Shown here: in pieces, positions 1 to 64,000 of the stretch
Numbering within the stretch: the first letter of the stretch is position 1
How the letters are laid out: each line of letters begins with the position of its first letter
DNA from: an uncultured Gammaproteobacteria bacterium
Lineage (GTDB): Bacteria > Pseudomonadota > Gammaproteobacteria > JABCZS01
Direction: 5' to 3'
Assembly (NCBI GenBank): GCA_964383495.1
Contig: CAYLHG010000003.1
Span: forward strand, 17,771 to 81,770
DNA: 64,000 nucleotides
Translations under genes and position numbers: made by a program
Notes under the pieces: model-generated
Databases searched by the model: none
What the model was told of the DNA's origin: nothing
The model's input: the letters and a program-made list of their open reading frames with translations, nothing else

Positions 1-1196
1 AACCACTTCCCGTGTAAGAAAATTTCATGGTGTCAATAGGGAGACCATTGAGATTGCTTAATGGTGAAACACCTCTAGCAATGGAATCTAATGCAACCTC
101 GCCGCCCCAAGCATCTATCACAGCATCCCAGTTAATACCGTAATCCGTGTTTGCGGTTAACTCAACATTAAATACATCCACCTTCACTGCAATTTTACGA
201 CGACCTTTATCATTAATTTTATTGATATAATCTTCAATACGTAATAAACGCTCAGGGATATCTGTCACGGTTAAGTAACCTGACCTTGGGTTAGAGTTAA
301 CACGTCCGTCGCTTGATAGCATGGCTGAAATAGTAGCAATAGTATCTTTCCATGCGTTACTCGCAAGTTGATTGTACGTAACATCCATGACAGCACCACT
401 GTTTAAATTGGATCCCGAATCAGAACCACCCATGGTAGATGAGGATGACATTTCATTCTTAAATGTTGTTTCACCTGGCAGCAAATCTAAGGCTAACACC
501 TTTGTTTGCACACGGAAAAAGTTAACTGTTGTCTCTTCTGGAAGATATTCCCAATAAATATTAAAACCTGATGTGAATCTGTCTATTAATTCTTTCAATG
601 TTCCTTCATATTGCAAACTAAGTTGAATATTTTTCAGCACGCCGACATTGGCTGCCACATCACTGCTGCCGGCCTCAATGGCCGCTGATTGCAAACCTCC
701 CCCAGCCCCGGCGCCCGTGCCACTTATGATACTACTTGTTGGCTGAGCAGTATCACTAGAAGCTCCACTTTGTGCACTACTATTTGACGTGCTACTACTT
801 GCAGTTGCTCCGCTTGTACCACCCTGAATATAAATAATTGCATCGGGACTAAATCTAAATTTAATACCTGTTTGTGCATGAAGATCGGCTAGAATTGTTG
901 GCAAGCTTTCAGCAGATGCGCTAGCGTAAAGCATTTTTTGGTTAAATATGGGAGGCAAGGTCACTGCTTTATTAATTTGAAAAGAATTCTGAGCCACCAT
1001 GTATGCATCGGTATGCTCTACTAAGGAACGTTTATTTGCTATTTCATTTGTCTTAGCATAGATTTCTTGCGATTTATTAGAATCTCTATTTAAATCTTCT
1101 TGCGTGGTAACAAAATTGGAATCACAAGCAGCTAAAATACACGCGACTATAAAAACTGTACCTAAGCGCAGTGCAGATAAAAATCGTTCCATCATT
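1..1196 (-). CDS. Lipoprotein-type secretin (PilN/TcpC/MshL-like), N-terminal part; C-terminus lies beyond the window start
   Basis: Minus-strand translation from ATG at 1196: MMERFLSALRLGTVFIVACILAACDS (lipobox LAAC). An S/T/G-rich linker follows, then a secretin-N-like region. The C-domain onset motif RKIAVKVDVFNVELTANTDYGINWDAV is present. Reading frame runs open to position 1. Not in the ORF track because it is partial. Confidence 0.55.
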
Positions 1197-1206
1197 GCAG
1201 TTCCTT

Positions 1207-2043
1207 TTAAGGCATCACAGCCATAATGCTCGAGTTATAAGTATTCTCACGAATCACAACCACTTTATTTCGAGCAAACTGCGCTTTGAGCGGTTGATCA
1301 AGATGTCGTAAGGTTCCTAGCAATTGATCAAGAGAGCCTCCCTGGGCGCTAAATTCTCCAAAAATAGTCGCTGGAGCTACCATCGTGTAATCGCGTTGAA
1401 TAGACCATCGCATACTCCAATCTGCTTGCTTTGACCACCGAGAAACAGTTTGCTTGAGTGTTTGCCCTTTCAACACATAAAAAACACGAGGGCTTTTTTG
1501 CGCCAAGGCTTGCGCTTCTAAGGAATCTGATGCTACAGCAATAATTTTATCTTGCTTGTTTATTGCAACTACAGCATTAGGATATTGCTCTTTTGCATCT
1601 TCTAATCTCATACGCACTGAAGATTCAGCACGCCCTTTACTATAACGATCCTTATCATAACCTCTATCAAAATCTTTATCATAACCTCGCGGTTCAAGGT
1701 CTCTATCAAAATCTTTGTCATATCCACGGCGTGATGTATGGTTGATATGCATATTATCCGCAACACGCAATGTGTAACGTCGATATGTCATTTCATTCAA
1801 TTCATCTATGTTATGCACAAATCGTACATTAGATGCCGGTACGGTGCCCGTTTGATCGGGAGCGCCCAACATAGCACTAAGACTACCCAGCACATCGTCT
1901 GTTGCCATAGCTTCTTGTGTATTTTGCACAGCACGATTCGCATCGCTAGCGCGACTGTATTCATCAGTGTAATCAACTGAAGGGCCACTTATACAACCAA
2001 CTAATACTGAGGCAAGTAAGGTGGCGAGGTATCGATAGAACAT
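1207..2043 (-). CDS. Lipoprotein (LVGC lipobox) with a TcpQ/PilL-like C-terminal region and in-frame RGYDKDFD tandem repeats; likely partner of the downstream secretin
   Basis: 278 aa, signal peptide + Cys. Lies 10 bp upstream of the secretin gene on the same strand. Contains RGYDKDFDR x3 imperfect repeats. Confidence 0.45.
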   Translation of the reverse strand: MFYRYLATLLASVLVGCISGPSVDYTDEYSRASDANRAVQNTQEAMATDDVLGSLSAMLGAPDQTGTVPASNVRFVHNIDELNEMTYRRYTLRVADNMHINHTSRRGYDKDFDRDLEPRGYDKDFDRGYDKDRYSKGRAESSVRMRLEDAKEQYPNAVVAINKQDKIIAVASDSLEAQALAQKSPRVFYVLKGQTLKQTVSRWSKQADWSMRWSIQRDYTMVAPATIFGEFSAQGGSLDQLLGTLRHLDQPLKAQFARNKVVVIRENTYNSSIMAVMP

Positions 2044-2180
2044 ATGATATCCCTTTATAATGTCATTCCTAGGTACCGTACTACCTAAGGTTAAACCCCA
2101 TCAAGGTTTTTTTCAAGGGAAGAACAAAAAAACACAGTTCAGAAAAGAAATCTGCTATCATCCTGCGTATCAGGGGGGAA

Positions 2181-2774
2181 TTGACTTCTATGAGCAATCC
2201 GTTCTTACATGCGCTAGAGTTTTTGATCGACACACTCTTCACCCTTTATATTGCTACTTTCTTGCTACGTTTTTTACTGCAATGGGTCCGTGCTGACTTT
2301 TATAATCCTGTCTGCCAATCAATCATCAAAATAACTAATCCTGTTTTATTGCCCATGCGGCGCATCATCCCCGGCTGGAAAGGCGTTGACTGGGCTTCAT
2401 TAGTGATTGTATTAGTCTTTTGCTTTGTTAATCAGTATATATTAATTGCTTTACGTATGTTTATGCTACCTGACCCTGCAGGTACATTTTTATTTGCGAT
2501 AGCTGATGCTGTAGGGCTTTGCTTAAATATTTATATTTTTTCTACCCTGATTTGGGTAGTAACAAGCTGGCTAACCCCGCATGCCATCAATCCCGTTTTG
2601 CAGGCGATTTATCCATTGATTGCGCCCTGGCTACAGCAAATTCAACGCTTCATGCCACGGTTTGCTGGGCTAGATCTCTCGCCAGTTGCATTGATGGTTA
2701 GTCTTTCTTTGATAAATATTTTATTAGTGATTCCATTAAAAGAAATAGCTATCCGGTTAATTGCCAAATCATGA
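2181..2774 (+). CDS. yggT: YggT-family inner-membrane protein
   Basis: Motifs LLRFLLQW, DFYNP and PMRRIIPG match E. coli YggT. About 190 aa polytopic membrane protein. Confidence 0.8.
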   Translation: MTSMSNPFLHALEFLIDTLFTLYIATFLLRFLLQWVRADFYNPVCQSIIKITNPVLLPMRRIIPGWKGVDWASLVIVLVFCFVNQYILIALRMFMLPDPAGTFLFAIADAVGLCLNIYIFSTLIWVVTSWLTPHAINPVLQAIYPLIAPWLQQIQRFMPRFAGLDLSPVALMVSLSLINILLVIPLKEIAIRLIAKS

Positions 2775-3980
2775 ATACTCATCCATAAATCGTACATCCC
2801 TCGCAACTTTTTCTCCACGGCGACGGTGGCAACGGCTGATCATCCAATAACCCACCACACCTGATGTAATAGAGCCAATAAAAATACCGATCCGATCAGC
2901 TGCGAACCCATCCAATGTGCCAGGAACAAAAGAAAGTGATGCGATGAACAAACTCATGGTAAACCCAATACCACATAAGATACAGCCACCATACATGGTC
3001 ACCCAATCTGTATGTCGCGGCAGCTTCGCCACACCTAACTGAATAGCTACCCATACAAAAGCTGCAATGCCTAGCTGCTTACCTATAAATAAGCCCAACG
3101 ATACGCCGTAAGTCACCGTGTTAGCAAAGTCATGAATGGTTAAATTACTCAAATGCACACCTGCATTTGTAAACGCAAACAACGGCAAAATACCATATAC
3201 AACGTAAGGATGTAACGCAAATTCTAATTGTTTTAAAGGGGAAGGGATCCCTTTAGTTCCTTTGTGAGGAATCACTAGTCCCAACGCCACACCTGCTAAC
3301 GTTGCATGCACCCCAGACTTTAGCACAAACAACCACATCACCAAGCCAACTAACATGTACGGTGTTAGCTTGCGCACCCCCAGGCGATTGAAAGCAAATA
3401 GAATGGCCAAACACACTAGTGAACTCATCAACATGGTAAAAGATAAATCATGCGAATAGAAAAAGGCAATCACCATAATGGCGCCAATATCGTCAAAAAT
3501 CGCCAAAGATAATAGGAACATCCGCAAACCGGGTGGAACACGTTGGCCCAACAGCGCTAACATACCAAGGACAAAAGCAATGTCTGTAGCGGTAGGAATT
3601 GCCCAACCATGGCTGTAAAGAGGGTTCGCATGATTAAACAAAGCATAGATCAAGGCGGGCACTAACATTCCGCCCAGCGCCCCAATGGCAGGCAGCGCAA
3701 CCTGCGAAGGCGTTGATAACTCCCCTTCCAGGGCCTCGCGCTTCACTTCTAATGCGATCATCAAGAAGAAAATCACCATCAAGCCGTCATTAATCCAAAG
3801 CAGTAGAGGTTTGACTAATTCTCGCTGCCCCAGCGACACGCCAAATGCAGTAGATAATAACAACCCGTAAGCATCTTTTAAAGGAGAGTTAGCCACCAGC
3901 AAGGCGAGCACGGCGGCTGAGAATAATAGGATGCCTCCGACCAATTCACGGGTAAAAATTTTGCTGATGACCTTATTCAT
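2769..3980 (-). CDS. nhaA: Na+/H+ antiporter NhaA
   Basis: N-terminus MNKVISKIF..GGILLFSAAVLALLVANS aligns to E. coli NhaA. FFLMIALEVKRE motif present. Start placed at the internal Met (3980) rather than the ORF-track start at 4025. Confidence 0.85.
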   Translation of the reverse strand: MNKVISKIFTRELVGGILLFSAAVLALLVANSPLKDAYGLLLSTAFGVSLGQRELVKPLLLWINDGLMVIFFLMIALEVKREALEGELSTPSQVALPAIGALGGMLVPALIYALFNHANPLYSHGWAIPTATDIAFVLGMLALLGQRVPPGLRMFLLSLAIFDDIGAIMVIAFFYSHDLSFTMLMSSLVCLAILFAFNRLGVRKLTPYMLVGLVMWLFVLKSGVHATLAGVALGLVIPHKGTKGIPSPLKQLEFALHPYVVYGILPLFAFTNAGVHLSNLTIHDFANTVTYGVSLGLFIGKQLGIAAFVWVAIQLGVAKLPRHTDWVTMYGGCILCGIGFTMSLFIASLSFVPGTLDGFAADRIGIFIGSITSGVVGYWMISRCHRRRGEKVARDVRFMDEYS

Positions 3981-4041
3981 GGTATTGATAGCCTTCAAAA
4001 AAATGGAATAGCGCAACCATACCATATCTCAGGAAGCACGT

Positions 4042-6210
4042 CTAGGAGGAGGGGGTTTGCCCAGGCACAGACGTGCTGTGAGCGGAAGAAAACGCATCAT
4101 CAGATGACGCTGTCAAAGTGCCAGTATCAGACGCATCCGGCTCAGACAGTGCTCCAGGTGTTGCGATAATCATATGAGCTGTTGCTGTAAAGCGGTAGTG
4201 ACGATACGCGGCATAAACACTCAACGCAAATAACACCACAAGAAATGCTAGCGCCCCTGTAGTAGCAGAAGATTTTAACAATGCTGATTGATCTTCATCT
4301 TGCAATAAATTCATTTCTGTAACAACATTTACCTCACCTAAATATAAACTTAAAGCTGCAGCAAACCCAACAACCAAAGAAATGAACATAATACTGTCTA
4401 AACTAAGATACCATGGCCGAGCCTCTATCCATTTTTCCGCCGTAATAGAAAAAACATGATCTAGCTGGGGTTTGTAATCAACCTCAGCTGCTGCATATAA
4501 TGCAATTATCTTGCTCCCCACGGCAGATTTGCACTCACCTGCAGCGCCTAACGCAATAGCTTGGCACAACAGCTCGTTATTATTACATTCTAAAATTTGC
4601 TTTCTCTCTTCTTTATTACATATTAAAAAAATATCTTCTATGATTTGCGGATCACCATCTGCGTCAACCACTGCTTCCAACGTTTTTTGCACAGTTTCCA
4701 CTTTTTGTTCTTTAGGGCAATCATTGATCAAACACATCACCATTTCATCGCGCCTTTCATCGATAGCTGCTTTCAATGGTTCGTATAATGAAACGCAAGA
4801 TTTATTTGCTACAAGGTAGATCGGATAAAATAATTTCATGGAAGCTATCTTATCTGTTTTTGCAATTTCGGTTAATTGTCTTTGCATTTTTTCGTAAAAA
4901 GTTTCTCGAGGCGGGTATTGCTTCTGATTATTTCTATGCAATTCTCTTAATAATTCGAAAAGCTCAGGCGTGATTGAAAAATTACCGTCTCTATAAGCAT
5001 TAGCGAGACCATCTTTAGATAACCCCACTAACGCATTAACTTCAGCATACACCAAAATAGCATCCATATGCTCCTGATCAAGCGCAGGGCGATCTTCCAT
5101 CGCAAGTAATTGAGTGCATACATTATACGGATCGGTGCTCACATTTTTTTGTAACGATTTCAACAATGTTTCATTGAATAATTTAGATCTATCCTGAGAA
5201 GGGCAAAACTTGAAAGCTATTCTGATCATAATAGATCTATCGCTCGCGGAGATTTCGTTCTTTAATATATAAGCTAAAATAGATTCAGCAGCTAATTTCT
5301 TATCAGGGTGAGATTCCAATGTCCGTTCCAACATTACATTCGAAATTTTTCTTCTTTCAAAAATAAATGTCAATATTTCCTGATAAAACTGTTTTCTTAC
5401 ATCCAATCCTGCATTGGAAGACAAAGCCATCAATAATTTTTCAAAAATTTGCTCGTAAATATTTTTTTCTTTATTTAGCGCGTCTTCATAACCTACTATC
5501 ATTTGTTTGATAAATAATTCCAATGTTTCTGGTGTGAAAGTGTCGCGTTTTTTAGATATCCAAAAATCTAAAATATCAATACTATGATATTGAATAGCAG
5601 AATCTATAGCTATTTTAAATAAATCATCATCTTGAATAAGTGTGTCCCTAGTCGACAGTGGCATGCGCGCCCATATATCTTCAAACACAGCTTTAACGTA
5701 TTTGCCTTCATAGCCACCACTACTGCCTTTAGGATACCGTGTTCTCCATATAAAAATCTTTATCAATTCAGTCTCAGGATTTCCCCTAAAGGTAAGCTGA
5801 GAAATGCCTTGCACAATCTTTGTATAGTTAGTGGTAAGCACCTCTGAATTAGGCACACTCTCTTTATTATTTTCATATTCGGCTAATAGTTCCTCAAGAC
5901 CGACTATTTGCGTTTCTTGCCGGATTTTATGAGGTAGAAGTTTATATAAATCAAACGCTATTTCCAGTTTAGAAGTATTGGCCTCAGAGGTAGGAAACAT
6001 CATTGTGCCCTCTGCGCTCAATGGTTCTTCATGCCAAGAGGGGGCTTTAGGACTTAGGGAAGAGGGAGAAGGAGGCGAGGATAAAGAAGTAACAGCTGCG
6101 GCTGTCAATGTAGGACGTAACGGTTTTTTTCCTTTATCAATAACAGTGGTACTAGGCTGCTCGTTTGCAGGAATCACTGCAATATCTTCATTATCATCCC
6201 CGTTACCCAT
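4042..6210 (-). CDS. Hypothetical 722-aa protein; Pro/Ser-rich N-terminus, C-terminal two-helix hydrophobic hairpin, S/T/D-rich tail
   Basis: Long ORF with GGAGG RBS. AT-rich relative to its neighbours. No recognisable catalytic motifs. Confidence 0.6.
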   Translation of the reverse strand: MGNGDDNEDIAVIPANEQPSTTVIDKGKKPLRPTLTAAAVTSLSSPPSPSSLSPKAPSWHEEPLSAEGTMMFPTSEANTSKLEIAFDLYKLLPHKIRQETQIVGLEELLAEYENNKESVPNSEVLTTNYTKIVQGISQLTFRGNPETELIKIFIWRTRYPKGSSGGYEGKYVKAVFEDIWARMPLSTRDTLIQDDDLFKIAIDSAIQYHSIDILDFWISKKRDTFTPETLELFIKQMIVGYEDALNKEKNIYEQIFEKLLMALSSNAGLDVRKQFYQEILTFIFERRKISNVMLERTLESHPDKKLAAESILAYILKNEISASDRSIMIRIAFKFCPSQDRSKLFNETLLKSLQKNVSTDPYNVCTQLLAMEDRPALDQEHMDAILVYAEVNALVGLSKDGLANAYRDGNFSITPELFELLRELHRNNQKQYPPRETFYEKMQRQLTEIAKTDKIASMKLFYPIYLVANKSCVSLYEPLKAAIDERRDEMVMCLINDCPKEQKVETVQKTLEAVVDADGDPQIIEDIFLICNKEERKQILECNNNELLCQAIALGAAGECKSAVGSKIIALYAAAEVDYKPQLDHVFSITAEKWIEARPWYLSLDSIMFISLVVGFAAALSLYLGEVNVVTEMNLLQDEDQSALLKSSATTGALAFLVVLFALSVYAAYRHYRFTATAHMIIATPGALSEPDASDTGTLTASSDDAFSSAHSTSVPGQTPSS

Positions 6211-6367
6211 ACTAGCCTCCTAAACAGATGTTATTCGGTCTTCACAGGTTGTTTTTGATTTAATAATTTTTTAATTTTATAATTTTTAATTGATGTTAAT
6301 CAATCGACTTGTTCAGGAAGAAGCAAGCCTCCCGCCACACTAAGCATGTTATACTGAAGAAATCCTT

Positions 6368-7588
6368 TTGCGCTGGAGAGAACAATTCATGGCCTTTTTA
6401 AAAAAACCCCTTACGTTACTAATCATTGCATTAGGGTTAGGTGTTCTCACAGGGCTATACCCTCAGCCATTATTGATTAACCTTGCTAATACGGTAGCGA
6501 TGATTTTTGTTAATCTGCTTAAATTGATCAGTTTGCCTTTAATTTTTTTAGCAGTTGTAGCTACGCTCACCCAAATGCAAAACATGGCAGAGCTCAGATC
6601 ATTAGGAAGTAGGGTGCTGAAATATACATTGCTTACGACTATCACAGCAGCAACCATCGGGTTAGGTTTATTTTTATGGCTTAACCCTGTTCAAACGGGG
6701 CTTTCTTTAGATGTTGCGCCCCTATACACACCGGAAGGCACCTATTGGGATTATTTATTAAAAATCGTTCCCTCCAATCTCATCACACCTTTCAGCGAAG
6801 GCAATGTGATTGCTGTATTGATTTTAGCGCTTTTAGTAAGCTTCGCGATTTTACCTCTACCACCACACCAAAAAAACTTATTGAATGATTTGTTCACCAG
6901 TTTATTTGCAGCCATGCTTTCCATTGCTAAATTAATTTTAAAATTTATTCCCATTGCTATATGGGCGTTTATCGCACAGTTTATTGAGGAAATGAATACA
7001 AAGAAAGAGTTGCAACATATTGTTGTATTCTTAATTTGTGTAGTTTCTGCTAATTTAATTCAAGCACTCGTCGTGCTACCGTTGCTTTTAAAGTCAAAAG
7101 GTATTCCTCCCTTGAAAACCTTCAAAGCAATGTTCCCTGCATTAAACATCGCATTTTGGTCAAAATCTTCTGCAGCAACATTGCCTATCACACTACAATG
7201 TGCAAAAGAACGTTTAGGAATTTCCGAAAAAACAGCTGGGTTTTCCATTCCGATCTGCACAACCATTAATATGAATGGTTGTGCAGCATTCATTGTCATC
7301 ACGGTTTTATTTGTGTCCATGAGTAACGGCATGCATTTTTCCGTTCCAGAGTTGATCGCATGGATATTCATTGCAACATTAACTGCGGTTGGTAACGCCG
7401 GCGTTCCGATGGGATGCTACTTTTTATCGATGGCTTTATTAACGAGTATGAATGTACCGTTAGATCTAATGTTTGTGATTTTGCCTTTTTACGTATTCCT
7501 CGATATGTTGGAAACATCCATCAATGTGTGGTCTGATGCGTGCGTCACGGCAGTGGTGGATAAAGAGGAAAACAGACATTCACAATAA
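6368..7588 (+). CDS. Dicarboxylate/amino acid:cation symporter (DAACS/GltP-SstT family)
   Basis: Multi-TM protein with SSAATLP and NMNGCA motifs, corresponding to the SSSAALP and NMDGTA family signatures. True start may be the Met at 6389. Confidence 0.75.
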   Translation: MRWREQFMAFLKKPLTLLIIALGLGVLTGLYPQPLLINLANTVAMIFVNLLKLISLPLIFLAVVATLTQMQNMAELRSLGSRVLKYTLLTTITAATIGLGLFLWLNPVQTGLSLDVAPLYTPEGTYWDYLLKIVPSNLITPFSEGNVIAVLILALLVSFAILPLPPHQKNLLNDLFTSLFAAMLSIAKLILKFIPIAIWAFIAQFIEEMNTKKELQHIVVFLICVVSANLIQALVVLPLLLKSKGIPPLKTFKAMFPALNIAFWSKSSAATLPITLQCAKERLGISEKTAGFSIPICTTINMNGCAAFIVITVLFVSMSNGMHFSVPELIAWIFIATLTAVGNAGVPMGCYFLSMALLTSMNVPLDLMFVILPFYVFLDMLETSINVWSDACVTAVVDKEENRHSQ

Positions 7589-7625
7589 CATGCAGCCGCT
7601 CTATTTATTAGGGTTTTTGTACTAA

Positions 7626-9902
7626 TCACTCACCCAATGGCTCAGCATGCCCACACGTCTTAATCGGACATACTTTTTCTTTCCCTTTGCGCTTGGTTTC
7701 TTTTTTTGTCATCATCAAGAAACCACATTTAGGACAAGGTTCATCCAAAGGTTCATTCCAAACAGCAAATTTACAGTCAGGATAACGGCTACACGAATAA
7801 AATATTTTTCCGTAACGCGATTTGCGCGACACCATATTTCCTTGGGAGCATTCGGGGCAACGCACCCCCGTATCAGCCGGTTTTTCTAACGGCTCAATGT
7901 GCTTGCAATCAGGATACCCCGTACATCCAATAAATTTACCAAAACGTCCATGACGAATTTGTAATTTTTTGCTGCAATCCGGACAGTCCCTATCTAAAAT
8001 TTCTGGTTGTGATGTTTCTTCTCCATCCATGCTGCGCGTGTAATCGCAATCAGGATAGGACACGCACCCAATAAACCGTCCGCGTCGACCTAAACGAATA
8101 GATAATTCTTTTCCACATTTAGGGCATTTTTCATCTAATTTTTCTTGCGTCACATCACTACGCTTCACATTTACTTCTGTATCATCTACTAACGTTTTAA
8201 ACGGTTGCCAGAAATTTTCTAACAAAGGCACCCATTGCGCTTCGCCGCGTGATACAGCATCTAATTGATCTTCCAAATGCGCTGTAAAATCATAATCGAC
8301 ATAATTTGTAAAATACTCTGTCAAAAATTTGTTGACGACTTTACCTACATCGGTAGGAATAAAACGTTTTTTATCCATTTCAACATATTCACGCGCTTGA
8401 AGTGTATGAATAATACTTGCATACGTAGAAGGGCGGCCAATACCGTGCTCCTCTAATGCTTTCACAAGGCTTGCTTCCGTATACGCAGGCGGAGGTTCTG
8501 TGAAATGTTGAATCGGCTCAATGCTTTTTAAAGAAACTATTTGTCCTTCGTGAAACTCAGGCAACATTTTTTCATCATCTTCGCCCGGTTTTTGATCATC
8601 CACACCTTCTTGATACACAGAAATAAAACCCGGATCAACAATTGTTGAACCCGTTGCACGAAATACATGCTGCTCATCTGCTGCTAAATCAACACCCACT
8701 GTATTAATGGTCGCATGAATCATTTGGCATGCAACAGCTCGCTTCCAAATTAATTGATACAGTTTAAATTGATCGGCAGATAAATGTGTCTTAATAGCTT
8801 CCGGCACATTTTCTACGTGCGTAGGGCGAATAGCTTCATGCGCTTCTTGTGCATTTTTTGATTTTGATTTATACACGCGCGGTTCATCGGGTAAATTTTT
8901 CTTTCCGTAGCGTGATTCAATAAATGCACGAATTTCTGCTACCGCTTCAGGTGCTAAATGCGTCGCATCAGTACGCATATACGTAATCAAACCTTCTACA
9001 CCATTTCCAACATCAACACCTTCATATAATTGTTGCGCAGTGCGCATGGTGCGTTGTGCTGTAAAGCCTAATTTCCGTGCTGCCTCTTGTTGCAATGTGG
9101 ATGTGATGAACGGCGCAGCGGGGTTTCTTTTACGTTGTTTTTTCTCTATATTTGTAACAGTTAATTTCCCTTGCGCTAATTTTTCTAGCTTTTGTTGCGC
9201 TTTTAATGCAGTTGCTTCATCAGTAATAGTAAATTGCTCAAACTTTTTTCCATCAAACAAAGTTAATCTGGCATCTACCTCTTGTCCATCTGGATGACAA
9301 TGCGCTTCAATACTCCAAAATTCTTGTGGCACGAAAGCATCAATCAATGCTTGTCGTTCAACGATCATTCGCAAAGCAGGGCTTTGCACACGTCCGGCCG
9401 ATAAACCGCGTCGAATTTTTTTCCATAACAATGGGGATAAATTAAAACCTACTAAATAATCTAACGCACGACGTGCTTGTTGCGAATGCACTAAATCCAT
9501 GGATAATTCGCGCGGGTGTGCAATGGCATCTAATACTGCATTTTTGGTAATTTGGTTGAACACGATACGATGTACGGCTTTACCTTTCAATGCATTATGC
9601 TCTTTTGCTACTTCATAAAGATGCCAAGAAATAGCTTCCCCTTCGCGGTCTGGGTCAGTGGCCAGTAGCAATTCATCTACATCTTTCAACGCTTTTAAAA
9701 AAGTGTCGACGTGCTTTTTATTTTTTTCGATTAATTCATAACGCATGGCAAAATCATGTTGCGGATCAACCGCGCCTTCTTTGGCTACTAAGTCACGAAT
9801 ATGGCCATAAGAAGCGATGACCTTGTAATCCTTCTTGCCCAGATATTTTTCCAAGGTTTTTGTTTTAGCTGGCGATTCAACGACAACGAGACGTTTAGTC
9901 AT
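7626..9902 (-). CDS. topA: DNA topoisomerase I
   Basis: Toprim N-terminus (VVVESPAKTKT), active-site region and three C-terminal C4 zinc ribbons (CPKCG, CPDCS, CPECS). Confidence 0.95.
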   Translation of the reverse strand: MTKRLVVVESPAKTKTLEKYLGKKDYKVIASYGHIRDLVAKEGAVDPQHDFAMRYELIEKNKKHVDTFLKALKDVDELLLATDPDREGEAISWHLYEVAKEHNALKGKAVHRIVFNQITKNAVLDAIAHPRELSMDLVHSQQARRALDYLVGFNLSPLLWKKIRRGLSAGRVQSPALRMIVERQALIDAFVPQEFWSIEAHCHPDGQEVDARLTLFDGKKFEQFTITDEATALKAQQKLEKLAQGKLTVTNIEKKQRKRNPAAPFITSTLQQEAARKLGFTAQRTMRTAQQLYEGVDVGNGVEGLITYMRTDATHLAPEAVAEIRAFIESRYGKKNLPDEPRVYKSKSKNAQEAHEAIRPTHVENVPEAIKTHLSADQFKLYQLIWKRAVACQMIHATINTVGVDLAADEQHVFRATGSTIVDPGFISVYQEGVDDQKPGEDDEKMLPEFHEGQIVSLKSIEPIQHFTEPPPAYTEASLVKALEEHGIGRPSTYASIIHTLQAREYVEMDKKRFIPTDVGKVVNKFLTEYFTNYVDYDFTAHLEDQLDAVSRGEAQWVPLLENFWQPFKTLVDDTEVNVKRSDVTQEKLDEKCPKCGKELSIRLGRRGRFIGCVSYPDCDYTRSMDGEETSQPEILDRDCPDCSKKLQIRHGRFGKFIGCTGYPDCKHIEPLEKPADTGVRCPECSQGNMVSRKSRYGKIFYSCSRYPDCKFAVWNEPLDEPCPKCGFLMMTKKETKRKGKEKVCPIKTCGHAEPLGE

Positions 9903-9977
9903 GGGGGTCCTTGTAAGTAAAATAGTGTGAGTGGGAATTTAGCTCAGATTTCAAAGAATGACAAGGGGGCGGAGGTC

Positions 9978-10022
9978 GGAAGACGGAAGAAACCTCTTTC
10001 TGTTCTCCGACTTCCGTCTTCC
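9978..10022. other. 12-bp-stem hairpin (GGAAGACGGAAG / CTTCCGTCTTCC, 21-nt loop) just downstream of smg
   Basis: Seen in sequence. No flanking T-run. Confidence 0.35.
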
Positions 10023-10024
10023 AA

Positions 10025-10513
10025 TCAATGCATTGTTTCAGTACAATCCCCCAGCATGAGTTCTTCCACCCATTCTACTGAAGGGCCATCTTCCCTACTC
10101 GTATTACATAAAACCATTAAAATCACCCACTTAAGTTGGCTTACGTCTACGCGTACAGATTCTAGCGCCAATACTCGCTCAATCACCATTTCACGTAATT
10201 GCGCATCGATCACACCGCACTCTTCCATGGTTTGCAAAAAACCTCGGCATTCTGGTAATAAACGGTCCACTTCCTCAGGCGTGTAAATCCGCATTCCGCC
10301 TTTTGTATGGGTGCGGACGCTTTCTGTACGCGCTTGGGCAAAGTGTAAATCTTCTAACCAATTGAAAGCCTTATCGATTTCTATCTTTTCAAAACCCGCT
10401 GCTTCCAGCTCTGTTGCTAAGGTCTCTTGGTCCGTTTCTATCTCATTATCAGTGTCCATATCAAAAACGTGATCGAACAAATAGATTAATACATCAAGCA
10501 CATTCTCTTTCAT
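10025..10513 (-). CDS. smg: Smg protein (DUF494)
   Basis: MKENVLDVLIYLFDHVF aligns to the E. coli Smg N-terminus. ATGA overlap with the dprA stop. Confidence 0.85.
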   Translation of the reverse strand: MKENVLDVLIYLFDHVFDMDTDNEIETDQETLATELEAAGFEKIEIDKAFNWLEDLHFAQARTESVRTHTKGGMRIYTPEEVDRLLPECRGFLQTMEECGVIDAQLREMVIERVLALESVRVDVSQLKWVILMVLCNTSREDGPSVEWVEELMLGDCTETMH

Positions 10514-11637
10514 TTTGCGCTCCTCCACGCCCGAGTGTACCCACCCGGCATTGTCTGTACTAAACCACGTAACTCCAGCTCTGTTAAACGACAGGCCACT
10601 TCCTGTGCAGGCAGATTTAGCCGGCTAATTAATTCATCTACCCCCACGACTCCCATCTCCAAGATCGTCACCATTTCTCGATCTTGCTTATCTAAGTGTG
10701 AACAACTTATTCGATTTTGGCCAGTCGTTTTCCCATTATTGTTTTTATTTTGCTGCAATAACCCAAGTTCCAATAAAATATCTTCAGGTGTTTCAACCAA
10801 GGTTGCTCCTTGTTTGATTAAATAATGGCATCCTTGCGTCTGGGGGTTTCTCACTGCACCGGGAATCGCAAATACTTCTCGATTCTGCTCAACGGCATGC
10901 TTAGCCGTTGTCAATGTGCCACTGCGCAATGCAGCCTCCACGACTAGCACACCTTGCGATAATCCGCTGATAATGCGGTTACGCTGAGGGAATAGAGGCG
11001 GGGTCGGCTGTGTGCCTAAGGGAAACTCAGTGATCACGGCTCCTTGAGAAGCTACCATACTGGCTGCTAAGCGACGATGGCGCGCCGGATATATTTCATC
11101 TATTCCAGTAGCCATCACCCCTATTGTTGGAGCGCTCACTTCTAAAGCACCCTGATGCGCACTAGCATCCACACCCACCGCCAAGCCACTGGTGATCGTC
11201 AACCCTGCTTGCCCTAATGCTCGAGCAAAATCTTCTGCCAATGCAGCGCCCAACGGTGAAGGCTTCCGACTACCCACAATACCAATCTGCAAAGATTGCA
11301 ACGCAGCTACATTGCCTTGCACGTAAAGCCCTAAGGGCGGCATGGGAATTTCTTTTAACAAAGCAGGGTACTCAGGCGACCACACCGGCACAAAATGATG
11401 TTGGGGGGAAGCGGCCAGCCACGCCTCTAAACGCGCACAAAATGAAAGAGAAGGACGAGACAAAGCAGCCATGCGATCTGGCGTTAAACCCAGCGCGGGA
11501 CCTAATTCAGGCCCTATGTACCACTCGCCGACCTTTGCTTCTTCAAAATAATCAATAATAACCCGCGCACGGGTGCGTGCAATATCACTTATCCATGCCC
11601 ACTGAACGAGGGTCTTATGATTCTGATTGTATTCCAT
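10510..11637 (-). CDS. dprA: DNA processing protein DprA/Smf
   Basis: Rossmann-like DprA core (IVGSR, GVDASAH, VIxExPLG). Conserved position divergent from def-fmt. Confidence 0.9.
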   Translation of the reverse strand: MEYNQNHKTLVQWAWISDIARTRARVIIDYFEEAKVGEWYIGPELGPALGLTPDRMAALSRPSLSFCARLEAWLAASPQHHFVPVWSPEYPALLKEIPMPPLGLYVQGNVAALQSLQIGIVGSRKPSPLGAALAEDFARALGQAGLTITSGLAVGVDASAHQGALEVSAPTIGVMATGIDEIYPARHRRLAASMVASQGAVITEFPLGTQPTPPLFPQRNRIISGLSQGVLVVEAALRSGTLTTAKHAVEQNREVFAIPGAVRNPQTQGCHYLIKQGATLVETPEDILLELGLLQQNKNNNGKTTGQNRISCSHLDKQDREMVTILEMGVVGVDELISRLNLPAQEVACRLTELELRGLVQTMPGGYTRAWRSAK

Positions 11638-11688
11638 TTATCTTCCTGGTATCCTGCGGAAGAGTAGTATACGGCGAGGTCAAAAATC

Positions 11689-12192
11689 ATGCAACCTTTA
11701 GAGGTACTCATTTACCCTGACAAAAGGCTCTTAACAGCTGCGCGCCCTGTAGAGCAAGTTGATGAGTATGTGCGCAGTATTGCTGAAGGCATGATTGTTA
11801 CATTGTACAAAGAAGAGGGTGTGGGTCTTGCTGCCACACAAGTAGGCATTCCACTTCGCATGTTAGCCGTAGATACCACCGAAGAAAAACAAAGTGCACA
11901 AATTCTCATTAACCCTGAAATCACTGAGCGACACGGTGAAGTGGTAAGTTCTGAAGGTTGTCTTTCATTTCCTGGTTTATATATTGAGGTGCTTCGCGCA
12001 GAAAAAATTGTGATTACTGCGACAAATCTTAATAACCAACCTATACACATAGAAGCAGAAGGATTATTATCACGCTGCTTACAACATGAAGTTGATCATT
12101 TAGATGGTGTTGTGTTTATTGATCATCTTTCGTCACTTAAACGCAGCCGCGCTGAGAAAAAGTTTTTCAAGCAATTGAAGGAACTCTCTTGA
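11689..12192 (+). CDS. def: Peptide deformylase
   Basis: EGCLSFPG and HEVDHLDG motifs. Confidence 0.95.
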   Translation: MQPLEVLIYPDKRLLTAARPVEQVDEYVRSIAEGMIVTLYKEEGVGLAATQVGIPLRMLAVDTTEEKQSAQILINPEITERHGEVVSSEGCLSFPGLYIEVLRAEKIVITATNLNNQPIHIEAEGLLSRCLQHEVDHLDGVVFIDHLSSLKRSRAEKKFFKQLKELS

Positions 12193-13136
12193 AACCTACT
12201 CTTGTTTTTGCAGGCACTCCAGATATTGCTGCTGATGTATTAAATGCGCTCATCCATGCAGGTTACCCTGTGAAAGGTGTGTTCACACAACCCGATCGCC
12301 CCGCGGGGCGCGGTAAAATTGATACACCAAGCCCTGTCAAAACATTAGCGCTTTCAAACAATATTCCTGTCTTTGAACCAGAACGTTTTAACAAAAAAGC
12401 ACAAGCCTCCTTACAGGAGCTTGCACCAGATTATTTAGTTGTTGTTGCTTATGGATTAATATTACCCAAAGCAGCACTCGCTATTCCATGTAAAATGGCG
12501 TTAAACATTCATACTTCTTTATTGCCACGTTATCGCGGCGCTGCACCTGCACAACGTGCATTATTAGAAGGCAACGCCACAACAGGTGTAACGTTAATGC
12601 AAATGGATGAAGGGTTAGATACAGGCCCTGTTTTAATTCAAACAGAAACGATCATTACTGCACATGAAACATCCGGCGAATTAATCCAACGTTTAGTCCA
12701 TTTAGGCATCGATGCATTGCTACGCTATTTAAACAATCCTGAAATGTATTTACCTAAACCCCAAACAACCGGTCTTGAGTCTTACGCATCAAAACTAACC
12801 GTTGAAGAGGCTGCCATTGATTGGACACAAAGCGCAAACACAATTGAACACGCTATTAGAGGCTACCAACCTTGGCCGGTCGCCTATACGCAATGGAAAG
12901 AATGGCGCGTGCGTGTGCTGAAAGCTACCATTGTGCCTTCTTTGGTTACAGCAACTACCTGCGATAACGCGCCAGGCACAATCTTAGCCTTCAGCCCCAA
13001 AGGTTTACTCGTCCAAACCGGCGCAGGCGCTTTATGTCTTCTACAATTACAATTACCTGGTAAAAAGCCGATGGACGTTGCGGCATTATGGAATGGATAT
13101 GCCAAGCATTTTAAAGTAGGGGAAAAATTTGAATAA
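12189..13136 (+). CDS. fmt: Methionyl-tRNA formyltransferase
   Basis: Formyltransferase N- and C-domains. Overlaps the def stop (def-fmt operon). Confidence 0.95.
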   Translation: MKPTLVFAGTPDIAADVLNALIHAGYPVKGVFTQPDRPAGRGKIDTPSPVKTLALSNNIPVFEPERFNKKAQASLQELAPDYLVVVAYGLILPKAALAIPCKMALNIHTSLLPRYRGAAPAQRALLEGNATTGVTLMQMDEGLDTGPVLIQTETIITAHETSGELIQRLVHLGIDALLRYLNNPEMYLPKPQTTGLESYASKLTVEEAAIDWTQSANTIEHAIRGYQPWPVAYTQWKEWRVRVLKATIVPSLVTATTCDNAPGTILAFSPKGLLVQTGAGALCLLQLQLPGKKPMDVAALWNGYAKHFKVGEKFE

Positions 13137-13157
13137 GCAGAAGGTAGATAAGGCACC

Positions 13158-14531
13158 ATGAAAATTATTATCCTCGGCGCGGGCCAAGTAGGTGGCACAC
13201 TGGCCGAACACCTGACCTCTGAAGCAAATGATATCACCATTGTCGATAGCAACATCAAAATCTTACAAGCCATTGATGAAAAACTTGATGTGCGCGCGAT
13301 CGTAGGGCATGCATCCCACCCTAGTGTATTACGCCGCGCGGGTGCTGAAGATGCAGACATGCTGATCGCTGTCACTAATAATGATGAAACCAATATGCTG
13401 GCGTGCCAAATGGCGTACAGTTTATTTAAAACACCCATTAAAATTGCGCGCGTGCGTTCTTCAGAATATATGCTCTATCCACAATTATTTGAAAACAAAG
13501 CGATTCCCATCGATGTTTTGATCAGCCCTGAGCAACTTGTCACACGTTACGTGAAACGTTTAATTGAGTTTCCTGGCGCATTACAAGTGCTCGATTTTGC
13601 AAACGGCCGAGTACAATGTGTAGCTTTACGCGCAATAGAAGGTGCGCCACTCGTAGGCCAAGCATTAAAAAATTTACATGTACACATGCCTTCTATTAAA
13701 ACAAGAGTGGCTGCTATTTTTAGGCAAAACACTTCTATGCCCATTTCCGAAGATACAGTTATTCAAGCCAACGATGAAGTGTTTTTTATTTGTGAATCTT
13801 CCGACGTTCGCGAAGTGATAAGCGAATTACGGGGCATCACAGCGCCTTATAAACGAATCATGATTGCAGGCGGCGGAAACATCGGCTTTAATTTGGCACA
13901 CACGCTTGAAAAAAATTATCACATTAAAATTATTGATAGAGGGCAACCACGCTGCCGTGTTTTGGCAGAGCAACTCCACAAATCAGTAGTGTTGTGTGGT
14001 GATTGTTCCGATAAAAATTTACTTTATAATGAGAATATTGAAGAAACAGATGTGTTTTGCGCACTCACCAATGACGATGAAACAAATATCATGTCCGCCA
14101 CACTTGCAAAACGCATGGGCGCACGTAAAGTAATGGCATTAATTAATCGCACGGCTTATGTTGATTTAGTTGAGGGCAGTGAAATTGATATTGCTATTTC
14201 ACCCCAGCAATCTACCATCAGCAGTTTATTAACACATATTCGCCGCGGTGATATTGTGCAAGTGCATGCGTTGCGCCGTGGTGCTGCTGAAGCCATTGAG
14301 GCCATTGCGCATGGCACATTAGAAACATCAAAAGTAGTTGGTCGCACCATTGAAACATTACCTCTGCCACCAGGAACCATGATCAGTATGTTGGTACGAG
14401 GAGATCAAGTCATTCCTGTTGAACCCACTACACGCATTGAAGCTGATGATCACGTTATTTTATTTGTCAGCAATAAAAAATATATTGGAGATGTAGAACG
14501 TTTGTTCCAAGTCGCCATTAATTTCTTTTAA
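13158..14531 (+). CDS. trkA: Trk potassium uptake NAD-binding subunit TrkA
   Basis: Two tandem RCK/KTN domains (GAGQVG...GGGNIG). Confidence 0.9.
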   Translation: MKIIILGAGQVGGTLAEHLTSEANDITIVDSNIKILQAIDEKLDVRAIVGHASHPSVLRRAGAEDADMLIAVTNNDETNMLACQMAYSLFKTPIKIARVRSSEYMLYPQLFENKAIPIDVLISPEQLVTRYVKRLIEFPGALQVLDFANGRVQCVALRAIEGAPLVGQALKNLHVHMPSIKTRVAAIFRQNTSMPISEDTVIQANDEVFFICESSDVREVISELRGITAPYKRIMIAGGGNIGFNLAHTLEKNYHIKIIDRGQPRCRVLAEQLHKSVVLCGDCSDKNLLYNENIEETDVFCALTNDDETNIMSATLAKRMGARKVMALINRTAYVDLVEGSEIDIAISPQQSTISSLLTHIRRGDIVQVHALRRGAAEAIEAIAHGTLETSKVVGRTIETLPLPPGTMISMLVRGDQVIPVEPTTRIEADDHVILFVSNKKYIGDVERLFQVAINFF

Positions 14532-14540
14532 GGAGATCCC

Positions 14541-15995
14541 ATGCATTGGGCTGCTATTTTAAAAGTATTAGGATATTTACTCATGTGCTTAAGCATCAGC
14601 CACCTTCCACCGATGGCTATTGCGTGGTGGTATGATGAAGTAGCACTCTACCATCCTTTCTTGATGTCAGGCTTGGCAACATTATTTTCGGGCGTGACGT
14701 TATGGTTATTCACACGCAACACATGTGAAGAACCGCGTAAACGGGATGGTTTTTTAATCGTTGTATTATTTTGGGCTGTACTCAGCTTATTCGGCTCATT
14801 GCCATTTATTGTCACAGAAACACCCCATCTTTCTTTTACTGATGCGGTCTTTGAAACAATTTCAGGGCTCACAACCACAGGAGCAACAGTGATTCGTGGG
14901 CTTGATCAGCTACCCAAAGCATTATTATATTACCGGCAACAATTACATTTATTAGGTGGTATGGGAATCATCGTATTAGCAGTAGCAGTGCTACCCACAT
15001 TAGGCGTTGGAGGATTACAATTATTTCGTGCGGAAACGTCGGGCATGAATAAAGAAAGCAAGCTCACGCCTCGCGTTGCTGAAACCGCAAAAACGCTATG
15101 GTTCATTTATATTGGGTTGGTTATTGCATGTGCATTAAGTTATCGCTTAAATGGCATGTCTGGATTTGACGCCATTTGCTACGCTTTTTCAACTATTTCG
15201 ACAGGGGGGTTCGCTCCTCACGATAATAATTTTGCTTTTTATCCACAAACTTCTCTCAAGATATGGGCTTCTTTATTTATGTTTTTGGGTGGGTTAAATT
15301 TTTCATTACATTTTTTAGCATTAAGAAATACAAGTTTGATGAGTTATTGGAGAAATGCAGAATTTCGTTTCTTTCTCAAATTACAACTTGGGATTATTTT
15401 TATCGTATTTCTCATTTTACTATGGCAAAAAATCTATCCTCATGCCTTAGAGGCATTCGTAGACACGGTTTTCCATGTTATTTCAATTAGCACTACAACA
15501 GGGTTTGTCGCTTCAGATTTTAGTGTTTGGCCTATGTTTGTTCCAATATTGATCATTCTAGGAGGATTAATAGGCGGCTGTGCAGGCTCAACAGCGGGTG
15601 GTGTGAAAGCCCTGCGAATGCTGGTGGTGATCAAACAAGCTTCGCGAGAATTGCACCGATTGATTCATCCCAACGGAGAATATATTTTAAAAATTGATAA
15701 TAAAATGTTGCCTGATAAAGTGATTGATGCTGTTTGGGGATTTGTAGGTGTTTTTGGCGTATTATTTTGTTTGTTTTTGTTTATCTTAATGTCATGTGGG
15801 TTGGATTTTCTATCCGCTTTTGGTGCGGTGATTGCGAGCATTGCAAACGTTGGCCCAGGATTAGGTTCTGTATTTTGGGATTACGCAGATTTAAATAACA
15901 TTGCAAAGTGGACGCTTTCTTTTTCAATGCTAGTAGGACGTTTAGAAATTTTTGCTGTGATGGTGTTATTAATGCCGGCCTTTTGGAGGCAGTGA
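14541..15995 (+). CDS. trkH: Trk potassium transporter membrane subunit TrkH
   Basis: Polytopic TrkH/KtrB-family protein with GGxxN/TGF-type selectivity segments. Sits directly after trkA. Confidence 0.9.
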   Translation: MHWAAILKVLGYLLMCLSISHLPPMAIAWWYDEVALYHPFLMSGLATLFSGVTLWLFTRNTCEEPRKRDGFLIVVLFWAVLSLFGSLPFIVTETPHLSFTDAVFETISGLTTTGATVIRGLDQLPKALLYYRQQLHLLGGMGIIVLAVAVLPTLGVGGLQLFRAETSGMNKESKLTPRVAETAKTLWFIYIGLVIACALSYRLNGMSGFDAICYAFSTISTGGFAPHDNNFAFYPQTSLKIWASLFMFLGGLNFSLHFLALRNTSLMSYWRNAEFRFFLKLQLGIIFIVFLILLWQKIYPHALEAFVDTVFHVISISTTTGFVASDFSVWPMFVPILIILGGLIGGCAGSTAGGVKALRMLVVIKQASRELHRLIHPNGEYILKIDNKMLPDKVIDAVWGFVGVFGVLFCLFLFILMSCGLDFLSAFGAVIASIANVGPGLGSVFWDYADLNNIAKWTLSFSMLVGRLEIFAVMVLLMPAFWRQ

Positions 15996-16009
15996 ACGCG
16001 CCTCTACAC

Positions 16010-16912
16010 TCAATACATTTTTTTGCCGCTTCGCTTAAATCTTTTATAACTCCACACATATTGATCAGGATAACGCATGATGACTGTTTCTAGTGCTGTA
16101 TTCATCGCTACCGCAGCAGCGACATCATCATCACTGTAAATAGCATCACTCACATCGACACAGTCTGGCTTAAACCCTTCTCCCAGTTTTAACCGCGCTG
16201 AATATCCCACCAACACACGCGCCCCTGTTCGTACAGCTAATTTTGCAGCCAATGTCATGGTTAATGCAGGCACGCCAAAAAAAGGAGCAATCACTCCTCC
16301 TGCAGTACTCGGTACTTGATCCGGCAGCATGACAACCAATTCATTCCGCTTCAATGCTTTCAACATTTCACGAATACCACCCGCTGTTGCTGGCACTAAA
16401 TGCGCGCCTGCGCGCTCGCGCGCTTGACGCACCACAGTTTCTAATGAAGCCATGCGAAGAGGGCGATACATCATGGTTGCTTGCCCTAATGCAGGCAAAA
16501 ATCCTAACATGCTTTCCCAGGAACCCATATGTGGACTTAACAAAATCACGCCTTTACCGTGTGCACGTGCGGCTTCAAAACGTGCCACAGCGTTTTCGTC
16601 GGGTGGAACAATATAATCTGTGATTTTTTGAACATTCCAAAACCAATGCATTGCATACTCAACCATGGTGATAGTTGTATTGCGTAAACTGTTACGCACT
16701 AATTGTTCACGCCATGCTTCGCTTTGCTGCGGAAAACACAATGCAATATTTTTATGCGATACTTCTCGGAAGCCTGTGGGTAATGCGGCTAATACGCTAC
16801 CTAATACCCAGCCTATTCGCTGAATCGTTAATAAACTGCACCGACTTAACAACCGCAACGCGCCAATCATGGCCGTGGCTCCCCAGACTCGAATGCGTTT
16901 TGAAAGACTCAT
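16010..16912 (-). CDS. Lipid A biosynthesis acyltransferase (LpxL/LpxM/LpxP family)
   Basis: N-terminal anchor, NIALCFP...HWFW and HMGSWE motifs match E. coli LpxL. Confidence 0.8.
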   Translation of the reverse strand: MSLSKRIRVWGATAMIGALRLLSRCSLLTIQRIGWVLGSVLAALPTGFREVSHKNIALCFPQQSEAWREQLVRNSLRNTTITMVEYAMHWFWNVQKITDYIVPPDENAVARFEAARAHGKGVILLSPHMGSWESMLGFLPALGQATMMYRPLRMASLETVVRQARERAGAHLVPATAGGIREMLKALKRNELVVMLPDQVPSTAGGVIAPFFGVPALTMTLAAKLAVRTGARVLVGYSARLKLGEGFKPDCVDVSDAIYSDDDVAAAVAMNTALETVIMRYPDQYVWSYKRFKRSGKKMY

Positions 16913-16954
16913 TGCTTAAACCCTGCTGCTGAAATAGACTGCATTATACCTTAT

Positions 16955-17896
16955 TTATGCAAATGCTTTTAAACTTAATTGCTCTATTATTTGAATTGCT
17001 TTTTCATAAGGTTGAGCAGATTCGATTTCATAAACCATAGAATTTATAAATTCTTCATAGCGTGATTTCCATAATACACTTTCTTTCAATAACATCAAAG
17101 ATCGTGTTATCTCTGCAGCAGGGTTGTCTGAATATTCTGGATGTTGATTTTTAAATTGAGCCGCGTCGTTTTCAATAATGACTTTAGATAATCCATAAAA
17201 TGCATCACTTATTTTATCAGCTTTTTTAATCGAGTTAAGATCATAAACATGCCGGATAAGCGTCTTATCATCAAAATGATATTGACGTTCAATGGCAACC
17301 ACTCTGCGTGTTAATCCTACCCATTTTTCAACAGCTGTTTCATCCACACAAACACACTCTACAGATAAAGATGAAAAAATTTTAGGAATTTTGATTGTTT
17401 CTTCAATAATGGTTTGAATATTTAAACTCTCTGTTCCAAGACGAACGTCTGCTAAAGTAAACTCTAAAAGAAGATGCGGTCTTAAAATATTATTTGTTTC
17501 AAACAAAATAGGATAAGTTAACTCAACTCTTGAATATTTCCCCTCATTCCTCACGGCAAAATCACTAATACTGAGATTTGTTGTTGATAGCAAGGAAAAT
17601 ATTTTTTTTCTAAATTCTTTTAATTCTTTTAGTAATTTACTTTTACTAAATTTTCTAGCATCCTGTTTTGTACAAATTTTAAAATCAATATCTTCTGACA
17701 TTCGCTTTACAAGCTTATGTGCCTTTGATAAGCAAGTCCCTCCGCAAAAAACTAATCGAAAATATTCATTTTCTAATCCTGCAATTGCATGAATAGCTTG
17801 TGTGACGTAATAATCTTTTTCAAGGACTGCTAAAGGCAAATTAATTTGCTGATTAGCAATAGAAACCAACTCATACAACTCTTTTTTATTTAGCAT
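16955..17896 (-). CDS. AbiEii-family nucleotidyltransferase (type IV toxin-antitoxin / abortive infection toxin)
   Basis: EKDYYVTQA...FCGGTCLSKA...RMSEDIDF matches the DUF1814/AbiEii signature. Confidence 0.8.
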   Translation of the reverse strand: MLNKKELYELVSIANQQINLPLAVLEKDYYVTQAIHAIAGLENEYFRLVFCGGTCLSKAHKLVKRMSEDIDFKICTKQDARKFSKSKLLKELKEFRKKIFSLLSTTNLSISDFAVRNEGKYSRVELTYPILFETNNILRPHLLLEFTLADVRLGTESLNIQTIIEETIKIPKIFSSLSVECVCVDETAVEKWVGLTRRVVAIERQYHFDDKTLIRHVYDLNSIKKADKISDAFYGLSKVIIENDAAQFKNQHPEYSDNPAAEITRSLMLLKESVLWKSRYEEFINSMVYEIESAQPYEKAIQIIEQLSLKAFA

Positions 17897-18314
17897 TGAT
17901 ATTATTCTCGAAAAATAACTTACTATTTTGGTAACCGATTTGACGTCGGCAACGCTTCTTCAATCTAACAATATTCCGAATCGGAATTTGCGTCGATTTG
18001 CCCGTATTATACTCCTCCTCAAGGCTTCCTGATTCATAAATAATATCTAAACATTTCAAAGCTTCTCTTAATGCTGCATCGATCCCCCCCTTAATAAGCG
18101 GTATATCAGAATAGGGGGATAGGTACGCTTTTGCATATACACCAGCACCTATTCTAACTATTTTTTTCTGCGCAATCAGCCTATCTAAAGCGCGACTTAC
18201 CTGACGATAAGAGCCAAGATCATTAAAATTTTGACGCAAAAACACGTTTTCACGAATCGATTTGATGCGCTCCCACACCTTACATCCAATGCTTTCTAAA
18301 TACTTAACCCGCAT
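17886..18314 (-). CDS. AbiEi-family antitoxin / transcriptional regulator
   Basis: 142 aa, motif RLIAQKKIVRIGAGVYA. Overlaps the start of the AbiEii gene by 11 nt. Confidence 0.65.
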   Translation of the reverse strand: MRVKYLESIGCKVWERIKSIRENVFLRQNFNDLGSYRQVSRALDRLIAQKKIVRIGAGVYAKAYLSPYSDIPLIKGGIDAALREALKCLDIIYESGSLEEEYNTGKSTQIPIRNIVRLKKRCRRQIGYQNSKLFFENNINAK

Positions 18315-18542
18315 ACACCACCGCCAATTAAGGACATATAATTATTATACCACACCCTAAAATAACGTCAATATGGGACATATAAACTCACTAACAGGTT
18401 GAATAATAAATTATTTTCATATCTCAAGGGAAATTTAAAAGCCACAGAAAAGCTTTATGATCGAATGCTATTATCAAGAGACACCCCTCTTCTTTCTCCA
18501 AACCTGACCTATAATTGAATATATATCGCCAGGAGAATTCCT

Positions 18543-19106
18543 ATGAACCCCATGAATAATGACGAATCCATTATTTCCATGTCACAAGAGGAACTTAAAA
18601 GCCATTGGAAAAGCATTATGTTTGAAGGAGCGTTGTTTACATTTTTAGGCGCCCTTGCACTCATTATTCCCTCTTTATTTTCATTGACATTCGAATTGGT
18701 GGTAGGCTGGTTATTCCTGATTGGTGGCGCCATTCAACTTTACCGCGCCGTGCAATCCAATGCAGCGCCTGGGTTTTGGATGTTTACCTTGTCCGCCTTA
18801 CTTGCCATGGTTTTTGGTGTATTAATGATCTTTCATCCTTTAGCAGGCTTAGTTGCACTCACTACTATTATTGCTGTTTTCTTTATAATGGAAGGCATTG
18901 TTAAAATTATCTACGCTTTTCAAATTCAATCTTTCGCTAGCTGGGGATGGGTACTGGTCAGCGGCATTTGTTCCCTTTTAATTGCCATGTTAGTATTTTC
19001 GAACTGGCCAACTAGCAGTGCTTGGTTTATTGGCATATTAATTGGCGTTTATTTGATCATCAACGGAGTCGCTTTGATGATGATGTCTTGGCAAGCGCGC
19101 CGATGA
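18543..19106 (+). CDS. HdeD-family (DUF308) membrane protein
   Basis: Six-TM small protein with the repeated GxxxG-rich helices typical of HdeD/DUF308. Confidence 0.55.
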   Translation: MNPMNNDESIISMSQEELKSHWKSIMFEGALFTFLGALALIIPSLFSLTFELVVGWLFLIGGAIQLYRAVQSNAAPGFWMFTLSALLAMVFGVLMIFHPLAGLVALTTIIAVFFIMEGIVKIIYAFQIQSFASWGWVLVSGICSLLIAMLVFSNWPTSSAWFIGILIGVYLIINGVALMMMSWQARR

Positions 19107-19118
19107 TATTGGAATAAC

Positions 19119-19134
19119 TCCCGCTTTCGCGGGA
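19119..19134. terminator. GC-rich hairpin tcccgc-tttc-gcggga followed by ATTTTTATT; bidirectional terminator between convergent genes
   Basis: Seen in sequence between the HdeD-like gene end (19106) and the DUF502 gene end (19141). Confidence 0.5.
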
Positions 19135-19140
19135 TTTTTA

Positions 19141-19788
19141 TTATTTAACCACTCTATCGTAAGTAATATCTTTCGGTGCAACAGCTCCGCCCGATACAAT
19201 AAACGTCATGGCTTGATCAAATGTCCAATCTGTCGGCGTGATCTGATCAACCGGCACAATTTCTAAATACCCTGAAGTTGGGTTCGGCGTGGTTGGCACG
19301 TACACCGCTGCTAATTCTCGCCCTGTGTTACGGTCAATAAATGTGCGCGTCACTAATCCTACGGTTTTCATTGTAGGGTTGGGGAATTCAATCAATACCA
19401 CACGCTGTGTTGTTCCCGGGTTTTGTTGTAACGCTTCAATCAGTTTTTTAATAGCGTTATAAATCGTCTTCACCAATGGAATACGTTGCATGATCGAATC
19501 AACCAATGCTAGGATTTTTTGCCCCAAATAACGACTAGCCAATAATCCCAATGTATATAAAATCAAACCGACTAAACCTAACGCAATGAACATATCTAAA
19601 ACAGGCAGGTCTATCCATCCAGCAAGCCCCGGGGCGAAAGGTTTCAGTTCGCTCACAATAATGTGCATTAGAGGGCTAGCAATATCTAGAATTAAGCGCA
19701 ATAAAAATTCCACAATCACGAGTGTGAGCGCCACAGGAATCACTGTAACTAACCCGATCAAAATATTCTTTTTGACATTAGCATTCAT
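19141..19788 (-). CDS. DUF502-family membrane protein
   Basis: N-terminal two-TM region plus conserved soluble domain typical of DUF502. Confidence 0.6.
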   Translation of the reverse strand: MNANVKKNILIGLVTVIPVALTLVIVEFLLRLILDIASPLMHIIVSELKPFAPGLAGWIDLPVLDMFIALGLVGLILYTLGLLASRYLGQKILALVDSIMQRIPLVKTIYNAIKKLIEALQQNPGTTQRVVLIEFPNPTMKTVGLVTRTFIDRNTGRELAAVYVPTTPNPTSGYLEIVPVDQITPTDWTFDQAMTFIVSGGAVAPKDITYDRVVK

Positions 19789-20002
19789 CTGCTATCTCCT
19801 GTACACTTACGACATTACCAGGGCTTACGCAAAACGCGCTTCTCTGCGTTAAAAAGCTCCTCAAAATGCTCACATACAAATCGTATGCTGCGCATTTTTC
19901 GTCGCTTTTTGTCTTGCGATCCACGTTTTGCGGGGGCCCTGTGAACTGAACTGACGCATTTGGCGTCAGCCTGAATTATACACCGGAAGGGAGAAATGCA
20001 CC

Positions 20003-20515
20003 ATGGCAACTGTTTTTTTCAAAGGCGAACCCGTTCCTACCGCTGGCCACGTTCCTGCTGCAGGCAGCCCAGCCCCCGCTTTTACACTCACAGACAACTC
20101 ACTGAAGGAACGGTCGTTGGCTGAGTTTAAAGGAAAAACCATTATCCTCAATATTTTTCCTAGCCTTGACACCCCCACATGTGCCGCCAGTGTAAATGCA
20201 TTTAACCGTGCTGCAACTTCTTTAACAAATACAGTTGTGTTATGTATTTCGATGGATTTGCCCTTTGCGCAAAGCCGTTTTTGTGGCGCAGGCAATGTTC
20301 ACGATGTTATTACACTTTCTGCCTTTCGCCATCATGAGTTTGGGGAAGCTTATGGCGTAACAATCATGAGTGGTCCGTTGCAAGGTTTGCTATCTCGCGC
20401 GGTGCTCATTATCAACCCTGAAGGGCAAGTCACATACGCAGAACATGTTGCTGAAATCACTCAAGAGCCGGATTATCCCAAAGCATTAGGCAGTCTACAA
20501 GCGTGGTCTGCTTAG
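20003..20515 (+). CDS. tpx: Thiol peroxidase (Tpx, atypical 2-Cys peroxiredoxin)
   Basis: FPSLDTPTCAAS peroxidatic Cys motif and a resolving Cys downstream. Confidence 0.9.
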   Translation: MATVFFKGEPVPTAGHVPAAGSPAPAFTLTDNSLKERSLAEFKGKTIILNIFPSLDTPTCAASVNAFNRAATSLTNTVVLCISMDLPFAQSRFCGAGNVHDVITLSAFRHHEFGEAYGVTIMSGPLQGLLSRAVLIINPEGQVTYAEHVAEITQEPDYPKALGSLQAWSA

Positions 20516-20516
20516 C

Positions 20517-21071
20517 ATGACGATGGCAAATACAAAGCTTGTCATACTGGATCGTGACGGGGTGATTAATCAAGACTCACCCCATTTTATTAAATCTCCT
20601 GATGAATGGGTTCCACTACCCGGCAGTATTGAAGCCATTGCTGCCTTAAAACAAGCAGGTTTTTTAGTGGCAGTGTGTACAAATCAATCGGGCGTGGGAA
20701 GAGGGTATTACACTGAAGCAACGCTTTCAGCCATTCATTCCAAAATGGAATTATTATTAGCAGCACAAGGCTATGCATTTGACGCTATTGTTTATTGCCC
20801 ACACTTACCTGAAGCTAATTGTGCATGCCGCAAACCAAAACCTGGAATGGTGGAAAACTTGCTGGCACAATTAAATGTTGGGCCCGATGAAACATGGATA
20901 ATTGGCGATAGCTTTCGTGATCTCGCCGCAGGCATGAGTGCCGGCTGCCGCACGCTATTAGTGAAAACAGGGAATGGCGAAAAAACATTAAGTAAACATG
21001 CTGCAGAACTTATCAATATTCCTGTTTATGCAGATTTGAAGGAAGCGGTGGGGATGTTTGTAAAACAATGA
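20517..21071 (+). CDS. gmhB: D-glycero-beta-D-manno-heptose-1,7-bisphosphate 7-phosphatase (HAD-IIIA)
   Basis: ILDRDGVIN, TNQSG and CPHLPEANCACRKPKPGM zinc-binding loop. Confidence 0.85.
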   Translation: MTMANTKLVILDRDGVINQDSPHFIKSPDEWVPLPGSIEAIAALKQAGFLVAVCTNQSGVGRGYYTEATLSAIHSKMELLLAAQGYAFDAIVYCPHLPEANCACRKPKPGMVENLLAQLNVGPDETWIIGDSFRDLAAGMSAGCRTLLVKTGNGEKTLSKHAAELINIPVYADLKEAVGMFVKQ

Positions 21072-21152
21072 ACGTGTCCATCTGCAGCTCTAGGCTTTCC
21101 TAAATTAGAGCTTGGTGGTAAAAAAAGAGGGGCTACATAACAGCTCAAAAAC

Positions 21153-21187
21153 CTTGCAATAATAATATAATATATTATTATTGCAAG
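21153..21187. repeat. Perfect 16-bp-arm AT-rich palindrome (cttgcaataataatat-aat-atattattattgcaag) abutting the start of the frameshifted ATPase gene
   Basis: Seen in sequence. Confidence 0.7.
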
Positions 21188-21188
21188 C

Positions 21189-22339
21189 ATGATAACTCGG
21201 CTATCTCAATCGACAATCCTACAGCAGCTGCGCCACTCACCCGCTGTAGCCTCTTAGGCCCGCGGCAAGTAGGGAAAACCACGCTCGCTCGCGAAATTGC
21301 TAGGCAATGGCCCAAAGAAAATGTTTACCTTGATTTAGCAAGGATTAGCGAACCTGAAATTTACCTCAAAAAACCAGGCAAATTAATTATTCTTGATGAA
21401 ATTCAAAGAGTTCCCACGCTATTCCCTGTATTGCGATCAATCATTGACGAGCGTCGCTTTGCCGGTGAAAAAAATGGGCAATTTTTGCTTCTAGGGCCTG
21501 CTTCGTTGGACATTGTTCAAGGTGTTTCAGAAAGTCTTGCAGGTCGCGTGTCTTATGTCGATTTAGGTATTGTAAATGCACTTGAGTATTCCTCCGACAA
21601 CGATTTAAATCCCTTATGGTTACGGGGTGGGTTTCCAGAGAGTTTATTGGCAGGCACAGATATAGAAAGTTTTATTTGGCGAGAAAATTTTATTACAAGC
21701 TATCTGGAGCGCGATATTCCCAATTTAGGGCCCAGAGTTCCTGCTGAAACGTTACGGCGTTTTTGGACAATGCTGGCACATCTACAAGGGCAAATCATCG
21801 ATAAAGCCAGTATTGCTGCGGGTATCGGCGTAAGCGCTCCTACCATTGCACGTTATATTGATCTTTTAGTCGATTTATTTTTACTTCGTCCGCTACAACC
21901 ATGGTCAGGCAATATCGGCAAACGTTTGGTTAAACGTCCTAAGTATTTTATTCGTGACAGTGGTTTAGTACATGCATTATTAAATCTTACAAGCCTAGAT
22001 GATTTACTGGGCCACCCCGTAGCAGGTAAAAGTTGGGAAGGATTTGTTATAGAAAATTTATTGTCTATAGCGCCTAAGCGAGCCATCCCATTTTTTTATG
22101 AATCAAGCAGCAAAGCAGAAATTGATCTTGTTTTTGAAATCTCACCTCACACCCGTGTTGCCATAGAAGTAAAACGATCTCTCAATCCCACACTTTCAAA
22201 AGGATTTTACAATGCCTGTGAGGCGCTTGCCATTGAGCAGTCCTACATTGTTTATCCTGGACAGGAACGTTTCGCCTATGCTAAAAATATTGAAGTATTG
22301 CCATTGAAAGAAATGATGGAAATGATAAGAGACATGTAA
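21189..22339 (+). pseudogene. DUF4143/AAA_14 ATPase gene, frameshifted near the Walker A region
   Basis: ATG at 21189 gives MITRLSQSTILQQLRHSPAVAS*. The +1 frame then continues LLGPRQVGKTTLAREIA...DEIQRVP into the ORF-track protein (TTG at 21431). A 1-nt indel lies within 'gtagcctcttagg'. Confidence 0.6.
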
Positions 22340-22467
22340 TTTATTTCAAAACTGGCCACAATTTCTCTCGCCAGCGTGGGCTTTCCTACCTGGCGCTCCC
22401 CTATAATGGCTACGACAGGGAACAGGGTCATCAACGTTTTTAAAGAAGGGCAACATTCCGCTGGCAA
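22276..22467 (-). pseudogene. N-terminal remnant of a second DUF4143 ATPase gene in opposite orientation
   Basis: Encodes ...LFPVVAIIGERQVGKPTLAREIVASFE then degenerates. Overlaps the 3' end of the frameshifted copy. Confidence 0.45.
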
Positions 22468-22527
22468 ATATTGGCATCATTTTGTTTGAATTGTATAGGT
22501 TAATCGTGAAACACCCAGCTTAAAGCG

Positions 22528-24105
22528 CTAGGGATTCCCCCCTAAATCAGGGCCTGCTTTTGGAATGTTACCAGAAGCAATTGGCTGAGCCGAGTATCCA
22601 GTGAGGCTAGTTGAGCTTGTTGCCGTACAACGCAAGGTGCTTTGTAACTGCTCAAGATGGGCGTACAGGGGCACTTTATAAATGTCATTTACTAAAAAAC
22701 TGACGGGGACATTGTGTTCAAATAAAATGGTTATCCGAAAACTGGGCTTGGAATTCTCATTTGTATTTTCTTGGATACAATGCACTTGATGTGGGATAAC
22801 GCCTATACTAAAAACTAATTCAGTGTAAACAGCAACAAGCAAATTTTCTAGCTGGTCTTGACTCGAAGTTGGTATAAGCAACCCTATGCTTACATAGCTG
22901 TCATCCCCAATGGGGAATAGCTTATCAATGACAGTATTTGCTGCTTCGACATTTCGAAATCGGACCAGCGCATTCGCAAGGATAGCGGCTATTTTCATTT
23001 TTTTTAAAAGCGCTTGTTGATTGTCTGCACGATATGCTGAAAGCGCAAGATGAAAAAAATCATGCTCAGGCATTAAAGAAGGGCCTAGATATTGGTCATG
23101 TGCTGCGTAAAGATTACTTTTAGCATTAGGTAAGTAAGCTTGTACAAGGCGTGCCCCAAAAAAAGCAGCAGCATTAAACGCTTCATAAGGCAGATATCCG
23201 AAAGCAAATATAGGAAGCACTTGTTGTCGTGTGTTCCTTAAAGCACCATAAAGGAGTGCGATGGAGGGATAATGGATACTGAGTTTTTGTTCATTATTGG
23301 TCACGTAATAAGGTAATCCACCAATCAAAGTTTCTATAGTGACTGGCAGCCGTTTCCACTCATCTAGCGGTTCCGTGACCCGCTGGTAAGCCAACCGGCC
23401 CCATTCAGAAGCCAAAATGCCAGTATAGCCCAATGTAATATCTGCAAAAACCACTTGATGTAATAAGAGGGGCTGACAAGATGGAACGTACTCTTTTGAA
23501 CGCGCTTTTAAGGGGGTTTGCTCTGTTGCCATGTACAGTGTAAACGGCGCTTCGCCAAACTGAATAATGCTTGCTTGCCACAAAAGCAACGTATTGAGTG
23601 TATCTATAGAAAGTGCGCCTTGATCTACCCTATTCAATGCTACGCCCAACCATTGAGATGTTTTAAACAAAGCACATAAGCGGGTTTTTAAATCCTGCAA
23701 TGCTTCTTGTGTTATTTCTTCTTCAGGTTGATTGAAAGTGTTATTAATAGAGGAAATCTGCGCAGTAATATTGTGACATATATTTGGGTTCTCAGGCAGA
23801 TCAAGTAAAAGTTGATCTTCTTTAGTAACAAATGCAGTTAAAAACCACCGCTTGAGTAGCTCAACGTTATGGGCAAATGGTTGTTGAGAGAGATGAAAAA
23901 GATCGACAAGCGCAGATGATGGGAGAGGCTGCTTTTGATTTGAAAGTACTCGTTGCTTTTGCTCTTCTTTGCTTGGAATCTGTGCAGCCCATTGTTTCGC
24001 CCACTCGGGGCTATCTTGGGAAACAAAGGGAGAGGGACCAAATTTTAAATGCTCTGAAGGAATCATCTGCAACACCCCAATTACAATATATTTGTAAGTT
24101 ATCAC
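22528..24105 (-). CDS. Hypothetical 525-aa protein, 15 bp downstream of znuA on the same strand
   Basis: Long ORF with no recognisable motifs. True start may be the Met at 24066. Confidence 0.55.
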   Translation of the reverse strand: MITYKYIVIGVLQMIPSEHLKFGPSPFVSQDSPEWAKQWAAQIPSKEEQKQRVLSNQKQPLPSSALVDLFHLSQQPFAHNVELLKRWFLTAFVTKEDQLLLDLPENPNICHNITAQISSINNTFNQPEEEITQEALQDLKTRLCALFKTSQWLGVALNRVDQGALSIDTLNTLLLWQASIIQFGEAPFTLYMATEQTPLKARSKEYVPSCQPLLLHQVVFADITLGYTGILASEWGRLAYQRVTEPLDEWKRLPVTIETLIGGLPYYVTNNEQKLSIHYPSIALLYGALRNTRQQVLPIFAFGYLPYEAFNAAAFFGARLVQAYLPNAKSNLYAAHDQYLGPSLMPEHDFFHLALSAYRADNQQALLKKMKIAAILANALVRFRNVEAANTVIDKLFPIGDDSYVSIGLLIPTSSQDQLENLLVAVYTELVFSIGVIPHQVHCIQENTNENSKPSFRITILFEHNVPVSFLVNDIYKVPLYAHLEQLQSTLRCTATSSTSLTGYSAQPIASGNIPKAGPDLGGNP

Positions 24106-24120
24106 TCAAAATATAATTTG

Positions 24121-25029
24121 TCAATGATTAAGCTGTTGTTTGCTTTCACTCTGGCCCAGGCATCCTACCAGCTCATCCGCAATATCTGTCAGCAAGGCAG
24201 CATAACCTTCTGTGCCAGCAGGGATTTCTGCTCCCATTGGGTTCAATACCCCCAGCTTTACATGGTTCTCTGTCGCAAACTGCTTCAACGTGTCACTGTG
24301 ATTTTGCGGCTCGCTAAATATACAAGGAATATGCTCTGCTTTCACCAGTTGGCTCATCGCTAGCCAGCGCTTTGCACCTATCGGCACGGTGGGGCTGAGC
24401 ACAATACTATCTAAGCGTTTTAACCCATAACGTTTTTCAAAATATTGAAAAGCATCATGATAAACCAAAAAAGGTATTGATTGCATAGGTGTCAATTTTT
24501 TTTCCAATTCAGTATTCAGCGCAGAAATCTTCTCAACAAATTTTGCGACATTTCGTCGGTATATTTTTTGACGTTCAGGATCAAGCGCACTCAAACGTTT
24601 TTCCAATTGTTTAGCAATCGTCATCGCATTAAAAGAATCTAACCATAAGTGTGGATCCATGGGGACATTTTGAGGAATAGTATCGTCTGTTTGCCGCAAT
24701 GGATAACGCAACATATAAGGCTCAGCGAGTAACACCATTTGTCGAGAAACAGGTACTTTTGCAATAGCATCCGTTAAATACGTTTCTAACGAAGGACCAA
24801 TCCAAATTAAAACATCTGCTTTTTGAATAGCCGCGTATTGTGAGGGCTTTAACGCATAAGCATGTTCAGAAGCGCCTTCTGGCACAAGCAACACAGGATG
24901 CCCCACGTTCCCCATGACAGCTTGCGCAATATGGTACAAAGGCAAAATACTAACAACTACTGTCGGCGCCTGTGCAAAAGCATGCGTCGCTACGACGATC
25001 CAGAGCAGCCACCCGAAAAACCATTTCAT
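24121..25029 (-). CDS. znuA: Periplasmic zinc-binding protein ZnuA (TroA family)
   Basis: Signal peptide, DPHLWLD and HDAFQYF motifs. Lacks a His-rich loop. Confidence 0.8.
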   Translation of the reverse strand: MKWFFGWLLWIVVATHAFAQAPTVVVSILPLYHIAQAVMGNVGHPVLLVPEGASEHAYALKPSQYAAIQKADVLIWIGPSLETYLTDAIAKVPVSRQMVLLAEPYMLRYPLRQTDDTIPQNVPMDPHLWLDSFNAMTIAKQLEKRLSALDPERQKIYRRNVAKFVEKISALNTELEKKLTPMQSIPFLVYHDAFQYFEKRYGLKRLDSIVLSPTVPIGAKRWLAMSQLVKAEHIPCIFSEPQNHSDTLKQFATENHVKLGVLNPMGAEIPAGTEGYAALLTDIADELVGCLGQSESKQQLNH

Positions 25030-25848
25030 TTATTGCCTCACTAAACGTATGTTGTTAGGTCGCCCCGTTTTGGATGTGCTGCGATAAGGATTAATATCTA
25101 CACCTCCACGGCGAGTATAGCGCGCATACACTGTTAATGCGCTCGGCTGGCAGTACGATAAAATATCCAAAAACATTTTTTCCACACAATGTTCATGAAA
25201 TTCTTGCTCACGATGGAAGTGAATGATGTATCGCAATAACGAAGGATGATCGATTGCCAATCCTGTATATTGAATTTGCACACTGCCCCAATCAGGTTGA
25301 CCCGTCACAGGACAATTTGATTTCAATAAATCAGATGTCAATGTTTCCGCCACCACTTTATCAGAACAAGTATGTAACAATGAAGCATTATCCGTAGGCT
25401 CACATGTGATCTCATATTGATCTAACGAAACACCTGGCAAGCTTGCGTGTAATGATCCATGTAAATCAGACAGCGGCGCTAACAAAACATCAACCGGCAC
25501 GCCTACTGCGTCGCTTAAATCACGTTGCAATACTGCTTGTACCGCTCCCGTACTGGCAAAACGTGATTGACTAAAACTTGTCAAATATAATTTGAATGAT
25601 TTCGATTCAATCAAAAAAGGGCTTGCGCAATCAATGCGACATTCTGCAACCGCTACTTGCGGTTTTCCATGCTCGTTTAACCAAGAGATTTCATAAGCAT
25701 TCCAAAGATCCAGACCATAAAAGGGAAGAGGATCTTGCGATGATAACCCTAATGATTCTCGCGACAATGCGCGAGGAATTTTATCTAAGAGCGAAGGCGT
25801 GTAGGTTTGAATATAAGAAGATTTTTTTCCTAAATGTGTTAATGCCAT
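25030..25848 (-). CDS. queF: NADPH-dependent 7-cyano-7-deazaguanine (preQ0) reductase, two-domain type
   Basis: ESKSFKLYL and QDPLPFYGLDLWNAYEISWL motifs with catalytic Cys and the E(F/H)HEHC region. Stop abuts the znuA start. Confidence 0.9.
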   Translation of the reverse strand: MALTHLGKKSSYIQTYTPSLLDKIPRALSRESLGLSSQDPLPFYGLDLWNAYEISWLNEHGKPQVAVAECRIDCASPFLIESKSFKLYLTSFSQSRFASTGAVQAVLQRDLSDAVGVPVDVLLAPLSDLHGSLHASLPGVSLDQYEITCEPTDNASLLHTCSDKVVAETLTSDLLKSNCPVTGQPDWGSVQIQYTGLAIDHPSLLRYIIHFHREQEFHEHCVEKMFLDILSYCQPSALTVYARYTRRGGVDINPYRSTSKTGRPNNIRLVRQ

Positions 25849-25859
25849 AAAATACCCAC

Positions 25860-27416
25860 TTAGTGTCGCTTGCTACTGCCAGAGGCTGAAGCGTAAGGTT
25901 GTGCTGCAGCAGCAATAACAGCTGGCGCCATTAAAGGTGCTTGTCCATGCAAATGCTGGACATGCACATATCCTTTAGCGCACGCCGGGTTATATTGCCA
26001 ATGTAATGTGGTAGGATTACATTGCAAAGCACCTAAACCTACTAAGCGCTGCGTGACACCTGGTTTATCTTCTGGATTTTTAAGTGGGCTTTTACCTGAA
26101 TTGTTATTTGGTTTCTGATCTAATGAGGAGGACTGCGCAACACGCAGCTCTCGCATTAATAATAAGGTGTTTGGATCATTTAAAGCGACAGGGTAACTTA
26201 CCATTTTATTACCTCTAAGGGGATCCTTGTACTGAATTTGATCTATTATCTGCTCGTTTGATTTACCTAACAACACTGTCAGTACTTCATTTTCAATAAA
26301 ATCGATTGCATCAAGCGTAGGAAGCTGCATGGGCGCTGCACGATGTTTAATATAATCAATATCAACCACCTGGTGTCTTCCATCATACTTTACATACTTT
26401 TCCGTTATCAATATGTTTATTTTTCGACTTGCTGCTAAAATTTCTGCATTATCAACGCTTCCTCGCAACAATAAAAACCGTTCACACGCACGATAACAAG
26501 CATGAAAAATAAGTTTCTTTTCGTAAAACATATTAGGTTCATTCCATGTGCCTAGGCTTATTAAAGCTGTTCCTACAATCTTCTGCATGTTGAGAAGTAA
26601 AGCATTATTTTGCATTAGAGCACGATACATATCCATCCTATCCATAATATCTTGCTTATAAACATCCAGCCGATACTGCGCTGTTACTGGCGCAAAGCCT
26701 GCAGAAATGAGCGCAGACACACGGCTGCCAATAAACAATACACCCAATACAAAAGCACCGATTCCTAAATCCCCATCAAAAACGGTGGCTGCATACGCCA
26801 TGAAAATAATAGCACTAAACACTGTGCCTAAAAAACCATTAAAATCATGTGCGTACCGGCTTGCTTGCATGTAGCGAATCGCTCGGGAAGGCCCTACTTC
26901 CTCCGTTTTGTCTGTCTTACTATTCACTAACTCCTGCAGCTTCACCTGAGCGTCGTAATATTGCTGAATCTTATGGTGGTTGGCTGCACTTCCCACAAAC
27001 ACTGCGAACATGTTCATTAACATTCCCGCATTGATGACTAAAGCAGCCCACAACGGCATGTCCTGAATCGCTACCCCTATACTTTTAATAATCGCATCAA
27101 CATGGGATACGTCACCCCCTGCGTGCATCGCAGCATCTGCCACATTAAACGCCTGTATGGCAATGGGCACTAGCACGATAGCCAACACTGCCAGAATGGC
27201 TATATTCGTCATAATACGCACGATACGGGAAATATGGGCCGCCCATCCTGCTTTCAAACGCCCATCAAATGCCCAATTGCCAAAGTCAAATAGGAAAGGA
27301 ACCCAGTGCTTGGTGTATAAAGCTCGCCCCTTTGCAAAAAAATGCCAAAAAATTCCCGAACCTTTGTGAGAATGCCCGTGACTGTGCGCTTCACCAGCAT
27401 GGCTGTGACTCCCCAT
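25860..27416 (-). CDS. Hypothetical polytopic membrane protein with His-rich N-terminus (MGSHSHAGEAHSHGHSHKG) and a ~270-aa C-terminal soluble domain
   Basis: 518-aa ORF, 11 bp upstream of queF on the same strand and divergent from znuC. Several hydrophobic helices between residues ~60 and 240. Confidence 0.6.
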   Translation of the reverse strand: MGSHSHAGEAHSHGHSHKGSGIFWHFFAKGRALYTKHWVPFLFDFGNWAFDGRLKAGWAAHISRIVRIMTNIAILAVLAIVLVPIAIQAFNVADAAMHAGGDVSHVDAIIKSIGVAIQDMPLWAALVINAGMLMNMFAVFVGSAANHHKIQQYYDAQVKLQELVNSKTDKTEEVGPSRAIRYMQASRYAHDFNGFLGTVFSAIIFMAYAATVFDGDLGIGAFVLGVLFIGSRVSALISAGFAPVTAQYRLDVYKQDIMDRMDMYRALMQNNALLLNMQKIVGTALISLGTWNEPNMFYEKKLIFHACYRACERFLLLRGSVDNAEILAASRKINILITEKYVKYDGRHQVVDIDYIKHRAAPMQLPTLDAIDFIENEVLTVLLGKSNEQIIDQIQYKDPLRGNKMVSYPVALNDPNTLLLMRELRVAQSSSLDQKPNNNSGKSPLKNPEDKPGVTQRLVGLGALQCNPTTLHWQYNPACAKGYVHVQHLHGQAPLMAPAVIAAAAQPYASASGSSKRH

Positions 27417-27573
27417 TTTTTCACCCTTATCTTTATGCGGGGTAGTAACTACATCATAAAACTACCATCCTGTCAAGAGGAGGGCTCACTCATCATCCTC
27501 ACAAATCAGTTGAAAACTATGGACGTTACAACCACCACATGCTATCGTTCTTCTCTATCGATAAGGATACACC

Positions 27574-28260
27574 ATGCAACTGCGCCTTGAAAACGTTGGC
27601 ATCCAGCAAAAAGGCCGCTGGATATTACGCGATATTTCGCTCCAAATTGATGCGGGGCAAATCATCACCCTGATAGGACCCAACGGATGCGGTAAAACCA
27701 CGTTATTGCGAGCGCTCTTGCAGCTTATCCCCCTCACCACTGGAAAAATTGAAAAAAAGCAGGGGTTACGCATTGGCTACATGCCTCAAAAACTCTACAT
27801 CGATCCCACCTTGCCACTCACTGTTCAACGTTTCTTGCAACTCAGCCCCGCCTTTAATGAAACAGTACTTGAAAAATTGCGCGTTAAACCACTGCTTGAA
27901 AAATCCATGCATGTATTATCAGGGGGAGAATCACAACGCGTATTATTAGCACGTGCATTAATGAACCAACCTGAATGCTTGGTATTGGATGAGCCACTGC
28001 AAGGCGTTGATGTGAATGGACAAGCTGCTTTTTATGATTTAATTTTAGAAGCGCGCCAATCATTGCAATGCAGTGTATTGATGGTATCGCATGATTTACA
28101 TGTTGTAATGGCCAAAACAGACCAAGTAGTCTGCTTAAATCATCACATTTGTTGTTCTGGCACACCCGAAATGGTTACATTAGACCCCGCGTTTATTCAT
28201 TTATTTGGAGAAAACGCAGCATGGTATGCGCATAAACACGATCATCATCATGATGAATAA
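27574..28260 (+). CDS. znuC: Zinc ABC transporter ATPase ZnuC
   Basis: Walker A GPNGCGKTT, signature LSGGESQR, Walker B LVLDEP. His-rich C-terminus HKHDHHHDE. Confidence 0.9.
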   Translation: MQLRLENVGIQQKGRWILRDISLQIDAGQIITLIGPNGCGKTTLLRALLQLIPLTTGKIEKKQGLRIGYMPQKLYIDPTLPLTVQRFLQLSPAFNETVLEKLRVKPLLEKSMHVLSGGESQRVLLARALMNQPECLVLDEPLQGVDVNGQAAFYDLILEARQSLQCSVLMVSHDLHVVMAKTDQVVCLNHHICCSGTPEMVTLDPAFIHLFGENAAWYAHKHDHHHDE

Positions 28261-28274
28261 AAGGATAAATAAGA

Positions 28275-29075
28275 ATGAACTATGATTTTTTAATTCGCGC
28301 TTTTATTGCTGGCATCGGCATTGCATTATTGTGCGCACCACTGGGCTCTTTGGTAGTATGGCGAAGATTATCTTATTTTGGCGATACGCTCTCACATGCT
28401 GCATTGCTCGGTGTTGCATTAAGCGCAGCATTTTCATTAGCAACACCTTTTTATGGTATTTTATTCAGCGCGATTGTAATCAGTTTATTTTTATTATTCA
28501 TGGAACATCACACGCGCTTACCCAGCGATGCTTTACTTGGGATCTTAGCGCATGGATCACTTGCGCTCGGTATTGTCGTTGTTTCTTTGTTACCTTCTTT
28601 CCGAACAGATTTATACGCTTATTTATTTGGTGATATTTTAGGTGCGAATAAAGCCGATATTTTGCACATTTACAGCATGGGTACAGTAGTATTGCTTCTT
28701 GTTGCAGCACGCTGGCGCGCATTATTAATGAGTACCATACATGAAGATCTTGCTAAAGTAGAAGGCATTCACGTCACACGTGAACGCACGCTGTTCACCT
28801 TGCTATTAGCCTGCGTCATCGCATTATCAATCAAAATATTAGGCGTATTATTAATTACCGCCATGCTGGTTATTCCCGCCGCCAGCAGCCGCGCTTTTGC
28901 TCAAACACCTGAACAAATGGTAGCAGGCGGGGCCTTAAGCGGCGTGTTAGCTGTGGGAGGAGGCCTGCTATCTTCTCTATGGTTTGATTTACCCGCTGGG
29001 CCTATGATTGTTCTAGCCAGTATCCTCATCTTTATCTTGGCGTATACGGCAAAAAGTGTTATGGTACGCGCATGA
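28275..29075 (+). CDS. znuB: Zinc ABC transporter permease ZnuB
   Basis: Eight-TM ABC-3 family permease following znuC. Confidence 0.9.
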   Translation: MNYDFLIRAFIAGIGIALLCAPLGSLVVWRRLSYFGDTLSHAALLGVALSAAFSLATPFYGILFSAIVISLFLLFMEHHTRLPSDALLGILAHGSLALGIVVVSLLPSFRTDLYAYLFGDILGANKADILHIYSMGTVVLLLVAARWRALLMSTIHEDLAKVEGIHVTRERTLFTLLLACVIALSIKILGVLLITAMLVIPAASSRAFAQTPEQMVAGGALSGVLAVGGGLLSSLWFDLPAGPMIVLASILIFILAYTAKSVMVRA

Positions 29076-29929
29076 TATCGATAGACGCACTTATTTCCAC
29101 CATCCCCTTTTTGGCGGGCTCTCCGTTTGAGGTCACATGCCTAGATGGCTGGTCTAATCACACATATTTGCTGAAGCGGGAAAAAGAAGCTTACGTTGTC
29201 CGCATCCCTATACAAGCGGATCTACCTTGGCTAAACCGAAAACATGAAGCTGCCCACATTCGCGCCATTCAAGACTTAGAAATCACGCCTCCTACCGTTT
29301 ATGACGATTCTTCCACCGGCATTGCTATTCGTGTTTATTTACCAGGGCATGTGTTAAGTGAAGATGCTACGCGCACCACACCGATCCAATTAGCTGGCAT
29401 GGCGACCATATTAAAAAAATTACATGAAAGCCCTTCTACTTTTCATCCGTTATCTTTATTTGGATTTTTAATGCGCGATATGCAATATATCGAACAATTT
29501 TTTGAATCAGAATTAGATCTACGTTACAATGAATTAAAAGCCTATGCAAAACGCATTGAAAAAAAGTGGCCTCACGTGAAAACAACGCCTTGCCATATGG
29601 ACCCTAATCCTCATAATTTTTTATGTAGTGATAATAAAGTATGGCTAATCGATTTTGAATTTGCAGGACAATGTGATCCCGCATGGGATTTGGCGTACAC
29701 CATTACTTATTGCAATTTATCCAAAACCCAAGAAAAGATTTTTTTAGATGCATATCATGCTGATGCTGCAATGCGCGAGCGCGTGCAAGATTACAAAGCA
29801 CTGACACAGTGGGTCCAAGCGATTTGGATTCGACAACAAATCACGCTAAAACACCATCCCGTTCCTGAAGATGAAATGTTACGATGGGAAGACAGAGCGC
29901 TTGAACGAGCGATGTTATTACGATCGTAA
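29072..29929 (+). CDS. Phosphotransferase-family kinase (APH/choline-kinase fold)
   Basis: HMDPNPHNF catalytic loop and IDFEFAG (DFE) motif. ATGA overlap with the znuB stop. Confidence 0.7.
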   Translation: MISIDALISTIPFLAGSPFEVTCLDGWSNHTYLLKREKEAYVVRIPIQADLPWLNRKHEAAHIRAIQDLEITPPTVYDDSSTGIAIRVYLPGHVLSEDATRTTPIQLAGMATILKKLHESPSTFHPLSLFGFLMRDMQYIEQFFESELDLRYNELKAYAKRIEKKWPHVKTTPCHMDPNPHNFLCSDNKVWLIDFEFAGQCDPAWDLAYTITYCNLSKTQEKIFLDAYHADAAMRERVQDYKALTQWVQAIWIRQQITLKHHPVPEDEMLRWEDRALERAMLLRS

Positions 29930-29933
29930 CCTT

Positions 29934-30551
29934 TTACCGAATTGGACGCGTACGAGAACTAGGCTCATCCACTACATCCATTGCTTCGACAAACAAAGCA
30001 TTTACTTTTAGCGAGTGACTAGCAGGCTGCATATAGAGAAGAAAATTAGATGCTTGTTGGCCTTGAGGCAAATATCTCTTAGCAGCGTGTTCGAGATACG
30101 CTTTATCACATCTATCCGACACTGCTTTCCAATACTCACATGTCTCAATCAATGCAGCAACATCTGAGATTGTTCGCATCTTATCCGGATATTCCGTAAA
30201 ATCAAGTAGATACATGAAGTTTTGCAACGAACGCTTTATTATGTCCGCGTATGTTCCAAAACATTTAACAAAAAAAATATTCCATCTATTATTGTTTGCT
30301 ACTTCTAATCTTATATTCGAGCATGAAAGCCGATATTTTAGCAAAATCAGCACCATCTGGATGTGGTCCCGGTCCCCAGTAGAAGCCAACGCATTAGGAA
30401 AATCAACACTTTCAATAAGAGTATTAATCTCGACCTGCCTAAAATTAGTGGGGTCATGAGGTTTCCCCATGGCACTCCATACAGCCTTGGCTGCTTCTTT
30501 TTCACGCTGAGCTTCGTTCTGAGGTATAACTGCTGTTGAATTACTACGCAC
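29934..30551 (-). CDS. Hypothetical 205-aa protein immediately downstream of the intact DUF4143 ATPase
   Basis: ORF with no recognisable motifs. Same strand as the ATPase, 79-bp gap. Confidence 0.5.
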   Translation of the reverse strand: MRSNSTAVIPQNEAQREKEAAKAVWSAMGKPHDPTNFRQVEINTLIESVDFPNALASTGDRDHIQMVLILLKYRLSCSNIRLEVANNNRWNIFFVKCFGTYADIIKRSLQNFMYLLDFTEYPDKMRTISDVAALIETCEYWKAVSDRCDKAYLEHAAKRYLPQGQQASNFLLYMQPASHSLKVNALFVEAMDVVDEPSSRTRPIR

Positions 30552-30630
30552 CTTATTTTTCCTACATCTATTCAGGCAGCTATATAATAACCTAAAACAA
30601 GGCAGCTGGTCAAATGCTATCGACGATATT

Positions 30631-31959
30631 TTAAGCCGATAAAGATAACAATAATCGAGGCAATTCGGGGATTAAATAAAAAGGAATAGACAAAATTTGC
30701 TTATCCCATTGGGGTAGATCAGCCCAAATACGCGCTCCGCACAAAGATTTTTTTTCTTCCATAAATAATTGTAATGATTTCAGCCGCCCGGTGCTACCCG
30801 CTTTAACTTCAATAGGGATAATATTATTTGCCACTGTTAATAAATAATCTATTTGAGCTTGACTATTTTTTGCCTCTCTACACCAAAAAAATAAATGAGG
30901 ATCATCATCCATTGCTTGCAACGCTAACAACTCTTGCCCTACAAATTGCTCTGCTAATTCACCAGCATTTAAAAATAAAATATTTTGATTCAATAGCAGA
31001 TCCGCTGTCAATAAACCACTGCAATTCGCCAACCCAATATCAATAAATAATAATCTAAATTTTTTTAGATCAATGACTGCTGTTAAAGGCAACCCCGCTG
31101 CAGCCGTTCTATAAACGGGGCAAAGCAACCCTGCATTAAATAAATTTTCTAATGCTTGCTTTATTGCAACAGCGCGTATATCAGGATCAATTTTATTATA
31201 TTTTACCCACTGCGATACAAATTGAGGCGCCTGCTTCAACAAAGTTTCTAATAAAGCATGCTGAGTGTGTTTTGCATACTTCCCAAAATCCAATCGATAA
31301 CTTGCTAATAATGCTCGTTGCACTTCTTGAGCACGTAAAAAGCTACCTGTTTCAAAATAAGCATTCAACACGGCAGGCATCCCCCCTAGTACCGTGTATT
31401 CTCGAATAAGCGTTATAAGTTTTTCATGTATCGGTAAAGCGAGAGGAGACGTCATATCATAATGGCGTAAATAGTCTTTTAATTTTTTATGCCCAGCTGC
31501 TTCTAAAAACTCATAAAACGTCAACGGCTTAAGGTATAAAAATTGTACGCGCCCCACAGGCATACGAAAATTTTCATCACGTAAAGCAAATTCTAATAAA
31601 GATCCTGCCCCTACCACATGTAACGCTGAATACTGCTCTTTAAAATAGCGTAGTGCCATAATAGCATTGGGGCACTCTTGAATTTCATCTAAAAATAAAA
31701 GTGTTTCTCCAGGAATAATAGGTATCTCAGATAAGACCTCAAGCAGGGCGGTGATTTTTTGAGGATCCAATGTATCAAAACATGCCTTGTATTCTGGACG
31801 TTGCTCAAAATTAATAACACAAAAATGCTTAAAATATTTTCTGCCAAAATCGGTCACCAAATGGGTTTTACCCACTTGCCGAGCGCCTCGTACCAATAAA
31901 GGGGAGCGCACAGGATTGCCCTTCCAATCTAAAAGCTGAGCCAAAGCATCTCTGTCCAT
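30631..31959 (-). CDS. AAA+ ATPase, DUF4143/AAA_14 family (intact copy)
   Basis: Walker A LLVRGARQVGKTHL, Walker B LLFLDEIQ, DUF4143-type C-terminal region. Confidence 0.75.
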   Translation of the reverse strand: MDRDALAQLLDWKGNPVRSPLLVRGARQVGKTHLVTDFGRKYFKHFCVINFEQRPEYKACFDTLDPQKITALLEVLSEIPIIPGETLLFLDEIQECPNAIMALRYFKEQYSALHVVGAGSLLEFALRDENFRMPVGRVQFLYLKPLTFYEFLEAAGHKKLKDYLRHYDMTSPLALPIHEKLITLIREYTVLGGMPAVLNAYFETGSFLRAQEVQRALLASYRLDFGKYAKHTQHALLETLLKQAPQFVSQWVKYNKIDPDIRAVAIKQALENLFNAGLLCPVYRTAAAGLPLTAVIDLKKFRLLFIDIGLANCSGLLTADLLLNQNILFLNAGELAEQFVGQELLALQAMDDDPHLFFWCREAKNSQAQIDYLLTVANNIIPIEVKAGSTGRLKSLQLFMEEKKSLCGARIWADLPQWDKQILSIPFYLIPELPRLLLSLSA

Positions 31960-31974
31960 TTTTCACCCTACAAA

Positions 31975-32033
31975 TGCTAAAATACAGGGTTATTTTAGCA
32001 TAATAAATGCTAAAAAACAGGGTTATTTTAACA
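31975..32033. promoter_or_regulatory. Two tandem copies of a palindromic site (TGCTAAAATA-n6-TATTTTAGCA, then TGCTAAAAAA-n6-TATTTTAACA), 16-75 bp upstream of the ATPase start
   Basis: Seen in sequence. 10-bp arms, 6-bp spacer 'cagggt', duplicated with a 33-bp period. Confidence 0.45.
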
Positions 32034-32223
32034 ATAAATTTAATAAATCAGTGACAATGCTTTGCAGCCCGTTTGTAAGTGCTTAATTTTAAATAACTTC
32101 GCTCTATCTCGTTAAAATTCATCAAACTAATGAGCACGGCCAAAAGGAGCGTACTACAAAATAGACGCGTCTAGAAGAAAGTAGGGCACAAAATAACCGG
32201 CTAGAGCACTCTCTATTTCGGCT

Positions 32224-33300
32224 TTATATACAAAGAGCTGAAAGTCGCAGCACCGCTTCCTTTTCATTTTCACCCACCACGGTGACATGCCCCAGCTTGC
32301 GTCCAGGTTTGGCCGTCTTGCCGTAAATATGATAAAAAATATGGGGTTCACATTTCATCTCTGCAGCTTCTGGCACCGACCCAATATAATTTATCATGAT
32401 GCTGAAACCCTTAGCATCACAAGCACCTAATGGTAAACCTGCTATGGCACGTAGATGATTTTCAAATTGTGACGTTTGCGCACCTTCGATGGTCCAGTGC
32501 CCGCTGTTATGAACGCGCGGTGCCATTTCATTTCCGATCAATGTATTATCTTTAACGAAAAATTCTATCGTTAATACACCCACGTAATTTAATGCTTTCA
32601 ATATTTTTTTCATATAATGTTGCGCCGCTAATGAAAGTGTTTCATTTACAAGCGGTGCTCGTGTAATACGTAAAATTCCTCCTTGATGTTCATTTTCACA
32701 TAAAGGATAAAATAATATTTCCCCCTTTATATTACGCACACCCATTAATGAAATTTCGCGATCAAATTTTACCAAGCCTTCATAAATTAATGCAGCAGGG
32801 GAAAGTGCTTCCACTCCCGCCACTAAATCTTCTTTTGAATAACAACGTATTTGCCCTTTGCCATCGTATCCTAAACGTCGCGTTTTTAAGATGCCAGGCA
32901 ACCCTACCGCTTCTAGTGCAGCAGAAATATCCAACTCGGTATTAATCGCATAAAATGGCGCGGGGGATAAACCCACTTGTTGAAATAATTGTTTTTCAAA
33001 CAAACGATCTTGTGAAATTTCTAATGCTTTTACAGAAGGGTAAAATGACTTTTGACTGCTTAAATATTTTGCAAAATCAAGAGGTATATTTTCTGTTTCA
33101 ATAGTAATAATATCAACGTCATTCACAAATGTTTGAACATGTGCAGCTTTCAATGCGGGCACAACACAAAGCGCAGACTCTCGCCCTGCACATTCTTCTT
33201 GCGATAGTGCTAAACATATTGTCTCAATATTCATTTGCTTTGCCGCTTGCGCCATCATTTGCGCTAACTGCCCCGCACCGACAATACCTATCCGCATCAC
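32224..33300 (-). CDS. purK: N5-carboxyaminoimidazole ribonucleotide synthase
   Basis: ATP-grasp PurK with [12 protein letters not shown]-terminus. Confidence 0.9.
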
Positions 33301-33791
33301 TTGCCCTGCAAAGTATGTGACAATACTTCTTCCGTCTGCGCTGCGCGGAATGCCGCTAACCGCGCTTGTAATGCTTTATCTTCCAGCGCCAAAATGCTTG
33401 CTGCAAGTAACGCCGCGTTTTTTGCGCCGGCAGCCCCAATTGCCAAAGTGCCCACTGGCACGCCCGCCGGCATTTGGACAATAGACAATAAAGAATCCAT
33501 ACCATTTAATGCCGCAGATTGAACAGGCACACCTAACACAGGCAAAATTGTTTTAGCCGCTATCATCCCTGGTAAATGCGCTGCACCCCCGGCGCCTGCG
33601 ATGATCACTTTAATACCACGGCTTGCAGCTTCACTTGCGTATTCAAATAATAAATCCGGCGTGCGATGTGCCGAAACAACACGGTATTCATGAGGAATTT
33701 CAAGGAGTTCCAGAAGGGCGTGGGCATGCTGCATTGTTTCCCAGTCAGATTGGGAACCCATCACCACTCCTACGCAAGGTAAGCCTGCCAT
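33297..33791 (-). CDS. purE: N5-CAIR mutase
   Basis: [11 protein letters not shown] and [14 protein letters not shown] motifs. Start trimmed to the Met at 33791. Confidence 0.9.
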
Positions 33792-34027
33792 CTTGAAAAG
33801 TCTCCTATGCTGTGTAAGATCAGATTGTATGCTAAAAAAAATACCAAGCATAACATTTTTTTGGCATAATACGCTTCCGAAAATGCTATGCGTGCAGCGG
33901 GTAATATTGAACCTCGGTGAACGGCTATATTTTAGCGCAAGATTGCCACACGAGCTGTTCAGTAGGAGTAGTGAACAACTTCCAAAAATGCTATGCTAAT
34001 CATTCTTAAATTAAAGGAGAGGCGCCC

Positions 34028-35110
34028 ATGAGAACTCGCTTGCTACTGGCTAGCTTAGCCCTTTGGTGCTGTGCGCATACTGTGCTCGCCGCGTCTAAAT
34101 TGTACATCTACAATTGGTCTGAATATTTCGCGCCCAATACCCTCTCCCAGTTTGAAAAAGAAACGGGCACTGATGTTGTGTATGACGTTTATGATAGCAA
34201 TGACATGCTGGAAGCCAAGCTCTATTCCGGTAATACAGGGTATGATCTTGTGTTCCCAACTAATTTCCCTTATTTTTTCCGCCAGCAACACGCGGGCATT
34301 TATCGTCCGCTGGATATAACCAAGTTACCAAACCTGAAAGGTGCTGACCAGTCCCTTGTCAAACCGCTGATGAAGGATGGGAAGCTTTACGCTGTACCTT
34401 ATATGTGGGGTACATTCAGCATAGGGGTGAATGTGGATAAGGTGGCGCCTTTATTTGATGGCAAAATCCCTGATAGCTGGTCTTTAATTTTTGACCCCGA
34501 AAATATGAAAAAGCTTTCAGCTTGTAAAGTAGCCTTCGTAGATTCCCCCATGTATGTCTATCCAATTATCATGAATTATCTCGGTTTACCCCGTGATACC
34601 ACAGAGTATGCACAGTTTGAGAAAGCAACGGCTATTATGCGCAGTGTGCGGCCTTATGTCACTTATTTTCATGATTCCCAGTATTTGAATGACCTCGCTA
34701 ACGGCAATGTCTGTGTGGCCTTTGGCTGGTCGGGTGATTTGGTGCTGGCGCGTAACCGAGCAAAGGAATCTGGAAACAATGTGAATATTCAGGTAATCAA
34801 TCCTAAAGAAGGCTCCTTGTTATTGTATGATGTGATTGCAATGCCCAAGGATGCCAAGGACGTAGATGCAGGGTTACAATTTATGAACTTTCTCATGCGC
34901 CCTGAGGTAGCTGCGCAAATCACAAACCATGTTGGTTTTCCTAATGCCATTCCCAGTTCAACAACATTACTGGCGCCTGGGGTAGCCACTGATCCTGCTA
35001 TCTATCCACCAGAAGCTGCACGCCAAAAAATGTTCACGCCTAACGAACTCCCGCTTGCGCTTGAAAAACAATTGCACCGCGATTGGGCTAGAATGAAAAC
35101 GATTAGATAG
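34028..35110 (+). CDS. potF: Periplasmic putrescine-binding protein (PotF-like)
   Basis: LYIYNWSEYFAPNTLSQFEKETGTDVVYDVYDSNDMLEAKL aligns closely to the E. coli PotF N-terminus. Signal peptide present. Confidence 0.85.
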   Translation: MRTRLLLASLALWCCAHTVLAASKLYIYNWSEYFAPNTLSQFEKETGTDVVYDVYDSNDMLEAKLYSGNTGYDLVFPTNFPYFFRQQHAGIYRPLDITKLPNLKGADQSLVKPLMKDGKLYAVPYMWGTFSIGVNVDKVAPLFDGKIPDSWSLIFDPENMKKLSACKVAFVDSPMYVYPIIMNYLGLPRDTTEYAQFEKATAIMRSVRPYVTYFHDSQYLNDLANGNVCVAFGWSGDLVLARNRAKESGNNVNIQVINPKEGSLLLYDVIAMPKDAKDVDAGLQFMNFLMRPEVAAQITNHVGFPNAIPSSTTLLAPGVATDPAIYPPEAARQKMFTPNELPLALEKQLHRDWARMKTIR

Positions 35111-35118
35111 AGGGACAC

Positions 35119-36234
35119 ATGCAACAGCCACAACAGAAACCTAAAAAAGACAATTACGTCCGCATCGAGGGGCTTACCAAGCATTACGACCGCGTGACGG
35201 CTGTCGATAACGTGACCCTAGGCATTCGTCAAGGCGAAATTTTTGGATTAATGGGAAGCTCCGGTTGCGGGAAATCGACGCTGCTGGAGCTTCTGGCTGG
35301 CCTAGAAACGCCTACCAAAGGGCGCATCTTTATTGACGGCCAAGACATAACCGAAGTGCCTGCACACTTACGCTCTGTCAACATGATGTTTCAGTCCTAT
35401 GCGTTATTCCCTCACATGACAGTTTGGGAAAATATTGCCTTTGGCCTTCAACAAGATAAACTCAGCAAGCAAGAAATCGTTGAGCGCGTGGAAGAAATGC
35501 TGGATATCGTCCGCATGTCTGATTATCGCCATGCAAAACCACATACCTTATCTGGTGGGCAACGTCAGCGCGTTGCGTTGGCTCGCAGCTTAGCCAAAAG
35601 ACCAAAGCTTTTATTATTAGATGAACCTATGGGCGCGCTGGATAAGAATCTGCGCGATCGCATGCAACTTGAAGTCGTGAGTATTCTTGAAAGGTTAGGC
35701 GTAACTTGTCTTATCGTTACGCATGATCAAGACGAAGCAATGACCATGTCTGAACGCATCGCCATCATGGACAAAGGCGAAATTATTCAAATTGGTACGC
35801 CAAAAGAAGTGTATGAATATCCGAGCTGTGTATTCAGTGCACAATTTTTGGGTTCTGTGAATATGTTCAAGGGTGTAATATCGCCTGACCAAAATGATAT
35901 AACGATCATTCATGTGCCTGATTTACAAAGTGATGTAACACTTGATCGTTCTTTATCATTACCGCAAGACCTATCTGTTTATGTTGCTGTGCGCCCAGAA
36001 AAAGTCATTCTATCACTGGAACATCCTGGGGTAACATACAATGTGGCCCGCGGTGTTGTGCGCGACATCGCATACATGGGTAGCCATTCCATTTACCACG
36101 TCACATTAGATTCTGGTAAAAAATTAGAAGCGAATGTATACCATAGTGACCGCTTTATTTCAGAGCCCATCACGTGGGACGACAAAATTTATGTTCATTT
36201 TCAACCAGACAGCGCGGTGGTACTCCAAGGATGA
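35119..36234 (+). CDS. potG: Polyamine ABC transporter ATPase (PotG/PotA)
   Basis: Walker A GSSGCGKST, signature LSGGQRQR, Walker B LLLDEP, TOBE C-domain. Confidence 0.9.
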   Translation: MQQPQQKPKKDNYVRIEGLTKHYDRVTAVDNVTLGIRQGEIFGLMGSSGCGKSTLLELLAGLETPTKGRIFIDGQDITEVPAHLRSVNMMFQSYALFPHMTVWENIAFGLQQDKLSKQEIVERVEEMLDIVRMSDYRHAKPHTLSGGQRQRVALARSLAKRPKLLLLDEPMGALDKNLRDRMQLEVVSILERLGVTCLIVTHDQDEAMTMSERIAIMDKGEIIQIGTPKEVYEYPSCVFSAQFLGSVNMFKGVISPDQNDITIIHVPDLQSDVTLDRSLSLPQDLSVYVAVRPEKVILSLEHPGVTYNVARGVVRDIAYMGSHSIYHVTLDSGKKLEANVYHSDRFISEPITWDDKIYVHFQPDSAVVLQG

Positions 36235-37145
36235 TCACAACCAGCCTCAAAAAATTCTTTTTTTCTGGCCGGACCTGGGTGTTAGGGATCCCTTATTTTT
36301 GGCTTTTTCTTTTTCTAGCATTGCCGTTTTTAATGGTTTTTCGTTTAAGCTTCAGCCAAATGACGTTTCAAGTTCCCCCGTATGAACCTTTGGTAACCAT
36401 TCAAAATTATTTGATCACACTGCATATCAACTTAAGTAATTATCGCACTATTTTACTCGATCACTTTTATGTGAGTGCTTATTTTAGCTCGTTGAAAATT
36501 GCTTTATTTTCGACCATCGGATGTTTATTAATCGGCTACCCTATGGCCTATTGTATTGCTCGTGCTGAAGGGGCTGTACGTTCTTTATTGCTTACACTCG
36601 TCGTATTACCATCCTGGACTTCTTTTTTATTACGCGTATACGCTTGGATGGGTATTTTGCAAGAAACAGGATTATTAAATCAATTATTATTGAAGCTACA
36701 TATTATTGCCACACCTATACAATTTTTATACACGCCGTTTGCAGTGTATTTAGGTATTATTTATGCTTACTTACCTTTCATGATTTTGCCGCTATACGTT
36801 TCTATTTCCAAACTAGACTGGACATTACTGGAAGCCGCAGCAGATTTAGGCGCAAAACCTTGGGTTGCTTTTTTACGCATCACCTTACCATTGACCATGC
36901 CAGGAATTATCACGGGAAGTTTATTGGTATTCATTCCTGCGGTTGGTGAGTTTGTTATACCTGATTTATTAGGTGGTTCTAGCACGAGCATGATAGGCCG
37001 TGTACTATGGCAAGAATTTTTCAATAATCGCGATTGGCCGCTAGCCGCAGCCTTAGCTACAGTGATGCTGGTTCTATTGTTAGTACCCATTTATTTATTC
37101 TCCCGTCATGAGCAAAAGCAGCAAGAGGAGAATGACAATGTTTAA
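36231..37145 (+). CDS. potH: Polyamine ABC transporter permease (PotH/PotB)
   Basis: Six-TM permease with EAA loop (EAAADLGA). ATGA overlap with potG. Confidence 0.85.
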   Translation: MITTSLKKFFFSGRTWVLGIPYFWLFLFLALPFLMVFRLSFSQMTFQVPPYEPLVTIQNYLITLHINLSNYRTILLDHFYVSAYFSSLKIALFSTIGCLLIGYPMAYCIARAEGAVRSLLLTLVVLPSWTSFLLRVYAWMGILQETGLLNQLLLKLHIIATPIQFLYTPFAVYLGIIYAYLPFMILPLYVSISKLDWTLLEAAADLGAKPWVAFLRITLPLTMPGIITGSLLVFIPAVGEFVIPDLLGGSSTSMIGRVLWQEFFNNRDWPLAAALATVMLVLLLVPIYLFSRHEQKQQEENDNV

Positions 37146-37947
37146 AACATCGCCTGTTGTTAAAACATTATCGATATTAGGATATATTTTTTTATATATG
37201 CCTATTGCGTTATTAGTCATTTATTCTTTTAACAGCTCACGCTTAGTCACAGTATGGTCTGAATTTTCTTTTAAATGGTATGGAGAATTATTTCAAGACA
37301 CCCAGCTTTTAACTGCCGCCTGGACCAGTGTGCGCATTGCACTGATGACAGCATTTGGCGCTACTTTCTTAAGCACACTGGCAGCTTATGCACTCACACG
37401 TTACCGCATGAAAAGCAGCAGTGCTTTATTTAATTTAATGATTCGTGCTCCACTGGTTATTCCTGAAGTGATTATGGGATTTTCGTTATTGTTATTATTT
37501 GTTGCCATGGAAGACTGGTTTGGATTTCCGCATGGCCGAGGCATGCTTACCATCTGGATTGCACACATGACACTGAGCCTTGCTTATGTCACCATGGTGA
37601 TTGTTGCACGATTACAAGAAATGGACCGCAGCTTGATTCTTGCTGCCACCGATTTAGGCGCAAAACCACTCACTATTTTCTTACGAGTCACTTTACCTGT
37701 CATTGCGCCTGCATTAGTGAGCGGTTGGTTATTAGCTTTCACATTGTCATTTGATGATTTGGTGATCGCAAGTTTTGTATCCGGCCCACAATCTACCACA
37801 TTACCCATGGCAGTTTATTCCAGCGTACGCATGGGCGTTAGCCCTAAAATTAATGCATTAGCAACATTGATGATCAGCATTGTAACTCTCATGGCCGTCA
37901 TTTTCTGCCTCATGTCTATACGTTTAGAGCGAAATAAATATCAATGA
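37132..37947 (+). CDS. potI: Polyamine ABC transporter permease (PotI/PotC)
   Basis: N-terminus aligns to E. coli PotI (VIYSFN). EAA loop AATDLGA. Confidence 0.85.
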   Translation: MTMFKTSPVVKTLSILGYIFLYMPIALLVIYSFNSSRLVTVWSEFSFKWYGELFQDTQLLTAAWTSVRIALMTAFGATFLSTLAAYALTRYRMKSSSALFNLMIRAPLVIPEVIMGFSLLLLFVAMEDWFGFPHGRGMLTIWIAHMTLSLAYVTMVIVARLQEMDRSLILAATDLGAKPLTIFLRVTLPVIAPALVSGWLLAFTLSFDDLVIASFVSGPQSTTLPMAVYSSVRMGVSPKINALATLMISIVTLMAVIFCLMSIRLERNKYQ

Positions 37948-38873
37948 ACGGATGGATTTTATATAGCCAAGCAGCATCGCAATTAAATGAAAAACATTAT
38001 GAAATGCAGCGTTTTATTGAAGCTGCAAAGGCACTGAATATTACGTTGCACATTCTTAAACCAGAAAACGTATCTTGGGTAGTAGACGCGCAACATCCCT
38101 TACAATTATTTGTTTGCGGGGAACCTTACGCTACACCTCATTTTGTGATTGCACGCCAAGGGTTTAATACCACTTATCCTGCACTTGCACTGTTGAATAC
38201 ATTAGAACATCATGGCGTATTTTTATGTAACCATGCGCGCGCTATTCAAGCAGCGCGAGATAAATATTTCATGCATCAACAATTTGTTAAACACGGGCTG
38301 CCCACCCCCAAAACCATGCTCGCACCTTACCCTATTGATTATACGTACATTGAAAAACATATTGGATTTCCATTAGTATTAAAAATACTCAACGGTAGCC
38401 AGGGCAGGGGAGTAATGTTGTGCGACACACCCTTAGCGCTTCAAAATATGTTGGAGTTTATTTACAATTACGATCGCAAAGCCACTACATTATTGCAAGG
38501 TTACATTGCAGAAAGCCGCGGACGTGATTTGCGCGTGCTCGTGCTAGGTGGGAAAGTTTTGGGCGTATTTGAACGTTCTTCTGAAACAGATTTCAAAGCC
38601 AATTTTTCTCGCGGTGGAAAAGTAGCGCCTTTTTCCATCAATGCAGAAATAGAGCAATTAGCATTATCTGCCACGAAAATTGCAGATTTAAGCATGGCTG
38701 GTGTGGATTTATTATTTACCAATACAGGCTATACATTGTGCGAAATTAATTCTTCCCCAGGTTTTCAAGGGTTTGAACGAGCGTTGGGTGGTTCTGTTGC
38801 ACAAGCCATGCTGGAGTATTGCATACAAAGCTTAAAATCCAAAATTTGCGCCCCCACGGGACCCCCCATCTGA
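37944..38873 (+). CDS. ATP-grasp ligase of the RimK family, coupled to the pot operon
   Basis: RimK-like motifs (DK...GFPLVLK..GSQGRGVML, LLQGYI.ESRGRDLRVLVLG, DFKANFSRGG, GVDLLF...CEINSSPGF). ATGA overlap with potI. Confidence 0.7.
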   Translation: MNGWILYSQAASQLNEKHYEMQRFIEAAKALNITLHILKPENVSWVVDAQHPLQLFVCGEPYATPHFVIARQGFNTTYPALALLNTLEHHGVFLCNHARAIQAARDKYFMHQQFVKHGLPTPKTMLAPYPIDYTYIEKHIGFPLVLKILNGSQGRGVMLCDTPLALQNMLEFIYNYDRKATTLLQGYIAESRGRDLRVLVLGGKVLGVFERSSETDFKANFSRGGKVAPFSINAEIEQLALSATKIADLSMAGVDLLFTNTGYTLCEINSSPGFQGFERALGGSVAQAMLEYCIQSLKSKICAPTGPPI

Positions 38874-41432
38874 TGATGGATGATTTCTTTGGCTTTGTCT
38901 AACATACATCGGCATTGTAGCCTGCTTGTTAAATATTTCATTTGTTTTATCTAACATTTTGTTTGCTGCAGCTTCCCTATCGCTCTCACTATTGATAGTA
39001 ATTCCTGTACGAAAGGATGTCATGGAAGTGCTTTCACTGGGAGCCGTCCGAGCAATCAGCTTTGGCATAGTTATAATATAGCTTACGATGCCGTGTATGA
39101 ATTCTTCATAATCTGTGTTACTTGTGATGAGTATGACATCTTTAGGTTTGATGTTTTCAAGAAGGTGTAAAAATTCTTCTCCCATATGCCCTAAATACTC
39201 ATTACAATCATCTAGAACCCAAATAATATTTCCTGTTATACGATTTCTTGTTGCCTTGATACCACCATGGCTTTTAACGCTTTCTGGGTTTAAATAAATC
39301 GACTGCATGCCTTGCTGTACCAATATTTTTATGACGGAAATAACTAAATGTGTTTTCCCTTCTCCGGCTTTACCGTGCAAAAACATTCCAATCGCTCTAT
39401 CTTGATGTTCATTGGCAAGGGCTTTAAGGACACGCTGTGCATCTTCGTACCATGATTTTTGCTGCTCACTCTTGAGAGTGTAGTTGCTCAGCTGCGAACA
39501 ATAATTTTCTACGGGGATAAGATCTGTCATTTTATGAAAGAAAAAAAGATCGCTATGAAGTAACTTTAAATTTCCTTCTGTCATGTTACCTAAACTCTCC
39601 TGCGTCACAGCTTGATTTTTTACTTCAAGCGCTGGGTAGAAGCGGGATAACTCTGTTGCGAATATGAACGAAATACCTTTATTGTAATCCTGAATGCTCC
39701 GAAGTAATTCTGCGCGTAATTCAACATCACCGGCAGCACCATGGACCCTCTCGGACCGCATCCGCTTGGTTTGTTCGGCGTAGAGCAGTGCATTTCTTTC
39801 TATGCAGCCCAATAATTCACGAAAACGACGAAACAAACGCTCAGAATCTCTCGTGTCCACTGTCTTAAAGAACCGCATAAACTCAATAGGGCTTACATCT
39901 GTTTCCACACATAAATAATCACCATACTGGTGACAATGAATAATAATTTTTCTCAACTCTTCATTATAAGATGTATAAGTTTCAAGATGATTAAATACCC
40001 ATACCCTTGTTTTACTATTGCTCAAACTTTGAGGATGATATTTACGCAAATATTCTGAGGCAAGCCATGTCTGGTGAACACCCAGAGCATCTCGCTCCAT
40101 CTCCTTGAGGTTAACTTCAATAAAAACTGCTTCGGGAAGATCGGGTAACTGCTTCCGCGCCCCTTTACCCCAAAATAGAGTCTGGAAGGCGAATTTAGAG
40201 TTGTTGGGCTCAAATGCCATCCTCTCAGAAGCAGAAGGAAGCCAGGCGGGAAGAGGGGGCTCATAATAACTGGAAGAAGAGGAACTGGAAGAAGAGGAAG
40301 AATTAGCATGAGAAAGGGCGTTGTTGGTAGTGCCAGCGTATAAATCATCGATAGCATCTATAATCCACTCTCCATCTCCATCAGCTCTAACTTGCAGAAA
40401 AGTTGTTGAACCATCATCAAGGGGCCGTATAATAGGCCTTCTAGAACCCGCATTTGTTACCTGCTTTTTTTGTTGTTCTTGTTCTTTTTTCTCTTCCTCC
40501 CTCGCAATTCTCAACGCTATTACTACCGATTCATCGAGTTGTTGGGGTGCTACTGACGCTGACGTTCCCCCAGCAGAAGACCTTTTCAGGTGAAGCAGAG
40601 TAAGCATGGTAGCAACACAGCGTAATACAGGCTTATAAACTGGCGGTTGCAATAAAGCTACAGCAACTTTACTCCACCCTACTGATTCTGATAAAAATAA
40701 TGACGCTGAGTCTAGCTGCAGCAAAACCTTTGCAACGTGGAGCTTGTGGTCGCCGTGATATGCTCTCTTGATAATTTCTTTCAAAATGGCCGCAGTATGT
40801 TGATCTCCAACAATATCTTCCAGATAACTTTCTAAAAGCGTAGCGCAATATGTTACCTCTTCACCTTCTTTTATAGCCTGAATAATGGGCGTTAAATTAT
40901 CATCCTCACTTGCCAAAGTCGCATAGCTTATTGATAGAGAAGGAGAAAACCGCACCGTTCTATGAAGCAAGAGTCTCGGCCTTTTTACAGGTAACCATGG
41001 CATCTCTGCGATGCTAGTATCGCCCTGTGGCAGTGCTCTCTTTTTTAATTCGGGGAAAGCAGGATCCATGCAACTAGCATCCACAAGACCGCCATCAAGC
41101 AGCTTCCTTCTTTCATTCTCTTCATAGCGTTCTAATAGGCGTATAAGGCTATGAGTAAGTAATTTAGCATGTTTTTGTAAGCAGCTCCGCCCCAGCAAAG
41201 TCCACTGCAGCTCTCCTGAAACCTTAATAACAAAAGGAAAAACTTCGGCAACCAAGCTAAAAAATCGCTCCTTTTCTTGTGGAGAAGCCAGCTCATTGAG
41301 AGCTTCAACGACTTTATCGTCTCTAAAAGGTGCAGCAAGGAAGCCAAATTGCATAAAATAAGCGCTAAGCGCCTTTTTAGCATCGTCTTTATTAGTTTCC
41401 GCTAAATGTAGAATAGCTTTAGAATCAAACAT
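38832..41432 (-). CDS. Hypothetical 866-aa protein with poly-Ser tract and C-terminal P-loop NTPase-like domain
   Basis: Walker A-like HGKAGEGKTH and Walker B-like IIWVLDDCNE near the C-terminus. A run of 11-12 Ser mid-protein. 3' end overlaps the convergent RimK-like gene by 42 bp. Confidence 0.55.
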   Translation of the reverse strand: MFDSKAILHLAETNKDDAKKALSAYFMQFGFLAAPFRDDKVVEALNELASPQEKERFFSLVAEVFPFVIKVSGELQWTLLGRSCLQKHAKLLTHSLIRLLERYEENERRKLLDGGLVDASCMDPAFPELKKRALPQGDTSIAEMPWLPVKRPRLLLHRTVRFSPSLSISYATLASEDDNLTPIIQAIKEGEEVTYCATLLESYLEDIVGDQHTAAILKEIIKRAYHGDHKLHVAKVLLQLDSASLFLSESVGWSKVAVALLQPPVYKPVLRCVATMLTLLHLKRSSAGGTSASVAPQQLDESVVIALRIAREEEKKEQEQQKKQVTNAGSRRPIIRPLDDGSTTFLQVRADGDGEWIIDAIDDLYAGTTNNALSHANSSSSSSSSSSSYYEPPLPAWLPSASERMAFEPNNSKFAFQTLFWGKGARKQLPDLPEAVFIEVNLKEMERDALGVHQTWLASEYLRKYHPQSLSNSKTRVWVFNHLETYTSYNEELRKIIIHCHQYGDYLCVETDVSPIEFMRFFKTVDTRDSERLFRRFRELLGCIERNALLYAEQTKRMRSERVHGAAGDVELRAELLRSIQDYNKGISFIFATELSRFYPALEVKNQAVTQESLGNMTEGNLKLLHSDLFFFHKMTDLIPVENYCSQLSNYTLKSEQQKSWYEDAQRVLKALANEHQDRAIGMFLHGKAGEGKTHLVISVIKILVQQGMQSIYLNPESVKSHGGIKATRNRITGNIIWVLDDCNEYLGHMGEEFLHLLENIKPKDVILITSNTDYEEFIHGIVSYIITMPKLIARTAPSESTSMTSFRTGITINSESDREAAANKMLDKTNEIFNKQATMPMYVRQSQRNHPSSDGGSRGGANFGF

Positions 41433-41511
41433 ATATACTTCTCATTTATGATCAAAGTATATATTCTAACTTATCTCCAATGAAAAGACAAACATTTGCC
41501 AGGGGCTTGGC

Positions 41512-42696
41512 TTAATTGGAAGCACCAGCAATAAAGTAAGACAATACATCTGGCTCGTCCACCGTATTGCACTCCGTTGAAGGTGGGTGCGGGCGATTAG
41601 CAGGAGGCACTACAGGGTATATCTGAGAGTGGAAAGTTTTTTCCCCTGCTTCTATCGACGCGTATGAAGGCGCAGAGCAGATGTAGGTGTTGAGCACTTT
41701 TCTAATATAGAACACGTAGGTTCGATCTTCGTAACGAATCGGCTTTACAGCATGTCGCGTCCACATGCCTCCCTTACTGGGCTCTACCCAAATGACCTCA
41801 TCATCACCCGACCATAGCGCTTCGGTAAGCGGCGCACTTGTCATTCTGGTACGGCCTTTACCCTCTTCGCCGTTGTAATATAATTGCAATTCGTTATTAA
41901 CGCTCAACACGCCAATCGGCGTTTTTGCTGGCAATGAAATTTTGCCTGAACGATGCAACGCATCCCATTGATTATTTTTTGCATTATAACGATGAAAAGC
42001 AGCGTAATTTCCATCGCGGATTAACCATAACGTTTCTTTATCCCCATTATCTAACGTTAATGTTATTAAACTTGCGGGCTGCTTGTTTTTTGAGCTTTTA
42101 ACTGGCACATCTTTACATGACAACGCGCTATTTGCTGATGCCGCGCAACGCAACGAAGCGGGATAATGTTTCCCACCTTTATCATAATATGCCAGCAACA
42201 TTGCATCTCCTTCAGGCGTCAATGCAGTAGAAAGATGATCATGTTCAGGGTGGCCTTTCACATTTAACGCTTGATATTCGCGTTTACCAGGACCGTCTTG
42301 AGTATGCGCGATTAAATCATCTAAACTATCAAAATAATTGTAAATAAGATGGCGGCCCTCTTCACGATGACGCCCAATTAAATATAATTTATCTGCAAAC
42401 TTTATAGGAGCAGGGGAGAAACCACCCGCTGTGAGCACAGAAGTTTTAAGCTCATAATGCATTTCATCCCACAATAAAGTGCCTTGATTATCTGCACGGC
42501 CCACCATAAAACCCACTTTTTGGTGCTTCCCTGGCACGCGGTAAAATAACACAAGCACTTCTTGTCCTGCGCTATCTTCCATCACAATCGCATCCGGCGT
42601 TAAAGGCGGATCTTGAATGCCACCCATATCAGCCCCAAATGAAGCAAGTACAGGTATTACGGCTAAACATAATGCGATGATCGCTTTTTTCATCAT
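41512..42696 (-). CDS. Secreted paralog family member 1 (signal peptide; beta-strand-rich repeats)
   Basis: Shares GPDAIVM.D..G.(D/E)(V/A)LV.FYR, LYL(F/I)GR, H.IYN.F..L.DLIAHT and DHLS.A motifs with the next three genes. Confidence 0.6.
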   Translation of the reverse strand: MMKKAIIALCLAVIPVLASFGADMGGIQDPPLTPDAIVMEDSAGQEVLVLFYRVPGKHQKVGFMVGRADNQGTLLWDEMHYELKTSVLTAGGFSPAPIKFADKLYLIGRHREEGRHLIYNYFDSLDDLIAHTQDGPGKREYQALNVKGHPEHDHLSTALTPEGDAMLLAYYDKGGKHYPASLRCAASANSALSCKDVPVKSSKNKQPASLITLTLDNGDKETLWLIRDGNYAAFHRYNAKNNQWDALHRSGKISLPAKTPIGVLSVNNELQLYYNGEEGKGRTRMTSAPLTEALWSGDDEVIWVEPSKGGMWTRHAVKPIRYEDRTYVFYIRKVLNTYICSAPSYASIEAGEKTFHSQIYPVVPPANRPHPPSTECNTVDEPDVLSYFIAGASN

Positions 42697-42739
42697 GGTA
42701 AGATCGTTCCCTTAAAAAAATTAACTTGCTGATGATCGA

Positions 42740-43867
42740 TTATTGCGAGTCGACAAAATACCATAATCGCGGACCTGAAACTCTGTTACACGACTTACTG
42801 CGATCACACACACGTTCTGGGTCTAGTTTTGAAAAGAGTACATAAGCTCTGTCCTTAAATACAATCGGTTTAATCGCTGCTTTTACTTCAAACTGCGAAG
42901 TCACATCCGAGTCTTTAACCCAATAAGCCTTATCGTCTAATACTTCACTTACCCATGCAAATTTTTTAAGCATGCGCTCCACATTATAATGTGGATCAGA
43001 AAAATATACTTGCAGCATACCATTTATGGTAAAAGCGCCGATAGATTTATTCGCTAATGTGTGGCCAGATGAAGTGTACAATGACTCCCATGCATTTTGA
43101 GCAGGATCAAATTTGCTCAATGATAAATGACGATTCTCGCCTGCCATGACCATCACTGTTTCCATCGCGCCATTCACAGAAATAGGCGCAATAGCCATCA
43201 TACTCTTCGTATTCACATCCGGCGTAGTAACAGGTTCGCACATCAGTTCACCTACCCATCGCTCAACACAACGTGCTGAAGAAAAAGGTAAGCTTGATTT
43301 CTTTTTGTTCCTCTCGTAATAAGTGAATACAATGCTATTGTCTACTGGAGCTGCAGCAAAATAGGCCAATTCTTCATGGCCACGAATAGGTAAGGGGTTT
43401 GGATCCATACCAACATGCACATTTTTAAACTCACGATTACCCGCGCCGCTACGAGTATGTGTAATTAAATCCTCAAGATTGACAAAAGAATTGTAAATAA
43501 TATGTCTGCCATCCCCATGCGTGCGATCTCGACCAAACAAATATAATCTGTCGCCCAAAAGCACCGGCGTAGGGGGATTACCATCGGCCACCATCACAGT
43601 GTTTTTAAGCACATAATGCTCGTCTTCCCATTTCAACGCGCCACTGTCCGGCGCTGCCTCTTTTGATATGACGAAACCAACCTGATCTTTTCCTTCTAAA
43701 CGATAAAAGACAACTAATGCGTCACTCCCTGCGGCATCTTTCATCACAACCGCATCAGGTCCAACTGGAGCATTGATAACACTATTACCTATGCGAGCCT
43801 CTGTAGTAGCGGCACCTGCAACCACCGAAAAACTCAACATCCATAAACTTATTAATCGCTTGAGCAT
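42740..43867 (-). CDS. Secreted paralog family member 2
   Basis: Same motif set, signal peptide. Confidence 0.6.
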   Translation of the reverse strand: MLKRLISLWMLSFSVVAGAATTEARIGNSVINAPVGPDAVVMKDAAGSDALVVFYRLEGKDQVGFVISKEAAPDSGALKWEDEHYVLKNTVMVADGNPPTPVLLGDRLYLFGRDRTHGDGRHIIYNSFVNLEDLITHTRSGAGNREFKNVHVGMDPNPLPIRGHEELAYFAAAPVDNSIVFTYYERNKKKSSLPFSSARCVERWVGELMCEPVTTPDVNTKSMMAIAPISVNGAMETVMVMAGENRHLSLSKFDPAQNAWESLYTSSGHTLANKSIGAFTINGMLQVYFSDPHYNVERMLKKFAWVSEVLDDKAYWVKDSDVTSQFEVKAAIKPIVFKDRAYVLFSKLDPERVCDRSKSCNRVSGPRLWYFVDSQ

Positions 43868-43885
43868 TTTTTATTTCCCTCTCAA

Positions 43886-45019
43886 TCACTTTACTTCAAT
43901 ATCGCTGAAATAATACAATTTATCTGCATATTCAGCACAACCATATTTGTCGTAAAAATTACAATAAAGATCCTTAAAAAACACATAGACCCGATCACCA
44001 AAAATAATGGGCTTCACAGCATCAATACTTTCAAATGCCTCCCCGCCCATACCTTTCTTTCTTGTAGCTATTGTCCATGAAGCATCAGGAGAAAAAATTT
44101 CATCTGACACAACATGTGTTTCCAAAATATTTGCTGTTTTACTATTGTAATAAACATGTAGATTTCCATTAACCTCAACCATTCCCATGGGCAGAAAACC
44201 TTTTAAGTCATATAAAAAGATACTATGAGATTCGACCCACTCATTATGCGCGGAATTGAGCTGAAATATATCCCAAGTATTCTCACCATCTTTCACAAAT
44301 AACAATGTTTCAAGCGCTCCATTGACAGTGACTTGTGTGATCACAGTAGGTGCCTGGTATTTAGAAGTCGGCACAGTGACATCTTTACAAGAGAGCAAAT
44401 CTGTATTGGTACTCTTGGGTGTGCACCGTGATGAAGAAAAAGGCATTGCAGATGTTTTTTTCTCGTTTTTTTCATAATATGCTAACAAAACAGCACCATC
44501 AACAACAGCAGCAGATAAGTGATCAAATTCTTTATGGCCTTTTATTCCCAACTCTTTGAAAGAGCGATCACCTGATCTTTCTTCAGTATGAGCAATCAAA
44601 TCTTCTACATTTTCAAAAGAATTGTAGATAAGATCTCTTCCATCATTTTTTTCCCTCTCTCTACCAAATAAATACAACTTTCCGTCCAGCATCACAGGCG
44701 CTGGAGAAAATCCACCGGCTTTCATCACTTCTTCTTTTAATACGTGCGGTTTATCCCATAATAAATTAGCGCCATTCTCACCGACTCCTCGAGAAACAAT
44801 AAATCCTACTTTTTGGGAACTTCCTTTTAGTCGATAAAAAACAACTAACACATCGTTGCCAATGCTATCTTTCATCACAATCGCATCTGGCCCTAAAGGA
44901 AGTTTCTTTTGGATTTCGCCATTACCACCCACGAGCCCACTCACCATAGGCGCATTTGATGCAAATAAGGGGAGTGCAATGATGCTACATACCCACAACA
45001 ACAATAGTTTTTTAATCAT
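43886..45019 (-). CDS. Secreted paralog family member 3
   Basis: Same motif set. Start set at MIKKLLLLWV (ATG 45019, GAGGA RBS) rather than the ORF-track start. Confidence 0.6.
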   Translation of the reverse strand: MIKKLLLLWVCSIIALPLFASNAPMVSGLVGGNGEIQKKLPLGPDAIVMKDSIGNDVLVVFYRLKGSSQKVGFIVSRGVGENGANLLWDKPHVLKEEVMKAGGFSPAPVMLDGKLYLFGREREKNDGRDLIYNSFENVEDLIAHTEERSGDRSFKELGIKGHKEFDHLSAAVVDGAVLLAYYEKNEKKTSAMPFSSSRCTPKSTNTDLLSCKDVTVPTSKYQAPTVITQVTVNGALETLLFVKDGENTWDIFQLNSAHNEWVESHSIFLYDLKGFLPMGMVEVNGNLHVYYNSKTANILETHVVSDEIFSPDASWTIATRKKGMGGEAFESIDAVKPIIFGDRVYVFFKDLYCNFYDKYGCAEYADKLYYFSDIEVK

Positions 45020-46199
45020 TTCCATTCCTCTTTTCTTCATTAACCCAATAAAAAACTTCATCTGGAAACGAAATTGTAATAGGCTGCGGGCGAGGCCCGT
45101 TTGGTCCAGCGCCAACCCCGGTTTCTTGCTGATCCGGTATATTTCTTAAATAAAAGATATAAATGCGATCATGATATACGATTGGCTTAACAACCTCTGC
45201 TGTCATTAATAAGTTTCCTTCAGGGTCGTGCAATTTGATAGGCTTACTCCATACTACTGGCTCAGACGGCGATGCTTCATCATGGACCGGCTCTTTTGTC
45301 ACCACAGACGCTTTTGTCATCATGATAGGTGCTGATTTTTTATCTTCTTTATAATATAAATACAATTCGTGATTAAAGCTCACCGCGCCCACAGGCATTT
45401 CAGGCGGCAAATTTAATTTTGCGGAACTCTGAAAATTCATCCATGTATTTTGGTGCTCATCATAATGATGCACCCCTAAATATTTATCATCCCGCATTAA
45501 CCACAACACTGCTGTGCTGTCATCAGGAAAAGAAATGGGAACAAGTTCTGCAGGCTGCTTGTGTTTGTGACTCTCCACTAACACGTGCTGGCACGATAAT
45601 AAAGCACTATTTTGTTTGGGCTCACAACGCAAAGAAGAGGGCACTGTTTTTCCGTTTTTTTTAGTCTCGTGTTTCGCATGATAAGCCAACAAAATTGCAT
45701 CATCTCCTGGCACTGCAGCTGCAGAGAGATGATCGTGGTCCTGATGTCCCTTTATACCTAAATCTTGGAAAGGGCGATCTTTATCTCCATCAGTAGTATG
45801 AGCAATCAAATCATCTAAATTTTCAAAATAATTATAAATAAAATGTCTGCCATCTCCATGAGTGCGATTGCGGCCAAATAAATACAATTTATTATTCAAC
45901 AACACTGGCGCAGGTGAAAAACCACCTGCCATCATCACTGTTGATTTGATCGTATACGGGGCGTCATCCCATATTAATTTTGCAGAATCAGCCTGAGCCC
46001 GCCCCACCACAAAAGCTGCGCGCTGCGAATCGCCTTGTAGCCGGTAAAAAACAACCACAACGTCTTGACCTGAGCTGTCTTGCATGACGATCGCATCAGG
46101 GCCCAGGGGAATATCTTGTATGCCTAATTGGCCTTCCGTTACCGCAAAAGCCGGCAAGAATACTAACCAAATAACCCATGTGATAACTAATTGTCTCAT
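45012..46199 (-). CDS. Secreted paralog family member 4
   Basis: Same motif set. Start set at MRQLVITWVIWLV (46199). Overlaps the start of member 3 by 8 nt. Confidence 0.6.
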   Translation of the reverse strand: MRQLVITWVIWLVFLPAFAVTEGQLGIQDIPLGPDAIVMQDSSGQDVVVVFYRLQGDSQRAAFVVGRAQADSAKLIWDDAPYTIKSTVMMAGGFSPAPVLLNNKLYLFGRNRTHGDGRHFIYNYFENLDDLIAHTTDGDKDRPFQDLGIKGHQDHDHLSAAAVPGDDAILLAYHAKHETKKNGKTVPSSLRCEPKQNSALLSCQHVLVESHKHKQPAELVPISFPDDSTAVLWLMRDDKYLGVHHYDEHQNTWMNFQSSAKLNLPPEMPVGAVSFNHELYLYYKEDKKSAPIMMTKASVVTKEPVHDEASPSEPVVWSKPIKLHDPEGNLLMTAEVVKPIVYHDRIYIFYLRNIPDQQETGVGAGPNGPRPQPITISFPDEVFYWVNEEKRNGND

Positions 46200-46407
46200 T
46201 TTCCACAACCTTAGAATACCCAAAACTTCTTCAAGCATAAAGGAATCTTATGCAAATGTCCATGATATTAATTTTTCGTTAATCACATCACGGCTAACTC
46301 GTTAATATTTGAACCAGATAAAGCAGACTAACTAGCTAATTTTAACCTACCAAGCGGTTTAAACTATTTCTTAAAGCAACAAGATATGGATATAATACAG
46401 AAACCCG

Positions 46408-48612
46408 TTGCATGTAAGGATCTTGAATATGGCAATACCATTATTCTCACGCATCTCCATCCTATCCCTACTCGGGTTTACTAGCCTGGCCTGTCAGGGG
46501 AAACCGCTTGCTTGGTACGAAACCTGGCCCACGCTTCCTTCCCCAATCACCGTTCCTGCAGAGAAAAGCTTTGTAGAGCAACGCATTGCGCAAATGAGTG
46601 TGGAAGAAAAAATAGCACAAATGTTGATGGTGGAGCATAATGCTGTCACGCCTGAAACCGCTTCTGCATATAAACTGGGTGCGATGTTACACGCTGGCGG
46701 GCAAGCAACGTTTCATATACATGGGAAAAACGCTGTTTCCCTTAAATGCCGAACAGCTACCTATTTGAGCTTGAGTTGTTGGGGTGAATTGGCAGATGCC
46801 TATTGGGACGCATCCATGAAGGCATTATGGCATAACAATGCCGCTCCCATTCCTATATTATGGGGAACAGATGCCATGCACGGGGCAGGCGCTATTCACG
46901 GTGCAACACTTTTTCCGCATAATATTGGATTAGGCGCAGCATTAGTAGGTAACCCGAAAAATCTTATGTTGCTTGAACAAATGTATGAAGCAACCCGCGA
47001 ACAGGTGGCACTGCAAGGATTTCGGCAAATTTTTGGGCCAACAGTGACCGTGGCACGCAACACTCATTGGGGCCGCACTTACGAAAGCCTCTCTGAAAAT
47101 CCTATTATTCAATACGAATCTACACCTTTTGCTGTAGTAGGTATACAAAAACCATGGACAGATACTAACGGCAATCCCCAACGCATCGCAGCTACATTGA
47201 AACATTTTGTAGGGGATGGTGGAACAACCACTGGAACAGGTTATGTCACCAAAGCAATTGACGCTGGCTTTGACCCCACAGATACCGTTTATACATATCC
47301 TCGCACTGATCGCGGTTTAAATGAATATAGTGAAGAAATGTTGATCAATTTACACGCGCCGGGTTATTTTTCGGGGATTACTACAGGCGCAATGAGCGTC
47401 ATGGTTTCTCTGAGCAGTTGGCAAAACGGAAAATTACATGCTGATCATTATTTGATCCAAGAAATATTAAAAGATCGCTTACAATTTGATGGTATTGTTG
47501 TGACTGATTGGGAAGGGTTTGCGGCAGTAGAAGGCTGCTCGGTGAATGATTGCCCCGCAGCGATTAATGCTGGCATTGATTTATTCATGTTTGGTTTTGA
47601 TAAACCTAATGCATGGAAAAATTTCTACAACAACACCATACAACATATTTCAACTGGTCATATTTCCATGGATCGCATTGATGATGCCGTGCGCCGTATT
47701 TTACGTGTGAAATATCGACTGGGTTTTTTTGCGGAAAATTCATCTTATAAACCCTCGCAAACTTACTCCGCGTTTGGTTATGCTTCTATTGATGATGCTC
47801 AAAAATCACTTAACAAATGGAAAAATTTTGCTAAAATATTAGCAGAAAAATCCATGGTATTAATGAAAAACAACGAGCAAACTTTGCCATTAGCAACAAC
47901 ACAATTCACTGAAGAAACACCTTTGTTGGTTGCAGGAAATGCGCTCAACAGCCCCGCAATGCAGGTCGGCGGCTGGAGTTTATATTGGCAAGGCTTTAAA
48001 CGATCAGATAACAACCCTTTCTACAATAAAGCAGATTATCCTCAAACCATTACGGTATTGGATGCGCTGGAAAATAAAAACATTGCCATTTGCGAATATG
48101 AAAAAAATACTGCTTGTGCTGTCAAAGCTAAAACAGCACTGGTTGTCATGGGAGAACATCCTTACGCAGAATGGTATGGCGATATTCATACCGGCGATGT
48201 AAAAGGCGGGAGGCAAACCATTGCCTATAAAACCATTCGTGAAGAATATGCTGCAAATGAACAATTGGTAAAAGATTTAAAGCAAAAAGGGTACAAAGTA
48301 ATCACTGTATTTTTCTCAGGGCGTCCGCTAGTGGTTGATGCGCTAAACAACAGCGATGCTTTTATAGCAGGCTTTATCCCAGGCAGTGAAGGCGGCCCGG
48401 CTGTGGCCGACTTATTATTTGGAAAAACTTCTTTTGAAGGTCGCTTACCTTTTGCTTGGCCCACTCGCGTAGAAGATACAGCAATATTTCATGGAAAACC
48501 CAGTCATTTTCCAGGTGATAATGAAGCTTGGCTGAATGCACTGAGCAAAGAAAAGGCAATAGAAGTATTGGTGGGGCCAGAGCATCCGTATCCATATGGA
48601 TCCGGCTTATAA
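46408..48612 (+). CDS. Glycoside hydrolase family 3 (beta-glucosidase/BglX-like), probable lipoprotein
   Basis: GTDAMHG and VVTDWEG (nucleophile Asp) motifs. Lipobox SLAC after a signal peptide. True start may be 46429. Confidence 0.8.
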   Translation: MHVRILNMAIPLFSRISILSLLGFTSLACQGKPLAWYETWPTLPSPITVPAEKSFVEQRIAQMSVEEKIAQMLMVEHNAVTPETASAYKLGAMLHAGGQATFHIHGKNAVSLKCRTATYLSLSCWGELADAYWDASMKALWHNNAAPIPILWGTDAMHGAGAIHGATLFPHNIGLGAALVGNPKNLMLLEQMYEATREQVALQGFRQIFGPTVTVARNTHWGRTYESLSENPIIQYESTPFAVVGIQKPWTDTNGNPQRIAATLKHFVGDGGTTTGTGYVTKAIDAGFDPTDTVYTYPRTDRGLNEYSEEMLINLHAPGYFSGITTGAMSVMVSLSSWQNGKLHADHYLIQEILKDRLQFDGIVVTDWEGFAAVEGCSVNDCPAAINAGIDLFMFGFDKPNAWKNFYNNTIQHISTGHISMDRIDDAVRRILRVKYRLGFFAENSSYKPSQTYSAFGYASIDDAQKSLNKWKNFAKILAEKSMVLMKNNEQTLPLATTQFTEETPLLVAGNALNSPAMQVGGWSLYWQGFKRSDNNPFYNKADYPQTITVLDALENKNIAICEYEKNTACAVKAKTALVVMGEHPYAEWYGDIHTGDVKGGRQTIAYKTIREEYAANEQLVKDLKQKGYKVITVFFSGRPLVVDALNNSDAFIAGFIPGSEGGPAVADLLFGKTSFEGRLPFAWPTRVEDTAIFHGKPSHFPGDNEAWLNALSKEKAIEVLVGPEHPYPYGSGL

Positions 48613-48615
48613 ATA

Positions 48616-49038
48616 TTAAGGGATATCTTCTATCCAAATCATTAGCTTCGCCAAAGGCGTATCTTGCAATATATTAAATAATTTTTGATCAGCAGTTACC
48701 AGCAAACATTCTTCTTTTAACGCCAAAGCAACATACAGTGCATCATAGAAAGTGCACTGATATGTTATTGCTATTTGCCATGCATCATTCAGCAATAGTT
48801 CAATAGCACAGCTCTCGAGGGGTAGACGTTGAAAATCTGATAAGATTTGACATGCGTCCTCTTTAGATATTTCTTTGAAACGCTGCTTTTTCCAAAGAAT
48901 ATTCCCTATCTCAGCAAAAAGCAAATTTGGCACTAATAATTTAGTGTTTTTTTTCCACAAATTTTGTGCATGTAAAGTGTAATTTTCTGGAATAAACCAT
49001 TTAATAGCAACACATGCGTCGACTACTACTGTTTTCAC
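48616..49038 (-). CDS. vapC: PIN-domain toxin (VapC-like)
   Basis: MKTVVVDACVAIKW N-terminal acidic residue plus conserved downstream D/E positions. Stop 4 bp from the GH3 stop. Confidence 0.75.
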   Translation of the reverse strand: MKTVVVDACVAIKWFIPENYTLHAQNLWKKNTKLLVPNLLFAEIGNILWKKQRFKEISKEDACQILSDFQRLPLESCAIELLLNDAWQIAITYQCTFYDALYVALALKEECLLVTADQKLFNILQDTPLAKLMIWIEDIP

Positions 49039-49268
49039 CGGGTATCTCTATCCTCTCGCACTAATGAAGCACTGTCACTAAACGCCCCTCCCGATAAACG
49101 TTGCTGCCAAGCAGCGCTTATTTTTGCAGCGTCAGCAAAAGACACTTTGGTAGCAGTTTCAATAATGCATTTTAACTCCCCCTGCAATGATCGATGATGC
49201 TTTTTTGCTAATAATTTCAAAGAGTTAATCGTGCTGCTGTCTAAGTTACGAATGAGCAAATCAGGCAT
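49035..49268 (-). CDS. vapB: Ribbon-helix-helix antitoxin (VapB/FitA-like)
   Basis: MPDLLIRNLDSSTINSLKLLAKKHHRSLQGE, an Arc/MetJ-type N-terminal strand. Overlaps the vapC start by 4 nt. Confidence 0.65.
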   Translation of the reverse strand: MPDLLIRNLDSSTINSLKLLAKKHHRSLQGELKCIIETATKVSFADAAKISAAWQQRLSGGAFSDSASLVREDRDTR

Positions 49269-49304
49269 ATTTTCTCCTTTTGATATCATAATGATAGCAT
49301 ATTT

Positions 49305-49862
49305 TTAAGAAAAGCCAATACACCCCTCATGCGCCAGCAACCATTTTTTGCGGTCTAGCCCACTAGAATATCCGCCCAACGTCCCATTACCCTGAATCAC
49401 ACGATGGCACGGCACAATAATGGTCAATCGGTTCGCACCGTTTGCATTTCCCAGCGCACGGCTTGCACCCGGTTTCCCTGCAATATTTGCTACCTCAGCG
49501 TAACTGCGTGTTTCACCGCACGGAATTGTTTGCAACGCACGCCAAGTCGCTTGTTGGAAATCTGTCCCTAATAAACGGACCGGTGTTTTAAAAACACGCA
49601 ACATGCCTGCAAAATACTCTGCCAACTCTTGCTGAATTTGATGCAACGGCGCTGTAACTTCTGTGCCCAGCGTAAACGGTGTATGTTTTTGCAATTTTTT
49701 TATTTCTTTTTCAAACTTTTTACTTTCTTTAAATTCCAATAATATCAACGCATCTTTATCTGCAATGGCAAACATATCGCCTAATGGAGTTTGAATTTGT
49801 ACTGAGGAAAATGTGCAGGCTGTGGATGGAATTCTATCATTTTGCGTAAGTCCTACATTCAT
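49305..49862 (-). CDS. ogt: Methylated-DNA--protein-cysteine methyltransferase
   Basis: IPCHRVI active-site motif and HTH region. Confidence 0.9.
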   Translation of the reverse strand: MNVGLTQNDRIPSTACTFSSVQIQTPLGDMFAIADKDALILLEFKESKKFEKEIKKLQKHTPFTLGTEVTAPLHQIQQELAEYFAGMLRVFKTPVRLLGTDFQQATWRALQTIPCGETRSYAEVANIAGKPGASRALGNANGANRLTIIVPCHRVIQGNGTLGGYSSGLDRKKWLLAHEGCIGFS

Positions 49863-49933
49863 AATGACTCCTTTAATAAAAATTTAGACAAAGGAACAAC
49901 AAGTATTTCATGAAAAAATTATTCTTCTGAGCA

Positions 49934-49996
49934 GTTCCAAAGAATTATACCATTAAAATAATGTTGAATCTGCTTTAAATCTGTTGATCGTAATTG
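49934..49996. repeat. Direct repeat copy 1 (~63 bp, ~85% identical to copy 2)
   Basis: gttccaaagaattataccattaaaataatgttgaatctgctttaaatctgttgatcgtaattg. Confidence 0.7.
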
Positions 49997-50185
49997 AGTA
50001 GTCCATTTCACTTCTATAAGTAGCCTCCATGCATCAAATATTCATTAAGAAACGACATCAATTCTGAATGAGCTTGAGTATAAAGTTTATTATTAATGAA
50101 AAGATCTGCTTTCTGGATCGAATCACATAATTGTTTTAAAAGAATAAATGTCTAATGCTACATTTTGTCTCTTAATATTAAGTAT

Positions 50186-50800
50186 TTATTTATTCAACGA
50201 GGAGTAAAAAGTATTTGAACTTTGTAATTGATGCATTGCATTCGTAATCGAAGTATTAAATGCTTTTTTAACAGCGGTATTTATGCTCGTAAATGCCATT
50301 GACTCAGCACGCGCTTTTCCGCTGATATTTTGTTGCCATAATATTTCGCCCGTATTTTCATTAACCAATTGCAAATTGATCTGCGTGCTTGCATAAACAA
50401 GCGTACTGATATCGCCTGCAACAAATGTTAATTCCACTTCTTCTAGTATTGATTCTAATTTATAGCGTGCAGAGCTCTGGTTTACTTGGTAGCCCACTTG
50501 ACTTAAGCTTTCATGCAACGCTTGATTCACCACATCTGCCACTGGTTTTTCAGCCGAATAAGTGCCTGATGTTTGCATCTGATACATATTCTTTTTATGT
50601 GCGATAACTGTTGGATCGCTCATAGCACGATTATCTTGTGTTTCAGCGAGTTGTAACGCCACATGTTTTTGCGAAAACCGAGCATTTTCGCTAGGTGCTG
50701 GCATTTGATAGTTCAGCGGCACGCTGGATTGCATTGCGACACAACCTACCAATAAAAACGCCATTATCCCGATGATTATCAATCTAATTGATTTTTTCAT
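50186..50800 (-). CDS. Hypothetical lipoprotein (LVGC lipobox)
   Basis: MKKSIRLIIIGIMAFLLVGC. ~200-aa periplasmic protein. Bracketed by the two 63-bp direct repeats. Confidence 0.6.
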   Translation of the reverse strand: MKKSIRLIIIGIMAFLLVGCVAMQSSVPLNYQMPAPSENARFSQKHVALQLAETQDNRAMSDPTVIAHKKNMYQMQTSGTYSAEKPVADVVNQALHESLSQVGYQVNQSSARYKLESILEEVELTFVAGDISTLVYASTQINLQLVNENTGEILWQQNISGKARAESMAFTSINTAVKKAFNTSITNAMHQLQSSNTFYSSLNK

Positions 50801-50936
50801 TATAAAAACTCCCAATTATTTGGAATAAAATGTTAAGCCTGACCCCACTGTGCTACTTAAAGAATACCATATGATGCCACAGTTAACACTCACTTTATTT
50901 CAAGAGGCAAAAGGCGACGAAAAAGCGCAGCATAAA

Positions 50937-51000
50937 GTTCCAAAGAATCGTACCATTAAAATAATAACTGGATCTGCCTTAAATCTATTGATCGTAATTG
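50937..51000. repeat. Direct repeat copy 2
   Basis: gttccaaagaatcgtaccattaaaataataactggatctgccttaaatctattgatcgtaattg. Confidence 0.7.
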
Positions 51001-51128
51001 CCCCAGCCTTGAAACACACAGCCAAGCACGCTAGAACGAACCATTTATTTAGGGCATTGTAACCTTAGAAGATCTCTTTGCATAAACGTGCTCAATGAAT
51101 TACACTCTATACCAATATCAAGGAGCTT

Positions 51129-51656
51129 TTGATGAAATACCCTCTACCCATGAGAATTATCCACTGGACAATGTCGATCATTATTTTATGTTTACTCACG
51201 GTGGGTCTTTACATGGCGAGCTTGCCCACCGACGCACCGCATAAATACGATTGGTATTTTTGGCATAAATCTTTTGGTATGTTAATTTTAGGATTAGTAT
51301 GTCTGCGCATATTAGTGCGCCATAAAAGCACTGTTCCACCACCTGCGCCGGGCTTAACAGCATTTGAACACCGTGCTGGAAGATTAAGTCATTATCTTTT
51401 ATACGCTTTGATGATCCTCATTCCATTATGCGGCTATATTATGTCGGCTTCTTATACGGAAGGAACGGGTGTTTCATTTTTTGGGTTATTCACATTCCCT
51501 GATCTTGTGCCCAAAAACGATCATTTCTCCAGTACTTTTCGTACCCTCCATAAGGTATTTGCATTTACATTAATAGGTGTGCTTGTCATCCACCTGGGCG
51601 CGGTTCTTAAACACCGTTTTTATGATAAGAAAGACGTGCTTAAGCGAATGCTGTGA
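51129..51656 (+). CDS. Cytochrome b561 (CybB family)
   Basis: Four-TM protein with conserved His ligands (IIHW, HKSFG, H in the last helix). Confidence 0.85.
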   Translation: MMKYPLPMRIIHWTMSIIILCLLTVGLYMASLPTDAPHKYDWYFWHKSFGMLILGLVCLRILVRHKSTVPPPAPGLTAFEHRAGRLSHYLLYALMILIPLCGYIMSASYTEGTGVSFFGLFTFPDLVPKNDHFSSTFRTLHKVFAFTLIGVLVIHLGAVLKHRFYDKKDVLKRML

Positions 51657-51905
51657 AGATAGGCTCTGGGGCGTGCCTCTGGGGCCGTTGACATTCCGCC
51701 CCCTCTTTGGAAAAACCCCAGCCCCTCCATTTACAAGCCTGCTGCGCATGCAGCTTTCTCATTACAGTTATGAGCGCTGGTACAGGCTAAACAACCCTCC
51801 ACCTGTACGAAACAAATTAACCCTCTCCGACACAAATGCCGGCACTTCATTATCCGTCAACACCCAGTACCAACAGCTGGTAGTGAACTAATCAATTAAC
51901 TTTAA

Positions 51906-54383
<2,478 letters not shown>

Positions 54384-54786
54384 CTACCATTTTTTGCCTC
54401 AAAAGGGGAAAAGTGATTACGAAAAGAGGTGAATATCAACACTTAACTAACTTATGCTCTAGAGGGCAAGGGATACATATGCAAGGCATTTTAACGACAC
54501 TTCGACAAAGGGAGTATGGAAAAAATCAAGCTTTAAAGAAGTCTTGAAGCAAAGGAAATTATTGATACGTTTTTAAGTAAACATGAGCCCCTTTTTTTCG
54601 ATCATTACTCAATCGGGCGAATCTTAACAACAAATTGAAGCAAATGACTATAAAGGGCGCGTAAAAGTCCTTTCTCAAGCATTGACAGAGCGAATAGCAT
54701 TCATAGAGCCTTCCATGCCGCCCCTACACTACAAGAAATGATACCCAGCATACCGCAAAGATCAAGAGGACCGAAGTAAGCAAGGA

Positions 54787-54802
54787 TGTTCCACGTGGAA
54801 CA
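54787..54802. promoter_or_regulatory. parS-like palindrome TGTTCCACGTGGAACA (perfect 16-mer)
   Basis: 15/16 match to the Bacillus-type parS TGTTCCACGTGAAACA. Symmetric. Confidence 0.6.
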
Positions 54803-54944
54803 ATGAAAGAAAAGCAGAAAGCTAGGGTAGATCGCACAAAAAAACCCCCGATTCCCTGCGCGAATCTGCCCCGCCCGGATCAAATCTGGGCCAAGCTAAA
54901 AAGGAACAGCACATGCTTAACTATAAAAAGCATTTTTTAGAAAA

Positions 54945-55130
54945 TTGAGAAACAATCAAACTGCTGCAGAAAAATTACTGTGGCGTTTTTTAGGAAAAAA
55001 ACAAAGCTTAAACACAAGTTTCACCCGTCCAAAGCCCATAGGGCCTTTTATTGTGGATTTTTATGCAAAATCTGCAAATTTAATCATTGAATTTGATGGC
55101 GGCCAACATTACGATAAATGTGAGCGCTAA
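54945..55130 (+). pseudogene. Truncated DUF559 (Vsr-like endonuclease-domain) gene remnant
   Basis: 61 aa: AAEKLLWRFL...FTRPKPIGPFIVDFYAKSANLIIEFDGGQHYD matches the DUF559 core, then stops. Confidence 0.55.
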
Positions 55131-55298
55131 TAGATAAAAATAGAGATTCGTATTTTGCGCTTTTAGTTTATCCGTATTGCGATTTAATAATTTGAAGGTT
55201 TTGTTTAGCACAGAGCCGGGGTAGCGGATGATAAGATAGCAGGCAAGCCATATTCGCGTAAGGATGGGAGTTTATTGAGCTTTAGTGAGGCGGCGAAT

Positions 55299-55314
55299 GT
55301 TCCACGTGGAACCA
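55299..55314. promoter_or_regulatory. parS-like palindrome TGTTCCACGTGGAACc
   Basis: One terminal mismatch to the local consensus. Confidence 0.55.
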
Positions 55315-55568
55315 TGAGGAAAATCGATGGGCTGGAGAGCAGATCATGCAAGAAACCTCTCGATTCGTGGAGTTTATTCCCCCGCGAAAGCGGAAACCGA
55401 CCACCCCGTCAGCATCAAGTCCAGAGCAATGCCTAGATCAAATCCGGGCCAAGCTTTTAGAGGGTAGGTGAGCAGCACAGCTGCGAAGCGGGATTCTCAT
55501 GTCACAGAGGACAAGAAAAGAGATCTAATGTCCCGTAAAGATCGATGGGGCCAAGGTAAGGATCGCAT

Positions 55569-55584
55569 GTTCCACGTGGAACTA
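55569..55584. promoter_or_regulatory. parS-like palindrome TGTTCCACGTGGAACt
   Basis: One terminal mismatch. Confidence 0.55.
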
Positions 55585-55759
55585 CAAGGAGAGCAGTGAA
55601 GCAAGTATCTTGTGCAAGAAAACCTCGTCTCATGCTCCGCGCCCGCCTGCCTCTTAAAAGGGGGCTATTAGCAATGTTATTGGTGAAACACTCCCGATTC
55701 GCGGAGTTTATTCCATGCGCAAGCACAATATGCGGGGGTTTTCTTCCTGCGTAATCATC

Positions 55760-56836
55760 TTAAACAACCGTAACCGCTCCATGTTCCACGTGGAACACCG
55801 CACGCTCACGCTCACCACCAAGATCTATTTTCTCTACGCTCGTTAAACAAATTTGGGCATCTAATATAGACAAACGCTCATTTAATAAAGCTCGCGCACC
55901 TTTATCTAGCTCAGAGGGCAGGTCATCTATCAATAATGTTGGACGTTTTCCTGTCTGCTCTATCATCCAGGATACTTGCGCCAATTGTAAGCCTGTTACA
56001 AATGTTTTTTGTTGCCCAGTAGACAACACTTGCGCAGCAGGTTTTTCGTTTACTTTGATTTTCAAATCAGCACGATGTGGGCCCGCGTGTGTGAACCCTA
56101 AAAACATATCCCGCTCAGAAGAAGCCAGCAAAGCCTCCTCTAGGCTTGTCCCTTTTGTCCAGCCCGGCTCATAGAGTAGTCTCAAATCAGAGACACCAGG
56201 CAGCCCTTCTAACGCAATTAAAAAAGAAGGTAAGCAGACATCTAAAATGGAGCAACGTATTTCATGTAACTTTTGGCCTGCTGCAGCTAATAAACTTGTC
56301 CATAAAGACAAATCAGAACGCGCACCTCCAGAAGCACGCAATGCTGCATTGCGTTGTTTCAATAAACGATGGTACTCTCGCCAAACCGCATGGAAAGAAG
56401 GTTCCACGTGGAACATTAACCAATCCAGCCATCGACGCCGCTCTTCAGGAGGATCAGCAAGCAGTTGGTAACCCTCCAAGTTGAGAATTTGAACCGGAAG
56501 CAGTTGTGCAAGTGCAGCAATAGAACCAGCAGGTTCATCATTAATGAGGTAACTATATTTCTCATGTGCATTTTTAATGCACTTCAGTGTGCAAACCAGA
56601 CCATCGTCCAATAGCACCCGAGCACCGATTTGACACGTTTTTTTTCCATGAGAGATCGCTGTAGACAGCTGGGAAGCACGAAATGATTTGCCCGTACCTA
56701 ATATATAGATGCTTTCAAGAATAGAGCTTTTTCCAGCCCCGTTGTCACCGTAAAAATAATTAAGCCCAGGGGAGAGGGTGATGCACTCAGAAGATAAATT
56801 GCGTATATGGTTGCACTGTAAGACTTCAAGCGTCAT
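55760..56836 (-). CDS. recF: DNA replication and repair protein RecF
   Basis: Walker A GDNGAGKSS, signature and Walker B regions. C-terminus VFHVEHG resembles E. coli MFTVEKG. Confidence 0.95.
   Translation of the reverse strand: MTLEVLQCNHIRNLSSECITLSPGLNYFYGDNGAGKSSILESIYILGTGKSFRASQLSTAISHGKKTCQIGARVLLDDGLVCTLKCIKNAHEKYSYLINDEPAGSIAALAQLLPVQILNLEGYQLLADPPEERRRWLDWLMFHVEPSFHAVWREYHRLLKQRNAALRASGGARSDLSLWTSLLAAAGQKLHEIRCSILDVCLPSFLIALEGLPGVSDLRLLYEPGWTKGTSLEEALLASSERDMFLGFTHAGPHRADLKIKVNEKPAAQVLSTGQQKTFVTGLQLAQVSWMIEQTGKRPTLLIDDLPSELDKGARALLNERLSILDAQICLTSVEKIDLGGERERAVFHVEHGAVTVV
55782..55797. promoter_or_regulatory. parS-like palindrome TGTTCCACGTGGAACA (perfect), inside the last codons of recF (encodes VFHVEH)
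   Basis: Seen in sequence. Confidence 0.6.
56400..56415. promoter_or_regulatory. parS-like palindrome gGTTCCACGTGGAACA inside recF coding (encodes MFHVEP)
   Basis: Seen in sequence. Confidence 0.55.
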
Positions 56837-56916
56837 TTATAAAACCCCCGACCCGCGGAGCTTCCCCGCATCATCCGCGTTCCACGCAAAAAATCCATTA
56901 GCAAGCAATCAAGCGC

Positions 56917-58029
56917 TCACAGTCTCAACGGCATTACCACATGAAAATGAGTCATGCCTGGCAAAGGCTCCCCTGAAATCACTGCAGAACAACTGGGATC
57001 AATCAGCTTTAGACACACGTTTCCTGGCGGCAAGGTGTTCAACACGTCCAATAAATACCCTGCGTTAAAACCAATTTCGAAAGGATTTCCTTGATAAGGC
57101 AAATGTATCGCCGCCTCGGCTTCTTCTTGTTCGGGGTTGTTTGCAACAATTCGAAGCAAATCGCCGCTTAATAGCAGACGAACGCCGCGATTCTTCTCAT
57201 TTGATAATGTTGCGGCTCTCATTAACCCTTGTTTTAAAGTGTCCCGATCTAACCCAAGCTCCATGGTGGCAGGAGGGGGAAGGACGCGCTTATAATCTGG
57301 GAAGCGTCCCTCTATTAGTTTTGTGATAAATTCGTGTCGATCTGACGTGATTTTGAGGGTATTGTCGTCGATTTGCACCCCAACAAGATCCATTGTATCA
57401 TTTAGTAATGATAATAATTCTGTTACCGCCTTGCGAGGGACAATCACATGGACGGGAGGGTCTGCAGGAAAAAGAGGGGTAGCGTATTCATTGACCGCAA
57501 GTCTGTGCCCATCTGTGGCGATCATCCTTAAAATTCCTCGATCTGTCTCGAACAGCATCCCATTTAGATAGTAACGGGAATCGTTATTTGCCATGGCAAA
57601 TCGTGTGGCCATCATCATCTGGCGCAATATGCTCTGAGGAAACTTTGCAGAGATTTTCGCTGAATTTCTTTGAATAGCAGGGAAATCCGCGGCAGGGAGG
57701 GTTGCTAGGACAAAGCGCGCACGACCGCTACGCAAAATGAGCCTTTCTCCTTCTAATTTGCAATGAATATCGTCGTTCTCCGCCAAACTTCTGCAAATAT
57801 CTAAAATTTTTCTTGCGGGAGCAGTGACCTCTCCAGAGGTGAATTGTCCTTCAAGCGCATCCTTTACCATTAGCTCAACTTCAAGATCGGAGGCGTTCAA
57901 CGAAATTTGTGAATTTTCAACACAGATCAACACGTTTGACAGTATCGGCATATGTTGTTTTTTTTCAGCCACCCCCGACACCTGCTGAACCAACTTAAGC
58001 AACTTCTCGCATTTTATTGTAAATTCCAT
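56917..58029 (-). CDS. dnaN: DNA polymerase III beta sliding clamp
   Basis: Three-domain beta clamp with MEFTIKCEKLLK N-terminus. Confidence 0.97.
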   Translation of the reverse strand: MEFTIKCEKLLKLVQQVSGVAEKKQHMPILSNVLICVENSQISLNASDLEVELMVKDALEGQFTSGEVTAPARKILDICRSLAENDDIHCKLEGERLILRSGRARFVLATLPAADFPAIQRNSAKISAKFPQSILRQMMMATRFAMANNDSRYYLNGMLFETDRGILRMIATDGHRLAVNEYATPLFPADPPVHVIVPRKAVTELLSLLNDTMDLVGVQIDDNTLKITSDRHEFITKLIEGRFPDYKRVLPPPATMELGLDRDTLKQGLMRAATLSNEKNRGVRLLLSGDLLRIVANNPEQEEAEAAIHLPYQGNPFEIGFNAGYLLDVLNTLPPGNVCLKLIDPSCSAVISGEPLPGMTHFHVVMPLRL

Positions 58030-58062
58030 GATAAACTCCGATTTTCGCCGAAATTAACGACA

Positions 58063-59427
58063 TTAAGAAGACAAGATTCGTACCAAATCTGTCCAATCTT
58101 CCTGAATTTGCCCATCAGATTCCAACATTGCTTTAATAGTACGGCAGGCATGCAATACGGTAGTATGGTCGCGACCACCAAATGCATCACCCACTTCTGG
58201 CAAGCTATGATTTGTTAACTCTTTTGCCAGCGCCATCGCCAACTGTCGAGGGCGAGCCACAGAGCGAGAACGACGCTTCGATAGCAAATCAGCCACTTTA
58301 ATGTTGAAATACTCAGCCACTGTTTTTTGGATATTTTCAATCGTAACAAGCTTGTCTTGCAAAGCTAACAAGTCCTTCAAAGATTCTTTCACAAATTCGA
58401 TAGTAATTTCTTTCCCTGTAAAACGCGCATTCGCCATGACTCGTTTTAAGGCGCCTTCTAATTCACGCACGTTGGCACGCACCCGTTTTGCAATAAAGAA
58501 GGCGACATCGTAAGATAACTCAAGCCCCATTGCTTGGGATTTGCTCATTAAAATAGCTACTCGCGTTTCCAACTCTGGCGGCTCTACAGCCACCGTCAAC
58601 CCCCAGCCAAAGCGTGATTTTAAACGCTCTTCTAATCCTGTGATTTCTTTAGGGTAACGATCACTGGCAATCACTAATTGTTGGCGCCCCTCAAGTAACG
58701 CATTCAATGTATGAAATAACTCTTCTTGTGAGCGCTCTTTACCAGCAAAAAATTGAATATCATCCACCATCAAGACGTTGCGCGAACGATAAAAATCTTT
58801 GAACTCCCCGATTTGGTTATTTTGTAAGGCTTTCACCATGTCCGCCACAAAGCGCTCTGAGTGCCTATACAATATTTTTGCCTGAGGATCACGTTCTAAT
58901 ATCATATTACCAATAGCGTGCATCAAATGCGTTTTCCCAAGGCCTACGCCTCCATAGATGAAAAGCGGGTTGTACACTGTGCCCGGGTTTTCAGCAACCT
59001 GTATTGCCGCGGCCCGCCCCAGCTGGTTAGATTTGCCTTCTACGAAATTTTCAAACGTAAATTCTTTGTTAAGATTATCTGCAGATGAGAACGTCATGGC
59101 ATTCGTTTTAGTAGGAACAACCTTTGTTGTAATAAAAGAAGCCGCAGGCTCTGCAGAAATCGCGGCCATTCCATTCGATTTTCTTCCCATTTTCAACACA
59201 ACATCAGGAGGGTTCGTCGGACAAAACTGTTGCATCCACGCTTTTATCATAACGAGATAGTTATCTTCCACGTACCCGCAAATAAAACGGTTAGGCGCAA
59301 ACAGACAAAGCCCTTCTTCGAGCATTTCTGCTTGCAACGGAAAAATCCACGTATGATAATCAGTTGGTGTAAGCTTGTCTTCTAAGAACTGTAAGCACTG
59401 ATGCCACAGAGACAGTGTGCCAGACAT
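58063..59427 (-). CDS. dnaA: Chromosomal replication initiator DnaA
   Basis: AAA+ Walker [11 protein letters not shown], sensor motifs, C-terminal DnaA-box-binding HTH (HTTVLHA). Confidence 0.97.
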
Positions 59428-59511
59428 TGGCCCCTCCCATGCCCAAAACGATATTCAGTATACCTTGTTTTGAAGTACTGTTGTTGATCTCTACGCACCA
59501 AGAATGCCATA

Positions 59512-60687
59512 ATGTCTACTTTTTTGGAGCCCTCACTCATGAAGCCTGCCTCTTATTTCACCACGGGACTTGGTTTGTTTGCGATGTTTTTTGGAGCAGG
59601 CAACGTCGTGTTCCCATTATTTGTGGGTATGAAAGCAGGCACTGGGTTAATCCCTGCCATTACCGGGCTCTTACTCACAGCAGTTGCTTTACCCATGGCA
59701 GCGGTACTTGCAATGGTAGAGTATCGCGGTGAACAAAAAGCATATTTTGCGCGTGCAGGGAAATGGGGCGGCGCACTTTTATTATTACTCTGCCTGTTTT
59801 TATTAGGGCCTTTTTTGGTTGTGCCTAGAACAGTATCTGTTGCACACTCTGCCATTTCTCAAACAATTATTCCTGTTTCACCGGAAGTATTCGGGTTAGG
59901 GTATTGCATTTTGATTGCCATTTTATCGCTCAACACGAATACCATGTTGCGGCTAATGGGTCAATTTTTCACGCCATTAATGCTGATTTTATTAGGATGG
60001 ATTATTGCAGCAGGCATTTTCACTCCCGCAACAAATACGATCGCATTAGACCACGCCGAAGGATTTTCCTTTGGATTAAAAGAGGGATATTTCACACTCG
60101 ATGCCATTGCAGCATTGGTGTTTGGACAATTTATTTATGTACAATTACGGCATCAAAGTAAAGATTTATCGCACACACATTTTAAAAAGCACGTGATACA
60201 AGCATCTTGCGTTGCAGGCTTATTATTAAGCTTGGTATATATTGGTCTTGCGTACATCAGCCACAAACAAGCAGACGCGAGCATGCTGTCATTAGATTTA
60301 AAACAAGCGTTATTAATTTTGTTGAGCGCAAAAATGTTGCCGGAAAAATTTATTGGTGTTGCAGGTATTATTATTGCTTCGGCGTGCATTACCACAGCAT
60401 GTGCATTGTCTAAAATTTTCGCGGATTATTTGCATCATTTTGTGAGGCATTACACGCGCAAAATCTCAGATACACATTGTTTATTATTTACCATTGCCAT
60501 TGCATACGGCATGAGCTTGCTAGGTTTTAACGAATTAATGGCGTATTTTTCACCTGTTATTATTGCATGTTATCCCGTTTTTATTTTGCTCACAGTGCAT
60601 GCGTTTGTGAAAGACAAAGTGAATACAAGATGGATGCCTTTTGGCGTTATCATTTGCTTAGCGCTTGGTGTGGCAGGATTAATATAA
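59512..60687 (+). CDS. Branched-chain amino acid transport system II carrier-like permease (LIVCS/BrnQ family)
   Basis: N-terminal FGAGNVVFPLFVGMKAG matches the BrnQ FGAGNxxFPPxxG signature. 12 TM. Confidence 0.65.
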   Translation: MSTFLEPSLMKPASYFTTGLGLFAMFFGAGNVVFPLFVGMKAGTGLIPAITGLLLTAVALPMAAVLAMVEYRGEQKAYFARAGKWGGALLLLLCLFLLGPFLVVPRTVSVAHSAISQTIIPVSPEVFGLGYCILIAILSLNTNTMLRLMGQFFTPLMLILLGWIIAAGIFTPATNTIALDHAEGFSFGLKEGYFTLDAIAALVFGQFIYVQLRHQSKDLSHTHFKKHVIQASCVAGLLLSLVYIGLAYISHKQADASMLSLDLKQALLILLSAKMLPEKFIGVAGIIIASACITTACALSKIFADYLHHFVRHYTRKISDTHCLLFTIAIAYGMSLLGFNELMAYFSPVIIACYPVFILLTVHAFVKDKVNTRWMPFGVIICLALGVAGLI

Positions 60688-60716
60688 AGCATAAGCGTTT
60701 AGGCAATGGCATCAAC

Positions 60717-61796
60717 TTATGGAATGGGGCACCCTGCCCGTTTCCCTTGAAACAACGATACCTCTTTCATAAGCTGCTCAAAATGAGAAGAGGTATCTTT
60801 GATGCAAATGAAATTAAGATCTTGTTGTTCCGATAGCAGGCCACTTAACCCCGACAGGCTTCTAGTAAATGAGTTTACTTGGTCTTGGGGGATACACAAA
60901 TCTTTTAAAGATGAAAACAGCGCAGTTTGCTCATCTTTAGGAAGCACCACAAATAATAAATCCTCGTGCATAAAAACTTTATTCACATGAAAATCTTTTA
61001 CATTTAGCATTTCTTTTAATGTGTGTTCAATCAGCAAAGAAGAAGGCGTACGATACGAACCACCCACTTTATGAGTGCTTCCTTCGCTGCTTATCTTAAA
61101 TGCAACAACCTCATTCGACAGCTCCTTACAATTGAACTGATGGAAATTAGGAGTCATGCGACCATGCGGTGAAATAAAACCTGCAGTGTGACAAAGATCG
61201 CCTAATTTTTCTATAACCTTAATTCGATTATCTCCAGAAATCTTAATGCCTAACGTTAACACAGGCGTCTCTGTCCCTGCACCAGATATATCCGGCGCAA
61301 AAGAAAATGAACATCCACTATCCTTTAGAACAGTTGCACAATACTCTCGTAATGTTAGCAGCATGAGGTTAGTTTCAAAAAACAGATCATCAAACCTTGC
61401 CGAGTCAAAGTGCCTTTTAATGGCTTCAGCGCTCACCAACATTTCTGCTGCATTTCGCGCAACGGTTGTTGAGGCGCTGGGGACAGGCGCATGCAGCTCA
61501 CTCATTTTACAACTGCTAAACAACACTTGAGCCAAATCATGCCCCAAGAAGTATGGCTCATTACCGGCGCTCCCTACCTTTTGCAAGAAGGTTGCATGAA
61601 GCTCTGACAAGCCTCCCCGGTAAACCTCGGGTAGAAAAGGCTCCGACGTAGAAGGCCACTGAATTTGGACCATACAATGGTCTTTTTGTTCGTTTTCGAT
61701 AATCAAGACCTTGACGGAATTTTTTAATGATTTAACTTGATTAATCTTATGAATAAACTCATTGATTTCTTTCTTTAGCTCTATCAACGTTGGCAT
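60717..61796 (-). CDS. Hypothetical 360-aa protein adjacent to oriC
   Basis: Start set at MPTLIELKK (ATG 61796 with GGGGGG RBS). No recognisable motifs. Confidence 0.5.
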   Translation of the reverse strand: MPTLIELKKEINEFIHKINQVKSLKNSVKVLIIENEQKDHCMVQIQWPSTSEPFLPEVYRGGLSELHATFLQKVGSAGNEPYFLGHDLAQVLFSSCKMSELHAPVPSASTTVARNAAEMLVSAEAIKRHFDSARFDDLFFETNLMLLTLREYCATVLKDSGCSFSFAPDISGAGTETPVLTLGIKISGDNRIKVIEKLGDLCHTAGFISPHGRMTPNFHQFNCKELSNEVVAFKISSEGSTHKVGGSYRTPSSLLIEHTLKEMLNVKDFHVNKVFMHEDLLFVVLPKDEQTALFSSLKDLCIPQDQVNSFTRSLSGLSGLLSEQQDLNFICIKDTSSHFEQLMKEVSLFQGKRAGCPIP

Positions 61797-61911
61797 ATTA
61801 CCCCCCTGAAAACAAACTAACCAATCTTTTGTGCATATTATCACAGCCCAGCTATAGCTTATTAAGCTTTTGAATAACTTAGCAAGTTGTTGTAAAGTAC
61901 CCTGTGTGGGC

Positions 61912-62394
61912 TGTGGATAACAACAGGTCACGCCTTGTTTATATCGAGATAAGTAGAGTTATCCACATCTTACCCCAATTAGCCCCCAAAAGAGTGATCG
62001 GTTTCTCCACAATTAAAACCGTTTTAATCTGTTGAAACATAACAAAAAAATAAACTTATCCACACAATATGCGATCCCTTATAGTAATAATATTTCTTTA
62101 TATACATATATAATATTATTGTAAATGAGCGCATACAACCCTTTTAGAACCCGAAGACATTGTCTAGCAAAAAATGGTCAGTCGAAAAATGAACGCAGTA
62201 TTTGTGTAGACAATCCATGGAACAAAATTGTTAAGTAACGAGTTATTAGATGTGCATAACCCGCCCATATTTTCCTGCCCAAGAAAACACCCACACTTAT
62301 CCACAAATGCCGATATGGCTACACCCCCTATTACCCACATCAAAGCATCGGCCTCAACTAATTAATATTAAAAGCATTAAATGGCTTATCCACA
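61912..62394. other. Putative oriC: DnaA-box cluster plus AT-rich unwinding element
   Basis: TGTGGATAA at 61912. TTATCCACA at 61959, 62056, 62297 and 62386. TTcTCCACA at 62003. AT-rich tract ~62085-62125 (tagtaataatatttctttatatacatatataatattattg). Confidence 0.7.
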
Positions 62395-62543
62395 GAAAAT
62401 GCGAAAGCTTATAAATATCATAAAGTTCTTCATATAAAATACTTAAATATATTAATCCCTGTGAAAAATCCTCAAAAAAGGCTAGCAAATCAGGAAAAGA
62501 TTCGTTAGAATGAGCACCTCAAGTTTTTAAACAGGTGTTACTC

Positions 62544-62693
62544 ATGAAAAGAACCTACCAACCTAAAAAGAAAAGACGGGCGAAAACCCATGGCTTTCGT
62601 GCACGCATGAAAACCAAAGGCGGCCGCAAGGTAATAGCTGCTCGCCGTGCTAAAGGACGTCATCGTTTGGCGCCCACCGCTTCTCGCGCGTAA
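62544..62693 (+). CDS. rpmH: 50S ribosomal protein L34
   Basis: [42 protein letters not shown]... Below the ORF-track size cutoff. Confidence 0.9.
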
Positions 62694-62708
62694 CTTTAAG
62701 ACGTTACC

Positions 62709-63059
62709 TTGATGTTTCAGAAGGAAAGCCGGCTTCTTACGTCCGGCGACTTCAGCTTCGTTTTCAAGAAACCATTGAAAGTAACGGGGCAGTCATTCGA
62801 TTTGTATGTCAGGGCGAATAATCTGCCTCGAGCGCGCTTAGGGCTTGCTGTTCCCAAAAAAGCAATTAAACACGCCGTTATGCGTAACCGCGTAAAGCGA
62901 GTATTGCGCGAATACTTTCGTGCACATCAGCAGCAATTAGAAGGGTTTGATGTAGTCGTGGTGGTAAAAAAGCCTATGGGCTTAGCGCCTTATACGGAAC
63001 AGGCGCAAATTGTAGCAAGCCATTGGGAACAAATGCTGAAGCGTTTGGGAGCAAGGTAA
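62709..63059 (+). CDS. rnpA: RNase P protein component
   Basis: RNR-like basic motif VMRNRVKRVLRE. Conserved position after rpmH. Confidence 0.9.
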   Translation: MMFQKESRLLTSGDFSFVFKKPLKVTGQSFDLYVRANNLPRARLGLAVPKKAIKHAVMRNRVKRVLREYFRAHQQQLEGFDVVVVVKKPMGLAPYTEQAQIVASHWEQMLKRLGAR

Positions 63060-63060
63060 G

Positions 63061-63312
63061 ATGAGGATAATTCATCTGGCGTTTCAACAAATATTTTTAA
63101 GCTTCATTGCGATTTATCGCTATTGTATCAGCCCCCTTTTGGGGTATCATTGTCGGTTCACACCCAGCTGCTCTGAGTATGCGGCAGAGGCAGTTCGTAC
63201 GCACGGGTTACTTCGTGGGGTGATGTGGAGTATTTGGAGGGTTGTGCGTTGTCATCCTTGGGGTGGCCATGGGCATGATCCAGTTCCCTTAGACGCTAAC
63301 AGAAGAAGATGA
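63061..63312 (+). CDS. yidD: Membrane protein insertion efficiency factor YidD
   Basis: YCISPLLG...CRFTPSCSEYA...RCHPWGGHGHDPVP. Confidence 0.9.
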   Translation: MRIIHLAFQQIFLSFIAIYRYCISPLLGYHCRFTPSCSEYAAEAVRTHGLLRGVMWSIWRVVRCHPWGGHGHDPVPLDANRRR

Positions 63313-63315
63313 CGT

Positions 63316-64000
63316 ATGGATTTTCAACGTAGTTTTTTAATTGCTGGTATGGTTCTCACTGCTTTCTTATTGTGGACAAATTGGCAAGAAGAACATCCAC
63401 CAGAAGTAAAACCCGCTATAGTGGCAAGTGCTGTTGTTGATGCAGCAAATCCGTCGGCCGCTACAGGAGATGTTCCACCTGTTTCTTTATCAACGCCGGC
63501 TACTTCTTCTGGTGACACGCCACTTAACCCTGCTTCGAGTATTTCAAATGATGTTATTCATTTGAAAACAGATGTGCTGGATATGATGATTGATAAGCGC
63601 GGTGGCAATATTGTCAACGCAAAATTATTGCAATATCTCAAGACGCAAGAAAAAAACAGTCCCCCTGTTGAGATTTTGAATTCGATACCAGAGACATTGT
63701 ACATTGCTCAAAGCGGTCTTGCGGGCCCCATGGGACCAGACAGTGCACAAAATGGCCAGGCGATGTTTAACAGTGAATCAAACGAATATTTACTTGAAGA
63801 GGGTGAAAATGTATTAGTTGTTCCATTGCAATGGGAACACAACGGCGTCAAAGTGACCAAAAACTTTCGATTTGAGCGTGGAAGTTATGTAGTCGATATT
63901 GATTACGTGATTGATAACGGTGGTTCCATGCCATGGGTGGGACAATTTTATGGACAAATCAAACGTGCGGAACTAGCGCAGCCTTCTTCGGGGTTTTTGG
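63316..64000 (+). CDS. yidC: Membrane protein insertase YidC, N-terminal part; continues beyond the window
   Basis: MDFQRSFLIAGMVLTAFLLWTNWQ aligns to the E. coli YidC N-terminus, followed by a periplasmic domain. Confidence 0.9.
   Translation, partial: MDFQRSFLIAGMVLTAFLLWTNWQEEHPPEVKPAIVASAVVDAANPSAATGDVPPVSLSTPATSSGDTPLNPASSISNDVIHLKTDVLDMMIDKRGGNIVNAKLLQYLKTQEKNSPPVEILNSIPETLYIAQSGLAGPMGPDSAQNGQAMFNSESNEYLLEEGENVLVVPLQWEHNGVKVTKNFRFERGSYVVDIDYVIDNGGSMPWVGQFYGQIKRAELAQPSSGFL

Follow-up and report, generated by a model that had tools for sequence, protein, structure and literature searches.

Where does chromosome replication begin when the cluster of DnaA boxes that would mark an origin lies upstream of rpmH, and dnaA itself stands apart from it behind two other genes? 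This arrangement is found in the 64,000-nucleotide (64-kb) stretch of DNA from an uncultured gammaproteobacterium analysed here in its entirety (henceforth the window), for which an earlier note had proposed the cluster as an oriC candidate and had read the two genes as a sign of insertion or rearrangement. The 747-bp intergenic spacer at 61797–62543 can be predicted with considerable confidence to be an active DnaA-dependent chromosomal origin, and it is very probably an ordinary one that has been parted from dnaA by two inserted genes. The prediction draws on direct observations of the boxes, the geometry of an unwinding module, duplex instability, conservation, synteny and a local change in skew. 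The proposed candidacy is borne out in that nine boxes, a module of box, 13-bp spacer and DnaA-trios, a DNA unwinding element (DUE), a phylogenetic footprint and a switch in gene orientation and skew all coincide at this spacer.

The spacer (35% GC, and 747 bp by measurement where about 750 bp had been given) lies between divergent rpmH and dnaA blocks. On its left, dnaA (58063–59427, matched by the Pfam DnaA profile) is followed on the same minus strand by dnaN (56917–58029), recF (55760–56836) and gyrB (51906–54329); on its right, rpmH (62544–62693, plus strand; L34, PF00468, E 3e-22) is the first gene of an rpmH-rnpA-yidD-yidC series, with rnpA, yidD and the start of yidC all following on the plus strand, and RnpA and YidD confirmed by Pfam. 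Between dnaA and the spacer stand a BrnQ-like permease gene and a hypothetical gene, as had been claimed, and these separate dnaA from the origin by 2.37 kb, leaving the latter bounded by rpmH and the hypothetical gene. The permease gene, brnQ (59512–60687, plus strand; the NCBI call of 382 aa starts at 59539), encodes a product that matches Pfam PF05525 (E 2e-60, 205 bits, cutoff 22) and scores 207 bits against the NCBIfam equivalog TIGR00796, under its cutoff of 243; by its Pfam profile it is a member of the LIVCS/BrnQ family of branched-chain amino acid:cation symporters, an assignment that does not imply a substrate. The second gene (60717–61796, minus strand) is an ORFan of 359 aa, which found only itself in 5.8e9 proteins and 1.84e9 cluster representatives and no family in Pfam, NCBIfam or PADLOC; its GC of 0.413 equals that of the genome, and a single-sequence AlphaFold model (pLDDT 44) is unusable. 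Nothing unusual was seen in the composition of either gene (GC 0.41 vs 0.42), no target-site duplication or flanking repeats were found around them, and Rfam and tRNA scans of the 64-kb window found no RNA genes. In the dnaA block, a 16-bp perfect palindrome, TGTTCCACGTGGAACA, occurs five times in the window, where 0 are expected, and always within 54786–56415: three copies sit alongside other short repeats in the gyrB-recF spacer, which is unusually long (1.43 kb vs about 50–430 bp in relatives), and two lie within recF, where they code for FHVEH and FHVEP. These look like a small dispersed or tandem repeat element.

Judged by its DnaA identities, the source organism would belong to a Legionellales-related, Legionella-like lineage with a small genome. 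Its nearest DnaA relatives are metagenome sequences at 85–95% identity, with a next set at 70–73%, a MAG labelled Legionellales bacterium at 67%, and Legionella and Aquicella at 63–66%. The close clade comprises L084 (95%, on a 1.58-Mb contig), L085 and L086 (both 85%) and L087 (86%); in all of these rpmH is followed by a spacer of 690–754 bp and, beyond it, by brnQ and dnaA. One homologous spacer lies at about 1,139,839–1,140,528 on contig_29360 of ERZ25039540 (1.58 Mb). What lies between brnQ and the origin differs from genome to genome: in the window the slot is taken by the ORFan, in L084 by an AAA_14/DUF4143 ATPase gene, and in L085–L087 by no gene at all. Two further points concern L084 7150–8358 and 9619–11011: the ATPase family of the slot has more copies nearby in L084, L085 and L090, and the dnaA of L084 is called as two ORFs (129 + 336 aa), reflecting a frameshift or an assembly error. 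The best named homologues of the permease outside the close clade come from Chlamydiales (Protochlamydia, Parachlamydiaceae) and Babeliales at 33–36% identity, a distribution that hints at an amoeba-associated lifestyle. The window spacer aligns with those of L084, L085 and L087, and across these four spacers most boxes have 67–89% invariant columns, as against 14% in the remainder of the spacer.

The window DnaA and its E. coli counterpart share 63% identity, and since domain IV is near-identical between them, the E. coli box consensus is applicable here. The perfect box TTATCCACA occurs seven times in the 64-kb window, and none of 100 shuffles reached that number. Chance clustering was rejected as an explanation, because five of these seven fall within the 483 bp of 61912–62394 and the expectation is 0.63 for the entire 64 kb. 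The two isolated perfect boxes, at 15239–15247 (in the ORF 14541–15995) and 34432–34440 (in the ORF 34028–35110), have no neighbouring boxes. Six boxes had been noted in the spacer, five perfect and one variant; all six are present, but three had been missed (62205, 62251 and 62331), and the total is nine, five perfect and four weaker. The outermost on the dnaA side is a perfect box on the minus strand (61912–61920, TGTGGATAA on the plus strand), whose position in the alignment is only loosely conserved. Three plus-strand boxes follow: a perfect one at 61959–61967 (7/9 columns invariant in the four genomes), the one-mismatch TTCTCCACA at 62003–62011 (TTTTCCACA in relatives; 8/9 invariant, and preceded by a conserved AGAGTGATCGG), and a perfect R1-like box at 62056–62064 (8/9 invariant) that heads the unwinding module. 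Beyond these lie two minus-strand boxes, the degenerate TTGTCTACA at 62205–62213 (two mismatches; a perfect TGTGGATAA in L084, L085 and L087) and TTATGCACA at 62251–62259 (one mismatch, conserved only in L084). The series ends on the plus strand with a perfect box at 62297–62305 (8/9 invariant), TTACCCACA at 62331–62339 (one mismatch, 7/9 invariant) and a perfect box at 62386–62394 that heads a second, rpmH-proximal module. A pattern of one minus-strand and three plus-strand boxes (−,+,+,+) is repeated in both halves of the spacer, with spacings of 47/44/53 and 46/34/55 bp. The window spacer has five perfect boxes, as against one to three in L084, L085 and L087, where the orthologous sites are mostly TTATGCACA or TTATACACA.

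The R1-like box is followed by a 13-bp spacer, CAATATGCGATCC (62065–62077, plus strand; GGGCAGTGCGATC in E. coli), and then by seven in-phase DnaA-trio triplets at 62078–62098, which read NAN on the minus strand and CTT ATA GTA ATA ATA TTT CTT on the plus strand. In a nearest-neighbour scan of duplex stability over the whole 64 kb with 45-bp windows, the least stable duplex is at 62080–62125, a stretch of about 90% A+T starting 16 bp past the box, which is proposed as the DUE. The first 23 bp of this trio and DUE segment have 18/23 invariant columns (78%) in the window, L084, L085 and L087. To recognise a basal unwinding system, the criteria published in PMC8287927 ask for a box with at most two mismatches, a spacer of 0–16 bp (13 being the commonest) and at least three NAN trios. 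Module 1, i.e., box 62056 with its 13-bp spacer and seven triplets, falls within these limits, though runs of.T. triplets are fairly likely in DNA of 90% A+T. The likeness to that system extends over a perfect box, a 13-bp spacer, seven consecutive NAN triplets and then AT-rich DNA, whereas the window differs in that its one strong box stands alone where a tandem pair is common, and in that the first positions of its trios are mostly T/C where the 3'-GAT-5' consensus has G/A. When metagenomes were scanned with the conserved trio core, 78 matches came back, none adjoining a DnaA box, and the lone candidate, L119, is unrelated. An IHF-consensus-like site, TTTCAACAGATTA (62025–62037, minus strand; one mismatch to WATCAANNNNTTR), lies between two boxes as a weak candidate, which is not significant alone because the spacer holds eight such one-mismatch sites. 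GATC is not enriched (2 in 747 bp vs a window mean of 3.5 per kb), which gives no sign of Dam/SeqA-type sequestration.

A single AT-rich tract had been described; it is real, but the spacer has two box and AT-rich modules. The second tract, at 62409–62454, is the second least stable 45-mer, with two in-phase trios and 47% invariant columns; it represents either a duplicated unwinding element or the upstream element of the rpmH promoter. The putative rpmH promoter is placed at 62483–62511 on the plus strand (−35-like TAGCAA; −10 TAGAAT at 62506–62511), with GCTAGAATG conserved in L085 and L087; it is offered as putative because a consensus promoter scan, which did no better than shuffles, missed it. 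Across the wider group of relatives, a box and AT-rich module is likewise retained next to the rpmH promoter. With many high-affinity boxes in the spacer, and with box 62386 and the second tract just upstream of the putative promoter, the spacer might be seen as a locus for titrating or recharging DnaA (datA-like or DARS-like), or as nothing but a promoter region through which DnaA controls rpmH and the ORFan; in L091, too, the equivalent module lies about 120 bp upstream of an inserted gene co-directional with rpmH. Such loci are not expected to carry a module of box, 13-bp spacer, trios and DUE, which is here both present and conserved. Moreover, the ortholog of the spacer in two relatives from the wider group, L173 (73% DnaA identity) and L088 (70%), is the full rpmH-dnaA origin interval, an uninterrupted 715–790 bp between rpmH and dnaA that contains both an orthologous module 1 and a second module. 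A role confined to titration or promoter control is hence highly improbable, and the reading of the spacer as an origin is retained. In L088, a called 158-aa "gene" between rpmH and dnaA (9444–9920) overlaps five DnaA boxes and the AT-rich module, and is probably a spurious call on the origin.

The duplication within the spacer raises a further question, namely whether both modules (62056–62125 and 62386–62454) are functional unwinding sites that together form a tandem double origin. The segment 62385–62422 is a 38-nt repeat of 62055–62092 with 76% identity, and both modules share the (−,+,+,+) pattern. Module 1 is recognisable in L173, L088, L090 and L091, and both modules recur in L085, L088, L090 and L091; in L088 and L090 it is the rpmH-proximal module that has the better trio run (four at 13-bp spacing). 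In the window, on the other hand, module 2 has just the two in-phase trios and the lower conservation, and it is placed as an upstream element of the rpmH promoter would be, making a double origin here unlikely. The relatives give the idea a broader form. In L090 (72% DnaA identity; 8684–10000) a PAP2-family gene lies between the two modules, and in Legionella quinlivanii (L004 8590–10000) a small ORF does so; these sequences indicate that the origin interval is split there by a gene other than dnaA, and the separation suggests that the modules work independently. In L091 (67% DnaA identity) two genes lie between module 2 and rpmH. Insertions are found, then, between dnaA and module 1 in the window clade, between the modules in L090 and L. 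quinlivanii, and between module 2 and rpmH in L091. It may be proposed, with a correspondingly low degree of belief, that the origin of the group consists of two tandem, co-oriented modules of box, spacer and AT-rich DNA that are able to act independently, with the interval serving as a recurrent landing site for genes. A parallel might be struck with Helicobacter pylori, for which PMC8235120 describes a split (bipartite) origin, oriC1-dnaA-oriC2: the likeness is that a gene separates two box and AT-rich modules in L090 and L. quinlivanii, and the difference is that in the relatives the separating gene is not dnaA and in the window the boxes are all in one spacer.

How did the origin come to be parted from dnaA? 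Among 80 gammaproteobacterial dnaA loci, rpmH lies directly upstream of dnaA in 71 and brnQ in none. An alignment across the breakpoint shows that the dnaA-proximal DNA, with its RBS and a TATACT −10-like element, is common to all, and that the homology of the window clade to relatives with the canonical order ends just upstream of these. In the window they are retained in the dnaA-brnQ spacer (59428–59538, to the NCBI start of brnQ; TATACT at 59457–59462, minus strand), which has no DnaA box even when two mismatches are allowed, in keeping with the earlier claim of a short, box-free spacer upstream of dnaA. L088, L090 and L173 have a DnaA box 66–74 bp before the dnaA start codon, at a position taken up in the window clade by the promoter region of brnQ; box-mediated autoregulation of dnaA would thereby have been lost in this clade. 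In the L088 genome brnQ is found elsewhere, between glnA and an SSF transporter gene, which makes it a native gene of the group that has changed place in the clade of the window; as neither of these neighbours is present in the window, the donor locus is untraceable. The idea of an insertion or rearrangement is supported by the unbroken interval of relatives at 70–73% DnaA identity and by brnQ in the close clade, but it needs to be amended as to timing: by the distribution among these sequences, brnQ between the origin and dnaA is an old, clade-wide feature restricted to the close clade, and only the 359-aa gene is specific to the window genome. The history might therefore be pictured as beginning with an unbroken rpmH-oriC-dnaA interval, in which a brnQ cassette would have been placed immediately upstream of the dnaA −10 element in the clade ancestor; with this step dnaA would have been cut off from the entire origin and its promoter would have lost its DnaA box, and the genome-specific 359-aa gene would later have entered the slot between brnQ and the origin.

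Skew and gene orientation bear on whether replication in fact starts at the spacer. To its left, the minus strand carries 64% of coding bases, and the plus-strand GC skew of this arm is +0.007 in plus-strand genes and −0.120 in minus-strand genes, with a replication-associated component of about −0.06. The coding-strand skew of the right arm, +0.106, is like that of leading-strand genes of the left arm (0.120) and unlike that of its lagging-strand genes (0.007), and among 1457-bp segments on the left none has a skew as high as that on the right. A sign change of the skew is likewise seen at the homologous spacer of five relatives (L084, L085, L087, L088 and L091), though not at that of L090, and its size in the relatives is small (−0.03 to −0.06 vs +0.04 to +0.07). 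Local skew is confounded with gene orientation, and the DNA on the rpmH side extends over just 1.5–9 kb (1.46 kb in the window); within these bounds, skew and orientation are consistent with an origin at the spacer. As for other sites, an origin in the dnaA-dnaN gap was rejected, as this gap is just 33 bp, and in relatives at most 15 bp separate mnmG from mnmE, which directly precedes it. Without an upstream spacer at mnmG, neither of the other common gammaproteobacterial origin sites is available in the DNA examined.

These data have to be weighed against the prospect that the spacer is a relic, i.e., an inactive copy of the ancestral rpmH-dnaA origin whose boxes have been kept for regulating rpmH or its neighbours while replication starts elsewhere. 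The detachment of the origin from dnaA lends itself to such a reading, and origins do move in this order: Aquicella lusitana (L093, LR699114.1, 2085897–2107264), a cultured member of the Legionellales, has polA and a DUF4383 gene upstream of dnaA in place of rpmH, and no DnaA box (at most one mismatch) in the DNA upstream of dnaA, so that its origin must lie elsewhere. In Coxiella burnetii, an ARS next to rpmH-rnpA, attributed to Suhan and colleagues in 1994, is said to have two consensus boxes and reportedly showed no initiation intermediates. In Halomonadaceae, some rpmH-dnaA spacers with boxes and without a DUE have been read as non-functional, with a second origin at mnmG, in a prediction study (bioRxiv 10.1101/2025.08.05.668638). 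By analogy with these cases, box clusters near rpmH or dnaA may not always be active origins. In the window, however, it is not the boxes alone that are strongly conserved, as the DUE and trio segment is too (78% invariant); five perfect boxes as against one to three in relatives give no sign of decay; the DNA examined offers no alternative at dnaA-dnaN or upstream of mnmG; and skew and gene orientation switch at this very spacer. A relic is accordingly very unlikely, and an active origin remains the preferred reading.

Viewed against characterised origins, the window locus shares features with several. In E. coli, oriC lies between mnmG (gidA) and mioC, apart from dnaA. The window resembles it in this physical separation, in the near-identical domain IV of DnaA, and at the R1-DUE junction, where the geometry agrees and so does some of the sequence; the junction reads TTATCCACA-GGGCAGTGCGATC-CTAATAAGAG in E. 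coli and TTATCCACA-CAATATGCGATCC-CTTATAGTAA in the window, with TGCGATCC common to both. It differs in its location away from mnmG-mioC, in the want of GATC enrichment and of 13-mer GATCT repeats, and in having boxes on both sides of the DUE. The Coxiella ARS, compared by description only, would resemble it as another Legionellales-group locus in which boxes and AT-rich repeats reportedly lie upstream of rpmH without adjoining dnaA, and would differ in its two consensus boxes and in having had no detectable initiation intermediates. There is also a likeness in layout to the Pseudomonas-type oriC1, whose place is between rpmH and dnaA (Yee & Smith 1990, cited by bioRxiv 10.1101/2025.08.05.668638): an origin next to rpmH, divergent rpmH and dnaA-dnaN-recF-gyrB blocks, multiple consensus boxes, and an R1-type box beside trios and a DUE are common to both. 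Its exact unbroken arrangement is found in L173 and L088; the window departs from it in that dnaA does not bound the origin, brnQ and the ORFan lying in between, and in that the box of the dnaA promoter has been lost.

If the spacer works in the manner of these systems, DnaA would occupy boxes 61959, 62003 and 62056, all three in the same orientation; starting at the last, R1-like box, it would oligomerise across the 13-bp spacer onto the seven trio triplets (62078–62098), and would then melt the AT-rich element at 62080–62125. Unwinding would accordingly be favoured at module 1 over module 2, and on firing of the origin one fork would run to the left across dnaA-dnaN-recF-gyrB and the other to the right across rpmH-rnpA-yidD-yidC.

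That an origin may lie apart from dnaA is no new finding, E. coli being one example. Rearrangements at rpmH-dnaA origins have likewise been described before (bioRxiv 10.1101/2025.08.05.668638), and the current understanding of bacterial replication initiation is left unchanged. What is gained is a well-supported origin call for an uncultured Legionellales-like lineage, at a locus where a prediction method looking for oriC beside dnaA would go astray; it may be of use in orienting genomes, in estimating growth rates from metagenome coverage and in building shuttle vectors. Should both modules fire, or substitute for each other, the group would naturally possess a tandem double origin, with the insertions as natural experiments that set its parts apart, and the dnaA of the window clade would, in addition, do without box-mediated autoregulation. 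The conserved tandem modules and the three insertion points are the sole parts that might repay experiments. An origin interval broken at three different points in related lineages, together with the loss of the dnaA box, may be seen as a modest set of natural experiments on which parts of an origin must stay together and on whether autoregulation of dnaA is dispensable.
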